NCBI GenBank assembly: GCA_951406725.2
Contig: OX597826.1
Span: 61,814,001 to 61,878,000, forward strand
Source: Octopus vulgaris
Taxonomy: Eukaryota
Reading direction: 5' to 3'
Length of the DNA stretch: 64,000 bases
Shown: piece by piece, positions 1-64,000 of the stretch
How the letters are laid out: each line of letters begins with the position of its first letter
How positions within the stretch are numbered: position 1 is the first letter of the stretch
The notes under the pieces: generated by a model
What the model was told of the DNA's origin: nothing
Databases searched by the model: none
The model's input: only the letters and a program-made list of their open reading frames with translations
Position numbers and translations under genes: made by a program

Positions 1-379
1 GTTGTGTTGTATGGGGGTGTGGGAATGTGGGGTAAGGCTGTAGGGGGGTGGTATGTGGAAATGGGGTGTGTAGTATGAGGAAATGGGGTGTGTAGGTGTG
101 GGTGTGTGGTGTTACTGGAGGGGAGCATCAATGAAGAGAGAATGTCGATAGGAGTGAACGGAGGAAGTAGGTGCTAAAGGAAGAAAGGAGAGGTTGGTAG
201 GAGTGAAGAGAGTAAGTAGGTATCAAATGCAGAGCGGAGGGCAGTTGAACCCATGTGGCACAAAAGAGCAAAAAGAGAAGATTAATCCTTGTTCACGGTG
301 CAGTCGGGAGTCCGGATGGACACTGTGCGAAGACAATCCGAACGGAGTCGGTGATACAATAAGGAACAGGATGGGTGCC

Positions 380-1801
380 TGTGAAGATTAAGCCACTTCT
401 TGTCTAGCATTTCGAAAACCCACGAGCATTCAAGTCGCACAAAATCCTGAAGGAGAAGCGGCAGGTCATGTGGAGGGTAAACTTTAAATCTTGGGTCACC
501 AGGCAATTCTCCACCGAGTGAGTCAACCTTATTTTCGGAATAGTATTGAAAAAGTAATTTCTGGAGTGCGATCTTCCTCTCAAGGCCCTCCTCATCCTCG
601 AGAATGTTCCTGCTCACTCCCCTAACTTTGAAGATGATATCCTGGACGAATGTAAATTCATAAAAGTTCTATACCTTTCACGCAACACTACCCCTATTTT
701 GCAGCCCATGGACCAACAGGTGATTTCTAATTTTAAGAAATTGTACACCAAACATCTGTTTGGTCGGTGCCCTGAACTCACCGAAAATACAAATCTAATC
801 ATTCGTGAGTTTTGGAAGAAGAACTACAACATTAACTGCCTGGAAATCATCGATTCGGCCTGGCAGAGTATAGAGAACGTTGAATTCTGCATGAAGAGAA
901 ATGTGACCTGACAGCGTATCCGAAAAAGATGCCGAGGGGTTAGAGTCTGAGACACCTGTAGTTGAGGAGATAGTGTCTCTTGGCAAGTCCATGAGCCGTG
1001 ACATTGATGATGAGGACATTAATGATCTCGTCGAGGAACACCCACAGGAGCTGAAGACAGATGAACTTAAGGAGCAGCAAAATTCGGATTCGGTGGAAGA
1101 GATTGGTTCTCCAGAGGAGGAAAGTGTAGCGGAGAAAGCTATCTCTAAGACTGACATAATGGCAATGTTGGCAAAGTGGCACTATGTTTCTGAATTTTAT
1201 AGCAAAATATCATCCTGAAAATGTATCTACAGGTCGTGCAGCTGCTTTATTCAATGATACCGTCCTGGCGCATTTTCGTAAGAATTTGAAAGGCAGGAAA
1301 AAATCAGTCTTCTCTTGACATGTTTCTAATTAAAAAACTTGTAAGCGTGGAAAGTGAAAAAAAAGTGTGTCCAAAAAGCCTAAATTAAGCGGAGAGAGAA
1401 AACTCCAGAAATTGTTCTTGCTGAAGTCTTAATGGGAGGAGATTCTCGTTCCAAACGATAATCCGACTCCTCTCCACTCCATCGTCTTCGTCCTGCATAC
1501 ATCGTCCCATTTTTAAAGTAATGAAACTAATAAAATCAGTTTACATATTTCTTTTGCATATTCTCTTTTATTATGTTTTCTATAATTGTCATTTTCTTTA
1601 TAACTGCATCGCTTCTGTTTTAAAACCCATAAAAAAATTATTCTTTGGTAGTTTATGGGTGGCGTTGGCAGAGGTGGTGCCGGAACGGATTAATTATGTT
1701 TTAATTAATTTCCATGGGGGAAAATTGATTCGTAAAACCAGTAAATCGTAAAACGAGCTCGGTCATGGAACGAATTAAACTCGTACTGAGAGGTATCATT
1801 G
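380..1801 (+). mobile_element. Decayed, 5'-truncated Tigger/pogo DNA transposon (DDE_1 transposase remnant)
   Basis: Frameshifted KIKPLLV*HFENPRAFK, LKALLILENVPAH, TTPILQPMDQQVISNFKKLYTK (TIGD1/Tigger-type motifs), acidic C-terminus, and a Tigger-like end GAGGTATCATTG followed by TA at about 1790-1803. Confidence 0.88.
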
Positions 1802-1878
1802 TACTTTCTTTCTTTCACTCATTTTCACTTCCTTATTCTTATCGTCATTATCGTCGTCGGCAGCATCGTCATCTCTCT

Positions 1879-1979
<101 letters not shown>

Positions 1980-2149
1980 ATATCTACAAATGTACACACA
2001 CACACGTATACACATATGTGTGTGTGTTTGTGTGTGTGTTTGTGTGTGTAGATTAACATCCCTTCACAACCGCTGTTGGTGTGTTTATCTCCTCGTAACG
2101 TAGCAGCTCGGTGAAAGAATCTGATAGAATAACTGCCAAGCATTAAAAT

Positions 2150-4490
2150 AATGTGGCACAGATCAATTCCTGGTTTGCTGCATTCTCAAACTTCAACTAA
2201 AAATGATTCACTGTGTCAAGCCTCCAGGCGTATCAATGCTACTGTGACCTAGCAGTCAGCCCTCCTTACAGACAACCCTGGAAGGTAATGTTGAGCAGAA
2301 ATGGGACTCTCTCAGGGACACCATCTATAGCACTTCATTAAAGGCTTAGGGTGAAAGGCACAGAATGACTCAAGACTGATTAGAGGCGAATGTAAATGAA
2401 CTCAATGCGCTCATAGAGAGGCGCATTGCTATGTTGAAGCACAAACACCAACCCGAGAGAGCAACGGTGCAAGAATTGAGTTGAGTGAGGGACAACACGC
2501 AGAAGAGAACAAAACGGTGGACAAATGACAACTGGTTAGAATTATGAGAAGTAACTTTCACGGAATGTATGAGTGCATCAAGAAAGTCATCGGCTCAAGC
2601 CAGAACAAGATATGGCTCCGCTCAAATATAGAACGGGGGAAGTCATCGAGGGCAAAAAAGAGCAATTGGAGAGATGGGTGGAGCATTACTCCAAACTCTA
2701 CGCCAGGGAAAACAATATCTCGAAAGGTGCGCTAGACACTGTTGAACACCTACCCGTCATGGTGGAACTGAATACATTGCTGACTGCTGGAAAGCTGAAC
2801 AGATTCATCGATGGCTTCCCCAATTGGAAGGCACCAGGATAGGACGGCCCCCACCAGAAGCCATTAAGTGGGCAAAGGGAGTTCTACTCAGCCACTTACT
2901 GAAACTACTATGTCCATGCTGGGAGGAGGAAACAGTTCTGCAAGACATGAGAAAGTGCAACATTGTCATTCTCTATAAAACAAAGGGAACAGAAGCGATT
3001 ACAATAGCTACCGAAGCATCTCACTGCTAAGCATCGTCGGGAAGGTCTTTGCCCGCGTGTTCCTGAACAGATTACCGAAAATTGCCGAGAGCGTACACCT
3101 GAATCTCAGTCCGGTTTCAGGTTAGTACATTCCTCCATCAACGTGGTCTCTCTTCGACAGCTACAGGAGGAATGCTGAGAGCAACGGTAACCACTCTACT
3201 CCACCTTCTTTGATCTCACAAAGCCTTTCGACCTAATGAGTAGAGACGGTCTTTTCAAAATCACAGCCAAGATTGACTGTCATCCAAGACCTCTCAGGAT
3301 ACTTCAATCGTTTCATGCGGATATGAAAGGCGTCGTTCAGTTTGTTAGTCCATCTTCCAAGTTCAACGTATGCAGCTGTGAAGCAGGGAAATGAGTTTAT
3401 CCTTACCTTATTCGGTGTCTTTCCGTTGTCATACTGAAACTCGCATTTGGTCAACTGATGGTGTCTACTTTCACGTCAGATCAGACGGAAAGCAGTTTAG
3501 TTTATCGAGGCAAAAGCTAAATCGAGTATCCATCAAAAACTCATCGGAGAAATACTGTTTGCGGACGATGCGGCATTGACAGTGCACTCTGAGAAGCAAA
3601 TGCAGCGTTTCGTACATAAATTCTCAAGGGCCTGCCAGCAATTCAGCTTGACTATTGTATTGAAGAAAACCAACATACTGGGCCAAGGTGTGAAGCACAC
3701 GACACCACCATTGTCACCATCAACAACTACGAGATGGAGGTAGTTCATGAATTCACCTACCTCTCCTGGGACCCTGAGATCAGCGGGCGAGTTGGACAAG
3801 CGTCCTCGATATTTGTAAGGCTGGTGAAGAAAGTTTGTTAGAACAGAAAACTGACCTCAAACACCAAGCTTCAGTGCATGCGCCATCAGCACATTATTCT
3901 ACAGCAGCGTGATATGGAGACTCCGCTCCAGACACGAGTGGCATCTCAGTATCTTCAACCTTGGTAGCCTGGGACGCATCTTGGGTATCAAGAGGACCGG
4001 CCGAGTCCCCAGAACGGAAATCCTCAACCGCGCCAAAAATACGCAAAATATTCACCCTGATTCAACAACGCTGTCTGTACTGACTTGGTCACGTATATTG
4101 TATGCCGGACGAGAGGATCTCAAAAGACATCCTATATGGTAAACTGGCCACCGGTACAAGACACGAGGACGACCTCATCTTCGTTTGAAAGAATTCTGCA
4201 AGCGAGATATGAAATCAGTTGATGTTCTGAGATTGGAGAGCAGCAAGGGGATCGAGAGAAGGGAAGAGAAACTGAAACTTGCCATGGATTGAAAAAAAAA
4301 ACAAGTGCGTGTGAAGACAGGAAAAGCTCAGTAGGCCCGGTGGAGAGTAACTTCAAATGCAGTCGCTGTATGCAGGAACACCACTCTCGTGTGTGCCTGT
4401 ACCGTCGCGACAGACGCTGTGCCGCCATCAGCAGCTACCACAAAATTCTCCAGGCGCAAACACATGATCTTTCCTAAGAGACAAATGTCT
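2150..4490 (+). mobile_element. Decayed 5'-truncated RTE-clade LINE (reverse transcriptase pseudogene)
   Basis: Interrupted RT motifs: ISLLSIVGKVFARV, PESQSGFR, LRQLQEEC, FFDLTKAFD, VKQG, LFADDAAL (about 3555-3578), LYGKLATG..RGRPHLR, and a C-terminal CxxC..SR..L zinc-finger-like segment typical of RTE. Confidence 0.9.
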
Positions 4491-4981
4491 ATCATACACT
4501 CACACACATACGTCCTAACATATGAACGTTTTTTTTTGTATATTCGGGTATCTATAACAATGCTAGCCAAAGTTTGGATTATGATTTACGTTTAGTGATT
4601 AATTTCACTCGTGCAAATATGTCGCCCACACACACACGCGTACGCGCAGGCAGTAGCATTTACTAACATACGAAGACCTATATACATACTCAAACAAACG
4701 AATTGTATATAGACACATTTATACGCCATTCATATTATTATAGACATTTGCATACATAAATATGAATATTAATAAAGGGTTTTGTGTTATGATACTAAAT
4801 CCGTTTACATTATTTATAAATACAGGGCTAAAAATAGTCCGTCTGTCTCTAGACATGTATGGATGCATAATGTATAATGCATAAATATATGAATGAGCTA
4901 TTATATCAACCTATCTGTCAATCTGTCCTGATTTCTCCCTCTTCCTTCCTGTCTATCTGATTGTCATGCACCCCACCACAC

Positions 4982-5032
<51 letters not shown>

Positions 5033-5241
5033 TGTCTGTGTGTGTGTGATTAAATATATCATATTACTCATACACACATATAAATTATTATATATGATGA
5101 ATATGACAGCATATATATATCATATTATATAATATATCTATCTATCTATATATATATATATAACTAATATATAACTCTATATATATGTATATATATTTAT
5201 ATATATCTATATAAATATATATGCATATATATATAATATAA

Positions 5242-5288
<47 letters not shown>

Positions 5289-5709
5289 CTACATATATAG
5301 ATATGCATATAACTATATAAGAGAAATATGACGAACAAAATGTTATGTACAGCAATATTCTAGCTTCATATTTGTTATATAGAATTTTCATATTTTCCTA
5401 TAAGTTCCTCATAGTTTCTTTGAAACATTAACTACCCAAATCCATCATTGACTAAATTTTCTAGTTTTGTGTCTGGAATTTTATACTGTGAAGAATGGAA
5501 AGACGTAATTTTAGTCAGTATTTTCAGTGGTAATAAATATATTCTGTATTGATTGCTGTATTGAAGATGAAGTTTTTTTGCTCTCTATTTCAATGAATGT
5601 ACACATAATTATACATGTATGTGCGTGCGTGTATATTTGTGTGTCATATACATACATATATACATATACATATACATATATATATATATATATATACATA
5701 TATGCTATA

Positions 5710-5741
<32 letters not shown>

Positions 5742-5811
5742 CATACATTTATATATGTATATGTATATCTATATATATACATATATATATATACATATAT
5801 ATATTTATATA

Positions 5812-5869
<58 letters not shown>

Positions 5870-5959
5870 AGTTCTTACATTTACTTTGCGTTTATTACAG
5901 AATTTTAACTTGTCATCTTTTTTTCATTCATTATTCCAGCCACCCATAAAATTTTCAGT

Positions 5960-6150
<191 letters not shown>

Positions 6151-6357
6151 TACACACACACATATCAACATGTGGATGCGTATATCTATACGTCTATACA
6201 GTTAAAGCCTCGAAAGTTATAGAAAAGCCACCCAGGCATTCATGGCATTTGTCTTATTCAAAATATAAATAGTAACTCTCCTGTATTAGATTTAACCTAA
6301 TACATCTTCATTTACATTCACATACGCACAGACACACACAAGTCTGGATGCATACAA

Positions 6358-6418
<61 letters not shown>

Positions 6419-6654
6419 TGTGTCTGTGTGCGTACATACACATAAGTATATATGTGTGCGCATAAACGTACACAGATATATATATATATATGTAAAAACA
6501 TATATACATTCATATACATATACACATATTGGATGTGTTTGTGTATTTATATATATATATATAAAACATATAAATCAATGAAATATAATGATGGCTAAAC
6601 CGTGGTCACAATAGAAAAAATCTTGTCTTTAATATTATCGTAAATACAACCATA

Positions 6655-6870
6655 TATCTAATATGGTGTATCGATCAAATGTGACGTGGCGATTAAATTT
6701 CAAATAATGCCAATGAAGTATATACAAAATCTAGTGATAAAGTCTATACGAATCACATCGGAGCGGCGTAAAAGAGGCAGTTCGCAAGTAACAGTTTACG
6801 TTCTAAAAATGTTGCTGTAAGTCTAGAAAGATTGACGATACGACGTTACTGGTCTAATCAAACCGTAAAT
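6655..6870 (+). mobile_element. Possible highly decayed Penelope GIY-YIG fragment
   Basis: Translates SNMVYRSNVT, resembling the NIVYxAxVT motif seen in clearer copies in this window; little else is recognisable. Confidence 0.25.
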
Positions 6871-7780
6871 CATACAAAAATAGAGGAAAATGTGATTGAA
6901 ATAGAAAACATAGATGTGATTAATATTGGGAACATAGAAGTTTTACCAGCACATGTCTAAAAAAGTGCTTCCCATATATTACAAGAATGTATAAGAATAT
7001 ATAGGATGCACGGAATATCTGAGGACACTTGATTATCGGTATATTTCTCACTTCAAACCAATTCAATGTTTTTAGTTCTTTCAAATAGCACTTTAGTAAA
7101 AAATGGTAACACAACAAATGAACAGATACGCCGTCATTGTTGCCATATATGTGGAACATGGCGACTTAAAATTTGTAAGATCCTTTATGTACAAATTTCG
7201 GATTGAAGTGAAAGCCTCTGGTGGTGATGTATCAAAGAGGAAAAAAACATTCTGAACATTCGAACATTATAACGACACTGCAATTCATCTAACGGATTCA
7301 AGACGTTATCGCTGATGATCCCCGAAGATCAATGAGGGTCGTCACCACGGATCTTTAGTGGTCGGATTGTAATATCTGAAGTGCGGTCTCAGGAGGATAC
7401 TTGATACAAGTATTTATTGCAGCGCGAGTTGTTCACGTTTATAAAGACTCAGAAAAACGCGTCACACAGTTACTTAACAAGTTTCGAACTAGGAAAGAAC
7501 ATCGCATGCTTTGGTCTTTCTCTGATAAGAAAAAACGTCAACCAAGATCAAATCATGACTAATGATAGAAGGTTGTGTGCAGACCTTTCCGATCTTCATA
7601 CATTTGTATAATTAAATCTCCAAATACGCTCACAATTTATTCTCGCACCATGCATACATACGTACACACAAACACACGCACATACACACGCACACACACA
7701 CACACACACAAACACATGCACATACACACGCACACATACATACACACACGCGCACGCACACACACACACACATATATATG

Positions 7781-7927
7781 TGGAGGCGCAATGGCCTAGT
7801 GGCTAGGGCAGCGGACTCGCGGTCGTAGGATCGCGGCTTCGATTCCCAGACCGGGCGTTGTGAGTGTTTATTGAGCGAAAACACCTAAAAGCTCCACGAG
7901 TCTCCGGCAGGGGGTGGTGATCCCTGC
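7781..7927 (+). mobile_element. tRNA-derived SINE, family C (3'-truncated)
   Basis: A box TGGCCTAGTGG, B box GCTTCGATTCC, tRNA-like head; near-identical to 35694-35845. Confidence 0.85.
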
Positions 7928-8179
7928 ATGTAGAATTTTGTAATCAGGTGTGTATATCTAGGTGTGTGCTTTCCAGCCCACAGGAGATCACAGAATGTAG
8001 CTAGGTTCAACGTCTGTATTGGCCAGCATATTTGATTTGAGAATGTTAAAGGTTTTGCAATTAGGTGTGTTTTTAAGTATGTTAAATTGGTGGTAATGGG
8101 GATTTAATTTTTTTTTTTTTTAAGAAAATAAGTAGATACGTTTTGCACTGTTAGCAATCTATTATTATGATTTTTCACC

Positions 8180-9690
8180 TGTTTCTCTTGAGAGTATGTT
8201 GCTTATCACTTAAGCATGTCATAGTGATATTAATATGGAAAAGTTTAAACCTATACGGTCTGCAGATGATATACCTAAATATTCGCACCTGCTTACAAAT
8301 TTCTACCTGCATCAATAAATTCTAAATATTAGCATATCCCCAAATAAGAGCTAAGTTCCGACGTAAGTGCTTTCGTAAAATTATTTGAAAAACAAGAAAA
8401 TATGCAGCAACACACTACATTTCTCTATGAAAAACATACCAATATGAACTTAAAAATTTACATTAAAACATTACTGCAAAAAAGAAAGAAAATAACCAAC
8501 GTTTTATCAGAAGACGTAGATGGAGAACGTACCACTATGGAGAAAAGCGCAACAACCTACCCATAACTACGAATTTAAGACAGTCAAATATCCGTCACCC
8601 AATCTATCTATTGTTTCAATACTTTGAATCAATGATTTGGTTGGTGACCTTTGACCCTGTTCGCAATGATCAAGCAAACCAACGAACTGCAGAAAGAAAG
8701 AAATCGGAAAATTGATCAAATATGAACAAGCATATATGTGATCATAAAATTGGTCACGACAAAAAACCTATGCCGCCTAAGTCAGACTAATTATAACCGT
8801 TTTCTAAGGCAATCTGCATCACATACAAATAAACAAAATATGCAGCCTTAAATAATATAAATACTACATCCAAAAGCAAACTCAACATCAACTCAATGGA
8901 GTAACATATACGGAGTAATATATTGGTTTAATAAGATCCCAAAGAAAAATGAAAATCATTTCTTCCAGCTTGGTATCAAGTCAACAGCAAAGCCTATACT
9001 TGTGGCTGTTTTGAACTCCGATACAGTAACATTAATAAACGGTATTGAAAGAGATACAATTTTACAAGCAATGAAATCCCTCCTCTTCCAGAACAATGCT
9101 TTCTGAATTAGAAAAATACACTGAAGAACGTTGTGAAGTAAGCGTACGATCAAAGAACCCTGTAAAGTTAAGCGACATCATCAGGCTTTATACATTTGAA
9201 AACTGAGGCAACAAATTTTCATTCGTCTCAGGTGCTCTCTACATGGACGATGGTCTACTAAGAAACTACTACCCATAAAAACTCGTAAATATAGGAAAGA
9301 ACATAATTTCTTTAGAAACGTGGGCTTCTCCATTACTGTAGAAACGCAACTAAAATCTCTCAACGTTATCGATGTTACACACGACTTACAATCCACTATC
9401 TACAAACCATACAAGAAAGCGAAAAAATCCAGTATATTCATAGATAATCCAACCACTCTTAAGGCATAATTAAAAAACTAGTAAGAAACATATCTCAAAT
9501 ACTTTCTTCTTTATCTTCTAATGAAAAAATAGTCAACAAATGCCAACCACATACAACGAAGTTCTCGATAATAACAACTGCAAGGAAGAAGGGAAATATA
9601 TATCCACCAGCAAATCCACAATAATTAGAAGAAATGGTACAATAGAAAAAAGATTATCAGGTTCAATTCCCGCCTTCAACATACAAGCCT
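8180..9690 (+). mobile_element. Decayed Penelope-like retroelement (RT region)
   Basis: YEFKTVKYP, ILQAMKSLLFQNN, LYMDDGL (9237-9257, YxDD catalytic motif), ITVETQLKSLNVIDVT, YKPYKK..YIH..SNH...IIK, KIIRFN; order and wording match Penelope RT/thumb. Confidence 0.85.
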
Positions 9691-10086
9691 TCATCACGTG
9701 TTAACAGCATGTGACAGTCAAGCTCAAAATGACAGCTTCCAAATCCTGTTTTCTGAGTAGGTGAAAATGATCAAACTTTAAAACTCTTTAACTTCTTTAA
9801 AAAAAAATTCTGGGAAAAGTGAAATATCTCCTGAGATGCACCTTGGAAACCTATATTAATGTACCAAGTTCTAAAATGTTCAATAAAATTTGAATTTTCG
9901 GAATTTGGCTATCAAACTGATAAGATCCCTTTCTTATTCATATTTATAATGAATCGTTAGTATTATTCAATATTACTCACATGTTTTTTTCTATTTGTGA
10001 CGAGAGGGTAATAGTAGTTTAGTGAGGTGTGTGTAATCATTCAATCATTATACTTCTATATTTCACGACAACATTATATATATATA

Positions 10087-10475
10087 GGCGTAGGAGTGGC
10101 TGTGTGGGTAAGTAGCTTGCTTACCAGCCACCTGGTTCCGGGTTCAGTCCCACTGCGTGGCACCTTGGGCAAGTGTCTTCTACTATAGCCTCGGGCCGAC
10201 CAAAGCCTTGTGAGTGGATTTGGTAGACGGAAACTGAAAGAAGCCCGTCATATATATGTATATATGTGTGTATGTGCGTATGTGTATGTTTGTGGGTGTC
10301 TCTGTTTGTCCTTTACCATCGCTTGACAACCGATGTTGGTGTTTTTACGTCCCCGTAACTTAGCAGTTCGTCAAAAGAGCCCGATAGAATAAGTACAAGT
10401 CGATTTGCTCGACTAAAGGCGGTGCTCCAGCATGGCCACAGTCACATGATTGAAACGAGTAAAAGACTAAAAGAC
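10087..10475 (+). mobile_element. tRNA-derived SINE, family A, with internal TA/TG microsatellite
   Basis: GGCGTAGGAGTGGCTGTGTGG...GGTTCAGTCCC...ACCTTGGGCAAGT...GCTCCAGCATGGCC...TAAAAGA tail; more than 12 copies in the window. Confidence 0.9.
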
Positions 10476-10913
10476 GGCATTATTCTCATATATCTTAGTA
10501 TCTAGAATTTTTTCATGTTGTACTGTGTAGTGCACTGCAGTTACTCTGGTTCTAAAGCAATAGTGAGCCTATGGGTGACAAGTTTTCTCGTAAGGCAAAT
10601 GTAACAACAGGATACGTGAAATTTACAACTTTCGCTTTTACAGTCGAATACATAAATCACATTCGTCATTTGTAGCTTGTTTCTCGGATTTATTAGCTTA
10701 TCCAACAACAGTCATCGATTACATGACTTCAAATCAGCATACACATACACATATGTATATATATGAGTGCATATATGTGTGTGTGGACGTGTGGATGTAT
10801 ATGCATATATATGTGTATATATATATATATGTATGTGTGTGTATATCGCGTGTATATATAAATGTGTACATAACAATTATATATATATATAAATATATAT
10901 TCACATATAAACA

Positions 10914-10976
<63 letters not shown>

Positions 10977-11301
10977 CTATATGCATATAAGAACAAAATT
11001 TAAAAGGAATTATTTAGATAGCATTCCTGTACACACACGCTCACACACATACACTTACACACATATACATGCCCCCCCCCACACATATGTATATATTGCA
11101 TACATTCCAATAATACTTCCAAATTAATGCTTTCAGCAATATAAATTTCGACAGCATTAACAGTAATCCTTTACCAATAATATCAATCTATTTCCCGTTA
11201 CCATCTCCACAAATAGTATAAAAGAATCTATCTTCACGAATACCACCACTGCCACAAGCATTCCTAGGTCTTTCATCATCATCATCATTATCAGCATCCT
11301 C

Positions 11302-11335
<34 letters not shown>

Positions 11336-11754
11336 CACCACATACAACAACAGCAAAAACAACAACAATAAGAGATTCAACAACAGCAGCATCAACAACG
11401 GTAACTATATAATAACCGTTTGAAAATTAGGTAACTGGAGGGTTTCTAAATGTTCAATGGAATTACTAAGAATAGCAGATATATCACACCTGAACAATTT
11501 TTTATATAAAAGGACAACGTTGGAGACGATACTTCTCGATGTCAAAAAAACCAAAAACCAAACAAAAAAAAAGAGAGGAAAATCAAAAGAACTGCCACGG
11601 TTTGAGCTGGGATATATTTTGATCATATGTCTGACTTGTTCACATCTATGATTAACATAGCCAGCAGGCAACGTCAAACACGCTCACTCACAAACGCCGA
11701 CACATGCATATGTATGTCAATGCATTTATGTAGCTACATACACACATATATATG

Positions 11755-11787
<33 letters not shown>

Positions 11788-11824
11788 GTATATTTATATA
11801 TATATATATATATACACACAAACT

Positions 11825-11863
<39 letters not shown>

Positions 11864-12477
11864 ATAAAAATATGTATACACATACATATACATGCATATA
11901 TATATGTATTATATATATATGTGTATACTTACACAGATAAACACACACATTTATATTCATGCACATACAACACACATCCACGCACACACGCATGCACATA
12001 CACACACATTCACATACACATACACACACATATTTATGTATACGTATATGTATGTAGGAATGCGTACATATGTATACAGGTAGTGAGTCATACGAAATCA
12101 GGTATCAAAGGCTCAATGACTAAACAGCATTCCGGTAACAATCGTGACATCAACATTGTCATAAGAGCCAACATCAATGAAAACAGCCGTAATAACACTT
12201 TAAACACTAATGCAGATTAAATTGATACTCATGTAATTTCTGTATGAATTGTGTAAATGGTTATGTGTTTTAAATGGATAAACACTGAATACATAACTCC
12301 ATATTTTTGCCAATTCTTGCCATAGGATTATATATATATAAAGCCTGAAAAGACACTATTTCGTTAAATATGCGACTGTTCTTGTATATATTACGTATGT
12401 AGGAATATATGAATGTTTGCATTTATACATATTTATGTGTGTGTGTGTTCATCTATACATTTAAATGCGTATGAAGT

Positions 12478-12490
12478 ATGTATGTATATG

Positions 12491-12522
<32 letters not shown>

Positions 12523-12536
12523 TGTATGTATGTATG

Positions 12537-12605
<69 letters not shown>

Positions 12606-12970
12606 ATATATATATAAGTAGGACATTCCGCAATATGACTAAAGAGGCAATTGGCTGCGAATGAACCGCGTATCTTGTTTAGTCCTGTTTGCCGTTGTCA
12701 TGCTATCGTCCTTTTTTCCGCATATTGTGTTTTCACAGTTTTCGTTTGTTGTGTTTTGTTTCTGTTCTACCTGTTATATATATGTATGCATGTATGTATG
12801 TATGTATGTCTGTATGTATGTATGTATGTGTGTATGTATGTATGTATGTATGTATGTATGTCTGTATGTATGTATGTATGTATGTATGTATGTATGTATG
12901 TATGTATGTATGTATGTTTGTATGTATGTGTGTATGTATGTATGTATGTATGTATGTATGCATGTATGTA
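12478..12970. repeat. (TATG)n/(TC)n/(TA)n microsatellite cluster
   Basis: Directly visible; source of the MYVC/HTYI pseudo-ORFs. Confidence 0.95.
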
Positions 12971-13543
12971 TAAAGGTAATCATTGCTATATAAACTGGAG
13001 TTTTCAAATGACTGTTTCCTTTCATTGTCTGTATTTATTTTAATATATGTATGCGATTTATGTTCAGTTTGTGGTTGCGCCCATGTTATTTTATGTCTTA
13101 TGACAGAATTTATTGTATTTTGATATTATCATTCAACTACAGCAGTAGTTGAATAATATTCTTAAGGCCACAATTTACTCAAACGCATCATCTTTCAGAG
13201 CTTGTCGCTTAACATTTTTGAAGATGACTGGTCCCTAGCTACATTTTGGCATAAAACAATTGAGATTGGATCCAGCAGAGAAAAGTTTACATCAACATTT
13301 TTAGCAATGATAAAAGAAAGCATGAAAAATTTCAGTTTAGTTCCCATGCAAAAAAATTTGCATCAAAAATGTAAGGAATTGGATTTAAGGCAAAAAATTG
13401 GATATAAGTAAAATTAGATTTTTTATTCTAAAAACAAACTATATTTTAGTTAAGCCTAAATTCGAGGAATTTAATAGTATCAGTTCATGCAAAGAAGTTT
13501 TAAAAGAAAATGTTATGGGTGTTTTTTCTCGAATTTGAGGGTG

Positions 13544-13589
<46 letters not shown>

Positions 13590-13668
13590 AATAATATATA
13601 ATTATATATAATATATAATTATATATATATATATATATAATTATATTAAAACCATGTAAGTGTGCGTA

Positions 13669-16600
13669 TTTTCCTGGAAGCTTCAGGGAAAGTCCATAGG
13701 ATTTCAAGGTAAGTTCCGGGGATTTTCCAGCTTCCTGTGGAAATTTGGTCAGAAACTTCATGGAAAGTTCCGAGGATTTAATGGAAAGGTCCGAGGATTC
13801 CTACGACTTCCTGGAAAATTGATCAGAAACTTCATGGAAAGTTCCAGGGATGTCCCCGAATTCCTGGATTATTGGTCAGAAACTTCATGGAAAGCTCCGA
13901 GCATTCAATGGAAAGTACCGGGGATTCCCCCAACGTCCAGGAAAACTGGTCAAAAACTTCATGGAAAGTTCCGAGGATTCAATGGAAAGTTCCGGGGATT
14001 CACCTAACTTCCTGGAAAATTGGTCAGAAACTTCATGGAAAGTTCCGAGGATTATATGATAATAATATATAATTATATATAATATATAATTATATATATA
14101 TATATATAATTATATTAAAACCATGTAAGTGTGCGTATTTTCCTGGAAGCTTCATGGAAAGTCTATAGGATTTCAAGGTAAGTTCCGGGGATTTTCCAGC
14201 TTCCTGTGGAAATTTGGTCAGAAACTTCATGGAAAGTTCCGGGGATTCCCCAACATCCTGGAAATTTGGTCAGAAACTTCCTGGAAAGTTCCGAGGATTG
14301 CATGGAAAGTTGGTGAGGGGTATCCCCAACCTTCCTGGAAAATTGGTCAGAAACTTCATGGAAAGTTCCGGGGATTTCCCAAATTCCTGGAAAATTGGTC
14401 AGAAACTTCATGGGAAGTTCCGAGGATTTAACGGAAATTCCGGGGATTTCCCCGACATCCTGGAAAATTGGTCAGAAACTTCATGGAAAGTTCCGAGGAT
14501 TTCATGGAAATGTCCGATGATTTCCCAATTTCCTGGAAATTTGGTCAGAAAATTCATGGAAAGTTCCAAGGATTTCATGGAAATTTCCGGGAATTTCCTA
14601 ATTTCCTGAGAATTGGTCAGAAACTTCATGGAAAGTTCCGAGGATTCAATGGAAAGTTCCGGGAATTCCCCAACTTCCTGGAAAATTGGTCAGAAACTTC
14701 ACGGAAAGTTCCGAGGATTTAATGGAAATTTCCGGGGATTCCCCAAACTCACCGGAAAATTAGTCAGAAATTTCATGGAAAGTTCCGAGGATTTAATGGA
14801 AAGTTCCGAGAATTTAATGGAAAGTTCCGCGATTTCCCCAACTTCCTAGAAAATTGGTCAGAAACTTCATGGAAAGTTCCGAGGATTTAATGGAAAGTTA
14901 CGAGGTTTTAATGGAAAGTTCCGGGGATTCCCCAATCTCCTGGAAAAATGGTCAGAAACTTCATGGAAAATCCCGAGGATTTAATGGAAAGTTCAGGGGA
15001 TTTCCCCTACTTGCTGGAAATTTGGTCAGAAACTTCATGGAAAGTTCCGAGGATTTAATGGAAAGGTCCGAGGATTCCTACGACTTCCTGGAAAATTGAT
15101 CAGAAACTTCATGGAAAGTTCCAGGGATTTCCCCGACATCCTGGAAAATTGGTCAGAAACTTCATGGAAAGTTCCGAGGATTTCATGGAAATGTCCGATG
15201 ATTTCTTGGAAATTTGGTCAGAAAATTCATGGAAAGTTCCAACGATTTCATGGAAATGTCCGGGAATTTCCTAATTTCCTGAAAATTGGTCAGAAACTTC
15301 ATGGAAAGTTCCGAGGATTCAATGGAAAGTTCCGGGAATTCCCCTAACTTCCTGGAAAATTGGTCAGAAACTTCACGGAAAGTTCCGAGGATTTAATGGA
15401 AATGCCCGGGGATTCCCAAACTCCCCGGAAAATTAGTCAGAAACTTCATGGAAAGTTCCGAGGATTTAATGGAAAGTTCCGAGAATTTAATGGAAAGTTC
15501 GGGATTTCCCCAACTTCCTAGAAAATTGGTCAGAAACTTCATGGAAAGTTCCGAGGATTTAATGGAAAGTTACGAGGTTTTAATGGAAAGTTCCGGGGAT
15601 TCCCCAATCTCCTGGAAAAATGGTCAGAAACTTCATGGAAAATCCCGAGGATTTAATGGAAAGTTCAGGGATTTCCCCTACTTGCTGGAAATTTGGTCAG
15701 AAACTTCATGGAAATTTCCGAGGATTTAATGGAAAGGTCCGAGGATTCCTACGACTTCCTGGAAAATTGATCAGAAACTTCATGGAAAGTTCCAGGGATG
15801 TCCCCGAATTCCTGGATTATTGGTCAGAAACTTCATGGAAAGCTCCGAGGATTCAATGGAAAGTACCGGGGATTCCCCCAACGTCCAGGAAAACTGGTCA
15901 AAAACTTCATGGAAAGTTCCGAGGATTTCATGGAAAGTTCCGCGGATTTCCCCGACTTCCTGGATAATTGGACATAAACTTCATGGAAAGTTCCAAGGAT
16001 TTCATGGAAAGTTCCAGGGATTTCCCCGAATTACCTGGAAAATTGGTCAGAAACTTCATGGAAAGTTCCGAGGATTTAATGGAAAGTTACGAGGATTTAA
16101 TGGAAAGTTCAGGGGATTCCCCCAACTTCCTGGAAAATTGGTCAGAAACTTTTGGGAAAGGTCCGGGGATTTCCCAAATTCCTAGAAAATTGGTCAGAAA
16201 CTTCATGGAAAGTTCCGAGAATTTAATGGAAAGTTCCGGGGATTCCCCCAACTTCCTGGAGATTTGATCAGAAACTTTATGGAAAGTCCCGGGGATTTCC
16301 CCGACATCCTGGAAAACTGGTCAGAAACTTCATGGAAAGTTCCGATAATTTCATGGAAATGTCCGCGGATTTCCCCGACTTCCTGGAGAATTGGTCAGAA
16401 ACTTCATGGAAAGTTCCAAGGATTTCATGGAAAGTTCCAGGGAATTCCCCGAGTTCCTGGAAAATTGGCCAGAAACTACATGGAAAGTTCCGCGGATTTA
16501 ATGGAAAGTTACGTGGATTTAATGGAAAGTTCAGGGGATTCCCCCAACTTCCTGGAAAATTGGTCAGAAACTTTTGGGAAAGTTCCGAGGATTTCATGGA

Positions 16601-17228
16601 AATGTCCGGGGATTTCCCAAATTCCTAGAAAATTGGTCAGAAACTTCATGGAAAGTTCCGAGAATTTAATGGAAAGTTCCGGAAACTTCATGGAAAGTTC
16701 CGAGAATTTAATGGAAAGTTCCGGAAACTTCCTGGAAATTTGGTCGGAAAGTTCATGAAAGTTCTGATGAATTAATCGAAAGTTCTAGGGATTTCCCCGA
16801 CTTCCTGGAAATTTGGTCAGAAACTTCATGGAAAGTTCCGAGGATTTAATGGAAAGTTCCGGGGATTTCCCCGACTTCCTAGAAAATTGATCGGGAACTT
16901 CCTGGAAAGTTCCCAGGATTTCATAGAAAGTTCGGGGTTTTCCCAACTTCCTGGTAAATTGGTCAGAAACTTCATGGAAAGTTCCGGCCATTCCCAACTT
17001 TCCGGAAAATATCTCGGAAACCTCCTGTAATGTTCCAGGATTTCATGGAAAGTTCCGGGGATTTTCCAACTTCATGGAAAATTTGGTAGGAAATTTCATG
17101 GGAAGTTCTGAGGATTTCAAGGAAAGTTCCGCGGATTTCCTAACTTTTTGGAAACTTGGTTGGAAACTTCATGGAAATTTCCGAGGATTTCATGGATAGT
17201 TCCGGGAATTCCCCAACTTCCTGGAAAA
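13669..17228. repeat. About 3.6-kb complex satellite of 21-30 bp GGAAA-initiated subunits with higher-order repeats
   Basis: Recurring modules GGAAAATTGGTCAGAAACTTCAT, GGAAAGTTCCGAGGATTTAAT and GGAAAGTTCCGGGGATTCCCCAACTTCCT; larger blocks recur (about 14445-15110 vs about 15126-15780). Confidence 0.95.
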
Positions 17229-17257
17229 TATCGCTTATAGCGATTAGGCCACGTCCG

Positions 17258-17742
17258 AGTTATTGTTCATTGACAATTCGCTTTCAAGGGCTCGACCGTT
17301 AGTCGTGTGTTCTACTGCGATGGTTTGAATCGTTCGAAGGAAGACATTCAACCAGATCTGTGGAACGTGAAGAACTGGATTCTTCACGACGACAATGCCT
17401 CCGAGTTCTTCTCACTCGTCAGTTTCGCGTCATAAAACATTGTATCGCTTCCGAAACTGTCCTGTTTACCAGTCCAGTACCTTGCGACTTCCACCTCTTC
17501 TCCAAGAGGAAAATACTGCTCAAAGGTCGCTGTTTCAACATCATTGTTGAGATCCAGAACGAATCGCAGAAAGTACTCGGAAATCGACTTCCAGACCGCT
17601 TTCCAAAAGAGGCAGTAACGCTGGGACCGGTGTATTGTTACGCAAGGTGATTATTTTGAAGGAGATGATGTGAAAACTTAAATAAATAAATTAATTTTTA
17701 TTAAACATATCCAGTTCAGAAACTTCTTCATACATGTCATAT
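17258..17742 (+). mobile_element. Decayed mariner transposase, C-terminal half
   Basis: IVH..., WILHDDNA, PCDFHLF, LKGRCF, RWDRCIVTQGDYFEGD, then a TIR-like end before TA at about 17740. Confidence 0.85.
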
Positions 17743-17967
17743 ATGCAAATATATAAATACACACGCACCCTACCCCATACGCACATATTTGTTTATACCA
17801 TACAGATCCACATTTCTCCAAAGAAACACTTTTGAAATATTACCAATGTGCATTCGTTTCAATTCGTCCTCTGTATTTTGAACATCATTTATTCTTATAT
17901 ACTACTGCTTGTATTGATTAGCAACGATTTCTATCTCTTTCTGTCTCTCTCTCTCCCTCTCTCTTTG

Positions 17968-18008
<41 letters not shown>

Positions 18009-18567
18009 ATGTGTCTGTGTCTGTATGCATACATATATACTACAATATATATGTATATATGTGTGTTATAAATTCAATCGAGAAAAAAAACGAACTCAAA
18101 GACGTTGCTAAAGTACGAAGAGAAAAAGAAAGAAATTCGGAGAACAAGAAGATTGAGCAGAATACGAAGAAGCAGGAAGAGAAATGGCAGGTGAGTAAAA
18201 GTTAAGAGATTCCTTGAAATTTTATTGAATATATTAAATGAAATGACCGAAGCATATGTTATAGACATTCCAGATGCAATGAATGTTATGAATGTGGGAC
18301 AATCTTGTTTAGAGATCATTGCAAATAGCTGAATCTGGCAGCTCGTTAAAAGGGAAGAAAAGAGAAGGCACAGGCATATCGAGCTTCTTTTTCTTTCATT
18401 CGATGACAAGCGGCCTGTGTTAAGCGATGATATATATATATATCATCCACTCTCAAAATGACAAAATCAATCAACAGAGACGCATACATATCACACACAT
18501 AAATGTACAAAAACATATCTTTAGAAATATGTATATTGTACTTTAATTATATCTTTAAATATAGTAC

Positions 18568-18600
<33 letters not shown>

Positions 18601-18602
<2 letters not shown>

Positions 18603-18713
18603 CGCTGGAGTGGCTGTGTGGTAACCACATGCTTCCAGGGTTCAGTCCCACTGCGTGCCACTTTGGGTTAGTGTAGATTTGGTAGACGGAAACTGAAAGA
18701 GGCCCGTCGTTTA

Positions 18714-18756
<43 letters not shown>

Positions 18757-18961
18757 TTGTGTGTTTGTCTCCCCAACACTGCTTGACAACCGATGTTTGT
18801 GTGTCTACGTCCACGCAACATAGTGATTCGGCAAAAAGACCCCGATAGAATAAGTACTAGGCTTACAAAGAATAAGTCCTGGAGTTGATTTGCTCGACTA
18901 AATGCGGTGTTCCAGCATGGCTGCAGTCAAATGACTGAGACAAGTAAAAGGAATAAAAGAA
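18601..18961 (+). mobile_element. SINE family A copy
   Basis: Same head, core and tail as 10087-10475. Confidence 0.9.
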
Positions 18962-18971
18962 TATATATATA

Positions 18972-19214
18972 TTCTTTTATTCTTTTATTTGTTTCAGTCA
19001 TTTGACTGCGGCCATGATGGAGCACTGCCTGAAAGGGATTCAGTCGGAGATATTGATCCTAGGACTTATTGTTTTTAAGCCTAAGGTTTGTGCTACCGGT
19101 CTCTTTGGTCGAACCGCTAGATTATGAGACCGTAAACGCACCGACTTCAGTTGTCAAGCGATGGTTGGGAGACAAACAAAGACACACACACACACACATA
19201 TATATATGTATATA

Positions 19215-19267
<53 letters not shown>

Positions 19268-19427
19268 GACAGGTTTCTTTCAGTTTCCGTTTACCAAATC
19301 TACTTGCAAATCTTTGGTCGTTCTGAGGTTATAGTAGATAACAGCTGCCCAAGTTGCTACGCAGTGGGACTGAACCCGAAAACATGTGGTTCCGAAGCAA
19401 GCTTCTTACCACACAGCCACTATTCCG
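18972..19427 (-). mobile_element. SINE family A copy, tail-to-tail with the previous copy
   Basis: Reverse complement of family A, from ttttattt/tgtttcagtca to cacagccact. Confidence 0.88.
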
Positions 19428-19936
19428 TGGCAAAAACAATGTACGAGACTTTGACAATTTTTGATATCTTAGCTTCTGAAGCAGCTGGAGCTACGATAGT
19501 TTGACCAACAGTATCGGCTATTGCAAGCAAGAATAAATATTGAAAACAACTCATTCGGCCAAATTTGGATATACCACATTCTAAACTTATAGCAAGGATA
19601 TATATATATATATATATAAATACTTAATCATATCAAAGGGAAAGGGAAATTAAATAAAATTTCCATTTCCAGTAGCCTAACGTGTAAATATTTAGTCCAA
19701 AGACTATGTATTAGTCATAAAATACAGTGTACATTTAAACACATGAGGAATCCACTCGTGGGATTCAACACGCTAGAAAGAACAGCTAGGTTCCATAACC
19801 ACAAAATTAGGGATAAAATTCGACAGGTATATACATATATATATATATATTCAACATGTGATCTCTTGAGCACCACCAGCAAAAAAAAAAAAAAATTTCC
19901 TCTGTCTTCCCTTCTCGGGATCTTTCCTTCTCCTTT

Positions 19937-19971
19937 GTTTCCGACGAAGAGCTCCGCTCGAAACGTTAAAC
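19937..19971 (+). ncRNA. Minimal hammerhead ribozyme-like motif (Penelope type, U4C variant)
   Basis: GTTT-CCGACGA-A-GAGC(TCC)GCTC-GAAAC-GTT-AAAC: stem I GUUU/AAAC, stem II GAGC/GCUC, palindromic AACGUU stem III. Confidence 0.55.
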
Positions 19972-20269
19972 CCTCCTTCCCTTCTTTCCTGAGCGTCAAA
20001 TAATACTTTAATTGTTCCACGTCCTCGCGTTGCTGTGTTTTTTTTTTGTTTTTTTCTGTGTTTTCTTGTTTGGATTAACTATATATATATATATATATAT
20101 AACTATATATATATATATATATATATATACATAGTGGCTTTAACGATAAATTAATATATAATCCCTCTAATAATAATCAAAATATTGATAATAGTGGCAC
20201 CAAATAGAAAGTAATAGGCAACCCCTCTAGTATAAATCACGATATATATTAATCCGTATATATTAATCC

Positions 20270-20345
<76 letters not shown>

Positions 20346-20477
20346 TATCCGAAGTTTATAGTACTAAGTATCCATCACGGCTTGTCTTACCTATCGGTTT
20401 TGCGCATGCAAAAAGCTCACATACGTACATGTGTCTGTACTAGCATAAATACTCAATATTTTAATTAACCTCTTTAC

Positions 20478-20670
20478 CATTGGCGTACAACCTGAAATTG
20501 TGAGGAGGAGGAGGAGGATAGTTGATCGCATCGATCAGAATTTTTGCCTGGTACTTATTTCATCGACCCTGGAAGAATGAAAGGCAAGTTCAAATTCGGT
20601 GTAATTTGAACATAAAAAACGGATGAAATGCCGCTAAGAATTTTTGTTCGGCATGTAAACGATTTTGCCT
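20478..20670 (-). mobile_element. SINE family B copy (degenerate)
   Basis: ctggtacttatttcatcgaccctggaagaatgaaaggcaag core in reverse; a + strand head fragment follows at 20698-20747. Confidence 0.75.
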
Positions 20671-20904
20671 TTCTCAATATTTTAGTAATGAGATGTAAAG
20701 CGGTGAGTTGGCAGAAACGTTAGCACACCGGGCGGAATGCTTAGCGATCGTGAGTCGATTATTCAAACCATCAAGCCACGCGCCTTCCCATACACATGCA
20801 TAATACATAGAGAAGGCAGAAAAACATACTTACAGAGATACTTAGATACAACTATGCACACACATACATGTATATATGTAAATATGTACATATACTGATT
20901 TTTT

Positions 20905-21180
20905 TTTTCCTTCTCGAGCCACGCTTGGCTCATAGGCCGGGTTTCCCGTTTTCCTTGGCGTATAGGTTCCCCACCTGGACGGGACACCAATATATGCAGG
21001 AGGAAAGAGTGAGAGAAAGTTGTGGCGAAAGAGTCAGCAGAAGTTCGCCATTACCTTCTGCCGGCGCCGCGTGGAGCTTAGGTGTTTCGCTCATAAACAC
21101 ACACATCATCCGGTCTGAGATTCGAACCCGTGATCCCTCTGTCCGCGAGTCCACTGCTCTAACCACTAGGAATTGTACCT
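20905..21180 (-). mobile_element. tRNA-derived SINE with family C head and an alternative tail
   Basis: Reverse complement of 50015-50305 (GTTCGAATC B box; AAACACCTAAGCTCCACGCGG; GGGGAACCTATACG...CTCGAGAAGGA). Confidence 0.85.
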
Positions 21181-21186
21181 CCATAT

Positions 21187-21243
<57 letters not shown>

Positions 21244-21553
21244 CACACACATACACACATACACACAAACACACACACACACACATATATATGTAAATAC
21301 GTGCAAATACATATACATACCTAAACAGACAGACAAGGAAACACACATACATATACACGCACGCATGCGTGCTCACACAGACGCACACACACATGAATGT
21401 GTGTATGTATGTATTTTGAAATAAGCGTTTAAAAACTGGGAGAAACGATTTTAATGTAAATTACTCAGTAATATACAATATCGGTTTAAGCACTTACATG
21501 TCATGTTAAGTGTTAACATTTTAAAATATATATGCGTGCATATGTGCGTGCTT

Positions 21554-21609
<56 letters not shown>

Positions 21610-22818
21610 GCACGCGCCTGTATGTGTGCATATATCTGTTTCGATATGAGTGCCTCAGTTTAAAAATATATTAAATTAACATAATACTAAATTCATCGCT
21701 TAATATTCTGTTGTTATTTGTTATGTTCATAATTCTAGCAATTTCGACAAAGTTCGAAAAATCTAAACACAAACACATACAAACACGTACTTACACATAC
21801 TAAAATGTATACGCTTGTACGTTGCTAATATTTTGTGCTTTAAAACACAGAATCTCTTTCTGTCTCAAACACAGTCACGAACACACATTTACACACATAG
21901 TTGTGTGCATGTAATTATTATAGTGCAGGCAGAAATGCTTGAGATATACATGAATATGTCTGACATTAAGAAGACATATATGGTCTTGAAATTTCACAAT
22001 ATCACCATCACTAATATTAATAGCTACTTCAAAAATAAGTACGCAGTTTGTACAAATTAATGCTGACTTTGTAATAACGACAAATACTTTATCCTCACTC
22101 GGATAACAACCAGATTATAGGGGAGAATAATTTTAAATTCTTAAAGTCACTATAGATTTAAATTGAGCGCATCAAAACAGGAACTCAGTTCTAGTGAAGG
22201 AGGTAGACCGGAAATAAAGAAAATGATGGACAAACATAACCTGTAGATAAGACACATATCTACACACATATATTCTCATGTATACACACATGCATATACA
22301 CGTAATTTTACAAGTGGTCCAATGTTGTTTCAGCAAATGTTTCAGCTAAAGTTCATTACACAATTTAGGCTTCAGAAAATGTGAAATTCTGTCTATTTAG
22401 CTTCGGAAGAAAAGGGAATAGTGTTGGAATTAGAGAGCTAAGTAAAATTTAAACTGGTACTAAGGAGAAGGAAAAAAAGGAAGTTAAGGTAAAGGTGAGA
22501 AAATGTTTGAAGTGCAATTGGAAGAGTAGTAAGAGGAGAAAAGAATGAATCACAGCGGAGTTAGTAGATAAAGGAGGATAACGGGACTTAGGGTTATAAG
22601 TAAAACGCATTAGTATCACTGAGGGGAGTGACAAGGAGAAGGGAGGGAGGAGTTGGTGATAATGTTATGGACAGCGCATGAGGAGGTGATTTTGTAAGGC
22701 TGAATACGGAACGTAGATCAACACTTCGAAGCACATATAACCACTTGCGATAAATAAATACGTTTATGAATTTGTATTGCAATATTCCTGATGTGAAACC
22801 GCGTGTTAAAACAGATAT

Positions 22819-23160
22819 TGTTATATCTTGGGATGGTCATTTTTTGTTTGCCAAATAAACATACGCACTATATATTTCTTCTTCCCTCGTATATTATTGG
22901 TCTAATTTTGACTCATCTCCTTTGACCGGAAATCTTTCTTCGCACATCTGCGACCTACATTGAATGGACTAAGCAGAGCAGGATCATACATGATGAAGGA
23001 AAGTGTTGCTGAATAGGTCCCAGATGTGTGACGAAAGAACTCTGGACGATGGACAGATTAAATAAAAACGGTAATAAACGAGTGAAGAACAAATTTATAA
23101 TGCGTTTGTTTATTTGGCACACACCCCCCACAAAAAAACCCGGCCATCCCGAAATATAAT
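22819..23160. repeat. Diverged inverted pair of an approximately 140-bp repeat (MITE-like)
   Basis: ttatatcttgggatgg..tgccaaataaacatacgca..cacatctgcgaccta is mirrored by taggtcccagatgtg..tgcgtttgtttatttggca..ccatcccgaaatataa. Confidence 0.7.
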
Positions 23161-23658
23161 CACTCGTGATGAATAATTAGTTATGGTGAAAGACGTATAT
23201 GGAAAGTAGAGAAATGTTAAATTGGGTTTTGATCCAAATGTTACATGGTGTGCAAATTGTAAGCGGTTTGGACGGCTCATGACGGCTCATGATGGTAAAA
23301 GTTAATTTGGAGATGAGTACTAAATCATCTGAGACAGCCTGTGGTTCTATGATACAAGCTTCCTGTATCAAGTCATCAAAATGTAAATTTAACTTCAAAA
23401 TTTCTTGCTAATTTATGGTCTAGGCACTAATTATTTTGCTAGATTCATTATAAATTTCATAGCTATTTAAAATAAAAGCAATAATTCTCTACAGAAATAT
23501 AATAAGAGGATTAAATATATCTGTTTTCTATCTTCAAATAGGCTGAGCAGTCGGGGTATATTTCCGTTGGATCTACTTCAGTAATTCCGAATTGTTAGTT
23601 GAGATAATAATACTTTCTTAAGTAACGACAAGATAGATAGTACTATTAATCTTTATAT

Positions 23659-23761
23659 TGTACAAAGGTCGTTTCAACCCATCCTGCTACTGTCTTTTAT
23701 GGGTGGGACTCCTTTCAACATGTGTTGCATCAATTTTACAGTCGGGGTTTCATCAGGTACA
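23659..23761 (-). ncRNA. Degenerate hammerhead-like motif with long stem II
   Basis: Minus strand TGTAC-CTGATGA-AACCC...(about 65 nt)...GGGTT-GAAAC-gacc-TTT-GTACA; stems I and II pair, stem III is damaged. Confidence 0.4.
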
Positions 23762-23904
23762 TCTACACATAAAGGTTTGTGTCTCACTAAAGAAACTCAA
23801 TCATGTTGTTATATGACCGTCTGGTTAGGGAAGGAAGCATCACTATAATTTTCAATTACTATTCTCTATTTTCAATAGGAGCTGAAAACATTTGTAAATA
23901 TATA

Positions 23905-24115
23905 TTTCTTTATTGCCCACAAGGAGCTAAACACAGAGGGGGACAAACAAACACAGACAAAGGGGTTAAGTCGATTACATCGACCCTCCCAGTGCGAAAC
24001 TGGTACTTTATTTATCGACCCCGAAAGGATGAAAGGCAAAGTCGACCTCGGCGGAATTTGAACTCAGAACGTAACGACACACGAAATACTGCTAAGCATT
24101 TCGCCCGGCATGCTA
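23905..24115 (-). mobile_element. SINE family B copy
   Basis: tttctttattgcccacaagg...ccgaaaggatgaaaggcaaagtcgacctcggcggaatttgaactcagaacg, well conserved with 61475-61696. Confidence 0.88.
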
Positions 24116-24199
24116 GACAAATAATTGTTGATATATAGAAAGACATTACACATATGTACACACACACATGTAACTACAGTCATTCATTATGTTACTTAC

Positions 24200-24350
24200 T
24201 TGAGGCTGCGATTGTACAAATTGAATGCCAGAAAGAATATAGCCATCGAAACACCAACGATGCATAGAGCACAGACTGTGTAAAATGCTGTGGGATGTAT
24301 AGCTTTTAATTTCATAACAATTATATTCTTGTCATAGGGTACACGGCGTC
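24200..24350 (-). CDS. GABA-B-R3: Internal exon (151 nt, phase 1-2) of the GABA-B receptor-like gene, linker plus TM1
   Basis: Acceptor gtgtatttctag|GA, donor CTCAA|gtaagt. Encodes (G)RRVPYDKNIIVMKLKAIHPTAFYTVCALCIVGVSMAIFFLAFNLYNRSL(K): hydrophobic TM1 ending FLxFN...R. No cysteine-rich domain before TM1, as in GABA-B rather than mGluR. Confidence 0.92.
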
Positions 24351-24627
24351 CTAGAAATACACGCAAAAACATACATATAGATATACATATAAATATACAT
24401 ATGCATAAATTACATTTATAAATACACTATACATATAAACTGACAAATATATACATACATATAAAGTATGTTTATAAATATAATATATAGACATATAAAC
24501 GTACGAACGCATGCATACGTACGTACATACATACATACACACATACGTACATGCATACATATACATACATACATACATATATACATACATACATACATAC
24601 ATACAAACATACATACATACGTACATA

Positions 24628-24825
24628 CATACATATATACATACATACATATATGTTTGCAAGCATGCAGAGCAATGTATCTCGCAAAGTAGAAAATGAT
24701 GACAATATTAACATGAACGTACGTACGTACGTACATACGTACGTACGTACATACATACATACATACATACACACACACATACATACATACATACATACAC
24801 ACACACACATACATACATACATACA

Positions 24826-24859
<34 letters not shown>

Positions 24860-24937
24860 CATACATACATATATGTTTGCAAGCATGCAGAGCAATGTCT
24901 CTCGCAAAGTAGAAAATGATCACAATATTAACATGAA
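24628..24937. repeat. Local tandem duplication of an approximately 90-bp segment inside a (TACA)n tract
   Basis: atatgtttgcaagcatgcagagcaatgt(a/c)tctcgcaaagtagaaaatgat(g/c)acaatattaacatgaa occurs at about 24651-24717 and 24871-24937. Confidence 0.9.
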
Positions 24938-25143
24938 GGCGGCAAATGGTAGGATCGTTAACCTGCCGTGAGTATGCTTAGCGACATTTTGTCCGCCTTT
25001 ACATTCATAATTTAAATGCCATCGCGGTCTATTTTTGCCTTTCCTAATTCCGTGGAAATATGTACCAGATGAATACTGTAGCCAATGTGATTGATTTATT
25101 CCTCTCCCGAAATTGCTGGCCTTCTGCTAAAATCTGAAACCAA
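24936..25143 (+). mobile_element. SINE family B copy (degenerate)
   Basis: aaggcggc...atgcttagcg...tttgcctttcc...tgtaccag...aaattgctggcctt...tgaaacca. Confidence 0.7.
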
Positions 25144-25184
25144 TATTAATTTGAACTGAAGCCTTGTTTGGTCTCTTGGCTGGT

Positions 25185-26260
25185 ACACTACGTTACGTAA
25201 TGAAAGCTACGCTTTCGCAATGCTAGGGCAGAAAATATCTGCAAAATATCTTATGAACAAGCAGGACTCTGAAGTACTCAAACTTCCAAGACGCAACTAT
25301 AATTAACAATTATGTACATCTTCAGTAGAAGTCACAACACAAGTTGTCCAACATTGTCTATGAGGGACAACCTCCTACTATGGCAAGGCGTTGCTGCAAA
25401 ATAGATCTCAAGTTATGTTCTACTGAGGATCCCACACAAAGGGCGAAATAGCGCTATCTACAACTGCTAGGATATTTAGGAAGAAGAAAATGATTATATG
25501 AGCATAGTATTTAATAAGTTCTCTCACTCATAAGACCTCTCATAATAATAATAATAATAAAACGAAAAATTTTAAACCCTGAAGTGGTTCTCTCCGATTA
25601 AAGGGAATCTTCATCCTCTCTTCTGTTTCGTAATAAATTCTCTCATTCTCCCACTCTTACACCGAAAACAAATGTAGATAGCAGAACGAATAGTCTCCAA
25701 TCAAGATTTTTCCAAATATAAAATATCATCCGCTGGAAAGTAACTTTCACAGATAAATATAAGCAACACCTCTGCTATAGAGTACATACATAGCAGTATA
25801 AATCATATTGATACGGCATTAACTCCAAATCTTCTGGCAATTGCAAACATAACAGACCTGATATAGTTCTTTGGAACGGAAAAGAATAATCATTTACAGC
25901 CATTATGTACATCTCTTTGAAGACAAAGAGAAGCCTATCTAAGGACAACTGCAAGAAAACCTACCAATATTTACCCTGATTATAACTTTACTTTCATACC
26001 AGTAACCATTGAGGTACTCGGTTTTGTTAGAATATATCTTAGCCACAAGTTGGAGAAGTTAGGATTTTAAAGCAAAGAAAGAGACCGACTATCACGAAGT
26101 TTACAAATACAGAGTGTAAGGGGAATAAAAAAATTATGCAAGTCATTCTCTTAAATTTTGATATGTAACAATTATGTTGTTATCCGAGCTCTCCAATCAT
26201 ACAGTTTTTTTTTCTTTGTTAAAAACCAGCTCTCTCCTAAAAGTAATGATAAGAAAAAAA
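25185..26260 (+). mobile_element. Decayed 3' part of an RLE-type (R4/Dong-like) non-LTR retrotransposon
   Basis: ESYAFAM..KISAKYLMNK, CKHNRPDIVLW (PD..D restriction-like endonuclease motif), YPDYNFTFIPVTIEVLG, LQIQSV..KLCKSF. Confidence 0.75.
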
Positions 26261-26444
26261 CCCACGTATATAGATACAAATTAATCTATGACGCCCATTA
26301 TTATACTTAACACTAGACACACGCACCCCACTCATGCACACGCTTGCAGAGGTGTTATTACACCGAGCTTTAGGATTCAGATTATTAAAACAAGCTTTTG
26401 AATGATAGGCAAGTAATATGTACAGATGTATGTAAGTGTGTCTA

Positions 26445-26541
<97 letters not shown>

Positions 26542-26546
26542 GTCTA

Positions 26547-26603
<57 letters not shown>

Positions 26604-26839
26604 ATGTATAGATACGTGCGTATGTCGATATTTATATATAGTCATATATTTAATTATGTGTATATATATATATATACACAATTAAATATATGAATATACA
26701 TAATATGGACATACGCACACAGAAACCCACCCAATATAATAGCATACGCTAAATCTGTTTTGCGCTCTCTCTTTCTCTCTTTCTTTTTCTATCTATATAC
26801 ATATGTGTGTGTATGTGTGTGTGTGCATGTGTGTGTGTT

Positions 26840-26887
<48 letters not shown>

Positions 26888-27702
26888 CAAGCTAATCTAA
26901 AATTAATACGGTCATCGATTTAAAGTAATTCGATCAACTGAATAAGTCTGTAATTTGATCATATAAACCATAGTTTCTTATCCGCAGTTTGATGACGATG
27001 ATGATGATGACGAAGACAACGACGAAGACGATGATGACGATGATAATCATTACGACGATATTCATCATTACAACGACGATGACAACGATGGTATTACAGT
27101 CGTTGTCAGCGTTGATTAAATCTTTGGATTCTTTCCGTTCTGTATAAAATTTCATTATAAATTAAGGTTAAGACCAACGAGAAGCGTTATATAAAATCGC
27201 ATTTCACATATTGATTTCTGTTAACAATATCTTTAACTAATGGACTGGATCTAGAAATGAAAAATGAACCCAAGGAAATTTAATATATCGGATATCACTG
27301 ATTAAAATTAAAATAAATAAATAAATAAACGGAAGAATTGCAAAAAACACGAAGTATTTCAGTTCAGTTTTAAAATATAATTTTGATATTAGTTATATTA
27401 ATTCTTTTGTTATATCCATTCAAGAAAGGTGTGTGTGTTTGCATGTGAGTGTGTGTGAGAGAGTAGAGGGTACTTTAGTATGAACATTTGGAAACTGAAT
27501 TTATAATTTGTAATTATAATTGTATTTTGCTGTATTGTTTGCGGAATGCTGACCTAAGAACTCGCATCTCTCTTTAAAAATCCACTTCAAGTGAACGTGG
27601 TTGTTGGTTTTGATTTGCAATTCATTAAATCATATCAAATTGCAAATAATTGCATAAATACACCAAAGCGCCATATTATTTATTCATTTATTTCTTTAGT
27701 TA

Positions 27703-28026
27703 AAGACTCCGCCGGTTACGACGACGAGGGTCCCAGCTGATACGATCAACGGAACAGCTTGCTCGTGAAATTAACGTGCAAATGGCTGAGCATTCCACAG
27801 ACACGTGTACCCTTAACGTAGTTCTCGGGGAAAATCAGCGTGACACAGAGAGTGACAAGGCTGACCCTTTGAAATACAAGTACAACTCATTTTTGCCAGC
27901 TGAGTGGACTGGAGCAACGTGAAATAAAGTGTCTTGCTCAGGGACACAACGCGTCGCTGGGAATCGAACTCACAACCTTACGATCATGAGCCGAATGCCC
28001 TAACCACTAAGCCACGCGCCCTCACC
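27703..28026 (-). mobile_element. Full-length tRNA-derived SINE (family D) with 13-bp TSD
   Basis: TSD ATTTCTTTAGTTA at 27690-27702 and 28027-28039; minus strand A box TGGCTTAGTGG and B box GTTCGATTCCC; tail shared with 35910-36070. Confidence 0.92.
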
Positions 28027-28180
28027 ATTTCTTTAGTTAGTAAGTCATTGAATCGTTGATTAATGATATGAATTGCTTGATGATAGATAAATTTATTCAT
28101 TATATGGGGTAATATTTCGGTTCAAAACCTGAGTTTGATTAAAAGAGGGGAAGAAATGAGAGACATATAGAGATCTATTG

Positions 28181-28620
28181 TCTTTTATTTATTTCAGTCC
28201 TTTTACTGTGGCCATGCTGGGGTACAACCACGAACCATTTAGTCGCACAAATCACTTCATATTTCTTTTAACGTTTACAGCTTAATTTATCCGACATTTC
28301 TGTCGATCCACAAAGTTACGGGGGCATAAACATTATCAACATAAAGATTATCAAGAATTCGTAGGGGGAATACACAAATATACAAACACTGACACACACA
28401 CACACACATACATACACACACATATATGACGTCCTTCCACAGAGATTCCATCTACCAAATTCAACGCGGGGTGAAACGTCGGACTGGGACTATAATAAAA
28501 GAGGCTAATAACGTGAAATAAAGTGTCTTGCTCAAGAACCCAACACGCAGCCCGGTCTGGGATTCGAAGTCACAACCTCACGGTCGTAAGGTCGCCGCTC
28601 TGACCACTGAGTCATGCGCC
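28181..28620 (-). mobile_element. Degenerate family A SINE followed by a family D head fragment
   Basis: tttcagtc..tggccatgctgg..ctaccaaatt (A), then aacgtgaaataaagtgtcttgctcaag..accactgagtcatgcgcc (D). Confidence 0.65.
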
Positions 28621-28653
28621 TGTACACACACATATATATGTATACATATATAC

Positions 28654-28685
<32 letters not shown>

Positions 28686-29053
28686 CTATATATATATATA
28701 TATATATATAATCATATGAAGGGCTCTCTTTCAAACTCGATTCTATATTTTCTTGATGTGTTCCATTTATAGAAAGGCTTTTGCAAATAAAATAAGACTG
28801 GATTTCATTTTTGAAGTTCCGATGAGGATATAATGTCATACACAAGCACTCAACTATGAAGGCATTACGTCTTATGGCAGAAACTGCGCTAAGCTAATGA
28901 GATTCATTACTATTTTTTGTTCCATTGTCATTTACTTAATCTCTTATTACGTTCTGCGTTCGACTAACGCTTTTCTCTGATATAGAGTTCTAACACCAAG
29001 TTATTAATATCGCCATGTCTATACGAAATATTGATATACATGCATATATATAC

Positions 29054-29179
<126 letters not shown>

Positions 29180-29633
29180 AGACCTGTATAAATATAGTCC
29201 CCCATACACATACACACTCACATACAAACAAAAATGTAATAAAAACTTGCATATATTTGTGTACACTTACACAACGAGGTCTTATGCTTTGTCCATTAAT
29301 GTCGATGTTAATATACGGATTGCAACCGATCGTAAATTATAAGTAACACTAAATATCGTTCATGTCCAGCTGACATAATTGCATATTACATATTGAACAG
29401 AGACGAGCTGAAGAAAAACATCTTTGAGACTAACTTTTCAATACATTTCTAGTCTTTCAATATAATTAAAAGCGCAGAGGCCGGCTGATTTTCTTCCAGT
29501 AGTAAAATGCTTTAATCAGAAGCGATATTTCATAAAGATATGAGAAGTTGATTAAATTTAAGCTCACAACATATAAATCTATACGAGAGATTTATCTGTC
29601 TATCTGACTGTTTGCATGAGTGTCTCTCACGAC

Positions 29634-29767
<134 letters not shown>

Positions 29768-29898
29768 GCCTGTCTATCTGTCTTTCTATGTATGAGCTGC
29801 TTATCTGCTTAATCTTTTATCAGTTACCCCCTATATATCATATTATTTAATATCTCTGTCTGTCACACTTACTCTCCCTGTTTGTCTCTATATTTATA

Positions 29899-29981
<83 letters not shown>

Positions 29982-30009
29982 AATGCCCACATATACACAT
30001 GCATATTGT

Positions 30010-30064
<55 letters not shown>

Positions 30065-30067
<3 letters not shown>

Positions 30068-30621
30068 GCCCTGATGCAGTACCAGGCAGTGGCTCTCATG
30101 GCTTCTGATCTTAACTGATTGGAAGTGTTATCATGTACATAGTTTTGTCTTGGTATAAAAGATGGGCTACAGCAAATATTCTGCTCAATACCACAGATTT
30201 GCTTGTCAGTTGTTTGACCTTAACCAGTTGAACATGCCCCTTAGTGACTGACGATATGTGCATCCCTGATCACGAGCAGAAGTAGTGGGGGAGCATCATA
30301 GCCATGTGTTGAGAGGGATTCTTTGGGGTTTGAATAATTCACCTCTGGAAACATGGGTGGTTCTTTCAACATTCTTAAACAACCCTTATTCAGGGACCGT
30401 TTGAGCGGGATGGGCTACTCAACCTGAAGAAAATTCTAACTGGGCCCCACCTGCAAGGTCATGTGCTGTTTATCTTGATATGAGATCACCATGTCGCGCA
30501 CATATGGTTGTGATGCATGTGCCTGGTGTACCCTTATCAGACAGGTAGTCATGATGGGTATATTGGGCTTCGTATATTTTACCCCAGTGTCACTTTGATG
30601 GCATGAACTGCTCTCTCACTC
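30065..30621 (+). mobile_element. About 560-bp non-coding interspersed element embedded in a (TAA)n microsatellite
   Basis: Pure (TAA)n on both sides (30013-30064, 30622-30653); a diverged reverse copy of its middle lies at about 62530-62700. Orientation is assumed. Confidence 0.7.
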
Positions 30622-30649
<28 letters not shown>

Positions 30650-30654
<5 letters not shown>

Positions 30655-30776
30655 CTTAAACCTTATAAGCGATCACCGCGTAGTGGCTAAAGAAAATAAT
30701 GTAAATTTGGGGCATATAAGCCCCTAATATTTTCACTAGCAAATACACGGTAATCGCTTATCAGCTTTAAGTTTAT
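30650..30776. repeat. Short fold-back (MITE-like) element
   Basis: ATAAACTTAAACCTTATAAGCGATCACCGCGTA vs reverse complement of TACACGGTAATCGCTTATCAGCTTTAAGTTTAT (29/33 identical), plus an internal GGGGC..GCCCC hairpin. Confidence 0.75.
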
Positions 30777-30813
30777 AGTTATAATTATTTACAAAATTGC
30801 CACGCAGATACAC

Positions 30814-30848
<35 letters not shown>

Positions 30849-31529
30849 ATACACACATTACATGGAAAAATGCGTGTAAAAGAAATATTCTTAAGATTAT
30901 AAACCTGGAAAATCAGATGACAAGTTATTATACTTGGAAAACTTCAGGACAACTAATTACATCTTGTAAAGTACAGCACGAGAAAAGATTTCCTTAAAAT
31001 ATTGCAGTTATGGATAAAATTTCAAATAAAATATTTAGATTTAGAAAATATTACCTTTTAATAAAACTAAAAATTTATTACAAGTTATTTCTATTTGTTA
31101 TTATTTGTTACTTCTATCAACAAAAAAAATCAATTAAAATATTTTTTGCACTTTAAAAAATTCATTTTTTTAATTATTAATTAATAATCAGAAATATGAA
31201 AATAGGCTATAAAAATAATAGTACGTAATTAGTTAGTACAATATACAGAATAATACAAAAATTACCTATAACAACAAATTCACATCAAAATTTGCTTGAG
31301 TTATTGCCAAATCTTCGCATTTTTAATCGTGACCCAATGCCTATTTTTTACATATCGAATTTGCCTACCATATATACTATTCTACTTTGAATAAAACTTC
31401 AGCTATAGTGTTACTTCTGGCTCTCATTTTTTAAGTATTCTAGTGTGTCAATATTTTAACAAAATGACGCTACTTTTTTTAATTATAATGTTACTTTGTA
31501 AATTAAAATCAAATAAATTATATATATGT

Positions 31530-31705
31530 ATTCTTTTATTCTTTTACTTGTTTCAGTCATTTGACCCCGGGACTTATTCTTTGTAAGCCCAGTATTTATT
31601 CTATCGGTTTCTTTTGCCGAACCGCTAAGTGACGGGGACGTAAACACTCCAGCATCGGTTGTCAACCAATGCTAGGGGGACAAACATAGACATACACACA
31701 CACAT

Positions 31706-31738
<33 letters not shown>

Positions 31739-31895
31739 CATATATACGACATACTTCTTTCAGTTTCCGTCTACCAAATCCACTCACAAGGCATTGGTCG
31801 GCCCGGGGCTATAGCAGAAGACACTTGCCCAAGATGCCACCCGGAACCATGTGGTTGGTTAGCAAAATACTTACCACACAGCCACTCCTGCGCCT
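31530..31895 (-). mobile_element. SINE family A copy (internal deletions)
   Basis: Reverse complement closely matching 33140-33536. Confidence 0.9.
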
Positions 31896-33139
31896 ATATA
31901 TATATATATATATATTTATGGTGTAATGAATATGGTGGAACCCGACATGGGCAAAGTTATAAATGATAGCCTAAATAATATTGTGCTAAGACACTAGTTG
32001 TATGGATAAAGCTGAACGTTGATCGGCGGATTCTAACCATATAATCTGTGAATTGAACATATGATAGGTGCTCATAGCATTACACAAATGCATGCAACAC
32101 CTTGAATTTTCTCGAGTCTACTTTACTTCAGTTTCGAAACACTCATAATGTAAACATCTTACGTATCTTGCTGGTAAGAACAAAACTTACAAAATAGGTG
32201 GAAAAAATTCAAAAATATTTTGCTTGATTTAATGATTTTGTGTGTGTGTGTGTTTGTGAGTTTATGTGTGTACGTGTGCGCGTTTGTGTGTAGATGTGTG
32301 TATATATTTAATATATATATTGTACATGTGCATACAGAATGTAAACAAGGGCAAACGTACAAACAATATATATACATTTATATATTTTTGTTATATATTT
32401 TAATATGTGTATGTGCATGTGTGTGAGCGTGCTTTTTTGTATAAAGATATATTTAATATTTAATTAACTTAGTGTCACTATATTTAATGTAACCACAAAA
32501 ATACTAAAAATAATTACATCATAGTAATTTTATTACAGTGAAATAATTTGTAACTGTATTTATAAATATTTATTACAAAATCATAAATTCTCCGCCATCT
32601 GTCTATTTATCTTTCAACACACGTTCTGTTAAATATAAATGTATGAATGTATTCTGTTTCTAAAAGATTTTCTAACATAGGTTCTCATACTCCAAGGTAC
32701 TTGAGCAGGTTTACAGCATTGTTGAATCTTCTGTGAAACGTAATGAATATAAAATGTGAGTTTTCACGGTTCAGGTCGAAGAAGGGATCTACGGCTGGTA
32801 TATGTGCCTGATTAATTTTTAAATACCACTAAGTAAAATCCAATTTAGTCTTCCTATTTCGAGAAACAACTTGATAGATTTCTATATTGTATATCTGAAT
32901 CATTCACACTGTCCGTCGCTACAGGGACTTCACAGATAAGTCAATATTTAATATATTTCCCTAAAGATAAAGTAAATGTCATGAACTTTTCTCCAGTAAA
33001 TGAAGCTCAAAGTGTCCGAACGAATACTGTAAGAATAATCAAATAATGTAAGTATTGATTTCGTACACTCAGACGGTATTTTAAAACTCTACTGATGACG
33101 CAGAAAAGTAAAATGAAAACGATTATTAAAAAAAAAACA

Positions 33140-33536
33140 GGCGCTGGAGTGGCTGCGTGGTAAGTAGCTTGCTAACCAACCACATGGTTCCGGGTTCAGT
33201 CCCACTGCGTGGCATCTTGGGCAAGTGTCTTCTACTATAGCCCCGGGCCGACCAATGCCCTGTGAGTGGATTTGGTAGACGGAAACTGAAAGAAGCCTGT
33301 CGTATATATGTATATATATGTGTGTGTATGTGTTTGTGTGATTGTCCCCCTAGCATTGGTTGACAACCGATGCTGGTGTGTTTACGTCCCCGTCACTTAC
33401 CGGTTCGGCAAAAGAGACCGATAGAATAAGTACTGGGCTTACAAAGAATAAGTCCCGGGGTCGATTTGCTCGATTAAAGGCGGTGCTCCAGCATGACCGC
33501 AGTGAAATGACTGAAACAAGTAAAAGAGTAAAAGAG
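33140..33536 (+). mobile_element. Near-complete SINE family A copy
   Basis: Intact head, B box GGTTCAGTCCC, core, internal microsatellite and (GTAAAAGA)2 tail. Confidence 0.92.
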
Positions 33537-34729
33537 CTCTAAATATATCCCTTAATGTCCTACAAGAAAGAGTTCCCTTCTTGATACCAATGGTTTATTT
33601 GTATCAGGAAACAGGATAATCCGATTACTAAACAGTACTATATGTATTTTTTGTGTATTTGGTTTGCAACGCTCTCGATGTGAACTCGTCTGTTAAAAAT
33701 AATTTGTTACACCACGGGAGGGTCATTATATCAATAATAAAAGCAATCACTGGTTCTATTTCACTTCTTTGTTATTTGTCGATTGGCAATCTATTGAACT
33801 AAGCGATTGTATGATTAATCGTTCGGTCCATTAATCAATCACCCAAGTTTGTCAAAGTCCCTTTTTTTTTACCGCTCGCGACATCTTCAATGACATATCA
33901 TCTCTAATCCTGTTCTAAGCAGACATGGGGGCCCTAGGTTCAATAAACGGTAGGAATTTTGGCGAAAAAATAATCTCGGGATAAATCGAGCAGATATACT
34001 TCCTTCAGAACAAAGGTTTGTTTTTTCAAAAACAAAAACTAGAAAAACAAGGAAATTTTTATTTTATAGAATATTATAAAAGTTTCGTTTCCAGTTGTCA
34101 ATAATAATTCAGCCGTAATATATCATAAGAATGCTATGCTACGGTTGAATAATTCCAAGTCTAGACTATGCTGCGTCTTAAATATTTATATATAAATACG
34201 CGAGAGTATGAAGACACTTCCAACACTCATGTGTTTATATTGTTATTTTTCATTTTATGTCCGGTCTCTTCATAATTACCATCGAAGAAGCCTACTGAGC
34301 AGTAATGAAGCTAATAAGAAAATGATAAGACTATTTCCTCAAAGGTCCGATGATGGTCGAAACCTACCTTGTACTTACTGGGTGTGCCCTCCTCCATATT
34401 TTGATAAGGTATGAGAGATGAATATTAGTCTAGCATTTTAGAATAAGGTAACTCTTATACAAATATCAAAAGTGATAATTTGGCCGACAAAAGTTTTGTC
34501 TCGGTTTAAGTGAAACAGTAATGCAGATGTTAGTGAATTTCACAACGAATAAAATCCACTTAATACTGCTGTTGACAATGAAAAATCATTGACCTGGAAT
34601 AAGATTTAAATCTTATGTGAATGTCTGAATATGGCTCCATCCATATCGATTTGTAAATAAACAGTCGGATGACATGTCAATTGCGGAGCGTGCTCCACAT
34701 TTACGTCGTATATGCTAAGTATGTATATC

Positions 34730-35097
34730 AGGGCTCACTTTCTTTCTCTCTCAAACATGCATAGGCTTTTCTTCCCACGGATAAACCTTACTTGCTTTCC
34801 CCTTTACACCATACATCATGACACTGTGATACACGATCCATATTGATCGTTTTTTTTTCCTCTTCCTCTTTTTTCCTCTTTTTTCTTCTTTTTTCATTTT
34901 TCTTTCCATTTGTTCCTTTTCCCTTTTTTTTCTTTTCCTTTTTTTTCTTTTTTTCTTTTTTTTGTTTTGTTCTTTTTTCCCTTTTACGATCCCTTTTGAT
35001 CGAAAACCTACGCCACCTTTTTTTCCTCCCCCCAAAGAAAAGCTCTACCTTGTAACTTGTCCCATCTGTGTGCAGCCCTGTGTGGCCAATAAAGAAA
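34730..35097 (+). mobile_element. Probable LINE 3' UTR/tail remnant
   Basis: Long polypyrimidine tract, then TTGTCCCATCTGTGTGCAGCCCTGTGTGGCCAATAAAGAAA and a (TATC)n run. Confidence 0.45.
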
Positions 35098-35098
35098 C

Positions 35099-35166
<68 letters not shown>

Positions 35167-35205
35167 TCATCCATCCATCTATCTATCGATTTATCTGTCA
35201 GTCTG

Positions 35206-35269
<64 letters not shown>

Positions 35270-35693
35270 CCTGTCTGACTGTCAATCAATCAATCAATCA
35301 ATCAATCAGTCAATAAATCCATAAATAAATAAATCAATCAACCAATTAAACTATCTATATATCTATCTGTTTACCTATCTATCAATACATATGTAAATAC
35401 ATTTTTTTTATTTGTAGCAGTCATTGGAATACGCCATGCTGGAGTCACCGCCTTGAAGGCTTCAGTCAGACAAATACAACCCAGCACTTATTATTTCATG
35501 CATGGTACCTATTCCATCGGTATCTTGTGCCGAACCACTGTGTTAGACACTTGCTCAAGGTGCAACACTTTGGGATTGAACCTGAAACCACGTGTTTGCA
35601 AAATGATTTTCTCGACTACACGGCCATGTCTGCGCTTGCATCTTCCTCTCACTCTCTCCACGTATATGTATATACATATGTGTATGTATATAT

Positions 35694-36073
35694 GTGGAGG
35701 CGCAATGGCCCAGTGGTTAGGGCAGCGGACTCGTGGTCATAGAATCGCGGTTTCGATTCCCAGACCGGGCGTTGTGAGTGTTTATTGAGCGAAAACACCT
35801 AAAGCTCCACGAGGCTCCGGCAGGAGATGGTGGTGATCCCTGCTATACTCTTTCACCACAACATTCTCTCTCTTACTTCCTGTTTCTGTTGTACCTGTAT
35901 TTCAAAGGGTCGGCCTTGTCACTCTCTGTGTCACGCTGAATATCTCCGAGAACTACGTTAAGGGTACACATGTCTGTGAAGTGCTCAGCCACTTACACGT
36001 TAATTTCACGAGCAGGCTGTTCCGTTGATTCGGATCAACCGGAACCCTCGTTGTCGTAACCGACGGAGTGCTT

Positions 36074-36075
<2 letters not shown>
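35694..36075 (+). mobile_element. Full-length tRNA-derived SINE, family C
   Basis: A box TGGCCCAGTGG, B box GTTTCGATTCC, body and tail ending GACGGAGTGCTTCC before (CA)n. A deleted family A copy (-) precedes it at about 35405-35640. Confidence 0.9.
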
Positions 36076-36152
<77 letters not shown>

Positions 36153-36557
36153 TGTGTATATATTTATATATATATATGCACATACACTTATTCATAATAT
36201 ACGCTTGTGTGCGCGCGTGTATTTGCTTGTATTAATATTTGTGCTTCTCTGTGTTAACATTGACATATCTTTCTTATATAAGAAAAGTAGGCAACAGGAA
36301 ATAATTGAAGTGTATGTCCTCTCTGAGAGAGAGATAGTGCAGAATCTCTAAACGTCACCAAGACTTCCTTTGTCTGGCGATCACTTCACGTGATCGGCGT
36401 TACTAAGTATTATATAACCGAATCGATAATAACAATAACAACAGCACCAACTACGATAAAAATAACAACAAGAACAAAAACAACAAATACACCTGAAACT
36501 TTAAATACTGCTACAAAGTCGACCAATGTAATTCAGTGTAATATCTTTGTGTCTTAC

Positions 36558-36647
36558 CTCGCCAGACTATCGGAACACATGCATCACAACTGAAGTTTAA
36601 GGATTCGTTGTCAGGCTCGTACAGTGCAACAACTTGCATTTTGCCAC
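36558..36647 (-). CDS. GABA-B-R3: Internal exon (90 nt, phase 1-1) of the GABA-B receptor-like gene
   Basis: Acceptor atcattacag|GT, donor CGAG|gtaaga. Encodes (G)GKMQVVALYEPDNESLNFSCDACVPIVWR(G); the VALYxP...CxxC...W pattern resembles invertebrate GABA-B-R3. Confidence 0.9.
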
Positions 36648-37749
36648 CTGTAATGATATCAAAAGGAGACAATGGATGAACCTATCTCGATCTGCTAGAA
36701 ATAGCGTCTAATTCTCTTCTGAAACAAATCGTACAATTTTAAATAGAATAGGTAAAAACATTGGATAATCACAGGTGGATCGTCTTAATTCACATGCATG
36801 TATAAGTTTGTTCGAAACCCATCTTATTAACGCGATGTATACAGCTCACGTTACGCATTTGCTCGGCTTGTACAAGAAAAGTATTGCTCGAGCTGTACGA
36901 GAAAAATATTGGTTTTGTGTACTCTGTGAAGTTCTTTAAATCTGTCACCCGTTTCTCTTCCCAGATGCATCGTTTCTCTGTTAAGCTTTCTGTTAGATAT
37001 TAATTCTCTTCTTGTAATAGGTTCTTCTCTTGAACTGATGTTCTTTGGAACTGACTACTCTGGTCTTGCTTCTCTTTGGTATACAAAAATTAGACTTTCG
37101 AGTTTTCTGTCAATCGAAGTTGTTAGCCCGCTTTCTTTTCCTTCCCTGAGGCTCAGTACTTTGTGCTGAAAAAAGTTCTTTTAAATCATATCCCACAGTC
37201 TAAAAAGAAAAGAGAAATTGAATAATTTGATCCTACGTATACACAAGGTGGTGATGATCACGGCAAGAACGTCTTTGATCATAGATATTCTCATTCCTGA
37301 TTAATCTGGACTTAAACAGCAATAATCAGATTAAAATCTCACCATGAAATGGAAGAGGATTCAACTGGCCAATCACTGTCGTTGATGATGCTAATGTTTT
37401 TGTTGTTGATGCTAATGTTGCTATAGTAATTGCTGATGCAATTACTCAATACAGCTGAAAGCCGAGCAGATACGAAATGTATATTTGTGTACCAATGTTG
37501 CAGATCATAATCGAGATATTGTAAAGTGGAGCACGAAGTTGTCGCGTACACTAAATATCTGGCAGAATTTAATCTCTATATTCTGCATTGAAATTGCGCA
37601 TGAACATTTGCTTCCCGTCTGATGTGGAAAATTGTAAATTCCAGTAATATATTCAGGAATGATAAACTTTACATCACCCATCGGCATTTATAAGCAAGTG
37701 TCACTATCAGAAGGACAATGTTATTAACATAATGTATTATTAATGTTAT

Positions 37750-38790
37750 TGAGGTAGTAAGGACGATTAATTCGCAAGTGCCTATTTTTTACTGCGCTTT
37801 AGCTTTTAGGTTCAATTCGTGCCCAGGTCAAATTCGACTTCGGTATTTCAAGGATTAGATAAAATAAAGACTAGTCTGGCACTATGGTCGATGGGATCGG
37901 CTAATCCCCTAATATTATTATAATTAAGACGGCGAGCTGTCAAAATTGTTAGCGCATCGAAGAAAAAAAAAGTGGCATTTCTACCGCATCTGTACATTCT
38001 GAGTACATTTGCATTTACCTCCTGCCGCAGTCAACTTTTCCTTTCTTCCTTATACTGGCATTGGTGTTATCGAGTTAACCCCGCTCCCACTAAAATTACT
38101 GCCATGGTGGGAATATCTGAAACAATTTTATTTTCATTTCAACTCGAAAACCGAGTCTATCGAATCATTTATTAATATAATTTTTGTTAATTTAACATTT
38201 CTTTAATTGCAGCTAAGTTCTGTTGTTTAAAAATGGTGTCTAGTTTTTAAAATAAATATCAACATACATAAGAAGAAAAAAATTATACTTTTCTTAGTTG
38301 ACCTATTATCAATCTTTTACTGTTTTAAGGATTGCAGCCGCCGACTGAATTGTTAGACCATCGGACGAAATATTTAGTGTTATTTCTTCCGACTTATTAC
38401 GTTTTGACTTCATATTTCGCCGGGGGTCAACTTTATTTTTCATCTTTCAGAGATCGATAAAATAAGCACCACTGTAGTACTGTGGTACTTCGGTCGATGT
38501 AAACGACAACCCATCCCCTTAAAATTGCAGGTGTTGTAACAAAATTCGAAACCATTATTGCCTTTAGAAAGGTTGCGGGTAGCAGAATCGTAAACATTCC
38601 GTATTCAGTGGTTAGCGCCACTCTGCCAGCTTCAAACTCTGAACTCAAATTCTGCCGAAGACCGAAGTCGACTTTGCCTATCATTCTTTCGAAGTTAATA
38701 AAATAAAAACCAGTTGCGCACTGGGTTCGTTGTAATAGATTAGCCCCATCCACCAAAATTTCAGACTTTGTACCTTCTGTAAGAAAGAAT
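37750..38790 (+). mobile_element. Cluster of about four degenerate, same-orientation family B SINEs
   Basis: Family B core/tail recurs at about 37750-37910, 37926-38125, 38327-38555 and 38567-38790 (e.g. gtcgactttgcctatcattctttcg, aaaattcgaaacca). Confidence 0.65.
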
Positions 38791-39397
38791 TATTATTTTA
38801 AGGATGGATAGATGGTAAAATCAATAGAGTGTCGGTCGATATCCCTTACAGACGTGGGTTAAATTGTGACTAAATTGTGAATTATTTTACCCCCAAGGGA
38901 TCGCAGTGCAGCCACTACTATTGACAAACCGGACACGTGGCCCGAATACTTGAAACAAAGTAAGCTTTGCTATAGACAGTCAAGGCACTCAAGGGATAGT
39001 TAAAACAGCCAAGGTAATTTTTTAAATTCTATCGTTCCGAGGTTAGTTAATGTAATCAAAACATGCTGCTGCATGGCCTTAATTCAAGAACTGAAATCAA
39101 TAAATTAATATTTATGAATTAATAATCTATATTCTGTTTTTTTTTTCAATGATTGAATCTCATTTTATTAATCATTAGCGCTATAAAAGTAATTATATCT
39201 TGTAAAACCCATGGGAAAATTCATCCTTTGGAAAGTGGATATGATTGAGTAAATGGATGAAAGAATGCCAGATGTCTCTTGAGTTTACATATAACTGCTG
39301 ATATTTCACCTGACTAAACTTTGAGTGTTGTTCTTATTCTTCTGTTGATGTTGATGGTGGTGGCAGCTGTAATGTTTAGTGTTTAGCCCTAATAATG

Positions 39398-39604
39398 TTT
39401 TCTACTATAAGCACAAGGCCTGAAATTTAACGGGAGGCGACTAGTCGATTATTTCGACCCCAGTACTTGACTGGTTCTTCATTTTATCAACACCGAAAGA
39501 ATGAAAGGTAAAGTCGCTCGGCGGAATTTCGGTACGTAAAGATAGACGAAATGTTGCTAATCATTTCGGCCGGCGTGTTTAAGATTCTGCCATCTTGCTG
39601 CCTT
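39398..39604 (-). mobile_element. SINE family B copy
   Basis: gcacaaggcctgaaattt..cgaccccagtac..gaaagaatgaaaggtaaagtcg..ctgccatcttgctgcctt. Confidence 0.8.
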
Positions 39605-40484
39605 TGTAGCCCTTATCATAAATTGTCTTCTAGATATGGCCAGCGCATCATTTTAGACAGTTTTCCAGCAAAATGCATTGCACACTGTGTCGACCGTTTA
39701 CTTTATATTTTATTTTAAAAGACAGTAGGTTTGTTTGAGGGGCCGAAACTTGGCTGCTATTTCTTACACATCAAGCAAATAGCCACCTTTAGTTCACATC
39801 ATTATATCGTTTTACTTAATACTTTCACTGGAAACATTCCTTATGATGTCTCAAAGACTATTTTCCAAGTTCTTTCATTGTACTTTGAGTGTTTGTTCAG
39901 ACAGAAATCTAAAAACATCTGGAGATATTCACAATATAAAGTGTTTAGTTAGATCCAAAGTGAAGAGCTTCTACGAGGTCATTCTACTAGCTAGAAATAT
40001 CAGTCACCTATGCAGTAAACCAGTGATTATATCTTAATGAAGGAAATTATATACTAATTGAAATATAAATGTAGTTGTTAACAGTAATTCTAATTATCTT
40101 ATCAGAACATTCTTACACTAAGTGTTTCATCTCCTTCCAGCTTTCGGCTTCTCATGCTGGTACAATTAAGACAGAGCGTTAAAAAGCTCAGTCTCCAGTT
40201 CTGTCCCACTAGGCGTCATCTTGGGCAAGTATCTTTTATTATAGCTCGGACTAGGTCACATTCTTTAAGGCTTAAATAAGCCTTATGCCTCAATTGTAAG
40301 TTTAGTAGGACAGTAGACCACAAGAGTGAAATATAAATAAACCGAGACTGGAGACAATATAGAACTAACTGTTGTATACTACCGCAGAAAAATGATTTGA
40401 GCGTGGAGGTCCAATACTGCTGATGCCTGAGAGACATAAAAGCGGAAGAGATACATAAGTAGGTAGAAACAGATAGATAAATAA

Positions 40485-40548
<64 letters not shown>

Positions 40549-40580
40549 ATAGATAGTGAGAGAGTGTTATCAAGTCTTAC

Positions 40581-40641
40581 CTTGGTATTGTTGAATAACT
40601 GCTAGACTCTGGCGGTCTGGACCATCGAAAGACACTGGACC
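40581..40641 (-). CDS. GABA-B-R3: Internal exon (61 nt, phase 0-1) of the GABA-B receptor-like gene
   Basis: Acceptor ttcattgccag|GGT, donor CAAG|gtaaga. Encodes GPVSFDGPDRQSLAVIQQYQ(G), continuing FVGVS in frame (GABA-B GVSGxVxF...DR motif). Confidence 0.9.
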
Positions 40642-41182
40642 CTGGCAATGAAACACGCAAATAAATAAATGTATTGGACATGTTATACAACTCCTTAAAA
40701 AAACATGGAATAAATCATGTCTGCGTTGTCAGGGGTAAGTTTGGAAACTACTTTGATTTCCCTGTGACACGATTTCACTGTTGCTTCAGCTTCAGGACGT
40801 ATTTTTCTTATAATTTTGGATGGGCTAAGGGCTGTAATGATTGATAAGAGAAATTTGCTAGGCAGAAATTGATTTTGAAATCCGTCAGAAGGATCGTTTC
40901 TGCTTTGTAGAGTCGGTTTGTAGAGTTAAAATATCGCGCGGTGCAACGCGACCATCAATGACCCTTGGGCAGTTCAAGCAGGTATGAACTTCTTTCGATT
41001 CTTTCAGCTGAGAATGAGACCCTGAAAAATACTCATGGGTTTTGTCCTTACTTCTCTCACTACGACGTTAAAAAAATAGGGATAATACGTGTTTGTGTGT
41101 CTGAACTTACATACGTTTCTCTATCTCTCTCCCTCCCTCTATCTTTGTATATATATATATACATAAAAACATAGTTACATAC

Positions 41183-41235
<53 letters not shown>

Positions 41236-41314
41236 ACATACCCACATACATACATGCATACACATATTGATACATGTATATACCTACCTACCTACATACA
41301 TACATACATACATA

Positions 41315-42300
41315 CGTCAAGACTTGCGTGGGAAAGATTTTCCTTAGATTGATAGACACAAACTTCACACATACACATAGATATAGGCACTTATTTAAGA
41401 GGTACAACCTAAGAGTCTCCTTTAGTTGTGCACCTAACATTAAAAATAAAAATCTTAACAAGTACCCACAATACAAGGGAAGAGGAAGGTTACTGTTGCA
41501 GTGTATATAATAACTGTCCAGTAGGAGGCCGATGCTAGGCTGAAGGGGTCATATATGTAGCTACGGTGACCTGCTATCCGAATTAACAGTACAGTAGCAT
41601 CCAACATCAATATTAGATTAACTAAATCTCACTCCAGTACAACTGCCATGCCTAGAGATAATCACAAGTACGAGACCGGCGTAACAAACGGCGTTACCGA
41701 CGACCCTAGTACCATCGCCACAGGTAATGAACAAACTAGTATCATAGACACAGATAGAGTGACAAGGCCCGCAACATATCTTACCACCAGTACAATCGCC
41801 ATACCTAGAGATGATGACAAATCCAGAACCAGTGACATGGAGGATGTATCCGGCGTTTCCAGTATCACCACCTCCACCACAGATGATGACCATTTAATTA
41901 TGTTCGACACCGATGTGATGACCGGTTGCGCACCATATGTTACCGGGGGTGCGAACATGGCCACAGCCCGTGTTGGTAAATATATTGGATCTGCCAGTCT
42001 TCTTTCAAACGACACTTTCTTAACACCCCGTCATCCTTCACAGTCCCAGAAAGACGGTTTGTCACGTCCCTGACCCGCCATGTGCGGGAACCGAAAGATC
42101 ATCGTGTGATATCAGGTGGAAAATAATTGATGATCATCCGAACCCATATACTAATGGAAGTGGCCGATGCAAGATCTGCATGGCGGAGATAGCCAAAATT
42201 CTTAAGGACTACACGAAAGCTGGCGCGTTAAACAGTCGTGAAGAAATGTTTACTAAATGTGTCCACTTCAAGCGCTACATACTGGGAAACTGGATCTCCC
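41315..42300 (+). mobile_element. Penelope-like element 3' portion (GIY-YIG endonuclease, decayed)
   Basis: VKTCVGKIFLRLIDTNF...RVSFSCAPN, CC....NCPVGGRC*AEGVIYVATVT, KYIGSA, PYTNGSGRCKICMAE...LNSREEMFTKCVH. Confidence 0.85.
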
Positions 42301-42448
42301 CGTTTGCTGGTTAAGCCCTTTTGACACTATAACGGTTGTTTATTCTCTGGTTCAGAGGAGACAACCCGTCCTCAATAATGTTACTTTTTTTTAAGACCTG
42401 TTTCTCGATTCCTTTCTTGCGATGTAGAAATTTTAAATTCTTGTCTTT

Positions 42449-42513
42449 ATAGAGTCTGACAAGCTGTCCACAAGGCTTTGGCTTTCTGGATACGAAACCT
42501 TTGGTAACTCTAT
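42449..42513 (+). ncRNA. Type I hammerhead ribozyme motif (G8A-mutated) downstream of the Penelope ORF
   Basis: Stem I ATAGAGT/ACTCTAT (7 bp), core CTGACAA, stem II TGTCCA/TGGATA, GAAA, stem III CC(TTT)GG, cleavage triplet GUA. Confidence 0.75.
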
Positions 42514-42693
42514 GTCTTAGAGATAAATTTTTTTGTTGTAACAATCACTTCTCTATTCTTTAGAGTATGCTTCTTTTCTGATGTATGATTTATTAATTAT
42601 GTTTCGTTTTTGGATTTGGTTTGCAAAATTCTTTATGTGAGTTCGTGTGTTGAAGCATATACTGTTGTGTCTGGGGAGAGCCATTTTCTACTT

Positions 42694-42772
<79 letters not shown>

Positions 42773-42820
42773 GTATATATATATACATATATATACATAT
42801 ATATATACATTTTCTTTTTG

Positions 42821-42871
<51 letters not shown>

Positions 42872-43699
42872 CGTATATAAAAAAGGTAAATTAATAAGGA
42901 TTTGAAATTCAAGCATGTAACTTAAGAGTGCTCTGTATAATTCAGAATCTGGCCAACCACATCGAACACTCGAGGAAACATAGAATTGTCTAAGATAAAA
43001 AATTAAACGCAATTTCGCAGGGTAGTTCGTTTCTCTGGAACTCATATATCATACGGCGTATGAGTTCACTTCTTTGGATCTTATACATCATACATATATA
43101 TTCAAGAAATCATAAGGAAGAATGGACAAAACTTGTTTATTACAATATTATTCTCATTTAGTTCACATTATACCTGACACGTGTTTCTGCTGCATAAGTG
43201 TCTTAATGTGCTTTGATTTAGCACCTGTGTGCTTTTGCTTCAGCTGCAGTGCACATTAAAGCATCATAGACATACTTATACAGCTTTGTTGAAGATCGTG
43301 CCGAAGCGGGAAGGTGAAGTGAACAGAGAAATTGCGTCCTATAGTCCCTCTTAAAGTATATTTTAGTGGAGGTGAATCATAAAAACTTAGTATATATAGT
43401 TGTAGAGTTTCATGATAGTAGAATTTGCTTTGAAATACGACATATCTATAGCTTCTGGTATTATTTAAACTTAGACTAACATTTTAGAATTTAAGGAAAT
43501 AGATTATTTTATATACTTAGGAGTAGAAGAAACCTAAACTAGGTCAAGATTTATTCGCCTCACCAACCTCACTTAATGACGCTAGAATAAACTTTATAAG
43601 TGGAATCAAAAGTAAAAGAAGTTGAGAGGGGAAAAAAAGAGAAATGAGTTTTAATGTGAAATTCTTAAAAACTAACTAGAGTTAATCTACGATTTGGAC

Positions 43700-44587
43700 T
43701 AGGTTAATTAACATGTACTTTTAGCTGCGAGATATTCTATTAAAATTCCTTATTTCACGAAAAGATTTTTTCAAATTTGATCTTAGATGTTATTTTTGTT
43801 GTGTTTTAGACGAAATTTTACATGATTAATAATTGATGTGTTGTCTTTAATAAAATTTTATTGATTTTTTTTCAAGATATAATTTTGAAGCGTAGAAATC
43901 CTTGACGTCAAGCATGAAAAAAAACAAAAAAAAACGTTTACTTTTTGGCATGAATTCAAGCTTGGACATAATGCTTCTCAAACAGCTACCGATAACAAAA
44001 GAAGATGGGGTGAAGGTTCCACTAGTGATCGAACGGTAAAACAGTGGTTTGAGAGATTCCGTAGTGAGGAGGAGATACTTGAAAATCAAGGAGATAGAGG
44101 ACGTCCATCCACCCTCGATGGTCAGCATTTTAAAAGATACAATACATCTTTCTGGAATATAACCAGAGCATTACATCGGAAGTTTAGTATAAACAACTGA
44201 AAGAAATGCATGTTTACTTGAGCAAATGAGACGTGGTCCAAGTCTGCTCCATGACAACGCTCGACCGCACGTTTCCAGGATGAAACTGCAGAAGCTCACA
44301 AACTTAGGATACGGGACTTTACCACACCTTCCATATTCTTCTGGTCTTTTACACATCGACTACCACTTTTCCAAACATCGTGACACATTTTTAAGGCAAC
44401 AAGACATTCCGTTCCAAAACCGAGGTCGAATTCAAGGAGAGGCAAACATGACCTTGTTAATCGATGGGAGAAATGCATAGTTGTTCAGGGATCATATCTT
44501 AAATAATTAAACCTTTGTATAAAATCGATTTTTCAAGAATATAAGCTTAATTTAAAAATCGGCCATTTTTTTCTTAACAACCTAATA
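43700..44587 (+). mobile_element. Internally deleted mariner (Hsmar1/cecropia-like) transposon
   Basis: HEFKLGHNASQTA..WGEGSTSDRTVKQWFERFRS..RGRPS (HTH), GPSLLHDNARPH, LPHLPYS, DYHF; right TIR-like end ...CAACCTAA then TA at about 44585. Left boundary uncertain. Confidence 0.87.
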
Positions 44588-44589
44588 TG

Positions 44590-45560
44590 GTTATATAACC
44601 TGTAATTAGAGTTAAATATACGGAATATTTCTTCCAAGCTTAAGTTACATTTCGAGTTCCGAGTATTATATAGTGATACTCTACTAATTATTGTCCATTT
44701 AATATCATATTTAGTGTTCTTATACTTTAAAGACCAGATATGTCTATTCAAGCATATACAATTCAATTTATCCCTATCTTTGAACCATGGCGGTGGGTGA
44801 CGCAATCATTGCTTAAATTCCGTAGAACATAGCTCTACATAATAACTGGAAATATCACTAGCCATTACTGTACAGCTATAAACTATGTTCTCTCTGAAGC
44901 GTTGTCCTGCAAGCGGAACTTATGTATTGCCACAGTTATGACGATGCGTAGTGATATTAGCCCTGTATTTGCTACTGGCAGAAGTATTAGTTACTTCGTA
45001 AATATTACTACTTATTACCATATGGGCATTACTTGTTTCGCTATATGTTGAATTGAGTGTGTTATACGCTTCACCCAGTTCAATTAGTTCAAATAAGTGT
45101 GATTTGGGTCCAGTTATCTACTTGTTATCCAAACCCGTATTTCATTATCTTACTAGAGTCAATGACATTACGTTCCACTATATCCCTATAATTATTATTT
45201 CACCCAATTATATTACTTTTTATTTTTATTTTTTATCATACTTATTTTTTTATTATTTGCATTTACTAGGTTCCTATTAGTGAATTTTCTAATCCTCATG
45301 AAATCGCTTTCGTAATAATTTGGGTTAAGATTATCTTTGTCGATATTGCAACCTAATCGTTTACCTATTAAAATGTGGCTATATAGGTAGATGCTGGAAA
45401 TTCCGTATCTACTGCTGCGAAAAATTTTGCAGGTATGTTTGTAGCGATGTGTGCGCATTGTACCAAAATATATGTCTAGATCTAGCTTTGCTTTTAGGGG
45501 TGTTGGTCACTGTTGTTGTGAAGAGTCCCATTTGTACATCTATTGTATATTTTCCTAAAT
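44590..45560 (-). mobile_element. Decayed Penelope-like element (GIY-YIG region)
   Basis: Minus strand RHIFWYN..TNIPAKFF..VDTEFP, PLAGQ..ENIVYSCTV, HIWSLKYKNTKYDIKWTII..YNTRNSKCNL. Confidence 0.8.
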
Positions 45561-46296
45561 GATCTGTTTACTATACTTTATTATGAGTTCTGCTTAAAAT
45601 TATATCGTTGCAATTTAAGAAACCACTTTAACGAAACAGCAACAACAGCAGTAACAAGAACAACAAGAAGCACAAGTGCACTACCAAACATAACTGCACC
45701 ACGAGCAATATTAGCAGTTACAGGAACAGCAACAATAACAAAGACAACGTTTCACAACGGACAAACCACACGTCAGCGAATCTGTTACTAGGCCTGCTAG
45801 AAATAACAGCCAAAATATCTTTCAAACGCTTGTTACTCTTTTAACACCCACACACTAAAAAAGAACATCAGAAATACATATATAAATGCTAAAATATTGT
45901 CACATCGTATAATATCCTATTTACAGAAAATGTCACGGATGATTGACCATTTTTATGAAAATGAAAACGAAAAACACGACAACCTGTCTTCATAAAACCT
46001 TCTCAACTCGAAGACATTTACATGAAGATGGACAAAGAATTATCTTTTCAAAAATACTCGTTGCAAACCACAAAGACAGCATTTGCATGGCAATAAATTC
46101 CTCTTGTCACAGAAATGCTGGCATTCTTTGATATTTTGTGGATTATGGATAAACGGTGAGAGGAATATATAGTGGACCATTTTCTAAAAGTGGAGTTTTA
46201 CAAAATGATATTTACAGTAACATTTATAATATAGAAGATCGGCAAAAATGTATAATGAATTATGCTTTAATTTGAGTATTTAATTTCTATAGTAAA

Positions 46297-46440
<144 letters not shown>

Positions 46441-46853
46441 CATATATGTATGTAAACATGCATGTATGTATGTGTGTTTAATGAGGGATATTATGTGTGT
46501 TGATATAATAGAAAGGTCGGCGGTTATAAGCAGAATTCTTATAGATGTTTCTATAGAAGCAATAGCGGCGGTTATAATAACACATTCAATGGATTCATAT
46601 AGAACTGGTGTGACAGTTATGACCTGCAAACGTATGTGGAAACTGTATCAGGGAGACATTCATTCTATTCGCCAACAGAATTGACACCTTGAATGCGATT
46701 AGCCATAGAAATAACAGCTACAATTCACACACAACTGTGAAAAAAAGGAAGTATCTGTGAAATAATGAAGTCCTAAATACGCGGTGCTAGAATAATAAAG
46801 TAGGATATTGCATCTCGAATACAGTTATTGATACTGTGATGTTTAGTAACAGT

Positions 46854-46854
<1 letters not shown>

Positions 46855-46947
<93 letters not shown>
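46855..46947. repeat. (CTA)n microsatellite
   Basis: About 30 perfect CTA units. Confidence 0.98.
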
Positions 46948-47272
46948 GTGGCGGCGACGACGAGAGACAATTCAGGCAAGTGTAGTTATAAGGTTACAAT
47001 TCAGCTGTAAGTAAACAAGGTGAGTAAAGTAGACGAAGACGGAAATATCTGCTGTTGTGGTATGACATATGAAAGTCTGTGAATTATTACAGTGATTGTT
47101 ACATTAAGGTATATAAATAAATATTACAAAACTATATCGCTGCATTTGTGACATAGACGACAAAGATTATAATAGTGTTTGATATTATGTGGAGTCAAAG
47201 ACCAGAATGTACACGCAAACACTACATCGCTATACGCACGCACGCACAAAATATATATGCATACATGTACAC

Positions 47273-47310
<38 letters not shown>

Positions 47311-47545
47311 GTATGTTTGTATATATGCATGTATGTATGTATAAATATATATGTATTTATGTATATATATATATATAATAATAAATATATATTTATGTAT
47401 GTATATATATATTATATGTACATATACATACATTATATATATTACATACGCACACATGCACATACATATATATGTATAAATATATGTATATATATAAATA
47501 AATATAAATGTATGTATTATATATTTAGTATTTATCTCTCTATCC

Positions 47546-47576
<31 letters not shown>

Positions 47577-47584
47577 CATCTGCA

Positions 47585-47657
<73 letters not shown>

Positions 47658-47909
47658 TATATACATATATATATACATATATATATACATATATATATAC
47701 ATACATATATCTGAATAAATATATATAGATATATATTAATGTATATCAGGAGGTAGAGTGTGTGTGCATAGTGATTTGGAATGAAAGATATAAATACGTA
47801 AATATTATTTTGTTTTGATAATCTGATAACCAAATATTCGAAGGCTGCAGACATATATATTACTTCCGATTTGCAATAAAGACCAAAAATGTCGCGTACA
47901 CACGCACGC

Positions 47910-47990
<81 letters not shown>

Positions 47991-48427
47991 ATACACGCAC
48001 ACACACACATGCACAAGCATACACGCACGCATGCACTCGCGCACACAGGCACACTCACACACAGATATATGTATTTATTTAATTTGATAAACATCACGAG
48101 CCAATTCATCTATGAATTACTTGTGTCCATACAAATAAACACCAGTATTTGAATACAGTCGCAAGCACGCACATACACATACACATAGAAACGCAAACGT
48201 ATACGTTCACATACAATGATAAATGATACTTAATGCTGACATATATTTAAATAGACGGCTAAACCTAGGGGTTTACATACAGTCCCTGAGACATACATAC
48301 TTAGAACACGTTCATACACAGGCATTCAGGTATATACGTATATACACATGTATATAAAGATATATGGATGCATATTCACACACACAAACACTACTTTATC
48401 GATCCCTCCATCCTTACACGCATACAT

Positions 48428-48464
<37 letters not shown>

Positions 48465-48606
48465 ATGTATGTATGTACGTATATATTTATACTTTTATAT
48501 ATTTATATAAATTATATACATTCATGCATACATACATATGTATATATGCATGCGTTACATCTTTACACACATAGATACATATATACACACACACGGATAT
48601 ACACAT

Positions 48607-48720
<114 letters not shown>

Positions 48721-50014
48721 TATGTTCGTAGGAGAAGTAAATATTTATCAGATAGCTGATAAATATCAGAAATTAAGAGTAAAACAACGGAGAAAGAGAA
48801 TGATCATCTCTCTAATAAGATATGTCTCCCAACTACCACAGTTAATTATCATCTTTCTATTAAGATATATCTGCCAACTATACGCAGTTAATAATCGTTT
48901 CTCAAATAATATATGGCTGTTATGTGCATAAAGTTATTAATGTGACCATGTTGTAAGCTATTGAATGTTATGTGTATGCCGTGTACGCACGGCATTTATC
49001 AACATATACATTTATCAACTTATACAGTTAAATTCTCCTTCATTTCAAATTTGTGTAAATAATGATATTCAGATTTGTTTTTCCCTCTTTCCTTAAGAGT
49101 ACCGGACGATTTGGATGTGATTTCGATGCTGTTTTTATCAAGGGAAATTACAAATGCGAAATCAAGGACATCTTACTCCACAAAAGAAACCAAACAACAC
49201 ATAGAGACAGCATCAGGATTTATAAATTAGACCCCTACCTATAATAACAATTCGAAAACGATAGCGTAGTAGAATTATTAGCACGTCGGACAAAATGCTT
49301 AGTGTCTCTTTACGTTATGAGTTCAAATCCCACTGGGATTAACTCTGCCTTTCATTCCTTTGGGATCAATAGGATAATGTGCCAATCGAACGTTGGGGTT
49401 GATGTCATCGATTTGTCCCCTTCCCTCAAAATTCATGGCCTTAAAGTCTGCAACAGACCGATTTCCCGTTCTAGGGCAATATTGTGATCTCCGTGACTCA
49501 TAGGTTTATGTGGCCCATTCTTAGGCTATTTTTCTTTACTTATTGTACGGTGATCGCTTATGTATGCATGCCTGTATGTATGTATGCTTGTATGCATGTA
49601 TGTATACGACGGGCTCTCATACAATTTCCCTGTACCAAACTGGTTGACTCGGAGCCATACAAAAAGATGCTTGCCCAATGTTACGCGCTGTAACACTGAA
49701 TCCCAAACCACATAGTTGCAAAGACGCGTTTAACTACACAGCTATGCGTGCACCTATAACCATACAGTCATGCTTATCAACAGCATTTCTTGGAATCTTA
49801 AACTGACCAGAATCAACATCGGATCTTTTGCTTGTTGATGATTAACATTAATTTTTCAATGCATGTTATAATAGATACTGCTCCCAATATCATAGGCCCG
49901 TAACTTGCTTGTCTGGTACAAACAGAACCAATACAAGCACACTCTACTAATACTAACAACGTTAGGCCACCACTTCAAGGATCTGTATTTCCGTTATTCC
50001 ATTTAGTGTAATGT

Positions 50015-50305
50015 AGAGGCACATGACCTAGTGGTTAGAGCAGAGGACTCGCGGCCGAGAGATCGTGGATTCGGATCTCAGAACGGGTGATGCGTGTGTT
50101 TATGAGCAAAGCATCTAAGCTCCACGCGGCTCCGGCAAAAGGTGATGGCGAAATTCTGCTGACTCTTTCGCCACAACTTTTCTTAATCTTCCCTCCTGCA
50201 TCTTGCAACTCACCTGAGACGGACCGTCCAGGTGGGGAACCTATACGTCAAGGAAACCAGGAAACCGGCCCTGTGAGCCAGGCGTGGCTCGAGAAGGAAT
50301 AAACA
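50015..50305 (+). mobile_element. tRNA-derived SINE with family C head and alternative tail
   Basis: Matches the reverse complement of 20905-21180. Confidence 0.85.
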
Positions 50306-50534
50306 ATTTAGTGTAATATGGTGCACGTAAATATACCTATTAATATCTGAATTGGGTGGCACTGGGAGATACAAACGATATTTGTATGATGATTGGAAAA
50401 ACTTGGACAGTTCAACGAATCCTCATGCGGTTCTATATTCATTTCTTTTATAGTACTAATGATACAAGTAATAATGATAATAATCTTGTCAAAACATGTC
50501 ACCTCGAAGATAGATCAATCACAGCAGACTATGC

Positions 50535-50927
50535 ACTTTATAAGTACTAGTCGACCTGGGCGGGATTTGACATCAGAATCTAGCGAGAGACGAAATATCG
50601 CTAAACATAATAATAATAATAATAATAATCGCTAAACAAAAGGCGGCGAGCTGGCAGAAACGTTAGCACGCCGGGCAAAATGCGTCGCCGTATTTCGTCT
50701 GCCGTTACGTTCTGAGTTCAAATTCCGCCGAGGTCGACTTTGCCTTTCATCCTTTCGTGATCGATAAATTAAGTACCAGTTGCGCACTGGGGTCTATATA
50801 ATCGACTTAATCCGTTTGTCTGTCCTTATTTGTCCTGTCTGTGTTTAGCCCCTTGTGGGTAGTAACGAAATAGAAATATCGCTAAACATTTCGTCCAACG
50901 TGCTAAGGATTGTGCCAGCTCACCACC
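50535..50927. mobile_element. Family B SINE (+, 50640-50872) nested in an older family B copy (-)
   Basis: Host halves at 50535-50607 and 50889-50927; target (GAAAT)ATCGCTAAACA present at 50592-50607, 50628-50638 and 50873-50888. Confidence 0.85.
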
Positions 50928-50999
50928 GTTTTTTTCTTTTTTTTTTTAAATTTATGTATTAGACATTCACTAGTACAACTCCCCCCCCCCCCAAATATA

Positions 51000-51108
51000 T
51001 GGCACACTAGGCATAACAACAACGTGAACTTCCAGCCTGTTGTCTCTTGAGGTCTCTGGGTGAGACCTGGAGCCAACTTGTACAGACATAAAGCAAAAGT
51101 CAAACATA

Positions 51109-51165
<57 letters not shown>

Positions 51166-51186
51166 TAATAATAATAGTAATAATAA
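51000..51186 (+). mobile_element. Probable retroelement 3' end with (TAA)n tail
   Basis: Unique GC-richer segment (gaggtctctgggtgagacctggagccaac..caaaagtcaaacata) running directly into (TAA)n. Confidence 0.4.
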
Positions 51187-51559
51187 ATATATAACGGGCC
51201 ATGTTTTGTGGTCGTTGATTAAAAAAATCATGCAGTGTAACCGATGTAGATAGCCATTTCAGCTCAGAATAATGTGAAAGTACAAAGAAACGGTTGAATA
51301 GAATACTGATTTGCACTTCCAATCCTCAAGTGCAAGAACAGGGAATTTAACGAGGTCATAAACTTAGTAATTATCATCAGAACTTCGGAAGCAGTAGCAA
51401 AAAATTAATTGAGAGCAAACATTGGAAAATTTGATTTTAATCTGGAAGTAAGTGTAGTGCGAAATCAACTTTACGTCCAGCTAGAAGTAACTAGATATTG
51501 TTTAGTACAATGTAAAAAGATATACAAAGAGCAGAATAAACGTTTTATATAGAAACTTT

Positions 51560-51910
51560 AAAAAAAATGCTGTACATTATAGATGATTAGTTGTGGTCCA
51601 GTGGGAAGCACAATCAAGCCGAACACAACACTATTTCTGTGAAAGAACAATTGCACGTGCTCAAATGGTATGACCACAAAGTACAAAAATCCAAGGAGAA
51701 TAACAATGTTAAAATCCATTTGGAGTTTATCATACAAATCGGCCATGTGATGGAACACAGAAAACGGTTATTTTGGTCGTGTAGAAAAAAGATAGAAAAT
51801 ATGAGATTGTTCACATGGCAATCTCCAGAAGTAAGAATATGAAAAGCAGAGGAGAGAGTGTGATCGGATTCACCGGACTGTGGAGAGAATTGGAAAATAT
51901 ATGAATCTTT
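51560..51910 (+). mobile_element. Decayed RLE-type (R4/Dong-like) LINE fragment
   Basis: KWYDHKVQKSKENNNVKIHLEFIIQIGHVMEHRK resembles the KWYEH.P..V.EN...KILWDF.IQTD..IEHRRPD segment of R4/Dong ORFs. Confidence 0.65.
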
Positions 51911-52559
51911 AAGGAAGTATGAAACCAGATGCAGTTGACGAGATCGGAAAAGTAAGAAGCAAACACAAATCCCGGTTCGATAAGTTACAACTGCTGAGAG
52001 TATATGATATGCTCGAGGAAGAAGGCAATATTATTGCCCGCTGTTAACCGACAGAGAGAGGGTTACACCAGTATCTAATTGATATAGAACAACGTAAAAT
52101 GATTTGCCTTGCTCAAGGCCTCGACAAACAACCCGATTCAGCAGTTGAACACGCTTTATTTTGTTACTGAGCCGAACGCACTTACCACTAAGCTACAGTA
52201 TGTGTTATTAAGTCACTCACGTGTAGTGAATGGTTGTATTATGTCTACCAAACAAATAACCCAGTGTTGTAAAAAGTCAGAATGTAAGAATATTAATATA
52301 GAGGCGTTGCATTTTATATAGCCTTGTGTATTGATGAAGTTTCATTGGTGTAGAGAATTTTATGTATTTCATATAGGTTTCTACTTTTATCAACAAAATG
52401 TAGTTTTGTTGATTTTTAGATATCTAAATTTGGCTAATATGGAGTTTAGTTTTCGTAAGCATTATTATAAGTAACGCATTAAGTGTTTGCTATCAACTCA
52501 CAGAAGTATGTTTGAAAGAATTCTAGATGCTTAATTCTCAAAACAGTTCTGTTGTCTTA

Positions 52560-52898
52560 TTCTTTTTTTTTTTTTACTTGTTTCAGTCATTTGACTGCGG
52601 CCATGCTGGAGCATATCGACCCCAGGACTCATTCTTTGTAAGCCTAGTACTTATTCTATCGGTCTCTTTTGCCGAACCGCTAAGTGACCAGCATCGGTTG
52701 TCAAGCAATGCTAGGGGGACAAACACAGATTCACAAACACATATACATATATACGACAGGCTACTTTCAGTTTCCGTCTACCAAATCCACTCACAAAGCA
52801 TTGGTATGACACTTGCCCAAGATGCCACGCAGTGGGACTGAACCCGGAACCATGTGGTTGGTTAGCAAGCTACTTACCACACAGCCACTCCTGCGCCT
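52560..52898 (-). mobile_element. SINE family A copy (internal deletions)
   Basis: Reverse family A, from ttttacttgtttcagtca to cactcctgcgcc. Confidence 0.9.
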
Positions 52899-53918
52899 AT
52901 GTATAATATTTCAAAATATAATATTATGTATAATATTTCAAAATAGCTAAAGCAAGAGAGTAGACAAGAAGTTTTAGCTGATCCCCAATTCTTCATAAAG
53001 ATGAAGAACAGTAAATGTAATTCTACATCTAAGCCTGGAGGTAACTTAACTTAGCTACAACTGAGATAGGATAATAAGGTAAAAGATTTTAAATGACTTC
53101 AATTATAACATTGCAATGGAGTAATTGTTTCCATAACATGGATAAAAAGCGTATCTGTAACTTTAATCAATTCGAAATTGTTGAATTCTATCCTTCAATA
53201 TCTAAATCGAATCTTAATGGACAAATACTTGTTTGCTAGTAATAAATAAAGAAAGCGTTTCCACACGCACAAACTTACATCACGCTAATTTTCTATTACC
53301 AGTGTGAGAAACGATAGTTCATAGAAGCACTGATAGAACACAGAACTGATGGTAATGCAGAAATACCAATGCTTAGGCACTGAATAAATAAGTCTTGAAA
53401 CAGACAAACAATAGCAGAAGTTACCTATATGTGGCTAAAATGCAACGTGGGACGCATCACTGACTAGAAGTTGAAGAGAAGATTTTATAACCATACAGTC
53501 TTATTTTTATATTTCGCAAGAAATGCAACAAAAATAACCGATTCAGTTTGTTAATTAAAAGAGAAAAATATAATTTCTATATTAAGTAGAAAATTGCCGA
53601 ACGATTAAAACTCTAAAACAATAATTCTTGATTTATTGAAATGATCTTAAAAGACATGAAACCCTAAAATGTATTTAAGCACCAGATCGAAGTTAAGCAG
53701 GAACTGCAGATAATTTGAACTGAATGTATCAGAGTAGATCAAATTACTTTCACATTGCATTTAAGACTAATTTTTATACAGACTAACACACATACACATA
53801 TATGATATTCAATATTATACAATATGATATATATATATATAAGGATAAGACCGTTATTTAAAATACCGATCATATCAAGTGGCCAGCATAAGAATATAAA
53901 TCTTATACGTAATAATAA

Positions 53919-54206
53919 TTATTAAAATTATGATTAAGTGTATTTAAAAGATACTACCATGCTAGAGATAGCAGTCACAACTTGACTTTAAAACCACATC
54001 ATGTATTCATACGGCACCAGGAGAAAAGACAAATACACAAATAAACTGGTAAAAAATTATTGGATAATTTTTTTGCTAGTTTATTTGTGTATTTGTCTTT
54101 TCTCCAGGTGCTTTATGAATACATGATGTAGTTTTAGAGTCATGTTTTGACTGCTATCTCTAGCATGGTGGTATCTTTTAGATACACTTAATCATAATTT
54201 TAATAA
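53919..54206. repeat. Long near-perfect inverted repeat (142/143-nt arms, 3-nt spacer)
   Basis: 53919-54060 is the reverse complement of 54064-54206 with 11 substitutions and a 1-nt indel; spacer TGG. Confidence 0.97.
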
Positions 54207-54207
54207 C

Positions 54208-54273
<66 letters not shown>

Positions 54274-54512
54274 ATGTGTGTGTATGCATGTATGCATGTA
54301 TGCATGTATGCATGTATGCATGTATGTATGAAAGTATATATGTGTGTGTAAACATGCATATAAACATACATACATATATCTATCAATATGTATCCATGGA
54401 CAACACATACAAGGCATGCACATGCACACACATACTATATGTAGTTGTAGCATCTGATAGGAAGAACAAAGCTGTTTTTGCAAATATATTTCAGGTAACT
54501 GGGTGAACTTAC

Positions 54513-54767
54513 CGAAACTCCTACAAACTCTAATTTATCAATTGTTTCTAAGAATTGTTTGCTCAAATTGGAACCGGATTCATATTGGAAGTGCTCAAGG
54601 TGTACGTCTTTAGGGTCATCGGAATCACTTCCGTTGATTTTCTCTTCGACAACACTTTTGAGTGTCAAGGCTATTGTCCAGATTGCATCGTATGTGTTGG
54701 TAGCGTGGGGACTGATAGGTGCCGTACCGTTGTTCAGGAAATATTCTTCAATAAAATCTTCCGTTGT
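54513..54767 (-). CDS. GABA-B-R3: Internal exon (255 nt, phase 0-0) of a GABA-B receptor-like class C GPCR, Venus-flytrap domain
   Basis: Minus strand acceptor ...tttctcccacacag|ACA and donor TCG|gtaagt. Open 85-codon frame TTEDFIEEYFLNNGTAPISPHATNTYDAIWTIALTLKSVV...LEHFQYESGSNLSKQFLETIDKLEFVGVS carries the GABA-B motifs YDAIWxIAL and FxGVS. Subunit assignment is from recalled similarity to Drosophila GABA-B-R3 and is less certain than the family call. Confidence 0.9.
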
Positions 54768-56153
54768 CTGTGTGGGAGAAATATAGAAATATATAAGAGA
54801 AATATATAGAAATATATAAGTGAAAAATATAGAAATATATGAGACAAATATGCAAATATATAATTATTACAGTGTTCTGCTTCATATATTTACATATGCA
54901 CTAAAGAAACTCGATGGCTAAGACTGCAATGCTTTGGGTTTATATTTTCCGAGTTTATATTAATCTGAGTTGACCTAGGGCTAAATAGTCCGTCCTTTCA
55001 GAGTTGCCAATAGCTACATTATCTATTTGAATGTTTCTGCTATAGTTTTAACTTGAAGCATGTGATTAGATTTGCAATAATGTTTCAAAGTTTTAAAATA
55101 GACCAAGAAATATCTCATGGCTTAGTCTACCATATAGTCGAAATGTCGAAGACCTTTCTACCGGATTTTCTTAAATTATATATTTAAACATTTCATTTTA
55201 CAAAGAAACATAGGTATTGAACATGTTTATAGTTATAAGACAAAAAGTAGGCTTTTCGCCTGATATGGTGAGTTTAGTTAGCTATTTTAATTTGAAGAAA
55301 TTACCCATAAACAACAACATAGCATCTCCTACTACTTGTAATTTCATTACAGCAAGCAATTGTTTATATAACAGTAGTTGTCTTTCGAAAATTCAAATCT
55401 TTCGTGCTAAGGTCAACATAATATTAAGTGTCGCAGGAACATACATTAGTCTGATTCAAAATTGATTTAATATTAGATTTTTATTGGCATAAGAATATTT
55501 AAGAGGATATCAAGTGAAAATTAAGCAGGAGACGCTATGTGTATCTTAAATTTTATAATTGTATATGGTTTAAAAATTATATGTGGTATTCGCAATTCAA
55601 CGGTCGATTCTCTTTCACAGATCCCTACATGCATGTTAATGATCGTTCAAAATTATACTGCAAGATTTAAGTGAGAAATTACAGATATTATTTCAGATGG
55701 ATTAAATGGACTCTGAAAATTATTAGGTTATTGTAGAAAATCTTCTACGATTTTACATCGCGATTACGTAGCCTTAAGCGGTTAATTGATGCAGTAAAAT
55801 TTATAAGAAAATGCAAAAATCTAACAAAGTTTTTATCTCCAAATTTTAATCGATATGATTTACATCCCTTTTAGTGTTATTATAGCCATTACTTTAAATC
55901 CTCAATTGCAAGAATTCTTATAATATTTGAGATAGATATATCATTTCGATTCAACATATATTATTATATTCAATACGGATCTTTGCGTAATTATTTTTAC
56001 AACATACACTAAATGTTAAAGGATTCAATTTCCAAACAACGTTTATGTATATCATTAACTGATTAGAACAATAGGTAAAATACTGCTCTGCCTGTCTGTA
56101 TCTGAATATACATATAGACATCATTATAATCATCATCATCGTCGTCGTCGTCG

Positions 56154-56154
<1 letters not shown>

Positions 56155-56212
<58 letters not shown>

Positions 56213-56231
56213 GTTATTATTATTATTATTA

Positions 56232-56314
<83 letters not shown>
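56155..56314. repeat. (TTA)n microsatellite
   Basis: About 50 TTA units with rare TTG; source of the poly-Leu pseudo-ORF. Confidence 0.98.
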
Positions 56315-56320
<6 letters not shown>

Positions 56321-56458
56321 CTATATATATATACACAGGATGAGTGGCATGAGAATACTGAAAATCCTCATGTGCAACCAGTTTGGTAGCGGGAATGCTG
56401 GTCGACCATGGCTCGCATATAAGGACTGATGAAAGGTAATCTCTCAGTATATATATAT

Positions 56459-56505
<47 letters not shown>

Positions 56506-56931
56506 CATATATATATATGTATATATATATATATATGTATATACATATATAAGTATGTATATATATATTAGGTATTATAAGAATCTTTATAAACTTCGAA
56601 AGAACATGACAATTTTGGGTGGGAATAGGGAATCTGGAAGCAGATGCCAAAGCTATAAATAATAGTGTGTAAATATTGGGTTAAAAACCCTCTGGTCAGA
56701 AAAAGTCAAAGATTTGAACCAACGTGTTATGCAAACATGATCAGCGTTCTCTGATAGGACCTAAACAATCTTTCGAATATCTTCATTCATTTTAAAAACT
56801 CTATTCGTACCAGCGAGAATTTTATGTCGTTGTAAATAAGCGGTGATTGTATTATATTAAGTAAAAAGTGCAAGTAACAGGTATAACAATTTATCCAAGC
56901 GGTAAATTTTACGAAAGAGCCTTTTCAATAT

Positions 56932-57332
56932 CTTTTATCTTTTATATTTTATTTGATACGCTCGTTAGACTTCAGCCATGCTGGGGCACCGCCTTCAATA
57001 ATTTTAGTGGAACAAATGGACTCTATTTTTTTTTGTAAGGCTTGGTACTAGTTCAACCGGTCTCTCTTGCCGAATCGCCAAGTTACGGGGACGTTAACAA
57101 ATCCAGTACCAGTTATCAAGCGATGGGGGATGACAAACACCGACAAAAAAACTCACACACACACACACACATAGCACGACAGGGTTCTACCAATTATCCA
57201 ATCCTCTGGCAAGGCTTTGATCGACCCGAGGTTATTGTTGTGGACATTTGCCCCATGTAGCGCGCATTGAACTGAACTCAGCAGCATGTGATTGGGAATC
57301 AAGCACCTTACTACACATCTACGCCCGCATCT
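56932..57332 (-). mobile_element. Degenerate SINE family A copy
   Basis: cagccatgctggggcaccgcc..tgccgaatcgccaagttacggggacg..gaactgaactc. Confidence 0.8.
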
Positions 57333-58172
57333 GTAATAAGTTAAATTTTTTTGAAGTTAGATAACACAAGGACTTTCAGATCTATTATAAAGAAATAGTC
57401 TCAGGAGTAATTATTGGCCGCTTATGATCTGGTAAAAAGTATGTATTTAAGTACATCAATGCTTAGCTCTGTCACTTCGCATTTCATTTACGGCGAGCCG
57501 CTGAAAAGCGCAAACGGTTATTGAACGATGACTTGAGAATCATAATAGGGATCAGCCTGTCGTGTCTGTTCGCAGTACCTGCGTTTCCAGTCTCTGCTGC
57601 TCATAAGGAGATAACAACTTTGAAATGCATGCATCCAACAGTCTAATTATATACATGAATGAATGTATATGCATACCTAATATATATATATATATATACA
57701 TATATATATGAATGAACGTATATGCATACCTAATATATGCATATATATAGAAACACAAACACATACGTGTATATGTATGATACTTATATGTGCGTCAGCG
57801 TGCATATACGGACGTGTGTGTAAGTATATGTGTACTGAAATCCTATACAATATTGTAACGTTAGAAAAAAGAGACTTGAGTACAGTTTGGGAGCCAGAGT
57901 TGTGCATCTAGTCTACTAGAACTTTTGATATGGGACACATATTTTTTCCCGAATGAATGTAACGTGTTATGAAATTTCTTCTATTCGCGTCCCGAAGGAA
58001 AACTTAATATAATGTATACTCACAATGGGAAAATTAAAAAAATTTACTCAATATAAAGATAAGTTAATGAGTTTAGCGTTGCAAATTTCTGCAGCAGTTT
58101 GAAGAAAAAAAAAGTGATTTGTTTCAAAAAAGAAAAAGTTAAGCGGCAAATACATTAGATTCTATATTTATT

Positions 58173-58664
<492 letters not shown>

Positions 58665-58768
58665 ATAATTTGCTTATTTTCTTGCGCATCTTCATGAAGC
58701 TCAATTATGTTCTGAATTGCTTTAATGCAATAAATAATGCTGTATAAATCATCATCCTTGCACCCACT

Positions 58769-58972
58769 TACGAAGGAGTGCTAAGTTCTTGGCTTTGGAT
58801 AAAAGAAAATACAGGAGGATCAATTAATTAGGAATTTATTCAAAATATTCTCCTCTCAGGTTCACACACTTATTATTGCTGAGCTTCAGTTTTTTTAAGC
58901 TCACTGAAAGAACTCAGAAAGTTGGGCCTCATTATAGCCTTACAGCCACGAACTTGTCAGCACCCGGTCTTA
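58769..58972. mobile_element. Mariner-type MITE (about 200 bp)
   Basis: Imperfect TIRs TA|CGAAGGAGTGCTAAGTTCTTGGCT ... AGCCACGAACTTGTCAGCACCC; non-coding interior. Confidence 0.65.
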
Positions 58973-59514
58973 ATAATGTTAGCATGTTTGTGAAGTGATT
59001 TATCGAAATTATTCTGAATCATATGATTATATCTATATTAAATATTAACAAACCCGAAGAAAGCTGGCTACTGCTACTAGTGTCTAATAGACATGTTTAG
59101 TTATGCTATGATGTTATAGTCTGATGAAAACCACACAAACGTCGACAGATGAAGTCTGAATAAATTAGTTTCGTCCTTCATTTGATGCAGCAGAGATAGT
59201 TTACTTCACCTCTCAGCTGCCGAAGTTAAAAAGAATACACCTTTTTTTTAAAAGTGTAAACAAATTTTTATAGAGGAGAATGAGTTTACATAACTTTAGC
59301 TACATATTTACTAATGGGATTTAATTACAAAAGTACCAATACACTGCCCTAATGAATAAATGTGAAATCGGAAATCTATACAATACAAACAGTTTATGGT
59401 TTCATAGCAAAACTAAATATATAATTATGAACAGCACAGCGTTATATACTATATACAAATACCTATTCATTCAGAACAGCATTGTGATACGTTTTTGCTA
59501 CACACACACACACA

Positions 59515-59563
<49 letters not shown>

Positions 59564-59847
59564 ACACACATTCACACACACACACATTCACACACACAGA
59601 CATTCACACACACACACATTGATATATATCTTTATTAATACCAATATCTACATCTATATATATTTGTGTCACTGTCTCTCAAAAATCTCCGTATGTGTGT
59701 GTTTGTGTATACACGCACACACATGTATATATATATTTATATATCTACATATGTATGTGTGTATCTTTATATATGCATTCCTCTCTTTTTCTGTCACTCT
59801 TTATATACATATATATATATCTATCTATATATACACACACATATATG

Positions 59848-59878
<31 letters not shown>

Positions 59879-60991
59879 ATGTGTGTGTGTATTGTGTCTG
59901 TGTGTTCTTTTTCAGGTTCCATACGATTGAGTGTTTACACGAAGAGCGCAGGAGAATATATTACCGAATAAGAGATAGAGAGAAACGATAGATGTAGAGA
60001 AAGAAGGAAAGACAGAGAGAAAGAGAGAGAGAGAGTGAGAGAGAGGTGAGGGTATGATCGGGGAGATGGAGTGTGTATATGTGTAGGTATAGACAGACAT
60101 TCATTACAGACGATGCAATGAGCTAATTTATCCAATTAGTGTTAATAGGTAAGCGAAGTAATAATTCTACGTAGAGGTCTATTATACAGAGAAAGGTGAT
60201 TTGTGTAGAAACAGAATCATGTGTCTAAAACGTTTAGCAAAATCTTTGAATAGAAGCAAAGTTTATATAAACGTCTTGAATATCTAAACGCGTTTATCGC
60301 ATCGGTAATTTTCACCGATACTTAATATGTCAGAACTAAGATCAGAGTTCAAATACAGAATGTATTTAGTACGAGATTTAATCAGTAGCATATATGAGCA
60401 TCTGTCTCCAAAGGTCGAGTGTAATAGGACATTTAGAGAATTATATCTTGCATGGTTATGCAGCATTAGCCAAGCATTACTCGATAATTACCCTAGGTTA
60501 TTCGATCATTACTCAGAAGAGCGTAAATTAAACAGTCCTGTGAAAGAAAATGGGTTCTGGATATATGAGGTATGTTAGATAACAACGACAAAAAGGGTGA
60601 ATGAATTTGACAAACACACGCACAATCGCATGCACACAAATATAGGCGTGTGAGTATGTGTGTATATACACACACACACACAAACACATTCAAACACACA
60701 CACATTCACACACACACAAACACATTCACACACACATTTATAAATATAAATAAATATATATATACATATATATATACATATATATATATATATGCATGTA
60801 CACATACTTTAGTGTGTGTGTGCATCTGAGTGTGTATGTATACATGTATATATGTATATGTATACATGTATGTATATATATATATATATATATATATGCA
60901 TGTACACATACTTAAGTATGTGTGTGTATCTGAGTGTGTATGTATGTATATATGTATATATGTATGTATGTATATATGTATATGTATATAT

Positions 60992-61022
<31 letters not shown>

Positions 61023-61474
61023 CACAGTGACACTTGTTTTTGTATATGTATAAACATAGACACAAATCACAGCACGTGCACAAATCACGTAAATAGCTTC
61101 TACACGCACAGAGATTATTCAATATATTCGCTTTTATCTACGCTATGTCCCTCGCCCTGCGCAAGCACATATAGTCTCACGCACCATTTACTTTCGTACT
61201 CTTTGGTCATTATGTTCTTTGAGTAACCTCTTCTTAAAAAAAAAACACCCCACATATTTACGAAATCCTTATCTTCTAGCTTTTAAGCAGCTCTCCCCAA
61301 AATACCTGCACTTAATATCTCCTTTATTATATTTTATTTAAATTCCTATTTCTCTATAAGTTCTTGGATTTTTTCTATACATCTACACACGTGTAAGTAA
61401 AGCCATACAAATTAGATTACACACATTTAATTTGTTTAAATTATACACAGGCACATAATTTACACCACAATCTG

Positions 61475-61696
61475 TTTCTTTATTACCCACAAGGGGCTAA
61501 ACATAGAGGGGACAAACAAGGACAGACAAACGGATGAAGTCGATTTCATCGACCCCAGTGCGTAACTGGTACTTAATTTATCGACCCGAAAGGATGAAAG
61601 GCAAAGTCGACCTCGGCGGAATTTGAACTCAGAACGTAACGGCAGAGAAATACAGCTACGCATTTCGCCCGGCGTGCTAACGGTTCTGCCAGCTCA
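61475..61696 (-). mobile_element. Well-conserved SINE family B copy
   Basis: Full reverse copy from tttctttattacccacaagg to ctgccagctc. Confidence 0.9.
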
Positions 61697-62529
61697 CGTA
61701 CATACTCTGAAGACACATACACTTACTATTGTCTATGCACCCTGCCCCAAATATAAGTCACAAATACTCACTCACAAAGAAAACACGCAATCTTTCTTAC
61801 AAATATAAGCATACTATGAATATAAACGCAAACCATAAGTTCGTTATGTTTCTTGAGTAACCTCTTCTTTAAAAAACCACTACATGTTAACATTATCTAC
61901 CATCTTTTAACCAGACCACCCCCAAATACATGAACTTAATATTTCATTGACTATATGTTATCTAAATTTATTTTTCTCTAAAGCCTCCTCGCTGTTCACA
62001 GTTCATGTAATATTTAAAAATCTTTCACACACCTTCAGCTTCGCATCATCTTTTTATCTTTTAAGTTCTAAATTTTAACATTTTTGATTTTGTCATTTTT
62101 CTACATTTTCTATCGCTTTTTCTTCATTGTTCAGTTCTGTCATTCTTAGCTGCTGCTTTCCCCATCGCTAACTGCTAACTTCTCAAGAATCACTTCCTTC
62201 TACCTGTTCATTCATCCTAACTTAACTTTACTTCTCACCATCCTACCAGGGCGATACTATGGTTCTCTGTTCTAAACTCATACCACATACCTGATATATA
62301 CCAGTGTCTGTTTGCACGTCTCCATATATTCAAGTAAATTACAATATACAGGTATTTATATAATACACAGACACTAAGTAGAGTAAGTTTACCAACATCA
62401 CATGGTTTATCATAGACAAAACCCTTACAGTCAATAATACTGGTTAACACAGTTTTTGTCCTTGGGTAGCAACTGTTATTTCTTATTTTCTTATTCTTAG
62501 GAAATATGAAAAAAATGTGCTTTGGTTAC

Positions 62530-62700
62530 ATTTATTCAAACCCCAAAGAATCTCTCTCAAAGCATGGCTATGATGCTCCCCCATTACTCCTGCTCACGTT
62601 TAGTGATGCAATATTATCAGGCACTGAGGCACATCTTTAAATGTTTAAGGTCAAGCAACTGAAGGTAAATCTGAGGTGATGAGCAGAACATTTACTATAA
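62530..62700 (-). mobile_element. Diverged fragment of the element at 30065-30621
   Basis: ttattcaaaccccaaagaatc..catggctatgatgctccccc..ctgctc..aggtcaagcaactga..aaatctg..gagcagaa is the reverse complement of about 30170-30337. Confidence 0.8.
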
Positions 62701-63077
62701 CGATTTTTCTGCTTCAATAACTCGGTTCTGAATCTGTCTGAAATGTAATGGAAAATAGGACAGTTTCAAAGCATTGATGTCCAAGCCACAAATGCAAAGT
62801 TTGACGGAAATGATAGTTACTTCTTTTGAATTCTAGATAGAACCAAACAGGAATTAACACTTACTGAGCAAAGATAAAAAGAAATTAAAACTTTGTTACA
62901 CAGTGTAATATTTTAAGGTTTTGCGTTTAATTTTTTTTATTGGAAGAGGGAAATGATATGAAGAAAACAAGAATCTATCGTGTATGGTACTTAGTATACT
63001 TTTTTATAATGGACTATTGAACGTGTATATAGTGTTTGTTAGCAACAGTGTGTTAGCAATTTATGTGTTAATATATA

Positions 63078-63249
63078 GGCGTAGGAGTGACTTTATGGTA
63101 AGTAGCTTGCTTACAAACCACATGGTTCCGGGCTCAGTCCCACTGTGTGGTACTTTGGGTAAGTGTCTTCTACTATAGCATTGGGCCTACCAAAGCCTTG
63201 TCCGTGGATTTGGTAGACGGAAACTGAAAGAAGCCTTTCTTATATATGC

Positions 63250-63283
<34 letters not shown>

Positions 63284-63520
63284 GTATGTATGTATGTGTG
63301 TGTATGTGTTTGTGTGTCTGTGTTTGCCCCTCAAACTCAGCTTGACAACCGATGCTGGTGTTTTTACGTCCCCGTAACTTAGCGGTTCGGCAAAGGAGAC
63401 CAATAGAATAAGTACTAGGCTTACAAAGAATAAATCCTGGGGTCGATTTGCTCGACTAAAGGCGCTGCTCCAGCATGGCCACAGTGAAATGACTGAAACA
63501 AGTAAAAGAGTAAATGAGTA
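63078..63520 (+). mobile_element. Near-complete SINE family A copy
   Basis: Head to (GTAAAAGA) tail, as in 33140-33536. Confidence 0.9.
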
Positions 63521-64000
63521 TATGTATAAGAAAAGTAAGCGTAAGAATAGGAAGAATGTTTTGGAATTTGTTTGGAGTCATTCGTCTGGAGCTCAGTGGC
63601 ACCTTGAAATTTCTACAAACACGTTGTTTATCAACCGACTGATCTTACAGGTTAAAGTAAAATGAACATTCAAACCACGGGCCACGATAAATCATTTCTC
63701 TTGTCTTCTTATTATTTAAATTAATATAAATTACCTTCAGTTATAAACTTTTTCTGCTCATTGTATATGTAATCAAGTTTTCAGTTTACCTCAGCCAAAG
63801 TAAAGCGCATGCTGTGTGGACGTCTCCTACTGCCCACAATCGTCTTCTTGTCTCCAGGCAATTAGACTGCCTTTAAATTTAAATGCTACGTTTATGAAGA
63901 ATTCTTGGTTCTTGAGACTATCTCCACTTCTTTTGAAATTGATCATAATTACCACTAGGTATTTGTTTATTTATCTCTCGGAGTGAAAATAATTTCAATC

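Follow-up and report, generated by a model that had tools for sequence, protein, structure and literature searches.

A long intronic hairpin beside a GABA-B-type receptor exon of Octopus vulgaris as the probable by-product of a Penelope-like insertion

A 142-bp hairpin in an intron of a putative GABA-B-type receptor gene of Octopus vulgaris very probably arose as a by-product when a non-autonomous Penelope-like (retrozyme-type) element inserted, in a single event, and placed two truncated repeat copies head to head between (TA)n tracts. When transcribed with the intron, the stem would plausibly serve as an incidental substrate of ADAR, and nothing indicates that it has been selected for an ADAR role. 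Positions of the features are given in Table 1; the window is the whole stretch of DNA analysed, 64,000 nucleotides.

Table 1. Features at the hairpin locus, in window positions
Feature	Position	Strand	Basis or remark
Hairpin of 142 bp in pre-mRNA	53919-54206	-	self-alignment and folding
Repeat copy 1	53841-54068	-	monomer 233-461 of L033; blastn 86%
Repeat copy 2	54064-54213	+	monomer 241-389 of L033; blastn 87%
Tail of copy 1, unpaired, ~78 nt	53841-53918	-	found in many other copies
Head-to-head junction	54053-54072	.	short monomer palindrome; 5-nt overlap at 54064-54068
(TA)n tract	53828-53841	.	left flank of likely target site; sequence
(TA)n followed by (TG)n	54211-54253	.	right flank of likely target site; sequence
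Host exon	54513-54767	-	donor at 54512; spliced contig, 0 differences
Start of next exon	40611-40640	-	exact match of the contig's downstream loose end

The fold-back is real. The two 142-bp arms and 3-nt spacer described in the initial annotation are reproduced (53919-54060 and 54064-54206, 92% complementary), and the folds lie far below those of shuffled sequences: -188.6 kcal/mol on the minus strand (z -28.9) and -202.1 kcal/mol on the plus strand (z -33.7), with none of 100 shuffles as stable in either case. That annotation overlooked that the left arm runs on for about 78 nt, to 53841, as the same repeat; mean pairing probability is 0.91 in the stem versus 0.59 in this left tail. Its mismatch count was obtained again. 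The arms differ by 11 substitutions and one indel; seven of the 11 are transitions, and on the minus strand these give six A-C mismatches versus one G-U, although two of the six hinge on the position of a gap in the central A-run, and automatic alignment of the 142-bp core gives 4:1. The earlier p of about 0.06 agrees with a one-sided binomial value of 0.0625; the two-sided value is 0.125, and the 6:1 bias is therefore within chance. On the pre-mRNA strand the hairpin has 107 adenosines.

The annotated host exon and its donor are borne out by a spliced contig of 3621 nt, from a run guessed to be RNA, that spans the exon and has splice-type loose ends. As the next exon begins at 40640, the host intron is about 13.9 kb long, and the stem lies about 300 nt from the donor. 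What is the host gene? It is likely a class C GPCR of GABA-B type, with the exon in the predicted ligand-binding region, and so the GABA-B identity first proposed stands as likely, on weak matches. The exon matches Pfam ANF_receptor at E 0.0037, below the curated cutoff, and ANF_receptor clusters of the ESM Atlas at 0.97; a PDB search with it gave no match. With a later exon of the gene the sole PDB matches are GABA-B subunits, at a weak E of 0.3-1.1. The same gene carries a second inverted pair (31563-31895 and 33139-33462; 348 nt, 85% identity, 1.2 kb apart), which belongs to another common repeat and is a potential source of dsRNA. Also in the window are a long, GC-richer tandem array at about 13780-17070, with repetitive open frames on both strands, and open-frame fragments at 558-908 (+), 17303-17647 (+) and 43889-44477 (+) that presumably resemble Tigger/mariner-like DNA transposases.

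How did the hairpin originate? The insertion spans 53841-54213 and consists of two 5'-truncated repeat copies, head to head. Copy 1 includes the left arm and has the distal 3' end (the 'B end') at 53841; copy 2 makes the right arm and stops at the proximal 3' end (the 'A end'). The copies end differently, at monomer positions 461 and 389, and about 78 nt of the left copy are therefore without a stem partner. These coordinates are those of a natural reference copy, L033, which itself extends only to 461; the true distal end may be slightly beyond that. The exact 20-mer at the junction occurs once in the genome, and a search with a longer junction pattern gave no genomic match. The junction sits 4 nt short of a predicted ribozyme cleavage site, and the window copy is without the hammerhead-like motif of the full monomer. 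A preference of fold-backs for the cleavage site was rejected as a general rule, as the 5' ends of 104 segments form no sharp peak at that site. In another copy of the family (L013:1650-1720) a short segment is triplicated at the inversion junction, which suggests repeated template jumps during integration.

The element belongs to a dispersed family that is abundant in all organisms examined. A genome search with the arm gave 48 matches on many chromosomes, of 79-100% identity (40 scored of 902 candidates), and a 22-mer taken from the arm has 78 exact matches in the genome versus 0 for a control; both counts are lower bounds. Other parts of the repeat unit gave 1179 and 1626 candidates, and on a rough reading the family is of the order of a thousand pieces. 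An extrapolation of copy number from a ratio of 1/56 was discarded, being biased by the removal of loci that overlap the 22-mer sample. Comparison of flanks defines a repeat unit some 460-470 nt in length. One unit may run on into another: in 18 cases the end of a monomer passes in tandem into the start of the next. The 165 loci of 2-3 kb that were searched showed no long tandem arrays; in two of these there are two motifs on the same strand (a consecutive partial dimer in L179, a spaced pair in L155). No title or abstract opening in the literature search describes such a family, but it may already be catalogued. An arm-like motif of about 20 nt at window positions 36693 and 45795, initially thought to mark an old dispersed repeat, has scores of 43 and 54, where the null distribution has its median at 45 and its 95th percentile at 61, and these sites do not hold up as copies of the family. 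The motif is present in otherwise unrelated repeats (these two sites, L060, L128, L129 and L153) and could be a recognition motif common to several repeat families.

Is the element a MITE or foldback DNA transposon, its stem formed by terminal inverted repeats? It is short, non-coding, high-copy, AT-rich and TA-flanked, and it has long inverted arms, all as expected of a MITE. The family architecture makes this very improbable. The outer ends are unlike each other: 37 of 43 head-to-head loci pair one A end with one B end, and 3' ends cluster at monomer positions 370-389 and 450-461 or beyond. The inversion point is different at every locus; many of the 53 close junctions lie at small palindromes or short overlaps, and the window junction, as noted, is unique. 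The 22-mer marks 74 loci, of which 73 were analysed (one was lost in de-duplication): 43 are head to head and 30 are not, and over all distinct loci the head-to-head form is found in 66 of 116. The tandem continuation of the monomer into itself also speaks against a MITE. A (TA)4 or longer tract lies within 30 nt of 66 of the 110 outer A or B ends, versus 6% of random 30-mers from the window. The initial annotation had offered a neutral, repeat-derived inversion as an alternative to function. This was right in kind, but the structure appears to be a head-to-head insertion of retroelement type, neither a MITE nor a local duplication.

An assembly fold-back artefact has a practically negligible probability. 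Among the contig pieces listed none crosses the central junction, as an artefact would predict; however, the arms differ at 11 positions and by an indel, the same architecture recurs genome-wide, and one contig matches 53948-54044 exactly. Furthermore, for the best-matching organism two studies provide contigs that lead from unique flanking sequence into the element, as far as 53860 and 53887. Contigs of organism A continue into the element. In organisms B and C the contigs break off at the (TA)n tract on its left side (53841); the site may be empty there, or the TA run may be longer.

Do the mismatches carry a signature of editing? Sister hairpins of the family provide a comparison. In 51 of them (5183 paired sites) there are 132 G-U versus 138 A-C mismatches, and with polarity oriented like the hairpin under study the split is 130 versus 140 (p 0.58). 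Two of the 24 sisters that have five or more transitions show a 6:1 split, and four of the 24 are skewed by at least 80%. Arm divergence is 9.4% in the pooled sisters versus 7.7% here (8.7% by automatic alignment). All six A-C mismatches are private changes of the left arm, four G>A and two T>C in element sense, as judged against the commonest letter of each alignment column; the most rapid substitutions in the family are G>A and C>T. ADAR marks in the inserted cDNA were considered and rejected, as none of the seven transitions is A>G in element sense. Two rare alleles are common to both arms, a feature found likewise in 15 of the 51 sisters, and rare alleles are shared between sister arms at about four times the cross-locus rate. 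Such sharing is consistent with a single RNA template for each insertion or with conversion of one arm by the other; selection is not required. To judge by the alignments, the mismatches look like ordinary decay, not tuning for RNA editing. The proposal in the initial annotation, an A-C-biased stem shaped to recruit ADAR, is thus not supported, in view of the balanced polarity of the family and the ordinary divergence of the arms; a high-copy element (78 copies of the 22-mer) with random polarity (132:138) is the very pattern which that annotation had set against its own proposal.

The same comparison bears on an antisense reading, whereby the locus is a hairpin-RNA or endo-siRNA gene stabilized by G-U pairs on the plus strand. 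The plus strand does fold better, by 13.5 kcal/mol, but this gap restates the 6:1 split; sisters skew in either direction, and the stem has no Rfam match. This earlier suggestion is extremely unlikely to be correct.

Could the inserted hairpin have been co-opted as an editing inducer, gathering ADAR locally and so increasing the recoding of the receptor exon beside it? Here the likeness to known editing-inducer elements (Gabra3, GluA2, inverted Alu) has to be weighed: a long intronic stem, of 142 bp, lies a few hundred nucleotides from an expressed exon of a neurotransmitter receptor, and its arms have two rare alleles in common. In PMC4053975 inverted Alu repeats are reported to act as inducers of editing over distances of hundreds of nucleotides, so a repeat origin is compatible with co-option. 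Nevertheless, co-option is quite improbable. Unlike the inducers, the stem decays like its neutral sisters, to which it is equal in divergence and polarity, and the shared rare alleles are frequent there too. The exon is without a long duplex: its longest internal MFE helix is 8 bp, and its summed pairing with the element is about 0.6 bp. The one RNA-type contig, its tissue not stated, shows 0 differences in the exon, which rules out majority editing only, and in that sample, as contigs hide minority edits. Inducers described in parts of PMC5654063 are conserved and flank efficient sites.

The family has a ribozyme-like motif. In full monomers it lies immediately upstream of the arm region and resembles a type I hammerhead; helix I has 6 bp, and helix III is short and palindromic. 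Core motifs and helices are in place. In an alignment of 50 of 59 copies (nine with deletions omitted; the structure was named by eye from the same copies) 92% of cells are paired, versus 18-49% in slid controls. Double-sided changes number 22 versus 9.1 in shuffles, with none of 500 shuffles as high, although they concentrate at one pair and may represent one inherited subfamily event. A near-invariant extra A is present between stem II and GAAA (e.g. L033:1571-1637, minus strand), and the loop of helix III takes the form of one or the other of two palindromes. The folds of four monomers are no more stable than those of shuffled sequences (z -0.5 to -0.8), and an Rfam search of 16 loci and one motif region gave no hammerhead, only microsatellite-driven miRNA hits.

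A coding partner was sought with three clean Penelope-type (Poseidon-like) open reading frames of this genome as queries against 165 family loci. Only L005, which belongs to a different family, and one weak match (E 0.004) were found; hits of a fourth, low-complexity query frame (L153) were discarded. Coding Penelope-type elements are abundant in the genome (6725 candidates; an RVT_1 match), and their ribozyme and ends are unlike those of the 460-470-nt monomer. One very abundant coding family of this type, distinct from the repeat, is represented by L005 (about 2250-3142, minus) and L136-L153. It has a 569-amino-acid open frame at L148:2387-4093 (minus) and its own conventional hammerhead-type motif near the open reading frame.

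How does the family compare with known systems? Features also described in sections of PMC8557442, PMC11167929 and PMC4209133 for Penelope-like elements (Penelope/Poseidon, Neptune, Naiad) are an inverted 5'-truncated copy, partial tandems, extension at one end, two 3' end points, microsatellite or AT-rich targets and a hammerhead-type motif. In particular, passages of PMC8557442 report Penelope elements next to which lies an inverted, 5'-truncated copy, and which often have a tail at one end and favour microsatellites, and passages of PMC11167929 describe two internal start sites of reverse transcription, cutting and extension of both strands and a preference for AT-rich sites. On the other hand, the tail is about 75-85 nt here versus the 30-40 bp described, there is no open reading frame or linked coding partner in the 165 loci with Poseidon-like queries, and the dominant coding Penelope family of this genome has a different ribozyme motif. 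Retrozymes offer a second parallel. Animal non-LTR retrozymes have a type I hammerhead and monomers of 150-450 bp; the repeat found here is slightly longer. Type I ribozymes with a palindromic helix III, and retrozyme monomers, are treated in parts of PMC4209133 and PMC7229834, and part of a preprint (bioRxiv 10.64898/2026.07.22.740005) regards retrozymes as non-autonomous Penelope derivatives. The likeness lies in a non-coding, low-GC monomer that continues into itself (sections of PMC7229834 and of the same preprint) and in a single type I hammerhead-like motif whose helix III is short and palindromic (sections of PMC7229834). Unlike retrozymes, the family occurs mostly as truncated head-to-head pairs, not as tandem arrays, and it has the extra A before GAAA. 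In its workings the family resembles a non-autonomous Penelope element or a retrozyme; as a retrozyme in the strict sense it is a candidate.

The insertion that we favour for the hairpin would proceed as follows. A Penelope-type RT/GIY-YIG protein, supplied in trans, would cut an AT-rich site. Reverse transcription would begin at two internal sites of the RNA, at about monomer positions 375-389 and 450-470, with one start site used at each DNA end. The truncated cDNAs might then join via the 5-nt microhomology at the short palindrome; alternatively, a single cDNA might snap back at the palindrome. The arms would be nearly identical at birth and would since have undergone about 8% neutral decay.

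What would be the fate of such a stem in RNA? According to parts of PMC5625713, hyper-editing in octopus is very high, and palindromic repeats, including a lizard Penelope, are heavily edited; in parts of PMC9068888 the ubiquitous editing of squid is located in introns and repeats. Like the frog Harbinger and lizard Penelope palindromes in those sections of PMC5625713, the hairpin is self-contained and needs no second copy, but it is made anew at each insertion and is not part of a palindromic consensus. Should the stem be edited, by-product hyper-editing of the kind reported there is its likeliest fate. A broader proposal is that an undescribed Penelope/retrozyme family builds a ready-made hairpin at most of its insertions, providing about a thousand potential ADAR substrates, some of which act as editing inducers. 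This is unlikely as a whole. If it were true, the family's hairpins, seeded in the genome and in those of relatives, would help to explain the heavy editing in the lineage, and the one beside the GABA-B-type exon might be among the inducers.

Long intronic hairpins arise routinely in this genome from the insertion mechanism of one repeat family, and neither the strength of a hairpin nor a 6:1 wobble bias is therefore a sign of an editing element. The family also offers clear genomic support for Penelope-type integration with two start sites used at opposite DNA ends. Its sister hairpins constitute built-in neutral controls against which co-option of a hairpin into editing can be tested.
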